A stretch of DNA of 64,000 bases from Mobula hypostoma (taxonomy: Eukaryota). The position numbers were made by a program, and so were the translations under genes. Below are positions 1 through 64,000 of the stretch, piece by piece. Where the stretch lies: NCBI RefSeq assembly GCF_963921235.1, contig NC_086106.1, positions 24,986,001 through 25,050,000 of the forward strand. The letters run 5' to 3'. Under the pieces are notes generated by a model. That model saw nothing but the letters and a program-made list of their open reading frames with translations, made no database searches and was not told the DNA's origin. How positions within the stretch are numbered: position 1 is the stretch's first letter; each line of letters opens with the position of its first letter.

Positions 1-289
1 ATCACTATCCACTTCCTTGATGGTCGAATAGCGGAAGCAACTAAACAACGTATTTGTAATAATTATTACAAATATCCGTTTTATTTTCCCAAATCAAGGT
101 GGCCGCGACAGAGTCCCAATTTAGGAGAGAGATTAGGAGGGCTATCTTGGCTCTGTGCATGGAATATGGAGATAGCAGGAGCTCGAAGTGTAAGATACCA
201 CTAGTACAGGAAGTTGGAACATTTTGTTGCAGATCTGTTGAAGCGTTCGTGTACTGCAATGTTGGACTCAGAGCTAGGAGGTAGAATGG

Positions 290-1260
290 CGTTCTATTGC
301 TTGTGCGATATGAAAGGTTGTTTGAAATTGGCGACCGGCTGATCAATAGCTTCCTGCTCCTATGGGATCCTGTGCTTCTGTCGACAGTTGATTTCCTTTG
401 CAAGACCATATTTTGTTGGGTCAATAACTGGATCACCCATCCTGTAAAAAATGTAGAACAGGCTTCACTTAAAAACCAGAGCAGCGGATCCGACATACAA
501 GTAAACGCGCACGCCAATCTGAAGTTAACACATCCAAATATTCAACTGACGATGGATGTGGAGAAGAATTGTTGACTCCCCATCGTGGACATTCTAATAA
601 AACTGACACCGGATGCTAGTGTTGGATGCCAGATAACACGGATTTATACATCAAAATAATAGCCTCCATCACGCCTCACAATGCAGAGCGGTGTTTTCAA
701 TGTGGATTAACCATGGGGAGGCTATTTCGGAGCAGGAGACAATTGAGCACGACTTTTATACAGAATGGTTACCATGGGAATGAAATTTATCGGGGCCTTA
801 AAAAGGAAGATGGGAAGAAAAACAAAGAAAAAAAAAAAACGGGGCACCTCAGATCGCGGAAGAAGCTCCCACCTGTCTTCCCTATTTCGCCGTTGGTTAT
901 GAAAAGTCTCCAGGATCCTGAAGAAGTGACGGATTAATGCCTCCCACAAACAGGAACGGGAGCTCACATTTCAGTTTTTGTGGTTCAATGCTGACCCGGG
1001 ACTCCGTGCGGCTAGATTCCCTATTGCATATAAAGCAACGAGTTTTGCCCAGACGGGACAAGCCGTGGAAACTTGAAGTTGGCAGAGGAGCTGTGTAGCT
1101 GTGTGCACTTGGTTTACTTGGAGAAGTGTACGGCCGCAGAAGATGGCATAGGCAATCCCTACACGAGTGCAGTCGACGACGCCAAGCTACTGTCCTGCGC
1201 CGATGGCTTTTGGACCAGCTGGTAAAGAAAACGTTGAAATAAGACCAGAGAATTAGAAAG
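290..1260 (+). mobile_element. Degenerate Penelope-like element (RT C-terminus + GIY-YIG remnant)
   Basis: TMDVEKNC*LPIVDILIK (FTMEVE…LPFLDV-like) and a gattccct…cagacgggac…ggcttttggaccagctggtaaagaa GIY-YIG-like tail; duplicated at ~48170-49120. Confidence 0.55.
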
Positions 1261-2073
1261 TCATCAAAGAGAAAGTTGAGACTATAAGTTAGAACAGGAA
1301 GAGAAGTTTACACACAATAGGAAAAAGGAAACGTATTCGTTCAGGACTAGCCAATCAAGAAGGACTGATTTGGGAATTGAGTATGTATGTCACTGGACTT
1401 GACATGTCTACACTTATTCCTCATGCAAATGACAGAGTTTGGCACCGAAGTGTAGATTATGATCGACACTTTGACAGTTCGAACCGGCAGTAAGTCGAGG
1501 GGAGTATATGTGGCATCAAGTATCGCACATACTCTTACGTGAAATTTCTATATACAGAAAAAGAAAGGTTTCCTGAACACATTTTACAAGCACCACCTCA
1601 TCGAGTCCTTTTACCGCATGGGAGTTCCAGACAATATGTGGGAAGTTATTGTCACCTATTTAACAACCCTGTGTTTCTTGCATTGCTCTGCGAAGTCTCT
1701 ACAAATTTCTTCCTTTCAGACCCCGATTACTGAGTGATCTGTAATATAGACCGATTGATGTGGACATGCCTTTCGCAATTCCCAGCTCATACATAACGCC
1801 TCACTTAGTTGAGTTATTTACGTTGTACTGATTGAGCATTGTCATGAATTTTCAATAACTCGTAACACAATCGTTTCTCATTTGAATCCTGCTCTTCTCT
1901 CGCGTCCTAAGCAAAGGAACCACGGGATAATGAGTTGTTATTCCTATCAATTCTGCACCAAGTCTCACAACTGGCTACAATATATAATTTCCTGCGTCCA
2001 TCTATGCCCTGAGCTGAACTGACTTTGTGAAGATTCCTCTAGTAGTGAAATAAACGCAAGTCAGGACATCCGG

Positions 2074-2210
2074 TTAGTCCTGACGAAGGGTCTCGGCCTG
2101 AAACGTCGACTGCGCCTCTTCCTATAGATGCTGCCTGGCCTGCTGCGTTCACCAGCAAATTTGATGTGTGTTGCTTGAATTTCCAGCATCTGCAGAATTC
2201 CTGTTGTTTG
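2074..2210 (+). mobile_element. ~135-bp Penelope 3'-end-derived insertion, present only in copy A
   Basis: ttagtcctgacgaagggtctcggcctgaaacgtcgac…cctgttgtttg; empty site in copy B (catccggcacaacattct, ~49935); matches the Penelope terminus at 46461-46562. Confidence 0.85.
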
Positions 2211-3399
2211 ACAACATTCTCAAAGTTTTGATTGCTGATATTGTCTGAAATGTTAACAACGTCTGTCTTTCTACTATCTGCTCTTACACTCTACGGCCCA
2301 ACACTACCAAATCTTCAGAGTAGGACATTGTCCCTCCTCTAATTTAATTGTAACCATCTGTTCTGTAGAGAACGCACTTTCCTTGGAAGACAGCTGAATA
2401 ATCCAAAAATCTCACGTGCTCCCTCATAGACCAACTCTTTATTTAACTGTATCATTTACCAACTTCTGACCTCACGAGGGCGTGGCACAGGGAACAATGC
2501 TGAGATCACAGCTCTGGAGATCCTATCCTCTAGCGTAGATTCCAAATCATTCAGATCACTGCAGAACCTAGTCAGTCTTACTATTAATGTCACTGCTACT
2601 TATGTGGGCCACGATATCTGGTTGTTCGAACACCCATCTAAAATTCTGAAAACCCGATTCGGGAGGTCCTGGACACTGGCACTGTGGATCAACAGTTCCG
2701 TGAGAGCAGCACTTACTGGGCAACTCAAAGCTTGTGTTGCCGGTATTCAGTAGCAGTACAAGATACGCAGCCATGATCCGCGCAACATAAATATGGCAGC
2801 AAAACAACACTACAGGAACAACATCGAGCCACAACTTTTACCAACTACCACCTCAACTTACGACAAGGTCTGTACACCATCGCAGACTCAGAGCTAAAGG
2901 CAGTGGATTTTCCAACATCGCTGCCTCTCTCCCAGACGAGCTAAATCTTTGTACGCTTGATTCCCTGTTGCCAATACTGAGCCCCTGAGGAGACCTGCAA
3001 ATGATGTGACCGGCAACCTGGTTATTTCTGAGGCTGAAATGCGCAGGTGTTTCCAACGAATGGACATTCACCAGACTGTGGGACCGGACGGCATCCCAGG
3101 GCGGGTACTCATGAAGTGCGCTGCACCACAGGCGGATTGGGTAACAGACATTCATAATCTATCCGCCTCCCAATGTAGAGTGCCATCCTGCATCAAAACA
3201 TCGGTCATCGGTTATTGTTCCTGTATCTAAAATGACCAAGGTAACATGTCCGGACGCCTGACGTACTGTTAGACTCTCCTCGGTAACAAGCAAATGCTTT
3301 GAGTGGCAGTTAGGGACTATATCTGAGGCATGCTACAACCATACTGAACCCCCTACAATTCAGCTGTCAACATAACCGTACAGTAGATGACTCAATAGC

Positions 3400-4870
3400 C
3401 CCATTAATGCATGCCTCTTCGTCGGTTATGTGCCGCAGCCTGTCTCTTCGTTGGTTATCTGGAACAGTCTATGCTCGAAACCTATACTGATATTGTTCCC
3501 CAACTTTTCCTTCTCTGCATTGACGACTACATTGGTGCTGCTTCCTGCACAAGTGCAGAGTTCGTCAATTTTATCGACTTTACTTCAAACTTCCACCCAG
3601 CCATTTAAATCACTTGGCCCATCTCGGACACTTCTCTCCACTTTCTTGATCACACGGTCTCCATCTCTGGAGACAGACTGTCCACTGAAACCTTCTATAA
3701 GCCCACTGATTCTCATAACTACCTGGCCTATACCTCTTCCCACCCAGCCACATGCAAAAATGCCATTCCCTTTTTCCAGTCTAGGCCGCATCTGCTCCCA
3801 AGATGAGGCTTTCCGTTCCAGGACATCTCAAATATCCTCTTTCTGAAGGGGCTTGGTTTCCCTTCTGCCGTCATGTCTGATGCCCTCACCCGCATCTCCT
3901 CCATTTCCCGCACTTCGGCCCTCACCCCATCCTCCCGTCACCACAACAGGGACAGAATTCCCCTTGCCCTCACCTACCACCCCACCAGCATCCGGATCCA
4001 GCAGATTACCCTCCACAACTTCAGCTGCCTTCAACAAGACACAACCTATATGCACATTGTTCCTCTGCAGCCCTATCCGCCTTCTGCAGTGATCGTTAGA
4101 TCCGCCACACCCTGGTCCACACGCCCCTTCCCACGGATCTCCCGCCCGGGACTTATCCCTGTAAGCATAAGTGCTACACCTATCCCTACACCTCTCTTGC
4201 CACCATTCAGGGCCCCAACCAGCCCTTCCAGGTGAAACAACACCTCGCTTGTGAGTCTGTTGGGGTTACCTGTTGCATCGTTGCTCCCGGTGCGGCATCC
4301 TCTATATCGGTGAAACCCGAGGCAGATTGGGGGACCGCTTCCTCGAGCACATCCGCTCCGTCTGCCACAACAGACAGGATCTCCCGGTTGCCACCCACAT
4401 CAAGTCTGCTTCGCATTCCCAATCGGATATGTCCATGCATGGCCTCCTATGCTGCCATGATGAGGCTAAACTCAGATTGGAGGAACAACACCAAATATAC
4501 CGTCTGGGTAGTCTCCAGCCTCTTGGTAAGCAAATTGAATTCTCCAGCTTCCGGTAATTCCCTTCTCCCTCTTCCCCCATGCCAGTTTTACTCTGCCCCC
4601 TCCCCCAGCTGCCTATCACCTCCCTTAGGGTTCCGCCTCCTTCTACTACCCGTTCTGTTTTCCCCTATTTCTTCTTCACCTTTTCTGTCTATCCCCTCCC
4701 TGCTTCCCCTTCCATACCCCTTTATCTTTTCACTTTCTGCTTTTTTTTTCACCTGGCTCCTAGCAGCCTCTCCTTCCCATCCTCCCCAACCTTCTCTATA
4801 GGGCCTCTGCCCCTTCCCTCTTAAGTCCTGATGAATGGTTCCGGCCCAAAATGTCGACTGATCATTTCTC
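3400..4870 (+). mobile_element. Penelope-like element fragment (RT + GIY-YIG)
   Basis: LFVGYLEQSM…IDDYIGAASC…FTSNFHPA RT; CSRCGILYIGETRGRLGDRFLEH…RLEEQHQIYRLGSLQP GIY-YIG; duplicated at ~51125-52600. Confidence 0.85.
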
Positions 4871-4879
4871 CTCCACCGT

Positions 4880-5990
4880 GTTGTGTGTGTACCTCTGTTG
4901 CTTATGTATTAATGTTGTTCTTGGACTACCGTTCATCATTCAAAACTGTAATTCCCTCCAGGCTCAAAAAGAAGTTCAGAGACATCGGTCTTCACTCTGA
5001 CTTCTGTAGCTGGATCCTGGACTTTCTGTCAGTTCGCTGCAGGTGGTAAGAAAGGCCCCCTCACCACTGCCCCTCTGACTCTGAACACATGCGGCCCGGA
5101 TCTGTGTACAGAGCCTCCTCCTTTACTCTTTGATTCCCAGTTACTGTATCCCTACGCCGATTTCCAATCTGGTAATTAAATTTGCTGAGAACACTACATG
5201 ATTGACCTAAACTCAACCAATAATGAGGGAGATTAGAGAAAAGACTTCTCTACCCTGACACAGTGGCATCAAGAAAACAACTTCTCTCCTAATGTCGCCG
5301 AACAAAAAAAAACAAAGAAACAAACAAAGAAGCTGGTTGCTGACTACAGACAGAATGGAGACAGGCTAACCACGATTGACATCAATGGATCTTTCATCCT
5401 CAAGTTCTTCGGCATACAAATCACTGAGGATGTGACTTGGTCGGTACATACCGGTTGTGTGGTAAAAAAGGCAACAAAAAAAAACGCCTCTTTCACCTCA
5501 GAAGTTTGAAGAAGTTTGGTATTGAAGTCCAAATACAAAGAACGCTCTATTTGGGCACAACTCAGAGCATCCTGACTGGCTGCCTCACTGCGTGGTATTA
5601 GAACTGTATTTCCCTCAATCGCTGAACTCCGCTGACAGTTGTGCGGACAACGCATCTGCAGATGCGACCTACCCACTATTCACGACATTTACAAAGAGAT
5701 GTGTGTAAAAAGGGCACGAAGGATCGTTAGAGACCCCAGACACCCCAAGCACAAAGACTTCCAGCTGCTACTGTCCGGGATACGGGACTGCAGGATAAAA
5801 TCCAGGACCATCAGGCTCCGGAACAGCTTCCTCCACCAAGCCATCAGACGTATTAACTCATGCTGATACAATTGTATTTCAAGTTATTTTCACTTCCCTG
5901 TTGTACATCCTATTTATTATATTTGTTTTTATAAATTGCACATTGCATATTTAAAAGGAAATGTAACGTGAAGATATGTACTCATTTAAA
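4880..5990 (+). mobile_element. Rex1/Babar-like LINE 3' fragment
   Basis: SSFKTVIPSRL…FCSWILDFL and IRLRNSFLHQAIR motifs; duplicated at ~52690-53910. Confidence 0.65.
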
Positions 5991-7913
5991 TGAAGGATGT
6001 ATGTAATAAACTCAATTCTATCCAATTCAATTCATATTGCTTCTCTCTCACAGAAAGAGGCTCGATCCCGGAGTGTACACCGCTGTGATGTTTCTCTGCT
6101 ACCTCATGCCCCCAAAATTATCTATAGTAGCGTATCTGTTGTTGAGGGAGATTTCCACAGAGCTCTCTGCACTGGCTTTTTAAGTCCTTTGTCTTTCTTG
6201 TCACCCATTCCCCTGCCTCCTGTAACTCTGGGGCACCCACGATCTTTGTGCCCGATCTATCATGCCATCAGCATTTCGAAAAATCCAGCGTTCATCCATT
6301 TCCAGATTCCGCTCCATAAAACGGTGTGTAAGAATCTGAAATTGCATGAATTTCATCCAGGAGTAGTTGTCAGTGATACTGGAGAATTCCGAGTTTTCTC
6401 TTCCAATATCCGACAAGGAGTATATGCAAATATTACGGTCTCGATTATGATTCCGTCCAGACACGCCGAATGCTTCCTTCTTCCAATACATATTGCGTGG
6501 TCGTTGAGTTTGTACTGCATTTTTTGTGTATTCCGTTCAAATTTTCTGCCTGGCATATTACAGCTCATGCTGAGCAAATATAAAGAATGAAAGAAAATAA
6601 CAATCAACAAACTACGGGGAACAATGCCTGCTACATTTCGAATTCTCTTAACCACGCCTAATCTCGCTGTAACATCGAGGAAGCAAGTCCTCAAGTTCAC
6701 TTTGCAACAGTGTCCACTCCACCGACTACCGCACCGCTTTCCCCTATCTTTTTCGAATATTTTCGTGTTGATCAGCCCATATCAGTTTTCAAGACACGAA
6801 AATGCCCCGAATTGGTGGTTTATGCATTCGAATCGGCGAACGCCAGAGACCTCTGTCTTATCATCTTTGCGATCTCCAATTGGCAGCAGTTTGAAACACC
6901 AAACCACCGCGAGCAGATGCCTTATTTTCTCAATCGGCGAACCTGTCAGAGCTATGTTTTCTCACGCTTTGTATCTCCGATAAGCTCTGGTTAAAAGATC
7001 AAACAGCCGCAAGTTGATGCCGTGTGTACTCAATAGGCAAACTTGAGAAAGCTCCGTCCCAACACGGCTCCGATCTCAGACTGCCGGCATTTCAAATACA
7101 TATTTCATTAATTTCCATTTCCAACAGTTCACATACGCGATTTTTCATCGCACATCGTAGCCGAGATTTCACTTACATCATTTTCAATTTATTTATTTCT
7201 GTATTCATTTAATCAATCATTCATTAATTCATCTGTTGATTAAGTAACTGCATAATTAAATTATTTATTGTTTGTCTATTTATTTGCTAAAATTTCAGTA
7301 CAGTTGGTGCCTTAATATTCAAGATTATGAAAGACAAATCGGTAACTATGGAGGTATAAGGAAATTAAAGCTCTACAGACTATTTTTGCTGAGATCACAC
7401 CGAACCCCAGTGTAATCACAAAACCCGAGACAAATCCACGTTCAATACTAAAACAGTGCATTCGTCTTCCTATTCGACTGTGGCACTCTGCATTTCCACT
7501 CTTCCCTCAACCATGAGCTTTTTACAACCTCACCAGCATTAAATACATATTTTTTTTTATTGTAGGTCTGCAGAGCAGTGCCTCACATTCGATGTAATTT
7601 GTTGCATTTGCCTTGCGTATGCGCTGAGCTTCTCTTTGTTTTCTTCTGGCCTCTTTAACCCGAGGTCCCTTCAAGTTGAACAGAGAAAATAGTGCAGTAC
7701 AGCATAACATTGAGCCTTCGGAATACGGTGCAGTGGAGACCGATATAAATCAATTCATGATCCCTCTAACATTTCGCCACACCTTTGTCCTCCATTTGTC
7801 CTATATCGATATGGAAGCAATACTCTCTAATATCAGTTTATCAGCCTCTACCTGCAGCAGTTGCTGCGGAGTTTGGAATTTTACAGGAGGATTGCATTGG
7901 AATTCTCCAGGAA

Positions 7914-7935
7914 TGATAATAATAACAGTAACAAC

Positions 7936-7966
<31 letters not shown>

Positions 7967-7968
7967 TA
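7914..7968. repeat. (AAT)n microsatellite
   Basis: Imperfect AAT array; paralog at ~55852-55915. Confidence 0.9.
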
Positions 7969-8259
7969 TCAATAACAATACTATGTAACCATTGACGTCT
8001 GACTAAAACTGTCTTCCACTCAACTTACTGCAAACCGACTGTCTTTTTCGCTGTCTTTTGCGGCAGTGGATATCAACTTCATTTTATCCAAAACAGACTT
8101 CCAGATTTTCAAAACCCCTGGACACAAACGACAAGACTGACATCGAAGGTGAATAGAAGGGAAAGAAGGGTTGCCTGTTTTAAGCCTTTGGTCAAGCACA
8201 CTCAAATTGAATCTGCTTGGTGACAGATTTCCTCTCATCTATACTTTCTGTGGAAGAAA

Positions 8260-8600
8260 AGCAGTCATGACGGATTGGTGCATCCAAAGGCTGAATGTGA
8301 CATCACACTCTTCCTAGGCTGAGGGAGAGCTTGTCAGCCCATCCGGCGTACATGCCGTCAAGATCAGAGGATAGACTTATTTCCGTCACAAAATATAAAA
8401 ACTGAAACATATTTGAAAACTTGGGGCACTGGTTGCAACATCAAGTAAGAACAAATAACCATTTTTTTTCTCTCTCTCTGAAGAAAAGTGTCTGTTTCAA
8501 GGCAAATGATTCAGACTCATCAATTTATAGGCCATCTCCGTCACACAGGTTGAACAATAGGAAGTCTTGGGCGGGGCTTCCTCACGGTTCAAAGACACGA
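8260..8600 (+). promoter_or_regulatory. Putative NAR-TCR V promoter (CRE/ATF-like decamer, GC box)
   Basis: TGTGACATCA at 8296-8305 (9/10 to the TCR V-beta promoter decamer AGTGACATCA), several TGACG/CGTCA half-sites (~8268, ~8356, ~8384, ~8539), GGGCGGGGC at 8569-8577, all within 500 bp of ATG 8740; conserved in copy B (56243-56252, 56515-56523). Confidence 0.4.
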
Positions 8601-8739
8601 AACAGAATCAAAACCAACAGCTGTCCCTCAATAACCTGTTGTGAACAGTTTACTGTCCAGCTTTGCAGTGCATTCTACCATAACTCTGCAGGGTCTGAGC
8701 TTCATCTCCTCGACACTTCAGCAATATTCCTTGTTGACG

Positions 8740-9209
8740 ATGGGAGTCTTCTTTGTTTTCACACTCTGGCTCTGCTTACGGCGTGAGTACCTTTCACACA
8801 TCCACATTACAGTAACTTTAAATCTGTTTGAGACCTCTGAGCTTCAACCGGCTTAAATTATTCATGTGGTTCGTCTGTGACTGCAATTCACATTTCTCCG
8901 TATTTTTTTTATTCTTAGGTTCATTGAGTCAGTCGGTGACTCAGGACCCGTCCATTGTAAACTTGAATGAGTGTCAGACTGCCACTATCACCTGCAGTTT
9001 CAAGCCTGGCTCTGGTGAATATCGCTTTCTCCCTGGAAAATTCTTCAGGCAGACCAACTCAACGGCCGAACGCAAAGAAGTCACCCGCGGGGGCAGATTT
9101 TTTACTTTGATTAAGAAAACTAACATGCAGTTTACTTTGGCAATTCGGGACCTGCAGGTGGAAGACAGCGGCACCTATTACTGTCAAGCTGTGTACAGAT
9201 GGCGTGAAG
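8740..9209 (+). CDS. NAR-TCR (IgNAR-like) V gene segment, cassette 1: leader exon 8740-8782 + V exon 8919-9209, open frame
   Basis: Leader MGVFFVFTLWLCLR with phase-1 donor C|GTGAGT; acceptor ttcttag|GT. V = SLSQSVTQDPSIVNLNECQTATITC...KFFRQTNSTAERKEVTRGGRFFTLIKKTNMQFTLAIRDLQVEDSGTYYCQAVYRWRE. The short FR2/CDR2 region with GGRF matches the IgNAR V pattern (…ISKGGRY…SFSLRI.DL.VED.GTY.C). Followed directly by an RSS. Confidence 0.9.
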
Positions 9210-9247
9210 CACAATGATGGGCTTCTGCTTCGCGCTGTACAAAAACA
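9210..9247 (+). other. Recombination signal sequence (23-class, 22-bp spacer) of NAR V1
   Basis: CACAATG (9210-9216) + 22 nt + ACAAAAACA (9239-9247). Confidence 0.92.
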
Positions 9248-9583
9248 TTCGCTGTAGCTTATTTCTGATTCAGACGGAGCAGAATGGATCTGCGGGTAAA
9301 CTCATCTTCCTGTCTCTCTGTGGATAGTCCTGCAGTCCAAGTCCTGCAGTCCAGCAAACTGTCAGTTGTTTTATTTTTTTCTGTAGAGTCTTTATGTTCC
9401 CACCTCGCGTGTGAGCAGATATTGTTGCCGACCTGAGGTATGTGTCAATAAATGTCGACAGATGTTGAAAAATACACATTCTTGACGCCGACGGGAGACA
9501 GAATCATTCCTGAACACTTGGAACCAGTAAACGCCAGCGCTGCGAAATTAATTCCTGCTCGACTGTGTCATTGACTCGCCAGC

Positions 9584-9654
9584 AGATTTCAAATTCACGT
9601 AAGGTACTGTGTACAGTTGGAACGAACACAGTGGAAGAGATCTGAACAAAAATA
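9584..9654 (+). other. D segment of cassette 1 (coding 9612-9626, TACAGTTGGAACGAA) flanked by 12-RSSs
   Basis: 3' RSS CACAGTG (9627-9633) + 12 + ACAAAAATA (9646-9654); 5' heptamer TACTGTG (9605-9611) with a weak nonamer AGATTTCAA at 12-bp spacing. All three frames open (YSWNE/TVGT/QLER). Confidence 0.82.
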
Positions 9655-10002
9655 GAAAATAATAAATATATAAATAACTCATTGTTTAAACGAGTTATTC
9701 TCCATATCGCATACAAAAAAATACAAACCTAGCGTTGTTCACGTTCTAATCTGTTTAGATTATTTTTAATTTCCATATTGCATATGTATTTTTGATTGAC
9801 ACGTATGCTGTGTGTTTTTTTCCTTCTCGGAATCGGTGTGCGGTGCGTGTTCCGATTTTATTCTAATTTGGTTTTGCTTTCTCACAAAGAACATATCGAC
9901 CTGCCGGCAAATGGGGAATATTCTTGCTATGTGTTGCATTAACAACTCTGGAAACATTGGGAATCCTATTGTAGCGTTACCTAAGCAGATTCACGTGAGT
10001 GT

Positions 10003-10105
10003 AGTTGTTGTATAGTGGAGACTGAGAACAGGATCATTGTGTATCAATGGGAGACTCATACTCTAGATGGAACAGGGACAAAGGTCACGGTCAGGCCCGG
10101 TAAGT
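10003..10105 (+). CDS. NAR-TCR J segment, cassette 1 (coding 10042-10099) with 5' 23-RSS and splice donor
   Basis: AGTTGTTGT (10003-10011) + 23 + CATTGTG (10035-10041); encodes YQWETHTLDGTGTKVTVRP, ending at phase-1 donor G|GTAAGT (10100). Confidence 0.9.
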
Positions 10106-11122
10106 ATCCACAGACACCGACGATTCCTCAAATATCTCACCCATTTTCACTATCGTTTGATAGATGATCGATTGATTTAAAATCTTGTGTGGTGTGATTC
10201 TGTAAACTGAATCTACACTCACTGCGTCGAAAGGGAAGGTGGTAAACTGAATTAACAGAGTGAGATGGAGAGGGGAATGTCTGCTATAAGTAAAGATGAA
10301 ATGCTGGTGTAATCGTCGCAGAATAAATCCAACCGACTGATGTCAGACTGTGGGAAATACTGTAGGCAGCTTAAGGCATAAACCGCAAGCAGATAAGATA
10401 TATATGTATATATGAAAATGTCACCGACACGCAAGAAATAATGAATCTTGTTTTCTCCAATTTATTTTCAAATAGTACAGTGAGAAGGAGAACCAATTGA
10501 TGAAAAATAAGAAAAGAGAAGGGAAGATAACATTTATATAGCCGCGTGCTAAACTCCAATTGAAAATAATATTCGTCTTCAGTTGCTCAGAAAATTATAC
10601 GACCAATGTGTCCCATTCAGTCTCATTACTGTGAAGAACATGTTACAATGCAAGAGGTTGTAACTTATCGGGGATATGTTATTTAAAAAAACAAGAAGCA
10701 ATTCTGGATGGAGGCTCTATCAATTCGAAAAATAAAACAGGCAAATCCATCATTATTCCGAATGAAACTGGCGTTTAAAATAAACACCGCAGAACTTATA
10801 TATAAAATAAGGCGTTCGGCCCATTTTATGATTGTAGGCCCTCTGCAATTATTCCATGAAATTAGTTCTTCCTTCCACATAGATGTCCAAAATATGAAAC
10901 ATGTTTTGATAATAGAAAGATATCGCTATTTAGCATGAGTCCCTGATTTTATTTCACTGCAGCAATTCAGATAATAATTGACAACGACAATAAATATTGT
11001 TTACTCACATTTCAAATGAAACAAGATTGCGTGAAAGCAAACTCTCCTTAACGTATTTGGGACGTGTTATTTTCCGACAGTTGTCGGTAAATCAGCAATA
11101 ATCTTCCTTTACATTCATACAG

Positions 11123-11425
11123 AATCCATTGCTCCACCGTCTCAGAGTCCGGAACTACAAACTACACTTGCCGATACTGCCATTTTAACCTGTGGATATG
11201 ACGTGAATTGTCGCAACACAATACACTGGTATGTCCAGCTTCCAGGGCAGGGACCCATATTCCTGCTCCAGGGTCAAACTTCCGGATTACAAGATAAGAC
11301 AAAAAATGCCGAGGAACGAATTACTGGTTTTGTCGATCCTGGTAAGAAAATCAGATAGCTGACGATCTACAAAGTGCAACTGGGTGACGCTGCTCTGTAT
11401 TACTGTGCAATGAGTCGGTTTGCAG
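11123..11425 (+). pseudogene. TRDV: Leaderless supporting TCR-delta V, cassette 1, with premature stop
   Basis: Acceptor catacag|AA, in phase with the J donor; (E)SIAPPSQSPELQTTLADTAILTCGYDVNCRNTIHWYVQLPGQGPIFLL…KKIR*LTIYKVQLGDAALYYCAMSRFA; in-frame TAG at 11356-11358 (CAG in copy B). No leader exon found between J and this exon. Confidence 0.85.
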
Positions 11426-11464
11426 CACTGTGATGCCGCGCATGGACAGCGCTGTTCAAGAACT
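11426..11464 (+). other. Proximal 23-RSS of supporting V1
   Basis: CACTGTG (11426-11432) + 23 + TCAAGAACT (11456-11464). Confidence 0.85.
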
Positions 11465-11486
11465 AGGGTGATTCTCGTTACAAGCA

Positions 11487-11525
11487 CACAGTGCTAGGAA
11501 GCAGCGAGGGAACAATACAAAAACT
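11487..11525 (+). other. Second (distal) near-consensus 23-RSS downstream of supporting V1
   Basis: CACAGTG (11487-11493) + 23 + ACAAAAACT (11517-11525); no coding segment or 5' RSS attached. Confidence 0.88.
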
Positions 11526-12139
11526 CATTTAGTTTTATCATGTAAATACACCACAGCAGAGCACGGAGACAAACGGCAAGAAACCGCAGTGTGGTGGGAT
11601 TTTAGTAGAATGATAACAGAGAAAATAGAAGTACCACAAACAACACCCAAAATATACTGGGAGAAATCATTATGTCCTGATGGAAGTTCTTGGTTCGAAA
11701 CATCATTTTCATGGAAGTGACCGGATCTACCGATTCCTCAAATTTCCACTTATAGAAGACACACACATTTCAAGAATATATTCCTGGAGCAGAGAGGCAT
11801 GATTGCCTTAAGGAAATTCGCATTTTAGATCAGAAGTGCGTCAGGCATAGCAACATAAGTGGGCAAATCAGCCTATCCATTGTGGCCCGCCATTCCATTA
11901 TTACTGTTTCCGGTTCCCAATACATTCTCCAGTATATCCATGTGGGACATGCAATCTACCAGCCATTTTGAGTGAAGGAACATCGCAAATCCGTTTGCGC
12001 CGCGTGAACGTCGGCAGAAAAGCAACGGACATTGAAATGTTACAAATTCCAAACAATAAATGCGTAATCTATTGTTTTGGAATTATACGGTATCACCAAC
12101 TACAGGTATCATTACAATTCCAGAAACATATAAACATAG

Positions 12140-12465
12140 AAAACCTACAGCACAATACAGGTCCTTCGGCCCACAAAGTTGTGCCGAGGATGTCGCTACC
12201 TCAGAAATTACTAGGCTTACCTGTAGCCTCTAGTTTTCTAATCTCCATGTACCTATACTAAATTCTCTTAAAATATCCTATCGTATCCGCACCCATCAGC
12301 GTTTCCGGCAGCCCATTCCACAATATCACAACGCTCTTTAAAAAAAAAAAAATCTCACCCTTGACATCTTCTATGTACCTACTCCCGAGCACCTCAAACC
12401 TGTGCACACCTGTGGCAGCCATTTCAGAACTCGGAAGAAGCCTCTGACTATCCACACGATCAATG
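12140..12465 (-). mobile_element. CR1 3' fragment, truncated by a deletion in copy A
   Basis: VDSQRLLPSSEMAATGVHRFEVLG CR1 C-terminal motif; longer in copy B (60045-60500). Confidence 0.75.
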
Positions 12466-12589
12466 GTTAGTGTTTAATGAGAAGAGGCCGCAGCAGTTTT
12501 GAGAAAAAAATCACTTGCCAATAGTTTCACAAAAACAGTGAGAGATCAAACCATATGATACTGGTTAGTCCGACGTTTTTCTGCAGTTA

Positions 12590-12850
12590 TGACCCGTATT
12601 CAATTCGCACAGTTGCTTGGAAAGAGATTGCACTTTCTCCCCGGATCACCTGGGATGTATGTCGGATGCTCCGGTTTTCTTCCAACAACCCGAAGTCTGG
12701 TAAGATTTGATAGGCTGATTGGTCGTTCTAAATTATCGCGTGATTAGGTTAGGATAGGATTAAATCCGGTGATTGCCGCGCTGCGTACCTCGATGTGCAG
12801 AAAGGGCAAATTCCTCACTGTGGATCCAAACATAAATAAATAATCAATCA
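12590..12850 (+). mobile_element. Degenerate tRNA-derived SINE (V-SINE/HE1-like)
   Basis: ttctccccgg…ggatgctccggttttcttcc…taggctgattggtc…taaatt core with a (TAAA)n tail; copy at ~63530-63790. Confidence 0.55.
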
Positions 12851-14224
12851 AGAAAACAATCATAAGTAAATAAATAAGAATCAGTTTCCCTTGCAAGTCT
12901 TATAGTCGGTACGAAGTCGGCATGAATTTGTATTTTTCAGAAATTTATCCAAAGCTAACGAATGACAAATAATTTCAATTCAATGCTAACGCTATTTGTG
13001 TTTTTGCAGAAGCGATGAAACTGAATACAATGCATGCCGGGAGCTCCTTCAAAACTGCATCGATTGGTTAATCCCTCTATGGTGAAAAGGTGAAACAACT
13101 TTTTTCTGCAACAACATATACTATTACACGTCCCTTATTTTGCCATATTTAAATTAATTTCTGCCCAGTGTTCACAGTGAAGGTGCAGGAGGGTGAGTGT
13201 GGTCATGGTGCAATTATTGCGTTACATTGGTGACAGTCCAAGTCATCCATCGTAAATCTGTTAATTGCAGGAAACGGTTGAGTTTGCGACAGGCTTTCGA
13301 TTTCAAATTTCCTTCTTGATCTTACCTTTGTGTACGTCTTGAATGTTGAGCGCCGATTACATAATTGTCTTCTGAAATACCATTTTGAAAATTTCAGTAA
13401 TAAAACGAGAAAGTACCAGATCCACGATATTATTCGGAAGGAATGTGATACAGGTGATCAAGCAGTTAAGCTCGCCTGACTGGAAGTGCGAGTGACGGTC
13501 GATTTAAAGATCGCCTTGGAATGTTCCTGAATAGTCTCATCCTCCTAGGGTAGTTGAGTCATTTTAGCAGTGGCAGAATGAGACGTAGTATCTGCTGAAT
13601 TGTTTTAAACGCCATTACTTAGTTATTTGTTTGCTTGCTTGGTTACTTATCTTTTTCTCTTTATTTACGGAACTATCAGTCTGTTCGTCTGTGCCATAAT
13701 TTGTTACTTTTTTTTTGATCTTTCTATTTATGTATTTAACATTCGTTTATGTGTTCATATATTTATCTATTTATGTTATTAATTTAGTAAGTGTGTTTCT
13801 TATTTGTTAATTATCCGATAATTATTTATTTATGTATAATTTATTCCAAAGAGGAGGTAGTGTTTGAGTATAAAACCATACCATGTTGACCACAAAATTA
13901 TAATTCATACACGCTCCCTTTTGGGTGTCCGGGGAACAGAAAAATTCTACTTGGTAGATCAAAGCCGCAAGTCGCCTTAACTGTTTACTCAGAATTAACT
14001 TGAAGGCATTTTCCAGCTGACCGACACATTTTTCAAATAGAAAAAAAAAACACAGCAGAGGAAGCAATGTAAGCTTGCAGCATTTTGATTAAAATTAAAT
14101 AATTCATTCTAAATCGAGGGAAATTATTCAGTACCAGACCGAGTTCAATTCACATTTTGATACCTTATTTCATTGGACCGCTGTCATTTACTGATCCAAA
14201 TATTTTGCAAGCTTGTTCGTTGCC

Positions 14225-16100
14225 GTAGATTAGATTAGATTAAACTATATTGTTATTGTGCCGAGTACAGATACAAAGCCAATGAAATGCAGTTAGCATC
14301 TGACCAGAAATGCAAAGAATAGTGTTACTTAGAAATTAACTGCGAATAAAAAGTAAGTGCTACAGCACACAAATATAAAAGTATTGAGACAGTACAATAT
14401 GGGTACATTACTGCTTAGAGCTGTAATGTGAAGTTCAGCAGGGTCACAGCCTCAGGGAAGGAGCTCTTCCTGTGCCTCCCGGTGCGGGAGCGGAGGGTCC
14501 TGTAGCGCCTACCGGATGGGAGGAGTGTAAAAAGTGCATGGTTAGGGTGAGATGCTTCCAGGATAATGCATTTTGCCCTGCCCAGACATGTGTTTATGGT
14601 TAGTATGCTCACTGGTGGGCAATTGGGTGCCGATAATCCGCTGGGCAGTTTTCAGCACACGCAGGCGTGCTTTGCGGTCCGATATCAGACAATTGCCATA
14701 CCACACAGAAATGTTATTGGTGAGTATGTTCTTAATGGTACAGGGGTAAAAGTCCGTCAGTATCCGGGGGCAGAGTTGAGCTTCCTTGATGTTCCGCAGG
14801 AAATAAGGCGCTGTTGTGCGTTTTTGATCAGGATGGCGGAGTTCAGGGACCAGCTGAGATCCTCGGAAATGTGGACACCAAGGAATTTGAAGCTTGATAC
14901 ACGCTCCACTACAGATCCGATAGGGAGGTGAGTGTGGCTCCTAGCATGCCTGAAATCCACAACAATCTCCTTAGTCTTCTGGGTGTTGAGGGCCAGGTTG
15001 TTGTCGGCACACTACGCAGCCAGGTGCCGGACCTCGTCCCTGTAGGCCGTCTCGTCATCCTCTCTGATGAGGGGAAACACCGTGGCGTCTTCCGCGAAGT
15101 AGATTATGGAGTTAGGACCATGTACAGGAACGCAGTCATTGGTGAAAAGGGAGTACAGAAGAGGGCTCAGCACATATCCTTGAAGCACGCCAGTGTTAAA
15201 GGTGAGAGTGGAGGAGGAGTGGTTGTCTAACTTAACTGATTGGGGTCTGTTAGTCAGAAAGTCCATGGTCCAGTTACAGAGGGATGAGCTGATATGAAGC
15301 TGGCGAAGTTTGGCGATCAGCTTGGAGGGGATCACAGTATTGAATGCAGAACTAACGTCAATGAAGAGCATTCTGACGTAGGAGTCGTGGTTTTCCAGGT
15401 GCGTCAGGACAGAGTGAAATGGATTGGAAATGGCATCCTCTGTAGACCTATTGGTGCGATAGGCAAATTGATGGGGGTCCAAGGTAGCGGGCAGACAGGA
15501 TTTCAGATGTGATAAAACCAGTCTTTCAAGTCACTATTCAATGATGGTGGTGAGTGCAACCGGACGGAAGTCATTCAGGCCCGTGGCAGTGGAATGCTTT
15601 CGGCACTGACACGATCGTGACGTTCTTGAAACTTGTAGGGACAACTGTCTGGGCCAGGAACAGATTAAAATGTCAGTGAAGACCTCTGCCAGCTGCTCTG
15701 CACAGACTCTGAACACAGGGCCAGGTATTTCATCCGGATCATTTGCCTTCCGTACATTCAGCCTGCTCAGTGTGGCGCAAACTTTGAAGTTGGAAAGTGA
15801 GAGAGGCAGTTCATCAGGTGAGAGATCCGCGTTGAAGGTGACCTTCTTCCTTTCTCGGTCAAAGCGTAGAAGTAATTGAGCTCAGCAGGGAGGGAAGCAG
15901 AGCTGGAAGGGGTCTCAGTACCAGGTGGTTTGAAGTCTCTAATGATCTCTATGCCATGCCACATGTCCGGGGGTCCGAGGAGTTGAAATATTCCTTGATT
16001 CTCTGCTTATATATGTGTTTAGCCTCAGAGATTCTCTTCCTCAGGTTGGCCCTGGCTGAGCTGTAACCCTCCCGGTCTCCAGACCTGCAGGCTGAGTCTG
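14225..16100 (-). mobile_element. 5'-truncated Rex1/Babar-like LINE (RT)
   Basis: [17 protein letters not shown]…[15 protein letters not shown]…[21 protein letters not shown]…FAEDAT; FKFLGVHISEDLSW; (AGATT)n tail at ~14228. Confidence 0.88.
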
Positions 16101-18262
16101 ATAGTAATAGATGAAGGAATACTGACTTGCTCTAACTTTATCCACATATTAAACATGTTTTCCTGTTTTTGAGAGTTCTTAGGATAGAATGCTTCCGCAA
16201 AACAGAAAATGAAACAGTTACGAGGCGCACTTTAGAAGTCCCTTACTCTTCATTTTCCAGATCTGCCTGAATTCATTCCTTACGTAAAAAGGATACATGC
16301 TATCTGTGTATTAAAGTTGCGCCATCATCATCCATTGGAGTGATTATAGGAGAGAAAGCAACAAATATTTCTGCGAAAACATTCTCGTTAGCCCGATTAA
16401 TATTAGATTAATTTCATTGTATTAGCTAATCCACTGTTTATTCTGCAGAGTTCCTTAACAATTATTTTTTTTTTCATTCTCGCGTGTCCGTTGCACTCTG
16501 GCACTCGCTCTGCATAGTACAATGGTCTGTAATAGATTGGAACATATTATCGGGAATATGGTGAAGAGCATGAACTATTCTTCGCACTGCACAGATGCTG
16601 TCTGACCTTGCGGGTGTTTGTTTCAACTTCACTTTCCTTTCTGATACTGAGGACACGGTATGTTGTTTTTTGCAAGAGGTTTACATTGAAGTCTACAACG
16701 CCACTAACTTTGAACGCGTTGTCGTACACGTCGCAATACGGTGCCCTTGAACGGGATCCTATTTAGAGATGTACAAAGAATCAAACACGTAGAATTACTA
16801 GAATTCATAATAAAGAATGTCCCTCAGAACGTACCGTTTGTCACTTTACAGGCACAGATTGACCCCATTCCGTTCGACGTCTGTTCATTTTTCACATCAT
16901 ATGCACAGTATAAAGATCGGTGTTTTTTTCCATAAATGATTTCATATTCAGTTGAAAAGTTTTTGCATCAGAGTATGATGATATGTGAGATATTGCGTGG
17001 TGGAGTGCACTTTGCAAGTCCATGTTATCGAAAGCGTCACAGTTTGAAAACATCACCTGTTTGGGTGCTTGCTGATAGTCAAACCATGGAGGATTGGCTT
17101 CAGTAGAATTGATTTGCATTTATCCACTATGCCTATCTGAATGTGGATTTTCTTTACTTCCGATACGCCAATATTTTATGATAATTTTTAAAAGGCTGTA
17201 ATCTTGCCGATTATGAACGACACACACAATAGCCCAAGGCCAAGACGTTGCATTCCACTGTTCCTAAAATGCGAGATTTGGTTTCTAATGTCTGCGGTTT
17301 GAGTGTCATTAATCAAAACATGTGGGAAACATCCCCTGGGAGGGAACGACATCCTACCCTGCTGAACAGTCGCAAGGTACAAGATTTCGTTCTGTTTTTA
17401 TCTGTTTATTTCTGAGTCTCGACCTCAGAAAATACTGCGTGACAACATGATTTTAATTAGGCGGGAAATTTGCTGCTTAATCTCAACATTCTGGGCAAAG
17501 AGATATTGATTTATATCCCGACATTTCTCTCCACGAATATCCATCGATCCTTTATATCGATCAGCTTGATCATCGGGAGTTTGCAGAGCAGGTTTACGAG
17601 AGAAAAGTACTTCATTAATTACGAGATTTGTGTTTGCAATGAACAGTCCGGGTGAGCAAATTAATTAAACTTTGCTGCCATCTTGTGCAATATGTTTTCT
17701 CTGTTCCTGGCGATGCTACATGAAAGTAATGTCTCCCTCAGTTCATATACGCAAACAATCGCCACTTCCATCCGCCTAAGTAATTCTTAATTTATTCAGA
17801 GAAACGCTACGTTCATAGGCAGCATGTGAATACGTCAAAATACAATTCGCCGTGCTGAGTGCTTTTGAAGTGTTTGCCACAATCTTCCATTCGGGAGAGG
17901 CCTCCTCCTCCAAACCAGAAATTACTGACTTGGGTTTTGTAATCCACGCCCTTAATTAAGGTCACAAAACGGCGCAGATTTGACCGTTACAGCCGTTGCG
18001 CTCATATCTCACCTATGCTGCAGCTCGGTTAATGATTGTTAAAGCGTTAATATCTAGTATGGCTATATGTGATTCTTCCACGCAACAGGATCCAGGGAGG
18101 TGAAAGGGGACATGCATTCTTGGCATTTCTCTTGCATCAGAGGATTAATCCGATTGGTGGCAAAGATAACCCCCACGAAATGACTGTTTTCGTCTATCAA
18201 AGTATATTCCTCTAAAGTCGACAAGAATTTAATTTACAGAATAGTTCCAGACTTCCCTTGAA

Positions 18263-18694
18263 ATGGCGCAGTTCTGTCTGTTCAGTATATGTGGGTTCAG
18301 TATGGTTCAAGGCACGGAGGTATACGACAGTATCGTGGTCTTTAGAACGTTAAACTCCACGCTCTCACAAACACAAATACAATGCAAAGCAGATTGAGTT
18401 GTTAGCGCCGCTACTCCTTTGAACACTCTTGCTCTAATTCAATGCAGATATTCAGGGGAACGGATCATACCGTGGACATATGGGTATATAATGATTGGTT
18501 ATAATCAGACGCCACTATTATAATCACTGCATTTCAGAGGTAGTGGAGTATAAGAGAGGGATAAGTAGCAGAATGATATACTCCCAATCATATCAATAGT
18601 GGGTTGATGGCAGTTTTTCACTACCAGTTCAAAAGTGGACAGCTCATTGCGACACCACTAGGTAGTGATCAGAATTGTCTGATCTTCTTCAACC
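18263..18694 (+). pseudogene. Possible heavily decayed TCR V relic (leader + V + RSS remnant)
   Basis: Leader-like MAQFCLFSICGFSMVQ-G| (18263-18311, GC rather than GT donor); ALIQCRYSG (Cys 18443); GYNQTP (WYRQ-like); DGSFSL; Cys 18648 at V-like spacing; then CACTAGG + 23 + TCTTCAACC. Requires stops and a frameshift. Confidence 0.3.
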
Positions 18695-19049
18695 CATGAT
18701 GTTCTCATACTCGTGGATTGCTTTTCCGGTGCCTACCAGATGATCAGGGTAAATGTACTAAATATGTCGTCGCCATGGGCATTCAACTCTTATTTTGGAT
18801 GAGCAGACACGAAAAAAAAAGATAAATGGACCCTGAAGGAAATTTCACTCATCCATTCCTACTGGATTATCTGGGAGACTTCCGGTAGCGCTCATGGAGT
18901 GAAGTCGCGTTCTTGACTCGCTCCATTACCTCTGAGTTTTTTTTTTCTCTATGGTCAGCTATACTTTAATTAACCATTAAGGCATCAATTTTTACAATAC
19001 TTTGAATTAAACTGAATTCTCTGACAATTGGATGATACTTAGATCTGCT

Positions 19050-19895
19050 ATGTCTAAGAACGGGAAAAACGGCAAGGATGGTAAACCTCCGGCTAAACCG
19101 AAAGCTACGGATCTCCCCCCGACTTAATCACCGGTGACTTTGAAAGCGATATAGGAGTTAATTCAGAGGGAAATTTCAACCTCTGTTAGGGAGATGATTC
19201 GTACGGAAATTGCAGGCTCTGTTAAAGACCTGATTCATACGGAAATCTCAACTAATTTCCAGAAAATTGCCGATTTAATTGATAAGATGCAAACATGTAT
19301 TGCGGAACATCAGTCGGCTATATCTGATCTTCAAAAATTCGCGCAACAAAGTGAGCTTAAGATGGGGAAAATCGAAGAAACAATTAATGTAATGAAGAAG
19401 AAACTGGACTTTTTGACTTTTAAAAACTCTGACTTGGAATCTAGAATGCGACGGCAGAATTTACGAATGATTGGCGTGAGGGAAGCTGTTGAAGCCAACA
19501 ACCCCATGAAATATTTCTCTCAACTTTTAAAAGATGCATTCCCTACTGTATTTCCTGACCAACCACCGCTACTGGATCGTGTTCACAGAATCCCATCATA
19601 CTCGTCTAGGTCAGATAGACCTAGGCATGTTATTTTACGTTTTCATTATTTTCAAGACAAGGAGAGACTGTTTCGATTCGCTCGATCTAAAGGTTTCATT
19701 GATTTTTCGGATCTTAAGTTCCGATTCGTGGAAGATTTCAGTAAACCAATCTGGGACCAACGGGTCCGTTACAGATCCGTGATGTCAGAATTCTATAAGA
19801 TGGATTTAAGACCAGCGCTGCTGTACCCTGCACGTCTAAGGATTCGCATGTTAGATGGAGCCCTTCGGTTTTTTGATTCTCCATCGGATGCCTAG
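19050..19895 (+). pseudogene. L1 ORF1p (coiled coil + RRM/CTD) with two early in-frame stops
   Basis: ATG 19050; in-frame TAA 19125-19127 and a downstream TAG; then LESRMRRQNLRMIGVRE…RPRHVILRFH…LLYPARLRI motifs of L1 ORF1. Confidence 0.85.
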
Positions 19896-20654
19896 AGTTA
19901 TCTGGATCAACTTTCATCTTCAACATCTTAATTGCCTTTTTTAAATTATCTCCGTTGATCGGAGGCTGTGAATTGGTTGGTTTTAACTTTTCTGTGCCCT
20001 ATTTGGGCAGAAAAGTTTACTTTTGATTTCTTAATATGGCTGCTAAACTTTCTTTTTAACTGCGTCATTTTTTTTCTATTCCCAGGGGATTCTGGGTGGT
20101 TACTTCCCTTTTGTCATTTTACGTATTTCCTGTGCGGCCTTAAATTTTGTAGTTTTTTTTTAAATTTTATTCTGTTTTGCTTTTTATAATCACTTTATGT
20201 TAATAATCCTATTTTTTTTGTTGCTGTGTCTATTCATGAGTTTGAGGTTTATTGTGGTTTTTTTTTAATATATATTTTCCGGCTTTTGTTCTGTTCTGTG
20301 TGTATTTTAATTGAGCTAACTTTTTTTTTACTTATTTTTTTACTGTTTTACAATTAGCTGATCCTTTTCATATTTATACCTTTTTTTTAGGGAGCGTATA
20401 CCGGAAGTCATGGGGGTAGTTTTAGCGCTTGCTTCTTTCTGGCGGGTCTGCTTTAGATTTTGCCTTGAGGTCTTGGGGTGGGGGGTGGTGGGAGGGGTTT
20501 CACGTTTTAGTTTGTTTCTCTTTGGGCTATATACATTATTAAAGTACTGGTTGCGTCCTTTTCCCCGGTATCTATTGTATGTTCTGTTTCCTCTCCGGGT
20601 TTGTGGGTCGCGCCTATTGTCAATCCTCCTTGTTGTGGGTTGACTTTAGGATTT

Positions 20655-23600
20655 ATGGAGTCTCTTATTAATTTTGTCTCCTGGAATACTAATGGTCTTA
20701 ATCATCCTATTAAAAGGAAAAAAGTTTTTAAAGTGTTCCGGAGACTTAAAGCACAAATTTTATTTTTACAAGAGACCCATGTACGGAGGGGGGACAGACT
20801 ACGTTTTTTCAAATTCTGGAAGGCACAACAATTTCATTCGAACTCCAATGCTAAGATTCGAGGCGTCTCTATTTTTATAGATTCCTCAGTTACTTTTATA
20901 CAACAGGATATTATCTCTGATCCGAATGGTAGATTTTTATTGGTTAGTGGTTTACTATTTAATAAAAATGTAGTTTTGGTTAATGTTTATGCTCCTAATA
21001 TGGATTGTCCGGAATTTTATAAATCATTGTTTGATCAGTTTCCGAATTTGAACGAGTTTTCATTGATTTGGGGCGGAGATCTTAATACCTGTTTATTTCC
21101 AGCTTTGGACCGTTCGGCTCCTTTACGGACTTTACCTAATAAATCTGCAAATTTGATTAATTTTTTCCTTTCTGATTCTGGGTCGACGGACATTTGGCGT
21201 TTTCTGCATCCTCAGGAAAAAGATTTTTCCTTCTTTTCACATGTTCATCATTCCTGTTCAAGAATTGATTATTTTTTCATTGATTCTCGTCTCATTCCTT
21301 CAGTGATTAAATGTGATTATGATTCTATAACCATTTCGGATCATGCTCCACTTAAGCTTTCTATTAAAATTATGGCCAATATACCAAACAATAGACAATG
21401 GCGTTTTAATTCGCTGTTGCTTCAGGACTCGGACTTTGTTAATTTTATGAATGAACAGATTGAGCTTTTTTTTACAATTAACCATACAGAAGATATTTCG
21501 GTTAACACTCTTTGGGACACTTTTAAAGCCTATATTCGGGGTCAGATTATTTCGTATTCCGTTGCTTTGAGGAAGAAACAGAAGCAGGAGGAGATGGCAA
21601 TTGTGGACAAGATTAAAGAAATTGATAAGAAATATGTTATGGCTCCTTCTGAGGAGCTATACAAACAAAGAACTGAACTTCAAATGGAACACAGTTTACT
21701 ACTCTCGTCCTCGATTGTAAACCAATTAAAGAAAACAAGAAGTGATTTTTATGTTCACAGTGATAAAATTGGCAAGCTGCTGGCTAATCAATTGAAATCT
21801 AATTAGGTTAAATCTCAAATCAATCAGATTTATAACCAAATGATCGATTGATATTGGATCATGTGGGGATTAATCAAACCTTTTGTGATTTTTATTCTTC
21901 TTTATATCAATCAGAGTCTCCTCGAGATTCTAAATATATGAATGATTTTTTAGATAAGTTAGACTTCCCTCAGATTTCACAGGATATGTCTTCTTTATTA
22001 GATACTTCCATTACAATGGATGAGATTAAGAATGTTATTTTTTCTATGAATCTGGGGAAAGCTCCTGGCCCTGATGGGTTTACCGTTGAATTTTATAAAT
22101 GTTTTGCTTCTTTATTGATTCCTTGGCTCTATAAGGTTTTTGAGGCTTCTCTGAAACTTGGTAAACTTCCGGAATCTTTTAATAGAGCATCAATTTCTTT
22201 AATACTAAAGAAGGATAAAGAACCTGCTCAATGTGCATCTTATAGACCAATATCTTTATTAAATGTTGATTCTAAAGTTTTTTCTAAGTTATTAGCAAAT
22301 AGACTAGAAAAAGTACTTCCTTCTATTATTTCGGAAGACCAAACGGGTTTTATTAAAGGTCGTTACTCTTTTTATAATATTCGTACATTGTTAAATATCG
22401 TTTATACTCCCTCACAAAATGTTCCTGAGTGTGTTATTTCTTTAGATGCCGAGAAAGCTTTTGATAGAGTAGAATGGCCTTATTTATTTAAGGTGCTTGA
22501 AATGTTTAATTTTAGCTTGAAATTTATATCCTGGATTAAACTGTTATATCACTCCCCTGTAGCCTCGGTTCGTACTAACTCTTTAAACTCACCTTTTTTT
22601 CCTCTCTTTCGTGGTACTCGACAAGGCTGTCCTCTTAGTCCCCTATTATTTGATATTGCATTAGAACCTCTTGCAATTGCTATTCGAGAATCTTCAAATA
22701 TTACTGGGATAACTCGGGGATTAAAGTCCCATAAATTATCACTCTATGCTGATGATTTACTTTTATATATTTCTAATCCTGAGAGATCCATTCCTGCTGT
22801 TTTAGAGTTATTAGCACAATTTGGTCTTTTCTCAGGTTATAAATTAAATCTTAGTAAGAGTGAACTTTTTCCGATTAATAAACATCTTCCCTTATATTAT
22901 AAATTTCCATTTAAATTGATTAATAATTACTTTTCATATCTTGGGATTAAAATTACTTGTAAACATAAAGATTTATTTAAGACTAACTTTTTACCATTAA
23001 TAGACCATATTACTCAACTTTCATCTAAATGGTTTCCCTTATATTTAACTTTGATTGGTCGTATTAATGCAGTTAAGATGTTTTTTTTGCCAAAATTTTT
23101 ATATGTGTTTCAGGCATTGCCAATTTTCGTTCCTAAATCTTTTTTTGATAAAGTTGACTCTAAAATTTCTTCATTTATTTGGCAGAATAAGAATCCGAGA
23201 CTGGGTAAAATACATTTACAGAAAGCTAAGAGAGATGGAGGTTTAGCATTACCTAACTTTAGATTTTATTATTGGGCTATTAATATTCGACATATGAAAT
23301 TTTGGTTACTTGACCGGGACATACTATCTATTCCTAAATGGGTAGCATTGGAATTACAATCTGTTCAGGGTTATACACTTGGTTCTATTTTAGGTTCCTC
23401 TCTTCCTTTTGATTCGAAACGCCTTAAGCAGGTCTCTAACCCGATAGTTAAATATGCTTTGCGCATTTGGTTTCAATTCAGAAAATTTTTTGATCTTAAT
23501 CAATTCGGGTTAGCGATTCCTATTTTAGGTAACATATTTTTTCCTCCCTCTTTTACGGATCGCGCTTTTCAAACTTGGAAGACTAAGGGTATTTTACGGT

Positions 23601-24431
23601 TTTTGGATTTATTTTTAGATGGTTCCCTTATGTCTTTTGAACAATTATCTAATAAATATAACTTATCAAGAATACATTTTTTTAGATATTTACAAGTTAG
23701 AAATTTCCTAAGTACTATACTTTCTTCCTTTCCAATGCTTCCTCCTATATATATTTTAGATTCGATAATTAACCTTAATCCATGTCAGAAAGGTGCATCG
23801 GCTATGATTTATAATATTATTATGAAACTTAGGAAAGCTCCATTTGATAAGATTAGGGTAGATTGGGAACAGGAATTGGGGCTTACCATTTCTGTGGATG
23901 ATTGGGGGCAGATTTTACAATTAGTTAATACTTCCTCTATTTGTGCTAAACATTCCCTAATTCAATTTAAAGTGGTTCATAGAGCACATATGTCCAAAGA
24001 TAAGTTAGCGCGTTTTTTACTCGCATATTAATCCTTTCTGTGATAGATGTTCGGGGCAGATAGCCTCTTTAACTCATATGTTTTGGTCTTGCCCTACTTT
24101 GGAAACTTTTTGGAGAGATATTTTCAATATTATTTCTAAGGTATTAAATATAGATATCTCTCCTCACCCTATTACTGCTATCTTTGGACTACCTAAAATT
24201 TCTAGTAATATTTCCGCTTCAGCCCGTAGAATGATTGCATTTCTTACTTTAATGGCGAAAAGATGTATTTTACAACATTGGAAAGAGCTTAATGCTCCAA
24301 CTACCTTTTTTTGGTTTTCTCAGACGATTTTATGTTTGAATTTGGAGAAAATTAGAAGTAACCTTTATGATTCTTCATTTAAATTTGAACAGATTTGGGG
24401 ACCTTTTATTCGATATTTTCATTTAATGTAA
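20655..24431 (+). pseudogene. L1 ORF2p (endonuclease-reverse transcriptase), 1 stop + 2 frameshifts
   Basis: SWNTNGL…FLQETH…GGDLN…SRIDY…SDHAP endonuclease; KAPGPDG, DAEKAFD, GTRQGCPLSP, LYADD RT; CDRC…HMFWSC zinc knuckle; TAG 21804-21806, frameshifts near 21840 and 24015. Confidence 0.92.
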
Positions 24432-24837
24432 TATTTACCCTTCTTGTTTTATTTCACTGTTTTAATGGAGGTCGGGATTGAGGACGTGATTTTAAGTTTA
24501 ACTCTGTTTGGTTTCAAATTAGCCCATTGCTCTGCCTTGCTTTTAGTTAGCTGCACGGTGGGGTTTTTTTGGGTTTTTTTTTTCTTTTTTTTCCATTGAT
24601 ATATATAAAATTTAGTATACTATTATTTTATCTTGGTTTCTTATGCTTAAATTACATTGTTTGTAGTATTTTCTTTTTGGTATTGTTATCTTTTGGAATT
24701 TTATTATATTTTAATATTGTATTAATGTTTATATGGCTTACCTTTTTTGTATACTTACTCAATAAAAAGATTTAAAAAGAAAGAAAGGATTCTCAGCAAT
24801 AGTGCAATTCATGAGTTTCCACTTTCCTCGGATATTA

Positions 24838-24884
24838 ACCAACAACAACAACAACAACAACAACAACAGCGACGACGACGACGC
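24838..24884. repeat. (CAA)n(CGA)n microsatellite
   Basis: caacaacaa…cagcgacgacgacgacg, directly downstream of the L1 tail. Confidence 0.9.
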
Positions 24885-26735
24885 CAAAACGATGAAGGTT
24901 TTTTTTAGGAGATACAGATTACAATTTTAATGCTGACGACGTGGGGAGAGGTTAGTCGACAGTTGTGAAGGAAAGCACCGGCATAAAATGTTCTACGATG
25001 TGTTGTTTTTGTGCACAGTGTAAAGCTTATTAACCCTGATGCAATTTGTTACAAAGAATCTGCTCCAATATTTTACGGAATTAGAGACACTGAAACAGGT
25101 CGATAGTTCATAAACTTTAAAGTGAACAGTGTTATAAGGAAAATAATCAATAAACGCTCGGCCTAATTGGGTTGTTATCTAAAACTCACTAATGGGAAAC
25201 GAGGCCTACACTGCGGCTGAAAAGGAAATCTAAACATTATCAGCATTCCGCTTGTCGTCAGAGCCAGTTGACTCGAAAGTCCAATTTCTCACAGAAGAGC
25301 GAAAGCAAATAGGCAGCGAAGCTTTGCTGTAGTCTGTCCAAGTCTCGGTAAGCAGTAGGACTGCAAGTATAGAGTTAAGTACTATCACGTTTAAATTCTA
25401 ATCTGGAATACCCCAGTGGCTGTGCCGCTTGACAATAAGTACTCCTGTCTGAGTACTGTTGGTGGGGGGCGGGAGGCGGGAAACAGCTTACCTAAGGGAA
25501 CCAACAGTGGCCGTGCCTCCGGCACAGTGTCTGGCCCTGTAGCTCAGAAGGGTAGGGAAAGGAACACCAGGGCAGTAGTACTGGGGACAAGATATTTAGT
25601 GGGTCAGATAGGCGATTCTGTGGAAGCAATCAGGACTCCCGGAAATTAGTTTGCTTCGCTGGTGCCAGGGTCCGGGATGTTTCTAATCGCGTCCAAGATA
25701 TCATGAAGTGGGAGGGTGAGGAGCCAGAGATCGTGGTAGTTATAAATGCCAATTACATAGGTACGAAAATGGAAGAGGTCATGAAAGGACAATGTATGGA
25801 ATTAGGATGGGAGTTGAGAAGAAGGACCGCAAAGGTAGTAATCTCAGGATTTCTGCCTGTGACACGCGACAGTGAGAATAGGAATGGAATGTGGTGGAGG
25901 ACAAATGCGTGGCTTACAGATTGGAGCAGGGGTCAGGGATTCAAGTTTCTGGATCATTGGGACCTCTTTTGGCGCAGGTGTGACCTGTGCAAAAAGGACC
26001 GGTTGCACTTGAATCCTGGCGGGACAAATATCCTGGCAGGGAGATTTGCGAAGGCTACTGGGGAGACTTGAAACTAGAATGCTTGGGGGGTGGGAATCAA
26101 ATTGAAGAGACGAGAAGAGAGGAGGTTAGTTCATAAATAGGGGAAGCTAGTAGACTGTGTGTGAACGAGGATAGGCAGGGGACAGAGAACGAGGGCACTC
26201 AGACCGAAAATGTAGTCGAGAAGGTAGAAGAAGATAACAAAGTTGTTGGCACCATTAGGGATAAACAGAGTGTAAGAGGTGGAGACTTTCTTAAATGCAT
26301 CTGTTTTAATGCTAGGGGCATTGTAAGAAAGGTGGATGAGCTGAGGGCATGGGTTGATACCTGGAAATATGATGTTGTAGCTGTTAGTGAAACATGGTTG
26401 CAGGAGGGGTGTGATTGGCATCTAAATATTCCTGGATTTCGTTGCTTCAGGATTGATAGAATCCGAAGGAGCATGAGGGGCATGTATTGCATCGCTTGTC
26501 AAAGAAAATATTACCGCGGTGCTTTGGCAGGAAGGATTACAGGACACGTCTAGGGAGCCTATTTGGGTGGAATTAAGGAATTGGAAAAGTGTAATAACGC
26601 TTGTACGGGTGTATGATAGACCCGCTAATGGCGTGCGAGAATGGGAGGAGCAAATTTGTAAGAAGATAGCATATATTTGTAGTAAGCACAAGGCTGGAAT
26701 TGTGGAAGATTCTAATTTTCCACTCATAGACAAGG

Positions 26736-27658
26736 TGTGGCGTGGTCCTGAATTACCCCTATGAACTGTGCTCGATTGCCCCTATGAATTGTGATTTTGG
26801 AGAGAGAGAGAGAGAGAGATAGGGAGAGAGAGAGAGAGACAGAGAGAGACAGAGAACGAGAGAGAGAGAGAGAGAGAGAGAGAGTGTTAGTTAACTCCAA
26901 CAACTTGTTTTTAAGAGAGAGAGAGAGAGAGATGAAGAACGCTCATAGGTTGTTCATAATTTCTTCAAGGGTATTTGCCTGCTTATACATTTCTTACACA
27001 GGCAAAGGAAGGAGGCGTTTTTTGAGAGACAGTTCATGCTCAGCAAGGGAAGATAAAGAGAAGGTCGGATGATATACCTCAGATACATGCTTTGGGACAC
27101 TGAATGAGCTTTGTTGTGCCCGCAGAAAAGTGGGTTTTTGGAGGATCGATCAGGCTGATTGATCAATGGCTCTTGCAGTGGAAAGGAAAAGGCAGTGACC
27201 GGTGAGGAGTTGTCTCCGTGTCCACCCTTGCCTGGTTGATAGTTCCACCACAGAAAGCCGGTCCTCTTTGCTGTGGTCACAGTCGGTGACTTTTAAAGGA
27301 TTTCGGTGGAAGACGAGAAGATCGACGGCGTCAGCTCACACGAAAACTCAAATCTCTCTTTCTCTCTCTCTCTCTTCATCAGTAATCAAATGAATACCAC
27401 AAACTAAACTGAACTTCACTCATCATCGTAAGACTGTATTTTTTTACCCCTAAACATGAAGAAGCTTGATTTCCATATATTTCCAAACTTACTGATATAC
27501 TTACTTATATATAATCATTACTAACATGTTTGGTTTATCTGCATTTATATTACGGTATTGCATAGTTACGAATAAATATTATTAGGTAATAGCAATACTG
27601 GACTCCAAAGTGTTTTCCATCTAACTGGTTCTTTATTCCCTTCACGGGGTACGTGACA
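26736..27658 (-). mobile_element. Solo LTR inserted in CR1 (contains GA microsatellites)
   Basis: TG…CA termini (tgtggcg…cgtgaca); CR1 sequence resumes in register (cataga|ctgggaaaccc); degraded 5-bp TSD caagg/ctggg. Confidence 0.6.
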
Positions 27659-28844
27659 CTGGGAAACCCATTCTGTGAAAGGGCTGGATGTTTTGGAGTT
27701 TGTAAAATGTGCGCAAAATAGTTTTTTTGCAGCAATACCTACAGGACAAACTAGAGAAGGGGCAATGGTGGATCTCCTGTTGGGGGATGAGATAGGTCAC
27801 GTGACGGGGGTATGTATTGGGGAGCACTTCGTGTCCAGTGAACACAATGCCATTAGTTTCAATATCATTACGGAGAAGGATAGGACTGGACCCAGGGCTG
27901 AGATTTTGATTGGAGAAAAGCTTACCTTGCGGAGATGCGAATTGATTTAGAAAAGTGGATTGGGACAGCTTGTTTAATGGGAAGGATGTAATAGAGAAAT
28001 GGATGTCATTTAAAGGTGAAATGTTGAGGGTACAAAATCTTTATGTTGCTGTTAGGTTGAAAGGAAAGTTTAACAGTTTGAGAGACCCGTGGTTTTCAAA
28101 GGATATTAGAAACTTGGTTCGGGAATATAAAAACAGAGAGATCCACAATAAATATAGGCAGCTTGGAGTAAATGAGGTGCTCGAGGAATATAAAGAATGT
28201 AAAAAGAATCTTAAGGAAGAAATTAGAAAAGCTGGAAGAAAATATGAGGTTGCTTTGGTAAGTAATGTGAAAATAAATCCAAAGGGCTTCTACAGTTATA
28301 TTAATAGCAAAAGGATAGTGAGGGATAACATTGGACCTTTAGAGATTCAGAGTGGACGGCTATGTGCGGAGTCAAAAGAGCTGAGGGCGATTTTGAACAA
28401 TTTATTTTCTTCGGTGTTCACTAAGTAGAAGGATATTCAATTGTACAAGGTACGGGAAACAAGGAGGGTGGTTATGAAATCTATGACGATTAAAGACGAG
28501 GAAGCCCTGGCGCTTTTAAGGTATATAAAAGTGGATAAGTCTCCGGCTGCTGACTGGATATTCCCTAGGACCTTGAGGGAAGTTAGTGTGGAAACAGCAG
28601 GGGCTCTGACAGAAATATTTCAAATGTCATTAGCAACGGGGATGGTGCCGGAGGATTGGCGTATTTGTCATGTTGTTCCCATGTTTAAAAACGGTTGTGA
28701 GTGTAAACCTAGCAATTATCGGCCTGTGAGTTTGATGTCAGTGCTGGGAAAATTAATGGAAAGTATTCTTAGAGATGGTATATATAATAATCTGGATAGA
28801 CAAGGTCTGATTAGAAACAATCAACATGGATTTGTGCGTGAAAG

Positions 28845-29794
28845 TGTCATGGTCAGGTCCGTGAAGTCTGTATTCCGGCTCACGGACTGGTCCATTGACC
28901 CTTGCTCCAGGTTTTTCTGTCTACCCTGGAACCACCCTGTACCTAGTTCCTTCCTGTTTCGTGCCTCCGTAGGGTAAGCCAGTCCGTCACACTGTTACCT
29001 GCGGTTGGTTCTGTTCCTTCCTGTCCCTTGCCTCCGTCGGGTAAGCCAGGCCGTCTCGCCGTTACCTGCGGTTGGTTCTGTCCCTTCCTGTCCCATGCCT
29101 TCGTCGGGTTTTGAACCGCGCCCAGCCCAGGAGTATCGCGCCCTGCCCAGGTGAACGGCGCCCTGCCTCGGAGGAGCCTACCTAGCTTCAAGCCTGAAGA
29201 CTCCAGTCTCCTGCCTAGCCTCAAGCGTGAAGCCTGCAGCCTCGCCTCAAGCCTCCGGCCTAGCCGCAAGCCTGAAGACTCCAGCCTACAGCCTCGTCTC
29301 AAGTCTACTGCCTTCAGCCTTGCCTCGCCTCAAAACTCACGCCTGCAGCCTGCCACACCTCAAGTCTCCTGCCTCCAGCTTCGCCTCGCCCCAAGTCTCT
29401 GTCCTCCTGCTAAGCCTCGCTTCATGTTTCCTGCCTCCCCCAAGCCTCGCTTCAAGTCTCTTGCCTCCTGCCAAACCTCGCCTGAAGTCTCTCGGCTCCA
29501 GCCAAGCCTCCCCTCAAGTTTCTAAGACTCCAGCCTCGCCCTGCCTGCCAGTCAAGCCTCGTCCCGGCCTCGTTCTTGGGTCCGAGCCAGAGGCAAGACC
29601 CAGGTACTGGGTCCTTGTCCAGTCTCTGGCTCGGAGTCGAAGCCCGGGCTCCGAGATCTTTTGTCCAGTCCTGTTCCGGGTTCCCGGTTTTCCTATCTAT
29701 GTCGTTGCCATCGCCCTGTATCCTAGTCCTGTACCTAGTACTTCAGTGTCTGTGTCTTGCACTTCGGTCCGTTCCCAGCCACCGCTTCATGACA
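28845..29794. mobile_element. Solo LTR inserted in CR1 RT, with internal tandem repeats
   Basis: Perfect 7-bp inverted termini TGTCATG…CATGACA; 5-bp TSD gaaag/ggaag (1 mismatch); CR1 RT continues across the site. Confidence 0.72.
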
Positions 29795-30879
29795 GGAAGA
29801 GCATGTTTGACAAATCTTAATGAATTTTTTGAACAGCTTACTAGGAAAGTTGATGAGGGTAAAGCGGTGCATTTTATCTATATGGACTTCAGTAGGAACT
29901 TTGACAAGGTTCCACACGGAAGGTTATTTAGGAAGGTTCTATCGTTCGGTATTAATCTTGAATTAGCAAAATGGATTCAGCAGTGGCTGGATGGGAGACC
30001 CCAGATATTAGTGGTGGATAACTGTTTGTCACATTGGAGACCGGTGTCTAGTGGTGTCCCTCCCTCAGTGATCTGCACTGTGTCCAGTGTTGTTTGCTAT
30101 ATATATATTCATGATCTTGGAGTATTCTGTACAGTTTTGGTCACTGAATTATAGGAAAAATATCAACAAAATTGAGAGAGTAGAGGGAAGAATTACCAGA
30201 ATGTTACGTGGCTTTCATCTCCTAAGTTAGAGAGCAAGGTTGAACAAGCTGGGTATTAACACTTTGGAGCATAGAACGTTAAGGGAGGACTTGATAGAGG
30301 TATTTAAAATCATGAGTGGGTAAGATAGAGTTGACGTGGATAGTTTTTTTTTCGAGTGAGTGTGGGGGAGATTCAAACAAGAGGATATGAGTTGAGAGTT
30401 AAAGGGCAAAATATTAAGAGTAACATGAGTGGTAAAGTCTTTACTCAGAGACTGGAAAGAGCTTCCAGCAGAAGTGGTTGGGACAGATTCGATGTTGTCA
30501 TTTAAAGTTAAATTGGATAACGATATAGATAGGAAATGACTGCAGGGTGATGGGGTGAGTGCAGGTCGGTGGGACTAGGTGAAAGTAAGAGTTCGGTACG
30601 GACTAAAAGATCCGAGATTGCCTGTTTCCGTGCTGTAATTGTTATATGGTTATACAGCTCATAATTAGCTGAGACGTACAAATTCACTAGTACAATTGCT
30701 GTATCTACCGCGCGGGCCAGTCATTGGTTCTGACACCCCAATTGAAAAATGGAGATAACAGATCTGATAAGTTTAAAGCAAATGTATTATCAAATTGCGC
30801 ACGTCTCACAGTTGTCCTTGACATTCTGATGTCTAATTTCCTTATTTGAGTCATCAGTGCATTGCAATGTATAACAATT

Positions 30880-31800
30880 ATGATGCATTGCAATAAAAAG
30901 TGTATATATAATAAACAAAAAAATAGCTGTATAGAAAGTTAGGGGGGAGATACTAATGGACTCTATTGGGCTCATGGTCAACACGGAAATCTGACGGCAA
31001 CGGGGAAACAACTCTTTCTGACAAGTTAAATGTGAGGACATATCCTCTCCGATGGTGGCTGGGGTGGAGTCTTCAGTGATTCATGCGATCCTTTGGAAGT
31101 ATCGCCTTTTGAAGGTACCCTGGATGCCTGGGAGTGTTGTGTCAATGATGAAGCTTGCTGTGTTTAAAATGTTCTGCCGTTTGCTCCCGTGCAGCTGCCC
31201 CACCATCCCAGACACAGATGCAACCAGTTATAATGCTGACCACTGTTTATCTCTGGAAATTACCGTGAGTATTTGATGGAAACGAGTTTTCAAGTTTCAT
31301 GTGACATTCCGCCTCTGTAATGCCTTCTTTGTAATTGTGCCCAGTATAAATCCACAGTACTGTCAATAGTCACGCATTTGAAATTGCTCATCCTTTCATT
31401 TCTTTCCCCGATAACGTTTGGTTTGTCTTCCATCCGCTTCTATTCCTGAAGTTCAAAATGAATTTTGGTCTTACTAAGAGTACAGTCAAGTAGCTGATCT
31501 CTATAGCTGCCATATGCCTCTTCGTCACTATCTGAAATTATGGAAACAATATTTTTTGGTCGTGAAATTTATCGATGGTGTTAGAGTTGAGCCAAGCCAC
31601 AGCATCGTGCTTGTAGTAAGGGTCGATGATTGGGTATGGTTGAAGTGCGGCAATGTTGCTCGTCATCAAGGATGAGATGTATGTTATTTCCAATGCGTAC
31701 ACCTGGTGGTCGCCCATTTAAGAGATCCAGTCCAGTTGCGCGGGGAGGTATTAACTCCCAGGTTTTGAGCGTATTGATTAAAGCTGAGTTCTGCTGATGG
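30880..31800 (-). mobile_element. Degenerate Rex1-like LINE fragment
   Basis: Nucleotide similarity to the 3' RT region of the other Rex1-like copies in the window; no long ORF. Confidence 0.45.
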
Positions 31801-34800
31801 CTGAGCAGAAAGGCATCCCAAACCTGATTTTTTTTTTTTTTAAATACAAAATTAAATGTGAAAAGGAAGTCTTAAGTACCGGATGAAAAGTTGACACAAC
31901 TGATTGTTTTATTCCCCAGACATTTTGTCTTATTTTCACTTGCGACAGAGTTGTGGTGACAATCATGAAACTATCAGGAAATATTTTTTTCATTTTCCTA
32001 ATTTAGAGACATTTGACAATGTTGCAGATAAGGAATGCATCATTTGAATTTTACATGATTGAAACTTCAGTACAGATATAACTGTGTATCAGCAGAACTC
32101 ATATCTTGAATGTGTTGATACCTGCATTTTGTACTAGATTTTCAGTAACTCTAGCCGTGGATATTCACATCTACCGGGAAGAAGCATAAACACCTGCTGC
32201 AGCTCTTCTATTTCCGCCTTTGCATCATTCTTGAATTGGGTAATATATTAGCAAAAAAAAAAAGCAGAACGCTGTATAACAGCAGAGCTCGAGCTCGTTT
32301 AGCGGGCTCTTGTACATCTTCGTGTGCAGGTTCAATCTAGTAGACATCTGAGAAGAAGATAGAAAATATAAATTCTCCCATATTCCGTGGTTTACAAGAT
32401 AACATGACGCACTGGGAAAGCCCATCCCATAGATTGCCCAGTAAGCAGTGTCTACAAACACTCGGTGGCACTGGACACAACTGCACAAAATAAACTCTGG
32501 GCTTTCTTCATGTTTCAAAGACGACTACACAAATAATAAACGCAATCAACTTCTCAATAAATTCTTAAGTTATTCAGAGAAAAGCTAAATTCGCAGAAAC
32601 CAATGGGAGACGAAAAAATATTGTGTGCGAGAAGTTTTAGCTCGTGTCTGATCTCTCTTATGTTCTGGATGATATCGATCAAAGATGATTACTGACTGAG
32701 ATTATCTCCTTTGTCGCATAGTTACTTCGTAACACTGCCTTTCATATTTCTGGCATCGTCTGACTCAATGTGTAAGCGCAGTTTGATGACAGTCTTCTCC
32801 AAGACGCCCTCCAGCTTCATCACCTTCGGTCACCGCCAAGCGTTACTTTGCAGATAAGGTTGACATACCAAGAATTTGATTCACTTTTTACATACCTTAA
32901 CCGGTTGCGAGCTGACCTTTCGAATCTTGCACCACGTTTGAGAGCCTTTCTTTTCCGTATGTCACGGTTTTGATACTAGTGGATGTCTCTTGTGGTTGGT
33001 TGCTTCAGACAGAGTTTGTTGTACTTTTAATCAGACAGTCCCTTTCCATTGTATGATTACAGAATTACAGAGTCGGGGAACGTTACTGTGAAGGTTAATT
33101 TCTCCTCGGTAACTTGTTTTTCACTGTGATAACCGACACTAATCTAAAACACTACTTTGAAACCGGAAGCTAGTCTAGAATTGTACTGCAATATTCGAAC
33201 ACACTCCGGCTACCTTTAATGACGCTTATTAAATTTAAGGTTGCAGTTTGTTCGAGCTGTTCATTGTGATTTCTTATTTATTTAAATGTTACAATGGGGT
33301 CATCAAAACGCTGTGGTACAGTTGCTTTGTAAAACAACCTTCCAAATAAAAAAAAAAGAACAATGTTTTCAATGTAATTTATCAAGGAGGTCGTGTTCAT
33401 CCAGATATGTTCCGGAACAGACAACAACGACAAACAATGTTGCGGATTCCAACAGAGAATGTAAATCTCAAAGCGACGGATCAGACCAATGGTACGACAT
33501 AACAGCAAAATATACATAACCATCCTTAGACTGACAATGTATCACAATAAATTTTGCACTGAACAAGAAAAGCGCTCTCCAGATTCCACGACCTCGATGG
33601 AGGGCGAACTCATCAAAATACATATTGCTGCAAAGCACTGTGAAAACAAACCCTAACGAATGTCTGCAGGCTTAATTGAATGATTTTTAAATATCGAGTG
33701 TTCAGCACAAACGCAATGGCATTCTCTTATATATTTTATTTATCTTTTTACTTTTTGGTCTTTTTTGACTATGCTCACACCAAAATTTGATTACAGGACT
33801 TCTGTGCTGTTTAACATCACAGAACATTCCGCCTCAAACATTACGTTACCACAGTGGTCAATACCAAATGATGAAATTTTGAAGGGGGTGACTGAATATT
33901 GGCGAAAGACGTGTTCATATTATGATCAGACAAAACTTCCCATCAATATCAGAAAGATGCCACCGTAACGTGATCTGACACAGCAACCATAAAGTCGCTG
34001 GGGATTTCAATTACCGACTTGTAAACACACTTCTGATATATTTATTAAACATGATGACTCTCACATCGATCTTTACTATACCTCTTCCCGCACATTCACT
34101 GGTAAAAATTGTCACCCTTTCTCATTGGTTTGCAGTCTCCTCCGTGTTCCATTCTCAGTCTGATGCTTACACTAAAAGCGAAAGAACATCTGAGATGTCA
34201 TCATTCTGTAAAGTACAGGGGTTCACTTTCTCAGAAATTGATACTTCCCTCGCACTCCTCTACTCCATTTTGCATCGACTCTTCGCCCTGAGAGGGATAC
34301 ATTTTCCATTGTACTTACGAAACACAACCAACACATCACTCCACGGAATTTCTTCTATCGTCCACAAATATATTTATAAGCACAATTTTCTCTCAACCTT
34401 TGCAATTTTTTCTGCTTTCTACAGGGATCACCCTCTCTGTGACTCTATTGTCATGCGCATCTGCATACGGGTCTTCATGCAGTCACTTATCTCTACCAAT
34501 GGAATATCTGATGAAATTGCCCATTCACCTCCTCGCTTACCACAAATCATGGTCATGGAACAGTCTTTCCAGATGATTCAGTAGTTTATCTCCCTGTTTT
34601 TCGAGGGAACCATTTTTTTTTTCTGACGCTCCAGGCGCGGCCTAGTCTGATGCAATGAAATCCAGCTGGGTTGGTAAGCTTCGTCGTGCATCTTCGCTCT
34701 GTCCCCTAAAACAAGTTCAAAGTTCAAAGAAAATTTACGAGTAACGTATAAACATGTCACCATAATATACTGTCAGATCATTTTCTTGCGCGCATACTGT

Positions 34801-34857
34801 GGAAATTCATCAACTGAAATAAAGTCACTGAAATATGGCACCCAATAGTGAAGATAA

Positions 34858-35017
34858 NNNNNNNNNNNNNNNNNNNNNNNNNNNNNNNNNNNNNNNNNNN
34901 NNNNNNNNNNNNNNNNNNNNNNNNNNNNNNNNNNNNNNNNNNNNNNNNNNNNNNNNNNNNNNNNNNNNNNNNNNNNNNNNNNNNNNNNNNNNNNNNNNNN
35001 NNNNNNNNNNNNNNNNN
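34858..35017. other. Assembly gap (160 N) abutting a (GAA)n-rich tract
   Basis: Run of N; purine-rich gaa repeats at 35018-35075. Confidence 0.98.
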
Positions 35018-38000
35018 CAGAAGGAGAACAGGAAGAAGAAGTAGTAGAAGAAGAGGAAGCTGATGATGAAGGAGAAAGCGGAGAATTACGTATCGAGAAC
35101 ATGAAATCAATAAATCCTTGAAAGTGAGTCGATAGCTTGGAGGAACAGCTAAGTGATGTCCAAGTTATACCTCTCTGACTTAGCAGCCTGATGATTGAGA
35201 GGCAAGATGGATGCTGCTGTCCTGCGACAACGATATGTCTATCTATGCTCAATGATGTCGAATGCTTTACTGAAGATGGACTTAGGTCTTTGAAGTACCG
35301 TTTGTAAGATGTTCCGTTTAAAAACTTTTGTGGTTTCCATATAATTCTCTGATGAAGCCTGTCAACATTACCTTAAGCAGAAGGTTGTTCATGTCAGATC
35401 CTATCTGCTCAAACTGAAGGAAGTAGAGGCGCTGCTTCCGAGGGGCAAGAAATTTAAAGTTGCTGATACTCTCTCCGTCTGACTCCCCTGATACGTTCTG
35501 GTACACGTACCTCTGTTTTTCTCCACCTGAAATCAATATTCAGCTCCTTGATCTTATTCGCAATGAATAACGTAGTATTGTCGTGACGCTATTCAGATTT
35601 CAATCTCCCTCCGTTCTACGTATTCGTTAAACTCTTGATTCGACAAAAGATATCGTCAGCAAATGTAAATATAGCAGTTGAAATAACATTAGTCATATAG
35701 TCAGAAGTGTGAAGTGAGTACAGTAGGGGGGCAAAGCACACAGACATGTAGTGCAACTGTGCTGATGGAGATTATGGGTGAGGTATTGTTGCTAATCCGA
35801 ACTGACTGGGTCTGCATGTGTGGAAATCGAGAAACCAATTACACAAGGAAGAACTGAGGCCTTGAAACGTTTTGATTAGTTCTGAGGAGATAATAATATT
35901 GAATCCCGGCATATGCTTAAAGGAATTATATTAATGACTTTTGACTTAACTAATTGGTTAGCAAAGAAAAATCAACAAGAAAGGGCACACTTTAGTTAAG
36001 CTGTCAAATGTTCACAGGTCGGAACTCAGCGTTTCTCCATATTCAGCAATCCTCAATCGATCATCGCTCCTGACATCACCGAATCACGGTCCCGCACCGG
36101 GTGGAATCATACGACCTGTTCTCTCCAGAGTCTTCTCTCTTCATCTCCCGGCGAAACAAAGCCCCAGGCCCTATGTTAGTGTCCCTCTCTAGATAAACTT
36201 CCTCTCAGTTCTATCATCCTAACTGGATGCAACAGATTCCTTTTCCTACTTTGTCATCACCAAGAACTCAAACATGCTCTAAGCAGAAGAGATTGCTCTT
36301 ACCACGGCAATATGCTATCACCCCCTCCAGAAAAAGAAATCATGTCTTCATAACTTCGAAATAATTTGTCATGGCAGCATTAATAACACAGTTTCCAAAG
36401 GAATTTTGAAAATGGTCAAAATCTCCAACCCATTTTTAATGTACTGACTTATCTCTCTGGTAGAATAGTTGTAACACTCTGCCCGGGGCTACAAAGGGTA
36501 GACTATATGGGGGTCTTCTGACAGTTTTAGAGGTCCTTATTCCATCATCTACTCTTCAGTTTCTGAAATTCTTGGGGGCACTACGAGTCCACATGGCGAG
36601 GCTTCCACCGATCAATTACTTGCGCCTTCTGGCAACTCCGACCGCTCAGCCACTTCGTTGAGCTCAGCTTCAGTTCCAGTTACGTCAGAGCCCAGCTCGA
36701 CTGCATGGTGCAGCTGCAGACCTGACTGAACGCTTTTGATGCACACGATTTCGACTGCCTCGGCGTGTGAAGTGTTGGAACTCTCTTCCTCATTTATTGG
36801 CGAGTTATAAGAAGGTAGCATGTACTACACCGTCATTTCCTCATCTTGCGAGTCCACATCGCGTTTTGAAGGGTGTGGAGAGGGCGGTTGTTATCCTTTT
36901 GCTGCTGGGTCTTCAGTCTCCCGACGTCGCCACAGAGCCCATTTACTAGCTGAAAGGTCCAAGTCAGGCTTTGGGTCAACACGGATCTCTTGTCTTACCT
37001 CTTCACATTTCACATCACATCTCACTCGAAAAGGCTCCGAAGTGCTAAAATAATATTTGCCACTTTTCTTTTTGTCATATTAACTTTTATCGCCGAGGGA
37101 GGTTGACCGCACAGAAGCTGATTTGTAGGGTGAGTCACTGTAGCAGCAACCGATAGTACCGCAGAGTCCAAGAAACGAAGCCTGGGCGCTCACAGTCTGG
37201 GTCCTTGGCTAGATTGTTGCAACCTCTATCTTAGATGGATCCATATCTACACCATGCGAGGGACTAAGTGCCTACTGAATTGGCAGACTTAACACGTAAA
37301 CGTTGAGAACTGCCAATTCAAGTGAACATTCCATTAGTATGAAATTATTAATATCAAGGTTCTGCAGCTAGGTGGGAAATGATGAGTTTTCACTGGATAG
37401 ATGGCATAGCTTGATCTGCTCATACTACAGTTACAGGAATCACAGAATACGTTCCCCAGCAAATAGTCCTTGTTTATCATGTAAGTTTCCCAGTTATACA
37501 CACAGAGTAGTCAAACAAAGCTATCGAAATAATTTTGGTTTACTGTTGGCAGACGGGGGTGTTAGTGTGAAGAAGATGCAAACTGCAGACCTGAGCTGCT
37601 CAGTTACTCAGAGCTAGTTGAGAAGGCCTGAAGTGATCGTATTCACTTTCAACGACTGTCAGATTTGTAAATACTTACCAGGACTGAAAATGAGCTTCAG
37701 TTTTCTGCTTATTTCATGACCTTATTTGGAATGTAGCAGCTCCATAAATTGGGGCAACTATTCACTCAAACGAATGTTCCTCAGTACACAGACAATGAGG
37801 CTGAAATGTCAACTGTTATGTCAAGGAACCTGAGAACAGAATACAACTGGAAATCACGGAAACTGCTTCATTCTTAAATATTATCGAGTTTCCTGTCCTG
37901 TTGCGCTCAATCTATCTAACTTCATAAGTACTGATTTATATTTATCAATTTACACAACCTGAGTACACAATATAAACGCCAGGACCTGATTACTATGTAA

Positions 38001-38594
38001 TGATTTAAAGGTCCATACTGTGCACAAGGGTTGCTGCAGACACTGAGCGTTTCAAGCAAATGTTTGCTGGAGTTGAAATAAAACTTAAATTATTTTCAAT
38101 GAACTGGTTGCTTGTTAATTCCACGTTAAAAAAAAAATCGATAACGATCAACCGCAACTGAAGAAACTGCACCGCAAAGCCACCAGTAACTGAAATGTAT
38201 TTTATTTCTTTCTTCGGGATAACGTTGCGACAGGTTTTCTATTTCAAATTTCCTTTTAGATTGTTTTTTTTTTATTTTTGAACGACTTGAAAGTTGAGCA
38301 ACAATTTCATAATATGAACAGAGAGATGCAATGAGCACATTGCCTTCTGAAGCATCCACATTAAAAATTTCAGTAAAGGACCTCAAAATACCAGATACAC
38401 GATATTATTCAGTGGGAGTGTGCTGCCTCAGAGGGTACAAGTCATTGAAATGTACAGCTCGCCTGACTGGAAGTGAGAGTAACTGCCGATTTAAGAAACG
38501 CCTTGGTATGTTCCTGTATCATCTCACCCTCCAGGGGTCGTTTACTCATTTTTGCAGTGACATTATTAGACGCAGTATCTGCTGAATTGTTTTG

Positions 38595-39410
38595 ATAGGA
38601 TGCAGAAGTGGGCTGAGAAGTGGCAGATGGAGATCAACCCGGAGAAGTGTTAGGTGGTACACTTTGGAAGGACAAACTCCAGGGAAGAGTACAAAGTAAA
38701 AGGCAGATTACTTGGTAGAGTGGAGGAGCAGAGGGGTGTAGGGGAACAAGTTCATAGATCCCTGAAAGTTGCCTCACAGGTAGATAGGACAGATGAGTAA
38801 GCTTATGGGGTGTTAGTTTTCATAAGTCAAGGGATAGAGTTTAAAAGTCGCATTAGAGTCGCATTAATGCAGATCTATAAATATCTGGTTAGGCCACACT
38901 TGGAGCACTGTGTCCAGTTCTGTTCACTACACTGTAGGAAGGATGTGGAAGTATTGGAAAGAGTACGGAAGAGATTACCAGAATGCTGCCTGGTTTAGAG
39001 AGTGTGCATTAAGTTCAGAAAATAATGAAGCTAGGACATTATTCTTTGTTGAAAAGAAGGATGAGAGGAGACAGGATAGAGGCATACAGATATTAAGAGT
39101 ATTGAATAGAGTGGACAGCCAGAGCCTCTTTCCCGGGGCACCACTGTAGAGAAGAAGATGATATGCCTTTAAGGTAAGGGGTGGGAAGTTCAAGGGGTAT
39201 AGTAGAGGAAAGTTTTTTTACTCAGAGAGTGATTGGTGCGTGGAATGCACTTCCTGAGTCAGTTGTGGAGGGCAGATACACCAGTGAAATTTAACAGGCT
39301 GCCGTTCTGGTATATGGAGGAACCTAATTTGGGATGTAGGGTTTAAGGGTCGGCACAACATTGTGGGCCGACGGGCCTGTCGTGTGCTGTACCATTCTAT
39401 GGTCTATTTT
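38595..39410 (+). mobile_element. CR1 3' fragment
   Basis: QIYKYLVRPHLEHCVQFCSLHCRKDVEVLERV CR1 RT C-terminal motif. Confidence 0.8.
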
Positions 39411-39739
39411 CTATGTTCCAAACATGACCTCGGAGCTCTTAAACTCCATCCTTTGATTTCCAAATCGCAGCGAAACAGTTGCTCCGTCAACAATTCTGTG
39501 GTGCTGCTAAAAATCGTCATATGTACTCTATTCTGAGCCGGCAGAGAACCAGCTGAGAGCCGAGAGGTCCTCTGTAGGGTAGATAAATCACTGTATTGAT
39601 CACAAATTCTGGTTCGCTGAAAAATCGGTGCTTCGTTGCCGACTGAAGAAGTCGGAATTATCTGGCAGCCATGCAGGAAAAACTCTCTGCAACAATATCG
39701 AAAAGCCAATCGTCAGAGCCGGCTAACTTCAGTCATCTC

Positions 39740-40780
39740 TCGCTTCCAAATGGTGTGGCTCTTCAACAAAGACTGTCAGCGACGTGTCGATAACAGACTC
39801 TGACACCTTTTTTTCCGGGCAGGCAGCTGCGATAAATTCCTGAACTTAACCCAATATATTGACGATGACTTTGAAATGCGACAAGTTACAGGAGCAGGAT
39901 CCGTTGACTTACCAGCAGCATGCGACATTGTGAATTACAGAGGCCTTCTACAGACTTTATCTAAAATGTTAAAGAACGAACCCACAGTTAAAATAATAAG
40001 TAGGCTCCTAGAAATTCGTAGATTTTATGTAGAAATGAATGGAATTGAGAGTATGTGGCGTCTACGAAAGCACGGACTACCACAGGGCTCAGTCCTGGCA
40101 CCTTTACTATTTACTGTCTGCACAAATGATCAGCAAACCTTTCCTAACACTGGCAGGTTTATCTATGCAGACGACGTTTGCATAGGAACACAACCAAACA
40201 CCTTCCAAGAAGTTGAAGTACGACTTACAGCAGCCCTCGAAGCAATGAAGCAGTATTATGAAAAAAAAAAGTCTCTGAACCCAAATCCATCAGAAACTCA
40301 AGTGTCTGCATTCCACCTGAGGAATCGAGAAGCAGCTCGGAAACACAAGATCTTCTGGTGTGGGAAGGAGTTTGATCACCATCCGACTCAAATGTACCTG
40401 GGCGTGACACTGAGCAGGACGCTGTCATTTTCCACCGATATCCTAAACCACCGAGGGAAAGTTGCCGCTCGCAATTCACTTTTGAAAAATTAGCAGCACG
40501 AAATGGGGAGCTAATGCTCACACACTTTGATCAACTGCCCCAGCGCTCTGCTATGCACCTGCAGAATACTGCGCACCTGCGTGGGGCAGATCAGCCGATA
40601 CGAAGAAAATAGACCCGTTGATTAACGAAGACGGCCGAATAATCACGGGCGTACTGTACCCACACCCACAAACAATATTTACAGACTTGCAGGCATTGCT
40701 CTCTCAGAGATCGGAAGACACACTACAACAAAAACTTGAAGAGGTAAACAGAACTCGGATCCACTGCATCCAACTACAGC
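39740..40780 (+). mobile_element. Non-LTR retrotransposon RT fragment (Vingi/Ingi-like)
   Basis: GLPQGSVLAPLLFTVCTNDQ…FIYADD…YLGVTLSRTLSF; the clade assignment is from recall of the motif. Confidence 0.6.
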
Positions 40781-40789
40781 TTCAGGAAC

Positions 40790-41478
40790 TTGTTCATACG
40801 CTTTCAGTATATACTGCTTCACAATATCATAATCAAGTGCTTACTCAAAAAACTGAGATGCTCTACAAGAAGGGTCATAGCCATCTCTATTTTCTGAGGA
40901 GACTGAGGTCCTTTAACATCTGTCGGACGATGCTGAGGATGTTCTGCAAGTCTGTGTTGACCAGTGCTATCATATTTGCTGTTGTGTGCTGGGGCAGCAG
41001 GCCTGAGGGTAGCAGACTCCAACAGAATCAACAAACCCATTCGTAAGGCCAGTGATGTTGTGGAGATGGAACTGGACTCTCTGACAGTGGTGTCGGAAAA
41101 GAGGATGTTGTCCAAGTTGAATGCCATCTTGGACAATGACATCCATCCACTACATAATGTACTAGTTGGCACAGGACTACATTCAGCCAGAGCCTCTTTC
41201 CAATGAGATGCAACCCTGAGCCTCATAGGAAGTCATTCCTACCTGTGGCCGTCAAGCTTTACAACACCTCCCTTCGAGGGTCAGACACTCTGATCCAATA
41301 AGCTGGTCATGGACTACTTTCCATCTGGCATTATGTACATGTTGATATTTAAATAACTCTGCTTTTATATTACTATGTTTGTACTCTATTCTTCCTTGGT
41401 ACACATGTAACGAAACCCAATTTCCCTCGGAATCAATAAAGTATGTTTATCCATCTATCTATTTATCTATCTATCTAT
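40790..41478 (+). mobile_element. Rex1-like LINE 3' end with (TCTA)n tail
   Basis: KKGHSHLYFLRRLRSFNICRTML…IIFAVVCWG; AATAAA then a tctatcta tail. Confidence 0.75.
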
Positions 41479-44400
41479 CGGTCTGCTTATCTAAAAGGTG
41501 AGATATTGTGAAAGTAACTAAACACTGTCTTTAGGTTGCGCCGAAATGTTGGATTCCCGGCGCTGCTGCCCCTGTAAGAAACCTTTTGCAGGTGTGTTCT
41601 TTGCAGACGGTTGCACACAGTTCCAGGATATCAACCCATAGCGTATACATATATGAACAGTTTGTCTCGAGTTGAAACTCCATTTACACGTGTAGGTGTG
41701 TACTGTCTTGGACATTTTAAGGTGAAGGGAAAAACCAGTGCAGTGACGAAGTATGTGGTTATATTAACCCGTTCATGTATACGAGTTCTTTACATTTAGG
41801 CGATATCTTCTTTGGATACAAATTATTTTGTTAGCTTTATAGCAAGAGAAATACAAGTTAGGGAACCACTATTGGATAGTACGGCAGACGTTAGTGAAGC
41901 TGACAAGTGAGGTAGGCCGGACCATTGAAAACTGGAGCCATTCCGAGCTCATTGATGTCCTCCTACAGAAGGGAATTAAGTGGATTTCGAGCCACACCCA
42001 CAGGTGGCTCATATCATGGTGGAAACTTCAGATATTAGTTAGGTCTGCGTGAACGTATATTAGTTCCAACATGAAGGTATACAATCTGGACGAAGAGGTT
42101 TTTCCACGCAGTCCTTTGCAAAGAAGTGGCTATTATCAATGTGGTGCAATCACTAATGCATGCCCTGACCACACTGCTTTAGAAGAATAAACATTAAACC
42201 ATCTGTTGGTTCTGAAGAGCACACAATGTCCTTCAGGGGTGTTCCTAAAAGCAGGCATATTTACTCGTCGTAAATGGAAGCAACTAGAATATATGACGAA
42301 AATGACTCGGAAATAGTCGGCCAATGAGTACTTACCATTGTTACCGGAACGTCATAAAATATCAAGTATAGCGCACATTTTCTTCGCAGGGGATATTATG
42401 ATTATAGTTTAAACGCAGCGCCTCAGAACGCATTGAAAATTCAAGTTTTTTCAAGGAAGAAGATGATTTTGACTGAGTTACTGCCTTGACAACTCCATTA
42501 TGTTATGGTATCCTCTGGCCTAGGACATTTGCATATATGTTAAGATGTTTATGGATGAAAATATAATCTCTGCTATTTCAGTTGACTGTAGTAATTATGA
42601 TATTGCAATAACTGATGGCGGAGATGTAGTAGCCCTGTATCTGTTTTCTGTCTGTCTGTATTGTATATTACGTTGTTAGATTTATTGTTACGATGATTTA
42701 TCATTTGACGTTGGGATTGTTGAAGGAATATTATATAGTCACATATTCTGCCTTTGTGCCGTAGATTTAGCATAGCTTTGATTTATTTTGTGCTTATTTC
42801 ACTATTGCGCTTATTTTGCTAACTGTGCTTTTTACGCAGAACGCCTCAATATCGATAATTTTTATCACCTGTCTTTTCTTGTTTCGTAATAAATTATCGA
42901 GCATTCTTTGTCGACCTGATAATCACTTATTTTGAGGCACATAATACACTGTTAATTCGCTTCTTCATCATCTCTGAGGATTTGTATTATATATATTTTT
43001 TCAACCTGCTGCTACGAGTGGCGACGAGGTGCTTTCAAACCAGCCCGAGACAATTCATCATTATCATCATCAGCTGCCATGCCCAGTTTGAACTTTGACT
43101 GCCATGGTCCATACACTCCTCTTTCGGGTCAAGGGAATCAATTCATTGCTATTCATTTCTCGTTCTTTGGCTGCCATCATCATTTGTCTGTGCCTTCCTT
43201 TTGCTTTCCTCCCTTCAATCGTTCCCATAATTATCGTGCATTAAAACTCCTCTTTCCTAATCACATATCCAATGAAGTTACAATGACCTACTCAATGCAC
43301 AGCACTTTTTTTTTCTTCAGAATGGTCATCGAGACGTTCCGGTTAAAAACAAAAGAAAAAGGAACACGTGCTTCCGGGACATTGGTTGTTCCCCTGTTCG
43401 TAAACAGACAGTACGGCTTATAATAACAGAAAGTAATCATAAACTGGACAGTATATAAAGAAGGATTTAGCATGTGTGTTTTTTTTATTTCAATGCGGAA
43501 TCAAATCTGACGTACCTGAATAGAGCAAATTAACAGAACACTGACAATTTGTTGATGCTCTTTGTGAACACTGATTGGTCGTTCAGTTTAGAACGTGGAA
43601 ATTTACGACAGAAGATATAGAAACACTTGCTGGTTACACAGCTCATATTTAAAAGAACAATTAACAAAAATGTATCAATGAAAACCGCAGCAGAGACGCA
43701 ATTCAGTTGCGGTCAGGAATGAAATTCAGCGTGAAAAACTTACAACGTCTGAGCAGATACGTTCCTGCTGACGAAACTGTCTTTCTTTTCTTGTAGGGGC
43801 TCCGACACATCATAACAATGCAATTTTAAAGGTGAAAGTTGCAGAGATATGCAACAAGGTAAGACATGCCGGGCAAACAGGAATAAACGGACTGCACAAG
43901 TAAGAGCAAGAGAAAAAAAAAGTCAAGGGTCAGTTTCCAAAGAGCACCAATCAGCCTGACTTTGACGATAAATTCTGATAAAGAAAAGTGTCAACGGACG
44001 TGTAGCCTTGAGATTTACAATCTGTAAATTAACAAGAGACAATCAGTAAGGGATAAACAGAATAGAACGGTAAAATAATTGACACTCTCTCGGCTGCGAC
44101 AGTCAGTCTTTCCAATGAGCGTGAAAAAGAAGCTGGCAGATAATCAACCTATTGTGGAAAACAAATAACTACTGTATGAATGACATTAGTAATGGAAAAT
44201 GCAACAGTCAATAAGACCAGCAATGTGGGTCGCTTTTGGCTGAGAAGACTACAACTTGATTGGAGATGCATCCAGTGTTTGCTTGCAAATCCCTTAAAAA
44301 TCAACTGAAGGTGAAGTAATAAAGGTACTGGATAATGCCACAGCAGTGTTGAGTATATTTCAGAATTTTTCCAGCGGATCAAGAGTAAAATATTATCAAC

Positions 44401-45269
44401 TGAATATTTCACATACTAGTTATACATTGCATTTCCGTTCCTTGCACCATCCCTAGTTTGGAGTGTTAAGCCTTTTAACCAGCACAGGGTTGGGAACCAG
44501 ATTACCTTCATTAATGATCATCAATCACTTATGTCTATTCTAGATCCAGATAAGCATGTTTCACTGTGGGTAACGGTACGAATACAGAGACAAACGGCTG
44601 AGACAAACTGAAAACTTCTCAAACAAGGAGAACAAAGTTTCAGTTTGAGACAAATAGTTCTGGCGAGGAAATAAGTTGGTGATCAAAAGCGAGTGCTTGA
44701 AAAGTTTAAGGACAGAACTGGATCACTGCCCTGGACAGTAGAGATTATGTTCTATATCCTCCGGAGACAACACATTGAACAGTTGGGGAAATTAGAATCA
44801 ATCGATGAGAAGAAAGAACTCCAGAGAAGTCAAAAAAGCCTTCTGGATTCCCAGACTCAATTCCTGCTACCCGAAATTTGGCAGCCCCCAGTCTGATATT
44901 GGTTTATTGCAACAAATTTCACCTGTCAGGTAGAATTATACTCCCACTGCCCTTGACAAGAAAGAAGATATCCCACAGGTAAAAGAGAATTATCCAGAGA
45001 CAGTCAACCTACGAGTCTGAATGAGGCAATTCAAACTTCACGGTACTGTGGATGTTAATAGTTTAAATATATTGTTTGATAAAGCATTAATTGGATGGTG
45101 ACATAACTCATTACATGTTTCATAAACTTAAGTGCATGAGAGGCAAAAGTCATTACGCCGCGCCATGAAAAAAAAACGCTAAGTAGAAACGCTTTCTATG
45201 CTCCCGTCTGTTTCCTTAGATTATTTTGACTAAATAACAGTGAAGTCGGATGTGAATCACCGAGTGTTC

Positions 45270-46562
45270 CTTGAAGCCAGATGGTTCCTTGAAGCCAGAT
45301 GGACTATTACTCTTCTCACCCTGTCTCTTACAATAACACCATCCCCTTCTTGCAATTCCTCCATCTCCGCCGCATCTGCTCCCAGGATGAGGCTTTTCAT
45401 TCTAGGAAGAGGGAGATGTCTTCCTTTTTTAAAGAAAGGGGCTTCCCTTCCTCCACTATCAACTCTGCTCTTAAACGTATCTCCCCCATTTCACGTACAC
45501 ATGCTCTCACTCCATCTTCCCGCCACCCCACTAGGAATAGGGTTCCCCTGGTCCTCACCTAACACCCCACCAGCCTCCGGATCCAACATATTATTTTCCG
45601 TAACTTCCGCCACCTCCAACGGGACCCCACCACTAAGCACATCTTTCCCTCCCCCCACCCCACTGCATTCCGCAAGGATCGCTCCCTACGCAACTCCCTT
45701 GTCCATTCGCCCGCCCCCCCCCCATCCCTCCCTACTGATCTCCCTCCTGGCACTTATCCGTGTAAGCGGAACAAGTGCTACACATGCTCTTACACTTCCT
45801 CCCTTACCACCATTCAGGGCCCCATACAGTCCTTCCAGGTGAGGCAACACTTCATCTGTGAGTCGACTGGGGTGATCTATTGCGTCCGGTGCTCCCGATG
45901 TGGCCTTTTATATATTGGAGAGACCCGACGCAGACTGGGAGACTGCTTTGCTGAACATCTACGCTCTGTCCGCCAGAGAAAGCAGGATCTCCCAGTGGCC
46001 ACACATTTTAATTTCACATCCCATTCCCATTCTGACATGTCTATCCACGGCCTCCTCTACTGTAAAGATGAAGCCACACTGAGGTTAGAGGAACAACACC
46101 TGATATTCCGTCTGGGTAGCCTCCAACCTGATGGCATGAACATCGACTTCTCTAACTTCCGTTTAATGCCCCACCTCCCCCTCGTACCCCGTCTGTTACT
46201 TATTTTTATGCGCACATTCTTTCTCTCACTCTCATTTTTCTCCCTCTGTCCCTCTGAATATACCCCTTGCCCAGTCTCTGGGTCCACACCCCACCCCTTG
46301 TCTTTCTTCCCGGACCTCCTGTCCCATGATCCTCTCGTATCCCTTTTGCCTATCACCTGTCCAGCTCTCGTCTCTATCCCTCCCCCTATTGTCTTCTCCT
46401 ATCATTTTGGATCTCTCCCTCCCCCTCCAACTTTCAAATCCCTTACTCACTCTTCCTTCAGTTAGTCCTGTCGAAGGATCTTGGCCTGAAACGTCGACTG
46501 CACCTCTTCCTAGAGATTCTGCCTGGCCTGCTGCGTTCACCAGCAACTTTTATGTGTGTTGC
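45270..46562 (+). mobile_element. Penelope-like element 3' portion (GIY-YIG + terminal repeat region)
   Basis: IPFLQFLHLRRICSQDEAF; CVRCSRCGLLYIGETRRRLGDCFAEHLRS…EEQHLIFRLGSLQPDGMN; a short tandem duplication at the 5' junction (45263-45302). Confidence 0.9.
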
Positions 46563-49500
46563 TGGTGTTATGAACGCCGTCTTCCACTCATCTTCATAGC
46601 GGTCTATAGAACCAGTTTGGTGAAGCTCCAGTTTGAGAGTGTTTTAATGCACTATCCATTGAGTGGAGCGTTTGGCATTCTATATATTTATTTTGTAAAG
46701 TCTACAGTAGTGAATGCATGGATGAACACCACAATTTATTCTCTTTTCTTACACATAATGACTCTACACTGGCGCTGAGGACTGGGATTTTTGAATGGGG
46801 GCATTCCGTAGCGCATCGGAGAATAACTCATTCAAGGCTCTGGCCTCAGGATGAGCGAAGTATAACAGACGAATCGGGCAGGGGAGATTCCCAGGAGTTA
46901 TGGTCCTCCTGCTGCTGTGAGGCAGCAGAATGCAGGTTTCCATTTTACTAAAGGCAATGGCTAAGTAAGTGTATTCCTGGGGGAATTTGGTAAGGTCGTG
47001 AGATTTACCGGGTGAAGTCAATTGAAGTTGCAGGCAGATGACTTCCCCAGCTCATCACTGAGCCTGATGACTTGGCGAAATGAGGGTGGTAACTCAATAC
47101 GATATGAGTTTTGGGTGAGTCGGTAAGTACGAATTTGTGGACACGACCTATTTATTCGACGATGTTCAATTTAACAGGTCCTCTGGGCGTTCTGACCATC
47201 TTAATCCCAATGGGAAGTCCATCACGTTCCGTTTATGCAGAGGTGGTAGAGATCAGCTGGATGGGCGGTCGGACTTGCACACAGAGAGCCATTTCCAGAA
47301 GGTTGCATCCTGCACTGAGTAGATTATGGACTTCTATCCACGTAGAGCTGTCGAGGCGTGGAGGAAGACAGAGTGAGAGAATAAGGCTTTGTTACAGAAA
47401 GGACCAAGAAGGAATTCGTCTCCACCTGCTTGTGCCGTTTCTTGGGCGAAGTGGAAAAAGGATGTGTGGGTGATCGGAAGCTGTGTAGTAAGGGCAAATT
47501 ATGTCACTGCACTAGTCCTTCATACTGTTGGGGCTGGGAGCTGTAAGGGTCTGGGCAATAAGTATCTCCTGCTGCCATCACTGGTTCTGTGCGCCTTGAT
47601 GATGAGGATCCTGCAGCCTGAACTATTTCTGGGAACGAAATAAGCTTCCTGCATGTTATTTTAGGGGGTCGTCCCATCAGCAAGTTCTGAATTATGATGG
47701 CTAGAAGGTTAGAAGTATTTGTTTTCGTTGGGCCTCTCACCGGTGTACAACTCGCACAGGTGCCCTGATATATTCTGATGCTAATAGGCGAATAGCGCTT
47801 TCAAAATCCAGTCCTGAAATTGACGATGTTAACGAGAACCGAGCATGAAACACAAAAGGCGAAGTATCTGATATGCTAATCACTATCCACTTCCTTGATG
47901 GTCGAATAGCGGAAGCAACTAAACAACGTATTAGTAATAATTATTACAAATAACGGTTTTATTTTCCCAAATCAAGGTGGCCCCGACAGAGTCCCAATTT
48001 AGGAGAGAGATTAGGAGGGCTATCTTGGCTCTGTGCATGGAATATAGAGATAGCAGGAGCTCGAAGTGTAAGATACCACTAGTCCAGGAAGTTGGAACAC
48101 CTTGTTGCAGATCTGTTGAAGCGTTCGTGTACTGCAATGTTGGACTCAGAGCTAGGAGGTAGAATGGCGTTCTATTGCTTGTGCGATATGAAAGGTTGTT
48201 TGAAATTGGCGACCGTGTGATCAATAGCTTCCTGCTCCTATGGGATCCTGTGCTTCTGTCGACAGTTGATTTCCTTTGCAAGACCATATTTTGTTGGGTC
48301 AATAACTGGATCACCCATCCTGTAAAAAATGTAGAACAGGCTTCACTTAAAAACTAGAGCAGCGGATCCGACTTACAAGTAAACGCGCACGCCAATCTGA
48401 AGTTAACACATCCAAATATTCAGTTGATGAAGGATATGGAGAAGAATTGTTGACTCCCAAACGTGGACATTCTAATAAAACTGACACCGGATGCTAGTGT
48501 TCAATGCCAGATAACACGGATTTATACATCAAAATAATAGTCGCCATCACGCCTCACAATGTAGAGCGGTGTTTTCAATGTGGATTAACATTGGGAAAGC
48601 TATTTCGGAGCAGGAGACAATTGATCACGACTTTTCTACAGAATGGTTACCAAGGGAATGAGATTTATCGGGGCCTTAAAAAGGAAGATGGGAAAAAAAA
48701 AACAAAAAAAAAAGGGGGAACCTCAGATCGCGGAAGAAGCTACCAACTGCCTTCCCTATTTCGCCGTTGATTATGAAAAGTCTCCAGAATCCTGAAGAAG
48801 TGACGGATTAATGCCTCCCACAAACAGGAAAGGGAGCTCACATTTCAGGTTTTGTGGTTCAATGCTGACCCGGGACTCCGTGCGGCTAGATTCCCTATTG
48901 CATATAAAGCAGCGAGTTTTGCCCAGACGGGACAAGCCGTGGAAAATTGAAGTGGGCAGAGGAGCTGTGTGCACTTGGTTTACTTGGAGAAGTGTACGGC
49001 CGCAGAAGATGGCATAGGCAATCCCTACACGAGTGCAGTCGACGACGCAAAGCTACTGTCCTGTGCCGATGGCTTTTGGACCAGCTGGTAAAGAAAACGT
49101 TGAAATAAGACCAGAGAATTAGAAAGTCATCAAAGAGAAAGTTGAGACTATAAGTTAGAACTGGAAGAGAAGTTTACACACAATAGGAAAAAGGAAACGT
49201 ATTCGTTCAGGACTAGCCAATCAAGAAGGACTGATTTGGGAATTGAGTATGAATGTCACTGGACTTGACATGTCTACACTTATTCCTCATGCAAATGACA
49301 GAGTTTGGCACCGAAGCGTAGATTATGATCGACACTTTGACAGTTCGAACCGGCAGTAAGTCGAGGGGAGTATATGTGGCATCAAGTATCGCACATACTC
49401 TTATGTGAAATTTCTATATACCGAAAAAGAAAGCTCTCCTGAACACATTTTACAAGCACCACCTCATCGAGTCCTTTTACCGCATGGGAGTTCCAGACAA

Positions 49501-52500
49501 TATGTGGGAAGTTATTGTCACCTATTTAACAACCCTGTGTTTCTTGCATTGCTCTGCGAAGTCTCTACAAATTTCTTCCTTTCAGACCCCGATTACTGAG
49601 TGATCTGTAATATAGACCGATTGATGTGGAAATGCCTTTCGCAATTCCCAGCTCATACATAACGCCTCACTTAGTTGAGTTATTTACGTTGTACTGACTG
49701 AGCATTGTCATGAATTTTCACTAACTCGTAACACAATCGTTTCTCATTTGAATGCTGCTCTTCTCTCGCGTCCTAAGCAAAGGAACCGCGGGATAATGAG
49801 TTGTTATTCCTATCAATTCTGCACCAAGTCTCACAACTGGCTACAATATATAATTTCCTGCGTCCATCTATGCCCTGAGCTGAACTGACTTTGTGAAGAT
49901 TCCTCTAGTAGTGAAATAAACGCAAGTCAGGACATCCGGCACAACATTCTCCAAGTTTTGATTGCTGATATTGTCTGAAATGTTAACAACGTCTATCTTT
50001 CTACTATCTGCTCTTACGCTCTACGGCCCAACACTACCAAATCTTCAGAGTAGTACATTGTCCCTCCTCTAATTTAATTGTAACCGTCTGTTCTGTAGAG
50101 AACGCACTTTCCCTGGAAGACAGCTGAATAATCCAAAAATCTCACGTGCTCCCTCATAGACCAACTCTTTATTTAACTGTATCATTTACCAACTTCTGGC
50201 CTCACGAGGGCTTCGCACAGGGAACAATGCTGAGATCACAGCTCTGGAGATCCTATCCTCTAGCGTAGATTCCAAATCATTCAGATCACTGCAGAACCTG
50301 GTCAGTCTTACTATTAATGTCACTGCTACTTACGTGGGCCACGACATCTGGTTGTTCGAACACCCATCTAAAATTCTGAAAACTCGATTCGGGAGGTCCT
50401 GGACACTGGCACTGTGGATTAACAGTTCCGTGAGAGCAGCACTTACTGGGCAACTCAAAGCTTGTGTTGCCGGTATTCAGCAGCAGTACAAGATACGCAG
50501 CCATGATCCGCGCAACATAAATATGGCAGCAAAACAACACTACAGGAACAACATCGAGCCACAACTTTTACCAACTACCACCTCAACTTACGACAAGGTC
50601 TGTACACCATCGCAGACTCAGAGCTAAAGGCAGTGGATTTTCCAACATCGCTGCCTCTCTCCCAGACGAGCTAAATCTTTGTACGCTTGATGCCCTGTTG
50701 CCAATACTGAGCCCCTGAGGAGAGCTGCAAATGATGTGACCGGCACCCTGGTTATTTCTGAGGCTGAAATGCGCAGGTGTTTCCAACGAGTGGACATTCA
50801 CCAGACTGTGGGACCGGACGGCATCCCAGCGCGAGTACTCATGAAGTGCGCGGCACCGCAGGCAGATTGGGTAACAGACATTCATAATCTATCCGCCTCC
50901 CAATGTAGAGTGCCATCCTGCATCAAAACATCGGTCATCGGTTATTGTTTCTGTATCTGAAATGACCAAGGTAACATGTCCGGACGCCTGATGTACTGTT
51001 AGACTCTCCTCGGTAACAAGCAAATGCTTTGAGTGGCAGTTAGGGACTATATCTGAGGCATGCTACAACCATACTGAACCCCCTACAATTCAGCTGTCAA
51101 CATAACCGTACAGTAGATGACTCAATAGCCCCATTAATGCATGCCTCTTCGTCGGTTATGTGCCGCAACTATGCCTGTCTCTTCGTTGGTTATCTGGAAC
51201 AGTCTATGCTCCAAACCTATACTGATATTGTTCCCCAACTTTTCCTTCTCTGCATTGACGACTACATTGGTGCTGCTTCCTGCACAAGTGCAGAGTTCGT
51301 CAATTTTATCGACTTTACTTCAAACTTCCACCCAGCCCTTTAAATCACTTGGCGCATCTCGGACACTTCTCTCCCCTTTCTTGATCACGCGGTCTCCATC
51401 TCTGGAGACAGACTGTCCACTGAAACCTTCTATAAGCCCACTGATTCTCATAACTCCCTGGACTATACCTCCTCCCACCCAGCCACATGCAAAAATGCCA
51501 TTCCCTTTTTCCAGTCTCAGCAGCATCTGCTCCCAAGATGAGGCTTTCCGTTCCAGGACATCTCAAATATCCTCTTTCTGAAGGGGCTTGGTTTCCCTTC
51601 TGCCGTCATCTCTGATGCCCTCGCCCGCATCTCCTCCATTTCCCGCACTTCGGCCCTCACCCCATCCTCCCGTCACCACAACAGGGACAGAATTCCCCTT
51701 GCCCTCACATACCACCCCACCAGCATCCGGATCCAGCAGATTACCCTCCCCAACTTCAGCTACCTTCAACAAGTCACCACCAATATGCACATTGTTCCTC
51801 TTCAGCCCTATCCGCCTTCTGCAGTGATCGTTAGATCCGCCACACCCTGGTCCACACGCCCCTTCGCACGGATCTCCCGCCCGGGACTTATCCCTGTAAG
51901 CATAAGTGCTACACCTATCCCTACACCTCTCTTGCCACCATTCAGGGCCCCAACTAGTCCTTCCAGGTGAAACAACACCTCGCTTGTGAGTCTGTTGGGG
52001 TTACCTTTTGCATCGCTGCTCCCGGTGCGGCATCCTCTACATCGGTGAAACCCGAGGCAGATTGGGGGACCGCTTCCTCGAGCACATCCGCTCCGTCTGC
52101 CACAACAGACAGGATCTCCCGGTTGCCACCCACATCAAGTCTGCTTCGCATTCCCAGTCGGATATGTCCATGCATGGCCTCCTATGCTGCCATGATGAGG
52201 CTAAACTCAGATTGGAGGAGCAACACCAAATATACCGTCTGGGTAGTCTCCAGCCTCTGGGTATGCAAATTGAATTCCCCAGCTTCCGGTGGTTCCCTTC
52301 TCCCTCTTCACCCATCCCAGTTTTACTCTGCCCCCTCCCCCAGCTGCCTATCACCTCCCTTAGGGTTCCGCCTCCTTCTACTACCCGTTCTGTTTTCCCC
52401 TATTTCTTCTTCACCTTTTCTGTCTATCCCTTCCTGCTTCCCCTTCCATACCCCTTTATCTTTTCAATTTCTGTTTTTTATTTTTCACCTGGCTCCTAGC

Positions 52501-52904
52501 AGCCTCTCCTTCCCATCCTCCCCCAACCTTCTCTATAGGGCCTCTGCCCCTTCCCTCTTCAGTCCTGATGAATGCTTCCGGCCCAAAATATTGACTGATC
52601 ATTTCTCCTCCAGCGTGTTGTGTGTGTACCTCTGTTGTATGTATTACTGCTGTTGTTGTGTGTGTACCTCTGTTGTATGTATTAATGTTGTTCTTGGACT
52701 ACCGTTCATCATTCAAAACTGTAATTCCCTCCAGGCTCAAAAAGAAGTTCAGAGACATCGGTCTTCACTCTGACTTCTGTAGCTGGATCCTGGACTTTCT
52801 GTCAGTTCGCCGCAGGTGGTAAGAAAGGGCACCCTCACCACTGCCCCTCTGACTCTGAACACATGCGGCCCAGATCTGTGTACAAGCCTCCTCCTTTACT
52901 CTTC

Positions 52905-53036
52905 AAACAACAGGAATTCTGCAGATGCTGGAAATTCAAGCAACATACATCAAAGTTGCTGGTGAACGCAGCAGGCCAGGCAGCATCTATAGGAAGAGGC
53001 GCAGTCGACGTTTCAGGCCGAGACCCTTCGTCAGGA
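52905..53036 (-). mobile_element. ~132-bp Penelope 3'-end-derived insertion, present only in copy B
   Basis: Reverse complement of the 2074-2210 element; flanked by an 11-bp direct repeat ctttactcttc (52894-52904 / 53037-53047); empty site in copy A at ~5121-5131. Confidence 0.88.
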
Positions 53037-55867
53037 CTTTACTCTTCGCTTAACAGTTACTGTATCCCTACACAGAGCTCCAATCTGGTAATTAAAATTG
53101 CTGCGAACAGTACATGATTGACCTAAACTCAACCAATAATGAGGGAGACTAGAAAAAAAGACTTCACTACCCTGGAGTGGTATCAAGAAAACAACTTCTC
53201 TCCTAATGTCGCCGAACAAAAAAAAAAAAACAAAGAAACAAACAAAGAAGCTGGTTGCTGACTACAGACAGAATGGAGACAGGCTAACCACGATTGACAT
53301 CAATGGATCTTTCAACCTCAAGTTCTTCGGCATACAAATCACTGAGGATGTGACTTGGTCGGTACATACCGGTTGTGTGGTAAAAAAGGCAACAAAAAAA
53401 AACGCCTCTATCACCTCAGAAGGTTGAAGAAGTTTGGTATTGAAGTCCAAATACGAAGAACGCTCTATTTGGGCACAACTCAGAGCATCCTGACTGGCTG
53501 CCTCACTGCGTGGTGTTAGAACTGTATTTCCCTCAATCGCTGAACTCCGCTGACAGTTGTGCGTACATCGCATCTGTAGATGCGACCTGCCCTCTATTCA
53601 CGACATTTACAAAGAGATGTGTGTAAAAAGGGCACGAAGGATCGTTAGAGACCCCAAACACCCCGAGTATAAAGACATCCAGCTGCTACTGTCCGGGATA
53701 CGGGACTGCAGGATAAAATCCAGGACCATCAGGCTCCGGAACAGCTTCCTCCACCAAGCCATCAGACGTATTAACTCATGCTGATACAATTGTATTTCAA
53801 GTTATTTTCACTTCCCTGTTGTACATCCTATTTATTATATTTGTTTTTATAAATTGCACATTGCATATTTAAAAGGAAATGTAACGTGAAGATATGTACT
53901 CATTTAAATGAAGGATGTATGTAATAAAGTCAATTGTATTCAATTCAATTCATATTGCTTCTCTCTCACAGAAAGAGGCTCGATCCCGGAGTGTACACCG
54001 CTGTGATGTTTCTCTGCCACCTCATGCCCCCAAAATTATCTATAGTAGCGTATCTGTTGTTGAGGGAGATTTCCACAGAGCTCTCTGCACTGGCTTTTTA
54101 AGTCCTTTGTCTTTCTTGTCACCCATTCCCCTGCCTCCTGTAAATCTGGGGCACCCACGATCTTTGTGCCCGATCTATCATGCCATCAGCATTTCGAAAA
54201 TTCCAGCGTTCATTCATTTCCAGCTTCCGCTCCATAAAACGGTGTGTAAGAATCTGAAATTGCATGAATTTCATTCAGGAGTAGTTGTCAGTGATACTGG
54301 AGAATTCCGAGTTTTCTCTTCCAATATCCGATAAGGAGTATATGCAAATATTACGGTCTCGATTATGATTCCGTCCAGACATGCCGAATGTTTACTTCTT
54401 CCCATACATATTGCGTGGTCGTTGAGTTAGTACTGCATTTTTTGTGTATTCCGTTCAAATTTTCTGCCTGGCATATTACAGCTCATGCTGAGCAAATATA
54501 AAGAATGAAAGAAAATAACAATCAACAAACTACGGGGAACAATGCCTGCTACATTTCGAATTCTCTTAACCACGCCTAATCTCGCTGTAACATCGAGGAA
54601 GCAAGTCCTCAAGTTCACTGTGCAACAGTGTCCACTCCACCGACTACCGCACCGCTTTCCCCTATCTTTTTCGAATATTTTCGTGTTGATCAGGCCATAT
54701 CAGTTTTCAAGACACGAAAATGCCCCGAATTGGTGGTTTATGCATTCGAATCGGCGAACGCCAGAGACCTCTGTCTTATTATCTTTGCGATCTCCAATTG
54801 GCAGCAGTTTGAAACACCAAACCACCGCGAGCAGATGCCTTATTTTCTCAATCGGCGAACCTGTCAGAGCTATGTTTTCTCACGCTTTGTATCTCCGATA
54901 AGCTCTGGTTAAAAGATCAAACAGCCGCCAGTTGATGCCGTGTGTACTCAATAGGCAAACTTGAGAAAGCACCGTCCCAACACGGCTCCGATCTCCGACT
55001 GCCCGGCATTTCAAATACATATTTCATTAATTTCCATTTCCAACAGTTCACATACGCGATTGTTCATCGCACATCGTAGCCGAGATTTCACTTACATCAT
55101 TTTCAATTTATTTATTTCTGTATTCATTTAATCAATCATTCATTAATTCATCTGTTGATTAAGTAACTGCATAATTAAATTATTTATTGTTTGTCTATTT
55201 ATTTTTCTAAAATTTCAGTACAGTTGGTGCCTTAATATTCAAGATTATGAAAGACAAATCGGTAACTATGGAGGTATAAGGAAATTAAAGCTCTACAGAC
55301 TATTTTTGCTGAGATCACACCGAACCCCAGTGCAATCACAAAACCCGAGACAAATCCACGTTCAATACTAAAACAGTGCATTCGTCTTCCTATTCGACTG
55401 TGGCACTCTGCATTTCCACTCTTCCCTCAACCATGAGCTTTTTCCAACCTCACCAGCATTAAATACATATTTATTTTTTTCTATTGTAGGTCTGCAGAGC
55501 AGTACCTCACATTCAATGTAATTTGTTGCATTTGCCTTGCGTATGCGCTGAGCTTCTCTTTGTTTTCTTCTGGCCTCTTTAACCCGAGGTCCCTTCAGGT
55601 TGAACAGAGAAAATAGTGCAGTACAGTATAACATTGAGCCTTCGGAATACGGTGCAGTGGAGACCGATATAAAGCAATTCATGATCCCTCTAACATTTCG
55701 CCACACCCTGCACCTACCTTTGTCCTCCATTTGTCCAATATCGATATGGAAGCAATTCTCTCTAATATCAGTTTATCAGCCTCCTCCTGCAGCAGTTGCT
55801 GCGGAGTCTAGAAATTTACAGGAGGATTGCATTGGAATTCTCCAGGAATGAAAATAATAACAGTAAC

Positions 55868-55913
<46 letters not shown>

Positions 55914-56685
55914 TATCAATAACAATACTATGTAACCATTGACGTCTGACTAAAACTGTCTTCCACTCAACTTACTGCAAACCGACTGTCTTTTTCGCTG
56001 TCTTTTGCGGCAGTGGGTATCAACTTCATTTTATCCAAAACAGACTTCCAGATTTTCAAAACCCCTGGACACAAACGACAAGACTGACATCGAAGGTGAA
56101 TAGAAGGGAAAGAAGGGTTGCCTGTTTTAAGCCTTTGGTCAAGCACACTCAAATTGAATCTGCTTGGTGACAGATTTCCTCTCATCTATACTTTCTGCGG
56201 AAGAAAAGCAGCCATGACGGATTGGTGCATCCAAAGGCTGAATGTGACATCACACGTTTCCTAGGCTGAGGGAGAGCTTGTCAGCCCATCCGGCGTACAT
56301 GCCGTCAAGATCAGAGGATAGACTTATTTCCGTCACAAAATATAAAAACTGAAACATACTTGAAAACTTGGGGCACTGGTTGCAACATCAAGTAAGAACA
56401 AAAAAACAATTTTTTCTCTCTCTCTGAAGAAAAGTGTCTGTTTCAAGGCAAATGATTCAGACTCATCAATTTATAGGCCATCTCCGTCACACAGGTTGAA
56501 CAATAGGAAGTCTTGGGCGGGGCTTCCTCACGGTTCAAATACACGAAACAGAATCAAAACCAACAGCTGTCCCTCAATAACCTGTTGTGAACAGTTTACT
56601 GTCCAGCTTTGCAGTGCATTCTACCATAACTCTGCAGGGTTTGAGCTTCATCTCCTCGACACTTCAGCAATATTCCTTGTTGACG

Positions 56686-57155
56686 ATGGGAGTCTTCTTT
56701 GTTTTCACACTCTGGCTCTGCTTACGGCGTGAGTACCTTTCACACATCCACATTACAGTTACTTTAAATCTGTTTGAGACCTCTGAGCTTCAACCGGCTT
56801 AAATTATTCATGTGGTTCGTCTGTGACTGCAATTCACATTTCTCCGTATTTTTTTTATTCTTAGGTTCATTGAGTCAGTCGGTGACTCAGGACCCGTCCA
56901 TTGTAAACTTGAATGAGTGTCAGACTGCCACTATCACCTGCAGTTTCAAGCCTGGCTCTGGTGAATATCGCTTTCTCACTGGAAAATTCTTCAGGCAGAC
57001 CAACTCAACGGCCGAACGCAAAGAAGTCACCCGCGGGGGGAGATTTTTTACTTTGATTAAGAAAACTAACATGCAGTTTACTTTGACAATTCGGGACCTG
57101 CAGGTGGAAGACAGCGGCACCTATTACTGTCAAGCTGTGTACAGATGGCGTGAAG
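56686..57155 (+). CDS. NAR-TCR V gene segment, cassette 2: leader 56686-56728 + V exon 56865-57155, open frame
   Basis: Same structure as V1; the V exon differs at only 3 nt (P>T, A>T, one synonymous). Confidence 0.9.
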
Positions 57156-57193
57156 CACAATGATGGGCTTCGGCTTCGCGCTGTACAAAAACA
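57156..57193 (+). other. RSS (22-bp spacer) of NAR V2
   Basis: CACAATG + 22 + ACAAAAACA (57185-57193). Confidence 0.92.
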
Positions 57194-57515
57194 TTCGCTG
57201 TAGCTTATTCCTGATTCAGACGGAGCAGAATGGATCTGCGGGTAAACTCATCTTCCTGTCTCGCTGTGGATAGTCCTGCAGTCCAGCAAACTGTCAGTTG
57301 TTTTATTTTTTTCTGTAGAGTCTTTATGTTCCCACCTCGCGTGTGAGCAGATATTGTTGCCGACCTGAGGTATGTGTCAATAAATGTCGACAGGTGTTGA
57401 AAAATACACATTCTTGACGCCGACGGGAGACAGAATCATTCCTAAACACTTGGAACCAGTAAACGCCAGCGCTGCGAAATTAATTCCTGCTCGACTGTGT
57501 CATTGACTCGCCAGC

Positions 57516-57584
57516 AGATTTCAAATTCACGTAAGGTACTGTGTACAGTGCAACGAACACAGTGAAGAGATCTGAACAAAAATA
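57516..57584 (+). other. D segment of cassette 2 (coding 57544-57557, TACAGTGCAACGAA)
   Basis: 5' TACTGTG (57537-57543); 3' CACAGTG (57558-57564) + 11-nt spacer + ACAAAAATA (57576-57584). Confidence 0.8.
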
Positions 57585-57934
57585 GAAAATAATAAATACA
57601 TAAATAACTCATTGTTTAAACGAGTTATTCTCCATATCGCATACAAAAAAAATACAAACCTAGCGTTGTTCACGTTATAATCTGTTTAGATTATTTTTAA
57701 TTTCCATATTGCATATGTATTTTTGATTGACACGTATGCTGTGTGTCTTTTTTCCTTCTCGGAATCGGTGTGCGGTGCGTGTTTCTATTTTATTCTAATT
57801 TGGTTTTGCTTTCTCACAAAGAACATATCGACCTGCCGACAAATGGGGAATATTCTTGCTATGTGTTGCATTAACAACCCTGGAAACATTGGGAATCCTA
57901 TTGTAGCGTTTCCTAAGCAGATTCACGTGAGTGT

Positions 57935-58037
57935 AGTTGTTGTATTGGGGAGACTGAGAACAGGATCATTGTGTATCAATGGCAGACTCATACTAAAGAT
58001 GGAACAGGGACAAAGGTCACGGTCAGGCCCGGTAAGT
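57935..58037 (+). CDS. NAR-TCR J segment, cassette 2 (coding 57974-58031) with 23-RSS and donor
   Basis: AGTTGTTGT + 23 + CATTGTG (57967-57973); YQWQTHTKDGTGTKVTVRP, G|GTAAGT. Confidence 0.9.
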
Positions 58038-59023
58038 ATCCACAGACACCGACGATTCCTCAAATATCTCACCCATTTTCACTATCGTTTGATAGATGAT
58101 CGATTGATTTAAAATCTTGTGTGGTGTGGTTCTGTAAACTGAATCTACACTCACTGCGTCGAAAGGCAAGGTGGTAAACTGAATTAACAGAGTGAGATGG
58201 AGAGGGGAATTTCTGCTATAAGTAAAGATGAAATGCTGGTGTAATCGTCGCAGAATAAATCCAACCGACTGATGTCAGACTGTGGGAAATACTGTTAGCA
58301 GCTTAAGACATAAACCGCAAGCAGATTAGATATATATACGAAAATGTCACCGACATGCAAGGAATAATGAATCTTGTTTTCTCCAACTTATTTTCAAATA
58401 GTACAGTGAAATGCAGAACCAACTGATGAAAAATAAGAAAAGAGAAGGGAAGAAAACCTTTATATCGCCGCGTGCTAAATTCCAATTGAAAATAATATTA
58501 GCCTTCAGTTGCTTCGAAAATTATCCGACCAATCTGTCCCATTCAGTCTCTTTACTGTGAAGAACATGTTACAATGCAAGAGGCTGTAACTTATCGGGGA
58601 TATATTATTTAAAAAAAAAGAAGCAATTCTGGATGGAACCTCTATCAATTCGAAAAATAAAACAGGCAAATCCATCATTATTCCGAATGAAACTGATGTT
58701 TAAAATAAACACCGCAGAACTTATTTTATGATTGTAGGCCCTCTGCAATTGTTCCATGAATTTAGTTCTTCCTTCCACATAGATGTCCAAAATATGAAAC
58801 ATGTTTTGATAATAGAAAGATATCCGCAATTTAGCATGAGTCCCTGATTTTATTTCACTGCAGCAATTCAGATAATAATTGACAACGACAATAAATATTG
58901 TTTACTCACGTTTCAAATGAAACAAGATTGCGTGAAAGCAAAATCTCCTTAACGTATTTAGGACGTGTTATTTTCTGACAGTTGTCGGTAAATCAGCAAT
59001 AATCTTCCTTTACATTCATACAG

Positions 59024-59326
59024 AATCCATTGCTCCACCGTCTCAGAGTCCGGAACTACAAACTACACTTGCCGATACTGCCATTTTAAACTGTGGATAT
59101 GACGTGAATTGTCGCAACACAATACACTGGTATCGCCAGCTTCCAGGGCAGGCACCCATATTCCTGCTCCAGGGTCAAACTTCCGGAGTACAAGATAAAA
59201 CAAAAAATGCCGGGGAACGAATTACTGGTTTAGTCGATCCTGGTAAGAAAATCAGCCAGCTGACGATCTCCAAAGTGCAACTGGGTGACGCTGCTGTGTA
59301 TTACTGTGCAATGAGTCGGTTTGCAG
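59024..59326 (+). CDS. TRDV: Leaderless supporting TCR-delta V, cassette 2, intact
   Basis: (E)SIAPPSQSPELQTTLADTAILNCGYDVNCRNTIHWYRQLPGQAPIFLLQGQTSGVQDKTKNAGERITGLVDPGKKISQLTISKVQLGDAAVYYCAMSRFA; canonical Cys-Trp-Cys plus a CDR1 Cys; phase-1 acceptor at 59023. Confidence 0.88.
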
Positions 59327-59426
59327 CACTGTGATGCCGCGCATGGACAGCGCTGTTCAAGAACGAGGGTGATTCTCCTTACAAGCACACAGTGCTAGGA
59401 AGCAGCGAGGGAACAACACAAAAACT
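59327..59426 (+). other. Tandem pair of 23-RSSs after supporting V2
   Basis: CACTGTG + 23 + TCAAGAACG (59327-59365) and CACAGTG + 23 + ACAAAAACT (59388-59426). Confidence 0.88.
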
Positions 59427-60865
59427 CATTTGGTTTTATCATATAAATACACCACAGCCGAGCACGGAGACAACGGCAAGAAACCGCAGTGTGGTGGGAT
59501 TTTAGTAGAATGATAACAGAAAAAAAAGTACCACAATCAACACCCAAAATATGCTGGGAGTAATCATAATGTCCTGATGGAAGTACTTGGTTCGAAACAT
59601 CATTTCCATGGAAGTGGCCGGATCTACCGATTCCTTAAATTTCTACTTATCGAAGACACACAACTTTCAAGAATATATTCCTGGAGCAGAGAGGCATGAT
59701 TGCCTTAAGGAATTTCGCATTTTAGATTTTTTTCAGATCAGAAGTGCGTCAGGCATAGCAACAGAAGTGGGCAAATCAGCCTATCCATTGTGGTCCGCTA
59801 TTCCATTATTATTGTTTCCCGTTCCCAATACATTCTCCAGTATATCCATGTGGTACATGCAATCTACCAGCAATTTTGAATGAAGTAACATCGCAAATCC
59901 GTTAGCGCCGCGTGAACGTCGGCAGAAAAGTAACGGACATTGAAATGTTACAAATTCCAAACAATAAATGCGTAATCTATTCTTTTGGAATTATACGGCA
60001 TCACCAACTACAGGTATCATTACGATTCCAGAAACATATAAACATAGAAAACCTGCAGCACAATGCAGGTCCTTCGGCCCACAAAGTTGTGCCGAGGATG
60101 TCGCTACCTCAGAAATTACTCAGCTTACCTGTAGCCTCTATTTTTCTAATCTCCATGTACCTATACTAAATTCTCTTAAAATATCCTATCGTATCCGCAC
60201 CCATCAGCATTTCCGGCAGCCTATTCCACAATATCACCACTCTCTGTGTAAAAAGAAAAAAAAAAAAACTCACCCCTGACATCTTCTATGTACCTGCTCA
60301 CAAGCACCTTAAACCTGTGCACACCTGTGGCAGCCATTTCAGCCCTCCGAAGAAGCCTCTGACTATCCACACGATCAATGCCTCTCATCATCTTATACTC
60401 CTCTATCAGGTCACCTCTCATCCTCCGTCCCTCAAAGGAGCAAACGTCGAGTTCACTCAACCTGTTTTCATCAGCCATATCCACGCCCATGCCCTTATAA
60501 GGAAACTTTAGGGAGCCTGAATGTGTCTTCTTAGGTTGTAAAAGCTTTCACCAGTGAGTTTTAACCTGCAGTTGATGCTGACTGAGATGTGTTCCGTTGC
60601 GTTCAGTTTCTTCCGATAGCATGAATCTCATTAAAATGAAACTGCACGCTTTGGCAATTACATGCTCATCCAATTGAACGGATTGCTATAAGTGGAAGTA
60701 ATCGAGATAACTGGGAGAGGTGCTGCGAAAGAAACATTCGATCGTTAGTTATTATAAGGCAACGTCGTAATTACTCCCACTCATTAGAGATAACCTACGA
60801 TTTGTCATTCCTTGACTTTGCTTTAGTTGCTTTAATTGTTAGACATTGTAGGTTGTCCGATGCTT

Positions 60866-62700
60866 AACCATATAACCATATAACAATTACAATTCGGAAA
60901 CAGGCCATCTCGGCCCTTTTAGTCCTTGCCGAACTCTTACTCTCAACTAGTCCCACCACTTTAAACCACAACATCGAACTTGCTTCCACTACTTCTGCTG
61001 GAACCTCGTCCCACACAGCTACCACTCTCTGAGTAAAGAAGTTCTCCCCCATGTTACCCCAAAACTTTTGTCCGTTAACTCACAACTCATGTCCTCTTGT
61101 TTGAATCTCCCCCACTCTCAATAGAAAAATCCTATCCACGTCAACTCTATCTGTCCGCCTCGTAATTTTAAATACCTCTATCAAGTCCCCCCTCAACCTT
61201 CTACGATTCAAAGAATAAAGACCCACCTAATTCCACCTTTCTCTGTAACATAGGTGATGAAACCCAGGTAACATTCTCGTAAATCTTCTCTGCACTCTCT
61301 CGATTTTGTTGACATCTTTCATATAATTCGGTGACCAGAACTGTACACAATACTCCAAATTTGGCCTCTACCAATGCCTTGTACAATTTCAACATTACGT
61401 CCCAACTCCGATACTCAATGCTCGGATTTATAAAGGCCAGCATACGAAAAGCCTTCTTCACCACCCTATCCACATGAGATTCCACCTTCAGGGATCAATG
61501 CACCATTATTCCTAGATCCCTCTGTTCTACTTCATTCCTCAATGTCCTACCATTTACCATGTGCTTCCTATTTTGATTAGTCCTACCAAAATGTAGCACC
61601 TCACATTTATCAGCATTAAACTCCATCCGCCATCTTTCAGCCCACTCTTCTAACTGGCCTAAATCTCTTTGCAAGCTTTGAAAACCTACTTCATTATCCA
61701 CAACCCAACCTATCTTCGAATCATCTGCATACTTACTCATCCAATTTACCACCACATCATCCAGATCATTAATGTGTATGACAAACAATATTGGAACCAG
61801 TACAGATCCCTAAGGCACACCACTAGTAACTGGCCTCCAATCTCACAAACAGTTATCCACCACTACTCTCTGGTGTCTTCCATCCAGCCACTGTTCAATC
61901 GTTTTTACTACTGTAATATTATTATCTAACGATTCAACAAACCTAACTAACCTTCTGTGTGGAACCTTGTAAACGGCATATAGACAACATACACCGCTTT
62001 GCACTCGTCAACCTTCCTAGTAACATCTTCAAAAAGTTCAATAAGATTTGTCAAACATGACCTTTCACGCACAAATACCAATGAGAACTTGTCCATCCAG
62101 ATAATTATATATACCATCTCGAAGAAAACATACATCAGTTTCCCCACCACTGACGTCAAACTCACAGGCCGACAATTGCGAGGTTTACTCCTAGAACCCT
62201 ATCCACATGAGATTCATTTTTAAACAATGGAACAACATGAACAATATGCCAATCTTTCGGCACTATCCCAGATTCTAATGACATATGAAATACTTCTGTC
62301 AGAACCCCTGCTATTTCCACAAAAACAAAATTTCCTCAGGGTCCGAGGGAATATCTTGCCTGGACCCGGAAACTTATCCAATTTTATATTCCTTAAAAGC
62401 GCCAGTATTTCCTCTTCTTTAATCATTATAGTTACCATAACATCCCTAACTGTTTCCCTTCCCTTGCACAATTCAATATCCTTCTCCTTAGAGAATACCG
62501 AAGAAAATAAATTGTTCAGAATCTCCCCCATCTCTTTTGGCTCCACACATAGCTGTCCACTCCGATTCTCTAAGGGACCAATTTTATCCCTGACTGTCTT
62601 TTTGCTATTAATATAATTGTAGAAACCTTTGGGATTTATGTTCACATTACTTGCCAAAGCAAAATCATATATTCTTTTAGCTTTTCTAATTCATTTCTTA
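60866..62700 (-). mobile_element. CR1 RT fragments (copy B only)
   Basis: INDLDDVVVNWMSKYADDSKIG; RVVKKAFRMLAFI; NPKGFYNYINSKK motifs on the minus strand. Confidence 0.85.
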
Positions 62701-64000
62701 AGTTTCTTTTTCCATTCTTATATTCCTCGATTAGGTTCCGGGAAAAAAAATCAGATGTTAGTGGTTTCTGGGGTTGAGCAGTTCGAAGGGCTGGAGTGGG
62801 TTATTCTGCGCTGCATCATGAAATAAACAACTAAATACACCTTGCAAGGAATCAAAACAACATTTACTCATGAAGACATATGGTACGTAAGTAGGTGCAT
62901 AATCGATTGCCACCCAGACAACAATACTTAATATATTTCATTTTCTCTAGAAACACTCAAATTCCATTTTGACTTTTTTCGCTTCCAAACTGGGAATTTT
63001 AATTTAAACTCAGTGGCCAATTAGAACGTATTTTCGTAAACTGTTGCTTTTTAATAAGATGAGTTGAAAGCGTGTGGAAAGCAGTTTACAATTTATATTG
63101 CAAATACCAACTACTCACCAGTCATTTCGTGGGAAGGAGAATGGAACATCCTGGGAAATAGGTGACATCAGAAGCGAAGTGTTTACATCGATACTCTGCG
63201 ACTCTACAGCTCACATCAGGAATTACAGGAATCAAATAGCAATGAACTGGTCGAACTGGTCGTTAGCTAAGGAAAATATGCTTTCGAACCACAATGAGGA
63301 GCAAGCCTGCAGCCCGTTCTCACGTAGAAGAATCTTATTCTGGGAGAAATATCCCGAAGCCGGCCAAAGCTACTGTGGTGCCAATGAACAGGAAATCGGC
63401 TACTAGCTGCCAAAATAGATGGTTAGTGTTTAATGAGAAGAGGCCGCAGCAGTTTTGAGAAAAAAATCACTTGCCAATAGTTTCACAAAAACAGTGAGAG
63501 ATCAAACCATATGATACTGGTTAGTCCGAGGTTTTTCTGCAGCTATGACCCGTATTCAATTCGCACAGTTGCTTGAAAAGAGATTGCACTTTCTCCCCGG
63601 ACCACCTGGGACTTATGTCGGATGCTCCGGTCTGGTAGTATTTGATAGGCTGATTGGTCGTTCTAAATTATAGCGTGATTAGGTTAGGATTAAATCCGGT
63701 GATTGCCGCGCTGCGTACCTCGATGTGCAGAAAGGGCAAATTCCTCACTGTAGATCCAAACATAAATAAATAATCAATCAAGAAAACACACATAAGTAAA
63801 TAAATAAGAATCAGTTTCCCTTGCAAGTCTTATAGTCGGTACGAAGTCGGCATGAATTTGTATTTTTCAGAAATTTATCCAAAGCTAACGAATGACAAAT
63901 AATTTCAATTCAATGCTAACGCTATTTGTGTTTTTGCAGAAGCGATGAAACTGAATACAATGCATGCCGGGAGCTCCTTCAAAACTGCTTCGATTGGTTA

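What the first reader, a model, noticed from the sequence alone, without database searches (positions are those of the whole stretch)
8740..11525. Complete germline NAR-TCR (double-V, doubly rearranging TCR-delta) cassette, probably in a ray
Seen: leader-V(IgNAR-like)-RSS, D, J with a phase-1 donor, then a leaderless V exon with a phase-1 acceptor and its own 23-RSS, all within 2.8 kb. Known: NAR-TCR of nurse shark (also reported in elephant shark) splices a rearranged IgNAR-like VDJ onto a separately rearranged supporting V-delta-D-J-C-delta. Inference: this is the orthologous system in what is probably a batoid genome, where germline cassette organisation is, to my knowledge, poorly documented.
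Basis: partly seen in the sequence, partly recalled or inferred. Interest (0 to 1): 0.78.

Follow-up and report, generated by a model that had tools for sequence, protein, structure and literature searches.

The report
Ray NAR-TCR cassette, second V dead
This is a genuine germline copy of the known shark-and-ray "NAR-TCR" gene unit (an antibody-like V domain spliced on top of a T-cell-receptor V domain), but the flagged copy has a stop codon in its second V, while an intact twin lies 48 kb downstream; it is one more member of a known kind.

Summary
It is a NAR-TCR cassette.

- **Signature residues:** both V domains carry the published ones. The first V has an a-b loop Cys and no Trp in "WYRK"; the second has a CDR1 Cys.
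- **Relatives:** the closest relatives are two-V gene models of sharks and a sawfish. The ray V is sister to the sawfish V.
- **RNA:** contigs from a public run show leader-V splicing, three different V-(D)-J joints, J spliced onto the second V, and the second V joined to a J-like sequence.

Two corrections.

- **Not complete:** the supporting V has an in-frame TAG at 11356-11358 and six further replacements at family-conserved positions. A 98% identical twin cassette at 56686-59426 is intact.
- **Two 23-RSSs follow the second V:** The single informative RNA contig used the proximal one at 11426.

The scan has already reported many NAR-TCR cassettes elsewhere in this genome, and a 2025 paper maps NARTCR V genes in a stingray. 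This is a new member of a known kind, of low interest.

The parts
8740..8782 (+). Cassette 1: leader exon of the NAR-like V (MGVFFVFTLWLCLR, phase-1 donor GTGAGT)
   Evidence: An RNA contig shows the 8782->8919 GT..AG splice, though that contig is probably from a paralogue.
8919..9209 (+). Cassette 1: IgNAR-like V exon, open. It has an a-b loop Cys (NLNECQ), FFRQ in place of WYRK, and a Cys-Cys span of 63 residues.
9210..9247 (+). RSS of the NAR-like V: CACAATG, 22-nt spacer, ACAAAAACA
9584..9654 (+). D segment. Core TACAGTTGGAACGAA at 9612-9626. The 5' 12-RSS has a good heptamer (TACTGTG) and a weak nonamer. The 3' 12-RSS is CACAGTG-12-ACAAAAATA.
10003..10041 (+). 23-RSS in front of the J (AGTTGTTGT, 23-nt spacer, CATTGTG)
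10042..10099 (+). J segment (YQWETHTLDGTGTKVTVRP plus one base), with donor GTAAGT in phase 1
   Evidence: V-(N/D)-J joints reach 10043-10053, and the J-to-second-V splice appears in RNA contigs.
10100..11122 (+). Intron between the J and the supporting V; no credible leader exon inside it
11123..11425 (+). Cassette 1: leaderless supporting TCR V exon with a CDR1 Cys (DVNCRN). It is a PSEUDOGENE: in-frame TAG at 11356-11358 plus six derived replacements at conserved positions.
11426..11464 (+). Proximal 23-RSS of the supporting V (CACTGTG-23-TCAAGAACT). It abuts the coding end seen in RNA.
11487..11525 (+). Distal, near-consensus 23-RSS (CACAGTG-23-ACAAAAACT), 61 nt behind the proximal one
56686..56728 (+). 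Cassette 2: leader exon, identical to that of cassette 1
56865..57155 (+). Cassette 2: IgNAR-like V exon, open, differing from cassette 1 at 2 residues. Its RSS is at 57156-57193.
57516..57584 (+). Cassette 2: D (14-nt core, 57544-57557) with flanking RSSs; the 3' spacer is 11 nt
57935..58031 (+). Cassette 2: J 23-RSS and J segment (YQWQTHTKDGTGTKVTVRP) with a phase-1 donor
59024..59326 (+). Cassette 2: supporting V exon, intact (CAG where cassette 1 has TAG). It has the family-consensus residue at 7 of the 10 residues where the copies differ.
   Evidence: RNA contigs over the 3' half carry this copy's letters.
59327..59426 (+). Cassette 2: proximal and distal 23-RSSs (59327-59365 and 59388-59426)

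Best explanation
The window holds two tandem germline NAR-TCR cassettes, 47.9 kb apart and about 98% identical. They belong to a larger array in a batoid genome.

**How each unit works**
1. A leader plus an IgNAR-like V (23-RSS), one D (12-RSS on both sides) and one J (23-RSS) are joined by RAG in T cells.
2. The J exon then splices, in phase 1, onto a leaderless supporting TCR V.
3. The supporting V separately rearranges through its own 23-RSS to D/J segments elsewhere in the locus.
4. The product is a TCR chain with two V domains.

**What is shown here:** the anatomy, the family signatures, somatic V-(D)-J joints, both splices, and a supporting-V-to-J join in RNA of this cassette family.

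**What is inferred:** that the constant region is C-delta, that the distal V binds antigen unpaired, and that the two extra cysteines bridge the domains.

**The flagged copy:** cassette 1 has a dead supporting V (a stop codon plus decay at conserved residues), so it cannot make a full chain by the normal route. Cassette 2 looks functional.
For: - **Anatomy and frames:**
- **Duplication:**
- **First V:** its best single-domain PDB matches are VNARs, E 4e-12 to 1e-8, aligned almost without gaps. Its Cys-Cys span is 63 residues against 71 in the second V.
- **Signature residues:** those listed in PMC1845163 are present and are conserved across 11 shark and sawfish homologues.
- **Two-V homologues:** gene models from Pristis, Heterodontus, Scyliorhinus, Cetorhinus, Mustelus, Rhincodon, Hemiscyllium and Chiloscyllium match both domains in the same order. 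The Mustelus model ends in a region whose nine best PDB matches are all TCR-delta constant chains, E about 1e-10.
- **Tree:** the first-domain and second-domain clades are each supported 100/100, and the ray first V is sister to the sawfish one at 96/95.
- **Germline loci elsewhere:** sawfish and epaulette shark have the same V(22/23)-D(11/12)-J(23)-V(23) layout, phase-1 donors and phase-1 acceptors.
- **RNA contigs of run X1:**
  - splice 8782->8919;
  - three distinct V-J joints, two of them with 15 and 25 inserted letters;
  - splice 10099->11123;
  - one contig that ends the second V at 11425 and continues in frame into a J-like sequence.
- **Pseudogene call:** TAG where copy 2 has CAG. 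At G63, V91, S77, A43, S82 and R37, copy 2 keeps the family consensus and copy 1 does not.
Against: - **Origin of the RNA contigs:** none can be assigned to cassette 1. Those covering the 3' half of the second V carry cassette-2-type letters, and others look like further paralogues.
- **Run X1:** it is only guessed to be RNA. The intron-free joints are what argue for RNA.
- **Constant region:** no constant region and no TCR D/J lie in the window. The J-like tail in RNA could be a J-alpha rather than a D-delta/J-delta join.
- **The TAG:** it rests on one assembly and was not checked against reads.
- **D segment:** its 5' nonamer is weak, and D use in the joints is not clearly traceable.
- **Tree content:** no named IgNAR V or conventional shark V-delta sequences could be included.
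Confidence: 0.9

Rival explanations
1. Cassette 1 is functional after all: the TAG at 11356-11358 is an assembly or sequencing error, or one allele only.
For: The contig covering 11122-11232 matches cassette 1 exactly, including its letter at 11189.
Against: - The stop comes with an adjacent change (AGA TAG against AGC CAG).
- Six more replacements sit at positions that are invariant or nearly so in 11 homologues, and all six are derived in copy 1. That pattern means decay, not a one-base error.
- RNA contigs over the stop region carry copy-2-type letters.
Confidence: 0.08
2. The first V-D-J is an IgNAR antibody cluster (or a relic of one) that merely lies beside an ordinary TCR V gene.
For: The first V is most like VNAR domains among solved structures.
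Against: - There is one D, not three.
- The J donor is followed by a V exon, not by constant exons.
- tblastn with the two V domains found no further Ig domain in the window, and Pfam scans of the long ORFs found only LINE proteins.
- The a-b loop Cys and the missing Trp are NAR-TCR marks, not IgNAR marks.
- The second V has no leader.
- An RNA contig joins J to the second V.
- The first V is 45-55% identical to the first domains of shark two-V models, with HMMER scores of 85-127 bits, against 36-50 bits for single-domain VNARs in the PDB.
Confidence: 0.01
3. Cassette 1 is still used despite its dead supporting V: its intact NAR V-D-J is transcribed and its J splices across about 49 kb onto the supporting V of cassette 2, or the NAR V joins D-delta directly.
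For: - The NAR V, D, J and their RSSs in cassette 1 are intact and differ from cassette 2 at only 2 residues.
- An unrearranged supporting V has no donor, so it cannot be an internal exon.
- The first half of the cassette is more alike between the copies (about 1% divergence) than the second half (about 4%).
Against: The low divergence of the first half can equally come from gene conversion, or from too little time for decay.
Confidence: 0.07

Closest known systems
NAR-TCR (NAR-TcR) of nurse shark and elephant shark (Criscitiello, Saltis and Flajnik 2006, as cited and summarised in PMC1845163, PMC3457774 and PMC6795676)
   Same: - Leader plus an IgNAR-like V with its own D and J.
- J spliced to a leaderless supporting TCR V that rearranges separately.
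- a-b loop Cys and no canonical Trp in the first V.
- CDR1 Cys in the second V.
   Different: - It is a batoid copy, only 45-55% identical to shark sequences.
- The junction codon is Glu, not Asp.
- The flagged copy has a pseudogenised supporting V.
- Linkage to the constant region is not shown here.
Gnomon two-V gene models of sawfish (XP_051882926, Pristis pectinata) and epaulette shark (XP_060678048), with their germline loci L001 and L002
   Same: They share the same order, the same RSS spacer pattern (V 22/23, D 11/12, J 23, second V 23), and the same phase-1 donor and acceptor. One or more further 23-RSSs follow the second V at a period of about 61 nt.
   Different: - The shark has three signals in the row.
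- The second signal in the sawfish is decayed.
- In the ray the distal signal is the better one.
- None of the database names recognises these as NAR-TCR.
IgNAR heavy-chain clusters
   Same: The V domain is of the same short, single-domain type: its best PDB matches are VNARs and its Cys-Cys span is 63 residues.
   Different: There is one D instead of three, no constant exons, a different pattern of extra cysteines, no Trp, and the J splices to a V.
TCR-mu of marsupials and monotremes
   Same: It is a three-domain TCR chain with a diversified distal V on a supporting V (PMC3457774).
   Different: TCR-mu is regarded as convergent. Its distal V is VH-related, and the marsupial supporting V is germline-joined.

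Membership tests
NAR-TCR | The N-terminal V is of the IgNAR type (short, no C'' strand) | tested here: met
   The best single-domain PDB matches are VNARs (E 4e-12 and weaker), aligned almost without gaps. The Cys-Cys span is 63 residues against 71 in the second V.
NAR-TCR | The first V has a typical leader peptide | tested here: met
   The leader exon 8740-8782 is hydrophobic and has a GTGAGT donor. The splice is seen in an RNA contig.
NAR-TCR | Cys in the a-b loop of the first V, and no canonical Trp in the WYRK motif (PMC1845163) | tested here: met
   The ray reads NLNECQ and FFRQ. Both features are conserved in 11 shark and sawfish homologues.
NAR-TCR | The first V has its own D and J and rearranges somatically | tested here: met
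   RSSs of compatible spacing: V 22/23, D 12 and 12, J 23. Three different V-(N/D)-J joints appear in contigs. The contigs come from this cassette family and are not provably from cassette 1.
NAR-TCR | The J exon splices to a supporting V that lacks a leader | tested here: met
   Phase-1 donor and phase-1 acceptor. A contig shows joint 10099->11123. No credible leader exon lies in the intron.
NAR-TCR | The supporting V has a conserved Cys in CDR1 (PMC1845163) | tested here: met
   The ray's DVNCRN aligns with YSGxCxYT of the homologues.
NAR-TCR | The supporting V is an open, usable gene segment | tested here: not met
   Cassette 1 has TAG at 11356-11358 plus six derived replacements at conserved positions. 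Cassette 2 (59024-59326) is open. So the flagged copy is a crippled member and the twin is a full member.
NAR-TCR | The supporting V rearranges to TCR-delta D/J and is expressed with C-delta | tested here: inconclusive
   One contig joins the V end (11425) in frame to a J-like sequence that is not in the window. The constant region was not seen. In the homologous Mustelus model the constant part best matches TCR-delta C.
NAR-TCR | Lies in the TCR alpha/delta locus | not tested
   This is known only from earlier scan notes, which place TCR-delta D-J blocks and other cassettes on the same piece of sequence. I did not check it.
IgNAR cluster | V, three D segments and a J, followed by IgNAR constant exons | tested here: not met
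   There is one D. tblastn with the two V domains found no other Ig domain in the 64 kb. Pfam scans of the long ORFs between the cassettes found only LINE proteins. The J splices to a V.

The most novel reading that the evidence does not exclude
The row of 23-RSSs spaced about 61 nt apart behind the supporting V is a conserved working device and not debris. The ray has two, the sawfish has one good and one decayed, and the epaulette shark has three. A first join made at a distal signal is out of frame or stopped, but it leaves the proximal signal intact. The supporting V could then rearrange a second time to a downstream D or J. That would rescue a cell that has already invested in a productive NAR V-D-J.
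Probability: 0.15. Interest if true: 0.55.

Novelty: new member of a known kind. Interest (0 to 1): 0.25.

Why it matters
It adds a checked pair of germline NAR-TCR cassettes from a ray to a system known since 2006. The pair consists of one decaying copy and one intact copy. It shows that the layout, the RSS spacer logic and the signature cysteines are shared by ray, sawfish and sharks. The practical lessons are that an apparently complete cassette can hide a dead supporting V, and that database names for the shark and sawfish homologues ("kappa light chain-like", "uncharacterized") miss the family. The one less familiar feature is the repeated RSS behind the supporting V. It is shared across elasmobranchs and could be tested for a role in secondary rearrangement.

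Tried and rejected
- **Word-indexed protein search, first V:** nothing found. Its relatives are 240-700 aa gene models, outside the tool's length window, so the blank means nothing. The exhaustive search found them.
- **PDB search, second V:** the top of the list is multi-domain antibody constructs, so it does not discriminate TCR from light-chain V. The word-indexed search gave bird TCR-alpha V genes (names TVA/TVAZ2) at 33-42% identity.
- **NCBIfam:** no hits, as expected for a library of bacterial and archaeal proteins.
- **Papers not held:** the 2006 NAR-TcR paper and the 2021 review by Ott et al.. The defining features were taken from papers that summarise them.
- **Missing tree sequences:** no named IgNAR V or conventional shark V-delta sequences could be obtained as tool references. 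The tree therefore separates first domains from second domains but does not test NAR-TCR V against IgNAR V directly.
- **Runs X2 and X3:** nothing was laid on the stretch.
- **J-like tail:** the tail of the rearranged supporting V is not in the window.
- **Selection test:** between the copies, the supporting V has 11 changes that alter the codon's meaning and 1 silent change. By my own rough estimate this does not differ significantly from the neutral expectation, so no claim of selection is made.
- **IgNAR-cluster reading:** rejected; see the rival explanations.
Full report
**Observation**

I read 8400-11900 and fixed the coordinates by script.

| Part | Coordinates | Notes |
|---|---|---|
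| Leader exon | 8740-8782 | Hydrophobic, ends in phase 1 at GTGAGT |
| First V exon | 8919-9209 | Behind an AG acceptor; open |
| First V RSS | 9210-9247 | CACAATG, 22-nt spacer, ACAAAAACA |
| D core | 9612-9626 | 15 nt; TACTGTG on its 5' side, with a weak nonamer 12 nt away; CACAGTG-12-ACAAAAATA on its 3' side |
| J RSS | 10003-10041 | 23-nt spacer |
| J | 10042-10099 | Reads ...DGTGTKVTVRP; ends in phase 1 at GTAAGT |
| Second V exon | 11123-11425 | Behind CATACAG; continues the frame, junction codon GAA |

A heptamer/nonamer scan of both strands of the whole window gave eight hits. All eight belong to this cassette or its twin, so the signals are not chance.

**The twin cassette**

The window holds two copies of a block, about 47.9 kb apart and about 98% identical. 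The second cassette runs from 56686 to 59426. Between the two cassettes lie an L1-type LINE and other repeats. tblastn with the two V domains found no further Ig or TCR segment there.

**Corrections to the observation**

*The flagged cassette is not complete.*
- Codon 78 of its second V is TAG (11356-11358), where the twin has CAG.
- This does not look like a lone base error. The second V domains of the two copies differ at ten residues.
- I aligned both copies with eleven shark and sawfish homologues.
- At G63 (11 of 11), V91 (11 of 11), S77 (10 of 11), A43 and S82 (9 of 11 each) and R37 (6 of 11), the twin keeps the family residue and the flagged copy does not.
- The supporting V of cassette 1 is therefore a decaying pseudogene.
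- Its first V, D and J are still intact, two residues away from the twin.

*Two 23-RSSs follow the second V.*
- CACTGTG-23-TCAAGAACT abuts the coding end at 11426.
- A near-consensus CACAGTG-23-ACAAAAACT lies 61 nt further on, at 11487-11525.

**What it is**

- **First V.** It is a V-set domain. Its best single-domain matches among solved structures are shark VNARs (E 4e-12 to 1e-8), aligned almost without gaps. Its Cys-Cys span is 63 residues against 71 in the second V, which is the short IgNAR-type format.
- **Published marks.** The elephant-shark genome paper lists the marks that separate NAR-TCR domains from IgNAR V and from ordinary V-delta (PMC1845163). The first V has a leader, a Cys in the a-b loop and no Trp in "WYRK". 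The associated V-delta has no leader and has a Cys in CDR1.
- **All marks are met.** The ray reads NLNECQ and FFRQ in the first V and DVNCRN in the second. A scan of the J-to-second-V intron finds no credible leader exon, although the same scan recovers the true leader of the first V.

**Relatives**

- An exhaustive HMMER search with the first V found full-length matches only in cartilaginous fish: Pristis, Heterodontus, Scyliorhinus, Cetorhinus, Mustelus, Rhincodon, Hemiscyllium and Chiloscyllium.
- These are automatic gene models with uninformative names. Each carries a first domain 41-55% identical to the ray first V, then a J-like stretch, then a second domain 45-57% identical to the ray second V.
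- The 385-residue Mustelus model continues into a constant and membrane region. Its nine best PDB matches are all TCR-delta constant chains (E about 1e-10), well ahead of the next matches.
- In a maximum-likelihood tree, the first domains and the second domains form separate clades, each at 100/100. The ray first V is sister to the sawfish one (96/95), and the ray second V sits beside the sawfish second domain. This fits a batoid origin. Earlier scan notes name a devil ray, which I did not test.
- I fetched the germline loci of the sawfish and epaulette-shark models. They show the same order, the same spacer pattern (V 22, D 11 or 12, J 23, second V 23), and phase-1 donors and acceptors.

**Expression**

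One public run (X1) is stored as contigs and is only guessed to be RNA. It gave twelve contigs on 8600-11700. They show:
- the leader-to-V splice (8782->8919, GT..AG);
- three different joints from the end of the first V (9202-9206) to the J (10043-10053), two of them with 15 and 25 inserted letters;
- the J-to-second-V splice (10099->11123, GT..AG), on one 215-nt contig that also carries a V-J joint;
- a contig that ends the second V exactly at 11425 and runs on in frame into a J-like sequence (...EIYNTKETKL) that is not in the window.

Intron-free joints with canonical splice ends argue that the run is RNA. The variety of joints argues for somatic rearrangement. The end at 11425 argues that the proximal RSS was used.

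The contigs cannot be assigned to cassette 1.
- Those over the 3' half of the second V carry the twin's letters at 11252, 11287, 11312, 11369 and 11395.
- The counts of differing letters fit CC at 11355-6, meaning no stop.
- The 5' contig has 12 differences in its untranslated part and is probably from another paralogue.
- Runs X2 and X3 gave nothing.

**Mechanism**

Shown:
- the two-step architecture;
- RSS spacers that keep the two rearrangements apart (the D has a 12-RSS on both sides and lies between a V and a J that both carry a 23-RSS, and the second V carries its own 23-RSS);
- somatic joints;
- both splices.

Inferred from the literature:
- the chain uses C-delta and pairs with TCR-gamma;
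- the distal V binds antigen unpaired;
- the a-b loop Cys and the CDR1 Cys form an interdomain bridge.

Cassette 1 cannot make a full chain by this route. Cassette 2 can.

**Known or new**

- NAR-TCR has been known since 2006 and is regarded as ancestral to all cartilaginous fish.
- A 2025 paper maps NARTCR V genes in the TCR alpha/delta region of three sharks and a stingray.
- The scan itself has already reported many such cassettes on the same piece of this genome, from 3.7 Mb before to 2.0 Mb beyond this window. Neighbours lie 30.8 kb before the window and 36.6 and 98 kb beyond it.
- This is therefore a new member of a known kind.
- The only less familiar feature is the repeated RSS behind the supporting V. 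Other notes already flagged it. I confirm that it recurs at a 60-61 nt period in the epaulette shark (three signals) and, in decayed form, in the sawfish.

**Limits**

- Neither C-delta nor the D/J partners were located.
- No authentic IgNAR V or conventional V-delta sequences were available for the tree.

Noticed in passing
window 11426-11525 and 59327-59426; L002 8080-8240; L001 9502-9600: 23-RSSs recur at a period of 60-61 nt behind the supporting V. The ray has two, and the distal one is the better. The epaulette shark has three. The sawfish has one good and one decayed. Use of the distal signal would leave an in-frame TGA in the coding end.
   Followed up: partly
window 8700-11560 against 56646-59470: Divergence between the two copies is uneven. 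It is about 1% across leader, first V and D, and about 4% across J, intron and second V. This suggests either gene conversion of the first half or a mosaic history.
   Followed up: partly
window 57558-57584 and 57544-57557: The D of cassette 2 has an 11-nt 3' spacer and a 14-nt core, against 12 and 15 in cassette 1. Both copies have a weak 5' nonamer (AGATTTCAA).
   Followed up: no
window 19194-24031 (+) and 39876-40493 (+): An L1-type LINE lies between the cassettes, with an ORF1 RNA-binding domain, an endonuclease and a reverse transcriptase in long open frames. A second reverse-transcriptase fragment is also present.
   Followed up: partly
window about 60030-63419: Cassette-2 block carries about 3 kb extra relative to 12122-12463 of the first block. 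The stretch has a strongly C-rich skew and is probably a transposon insertion.
   Followed up: no
L001 3313-3543 (-): In the sawfish locus, a conventional TCR-type V with a 23-RSS lies in the opposite orientation about 2.6 kb upstream of the NAR-like V.
   Followed up: no
window 10311-10524: One contig of run X1 lies inside the J-to-second-V intron at about 96% identity. It may be an unspliced transcript of a paralogue or a repeat.
   Followed up: no
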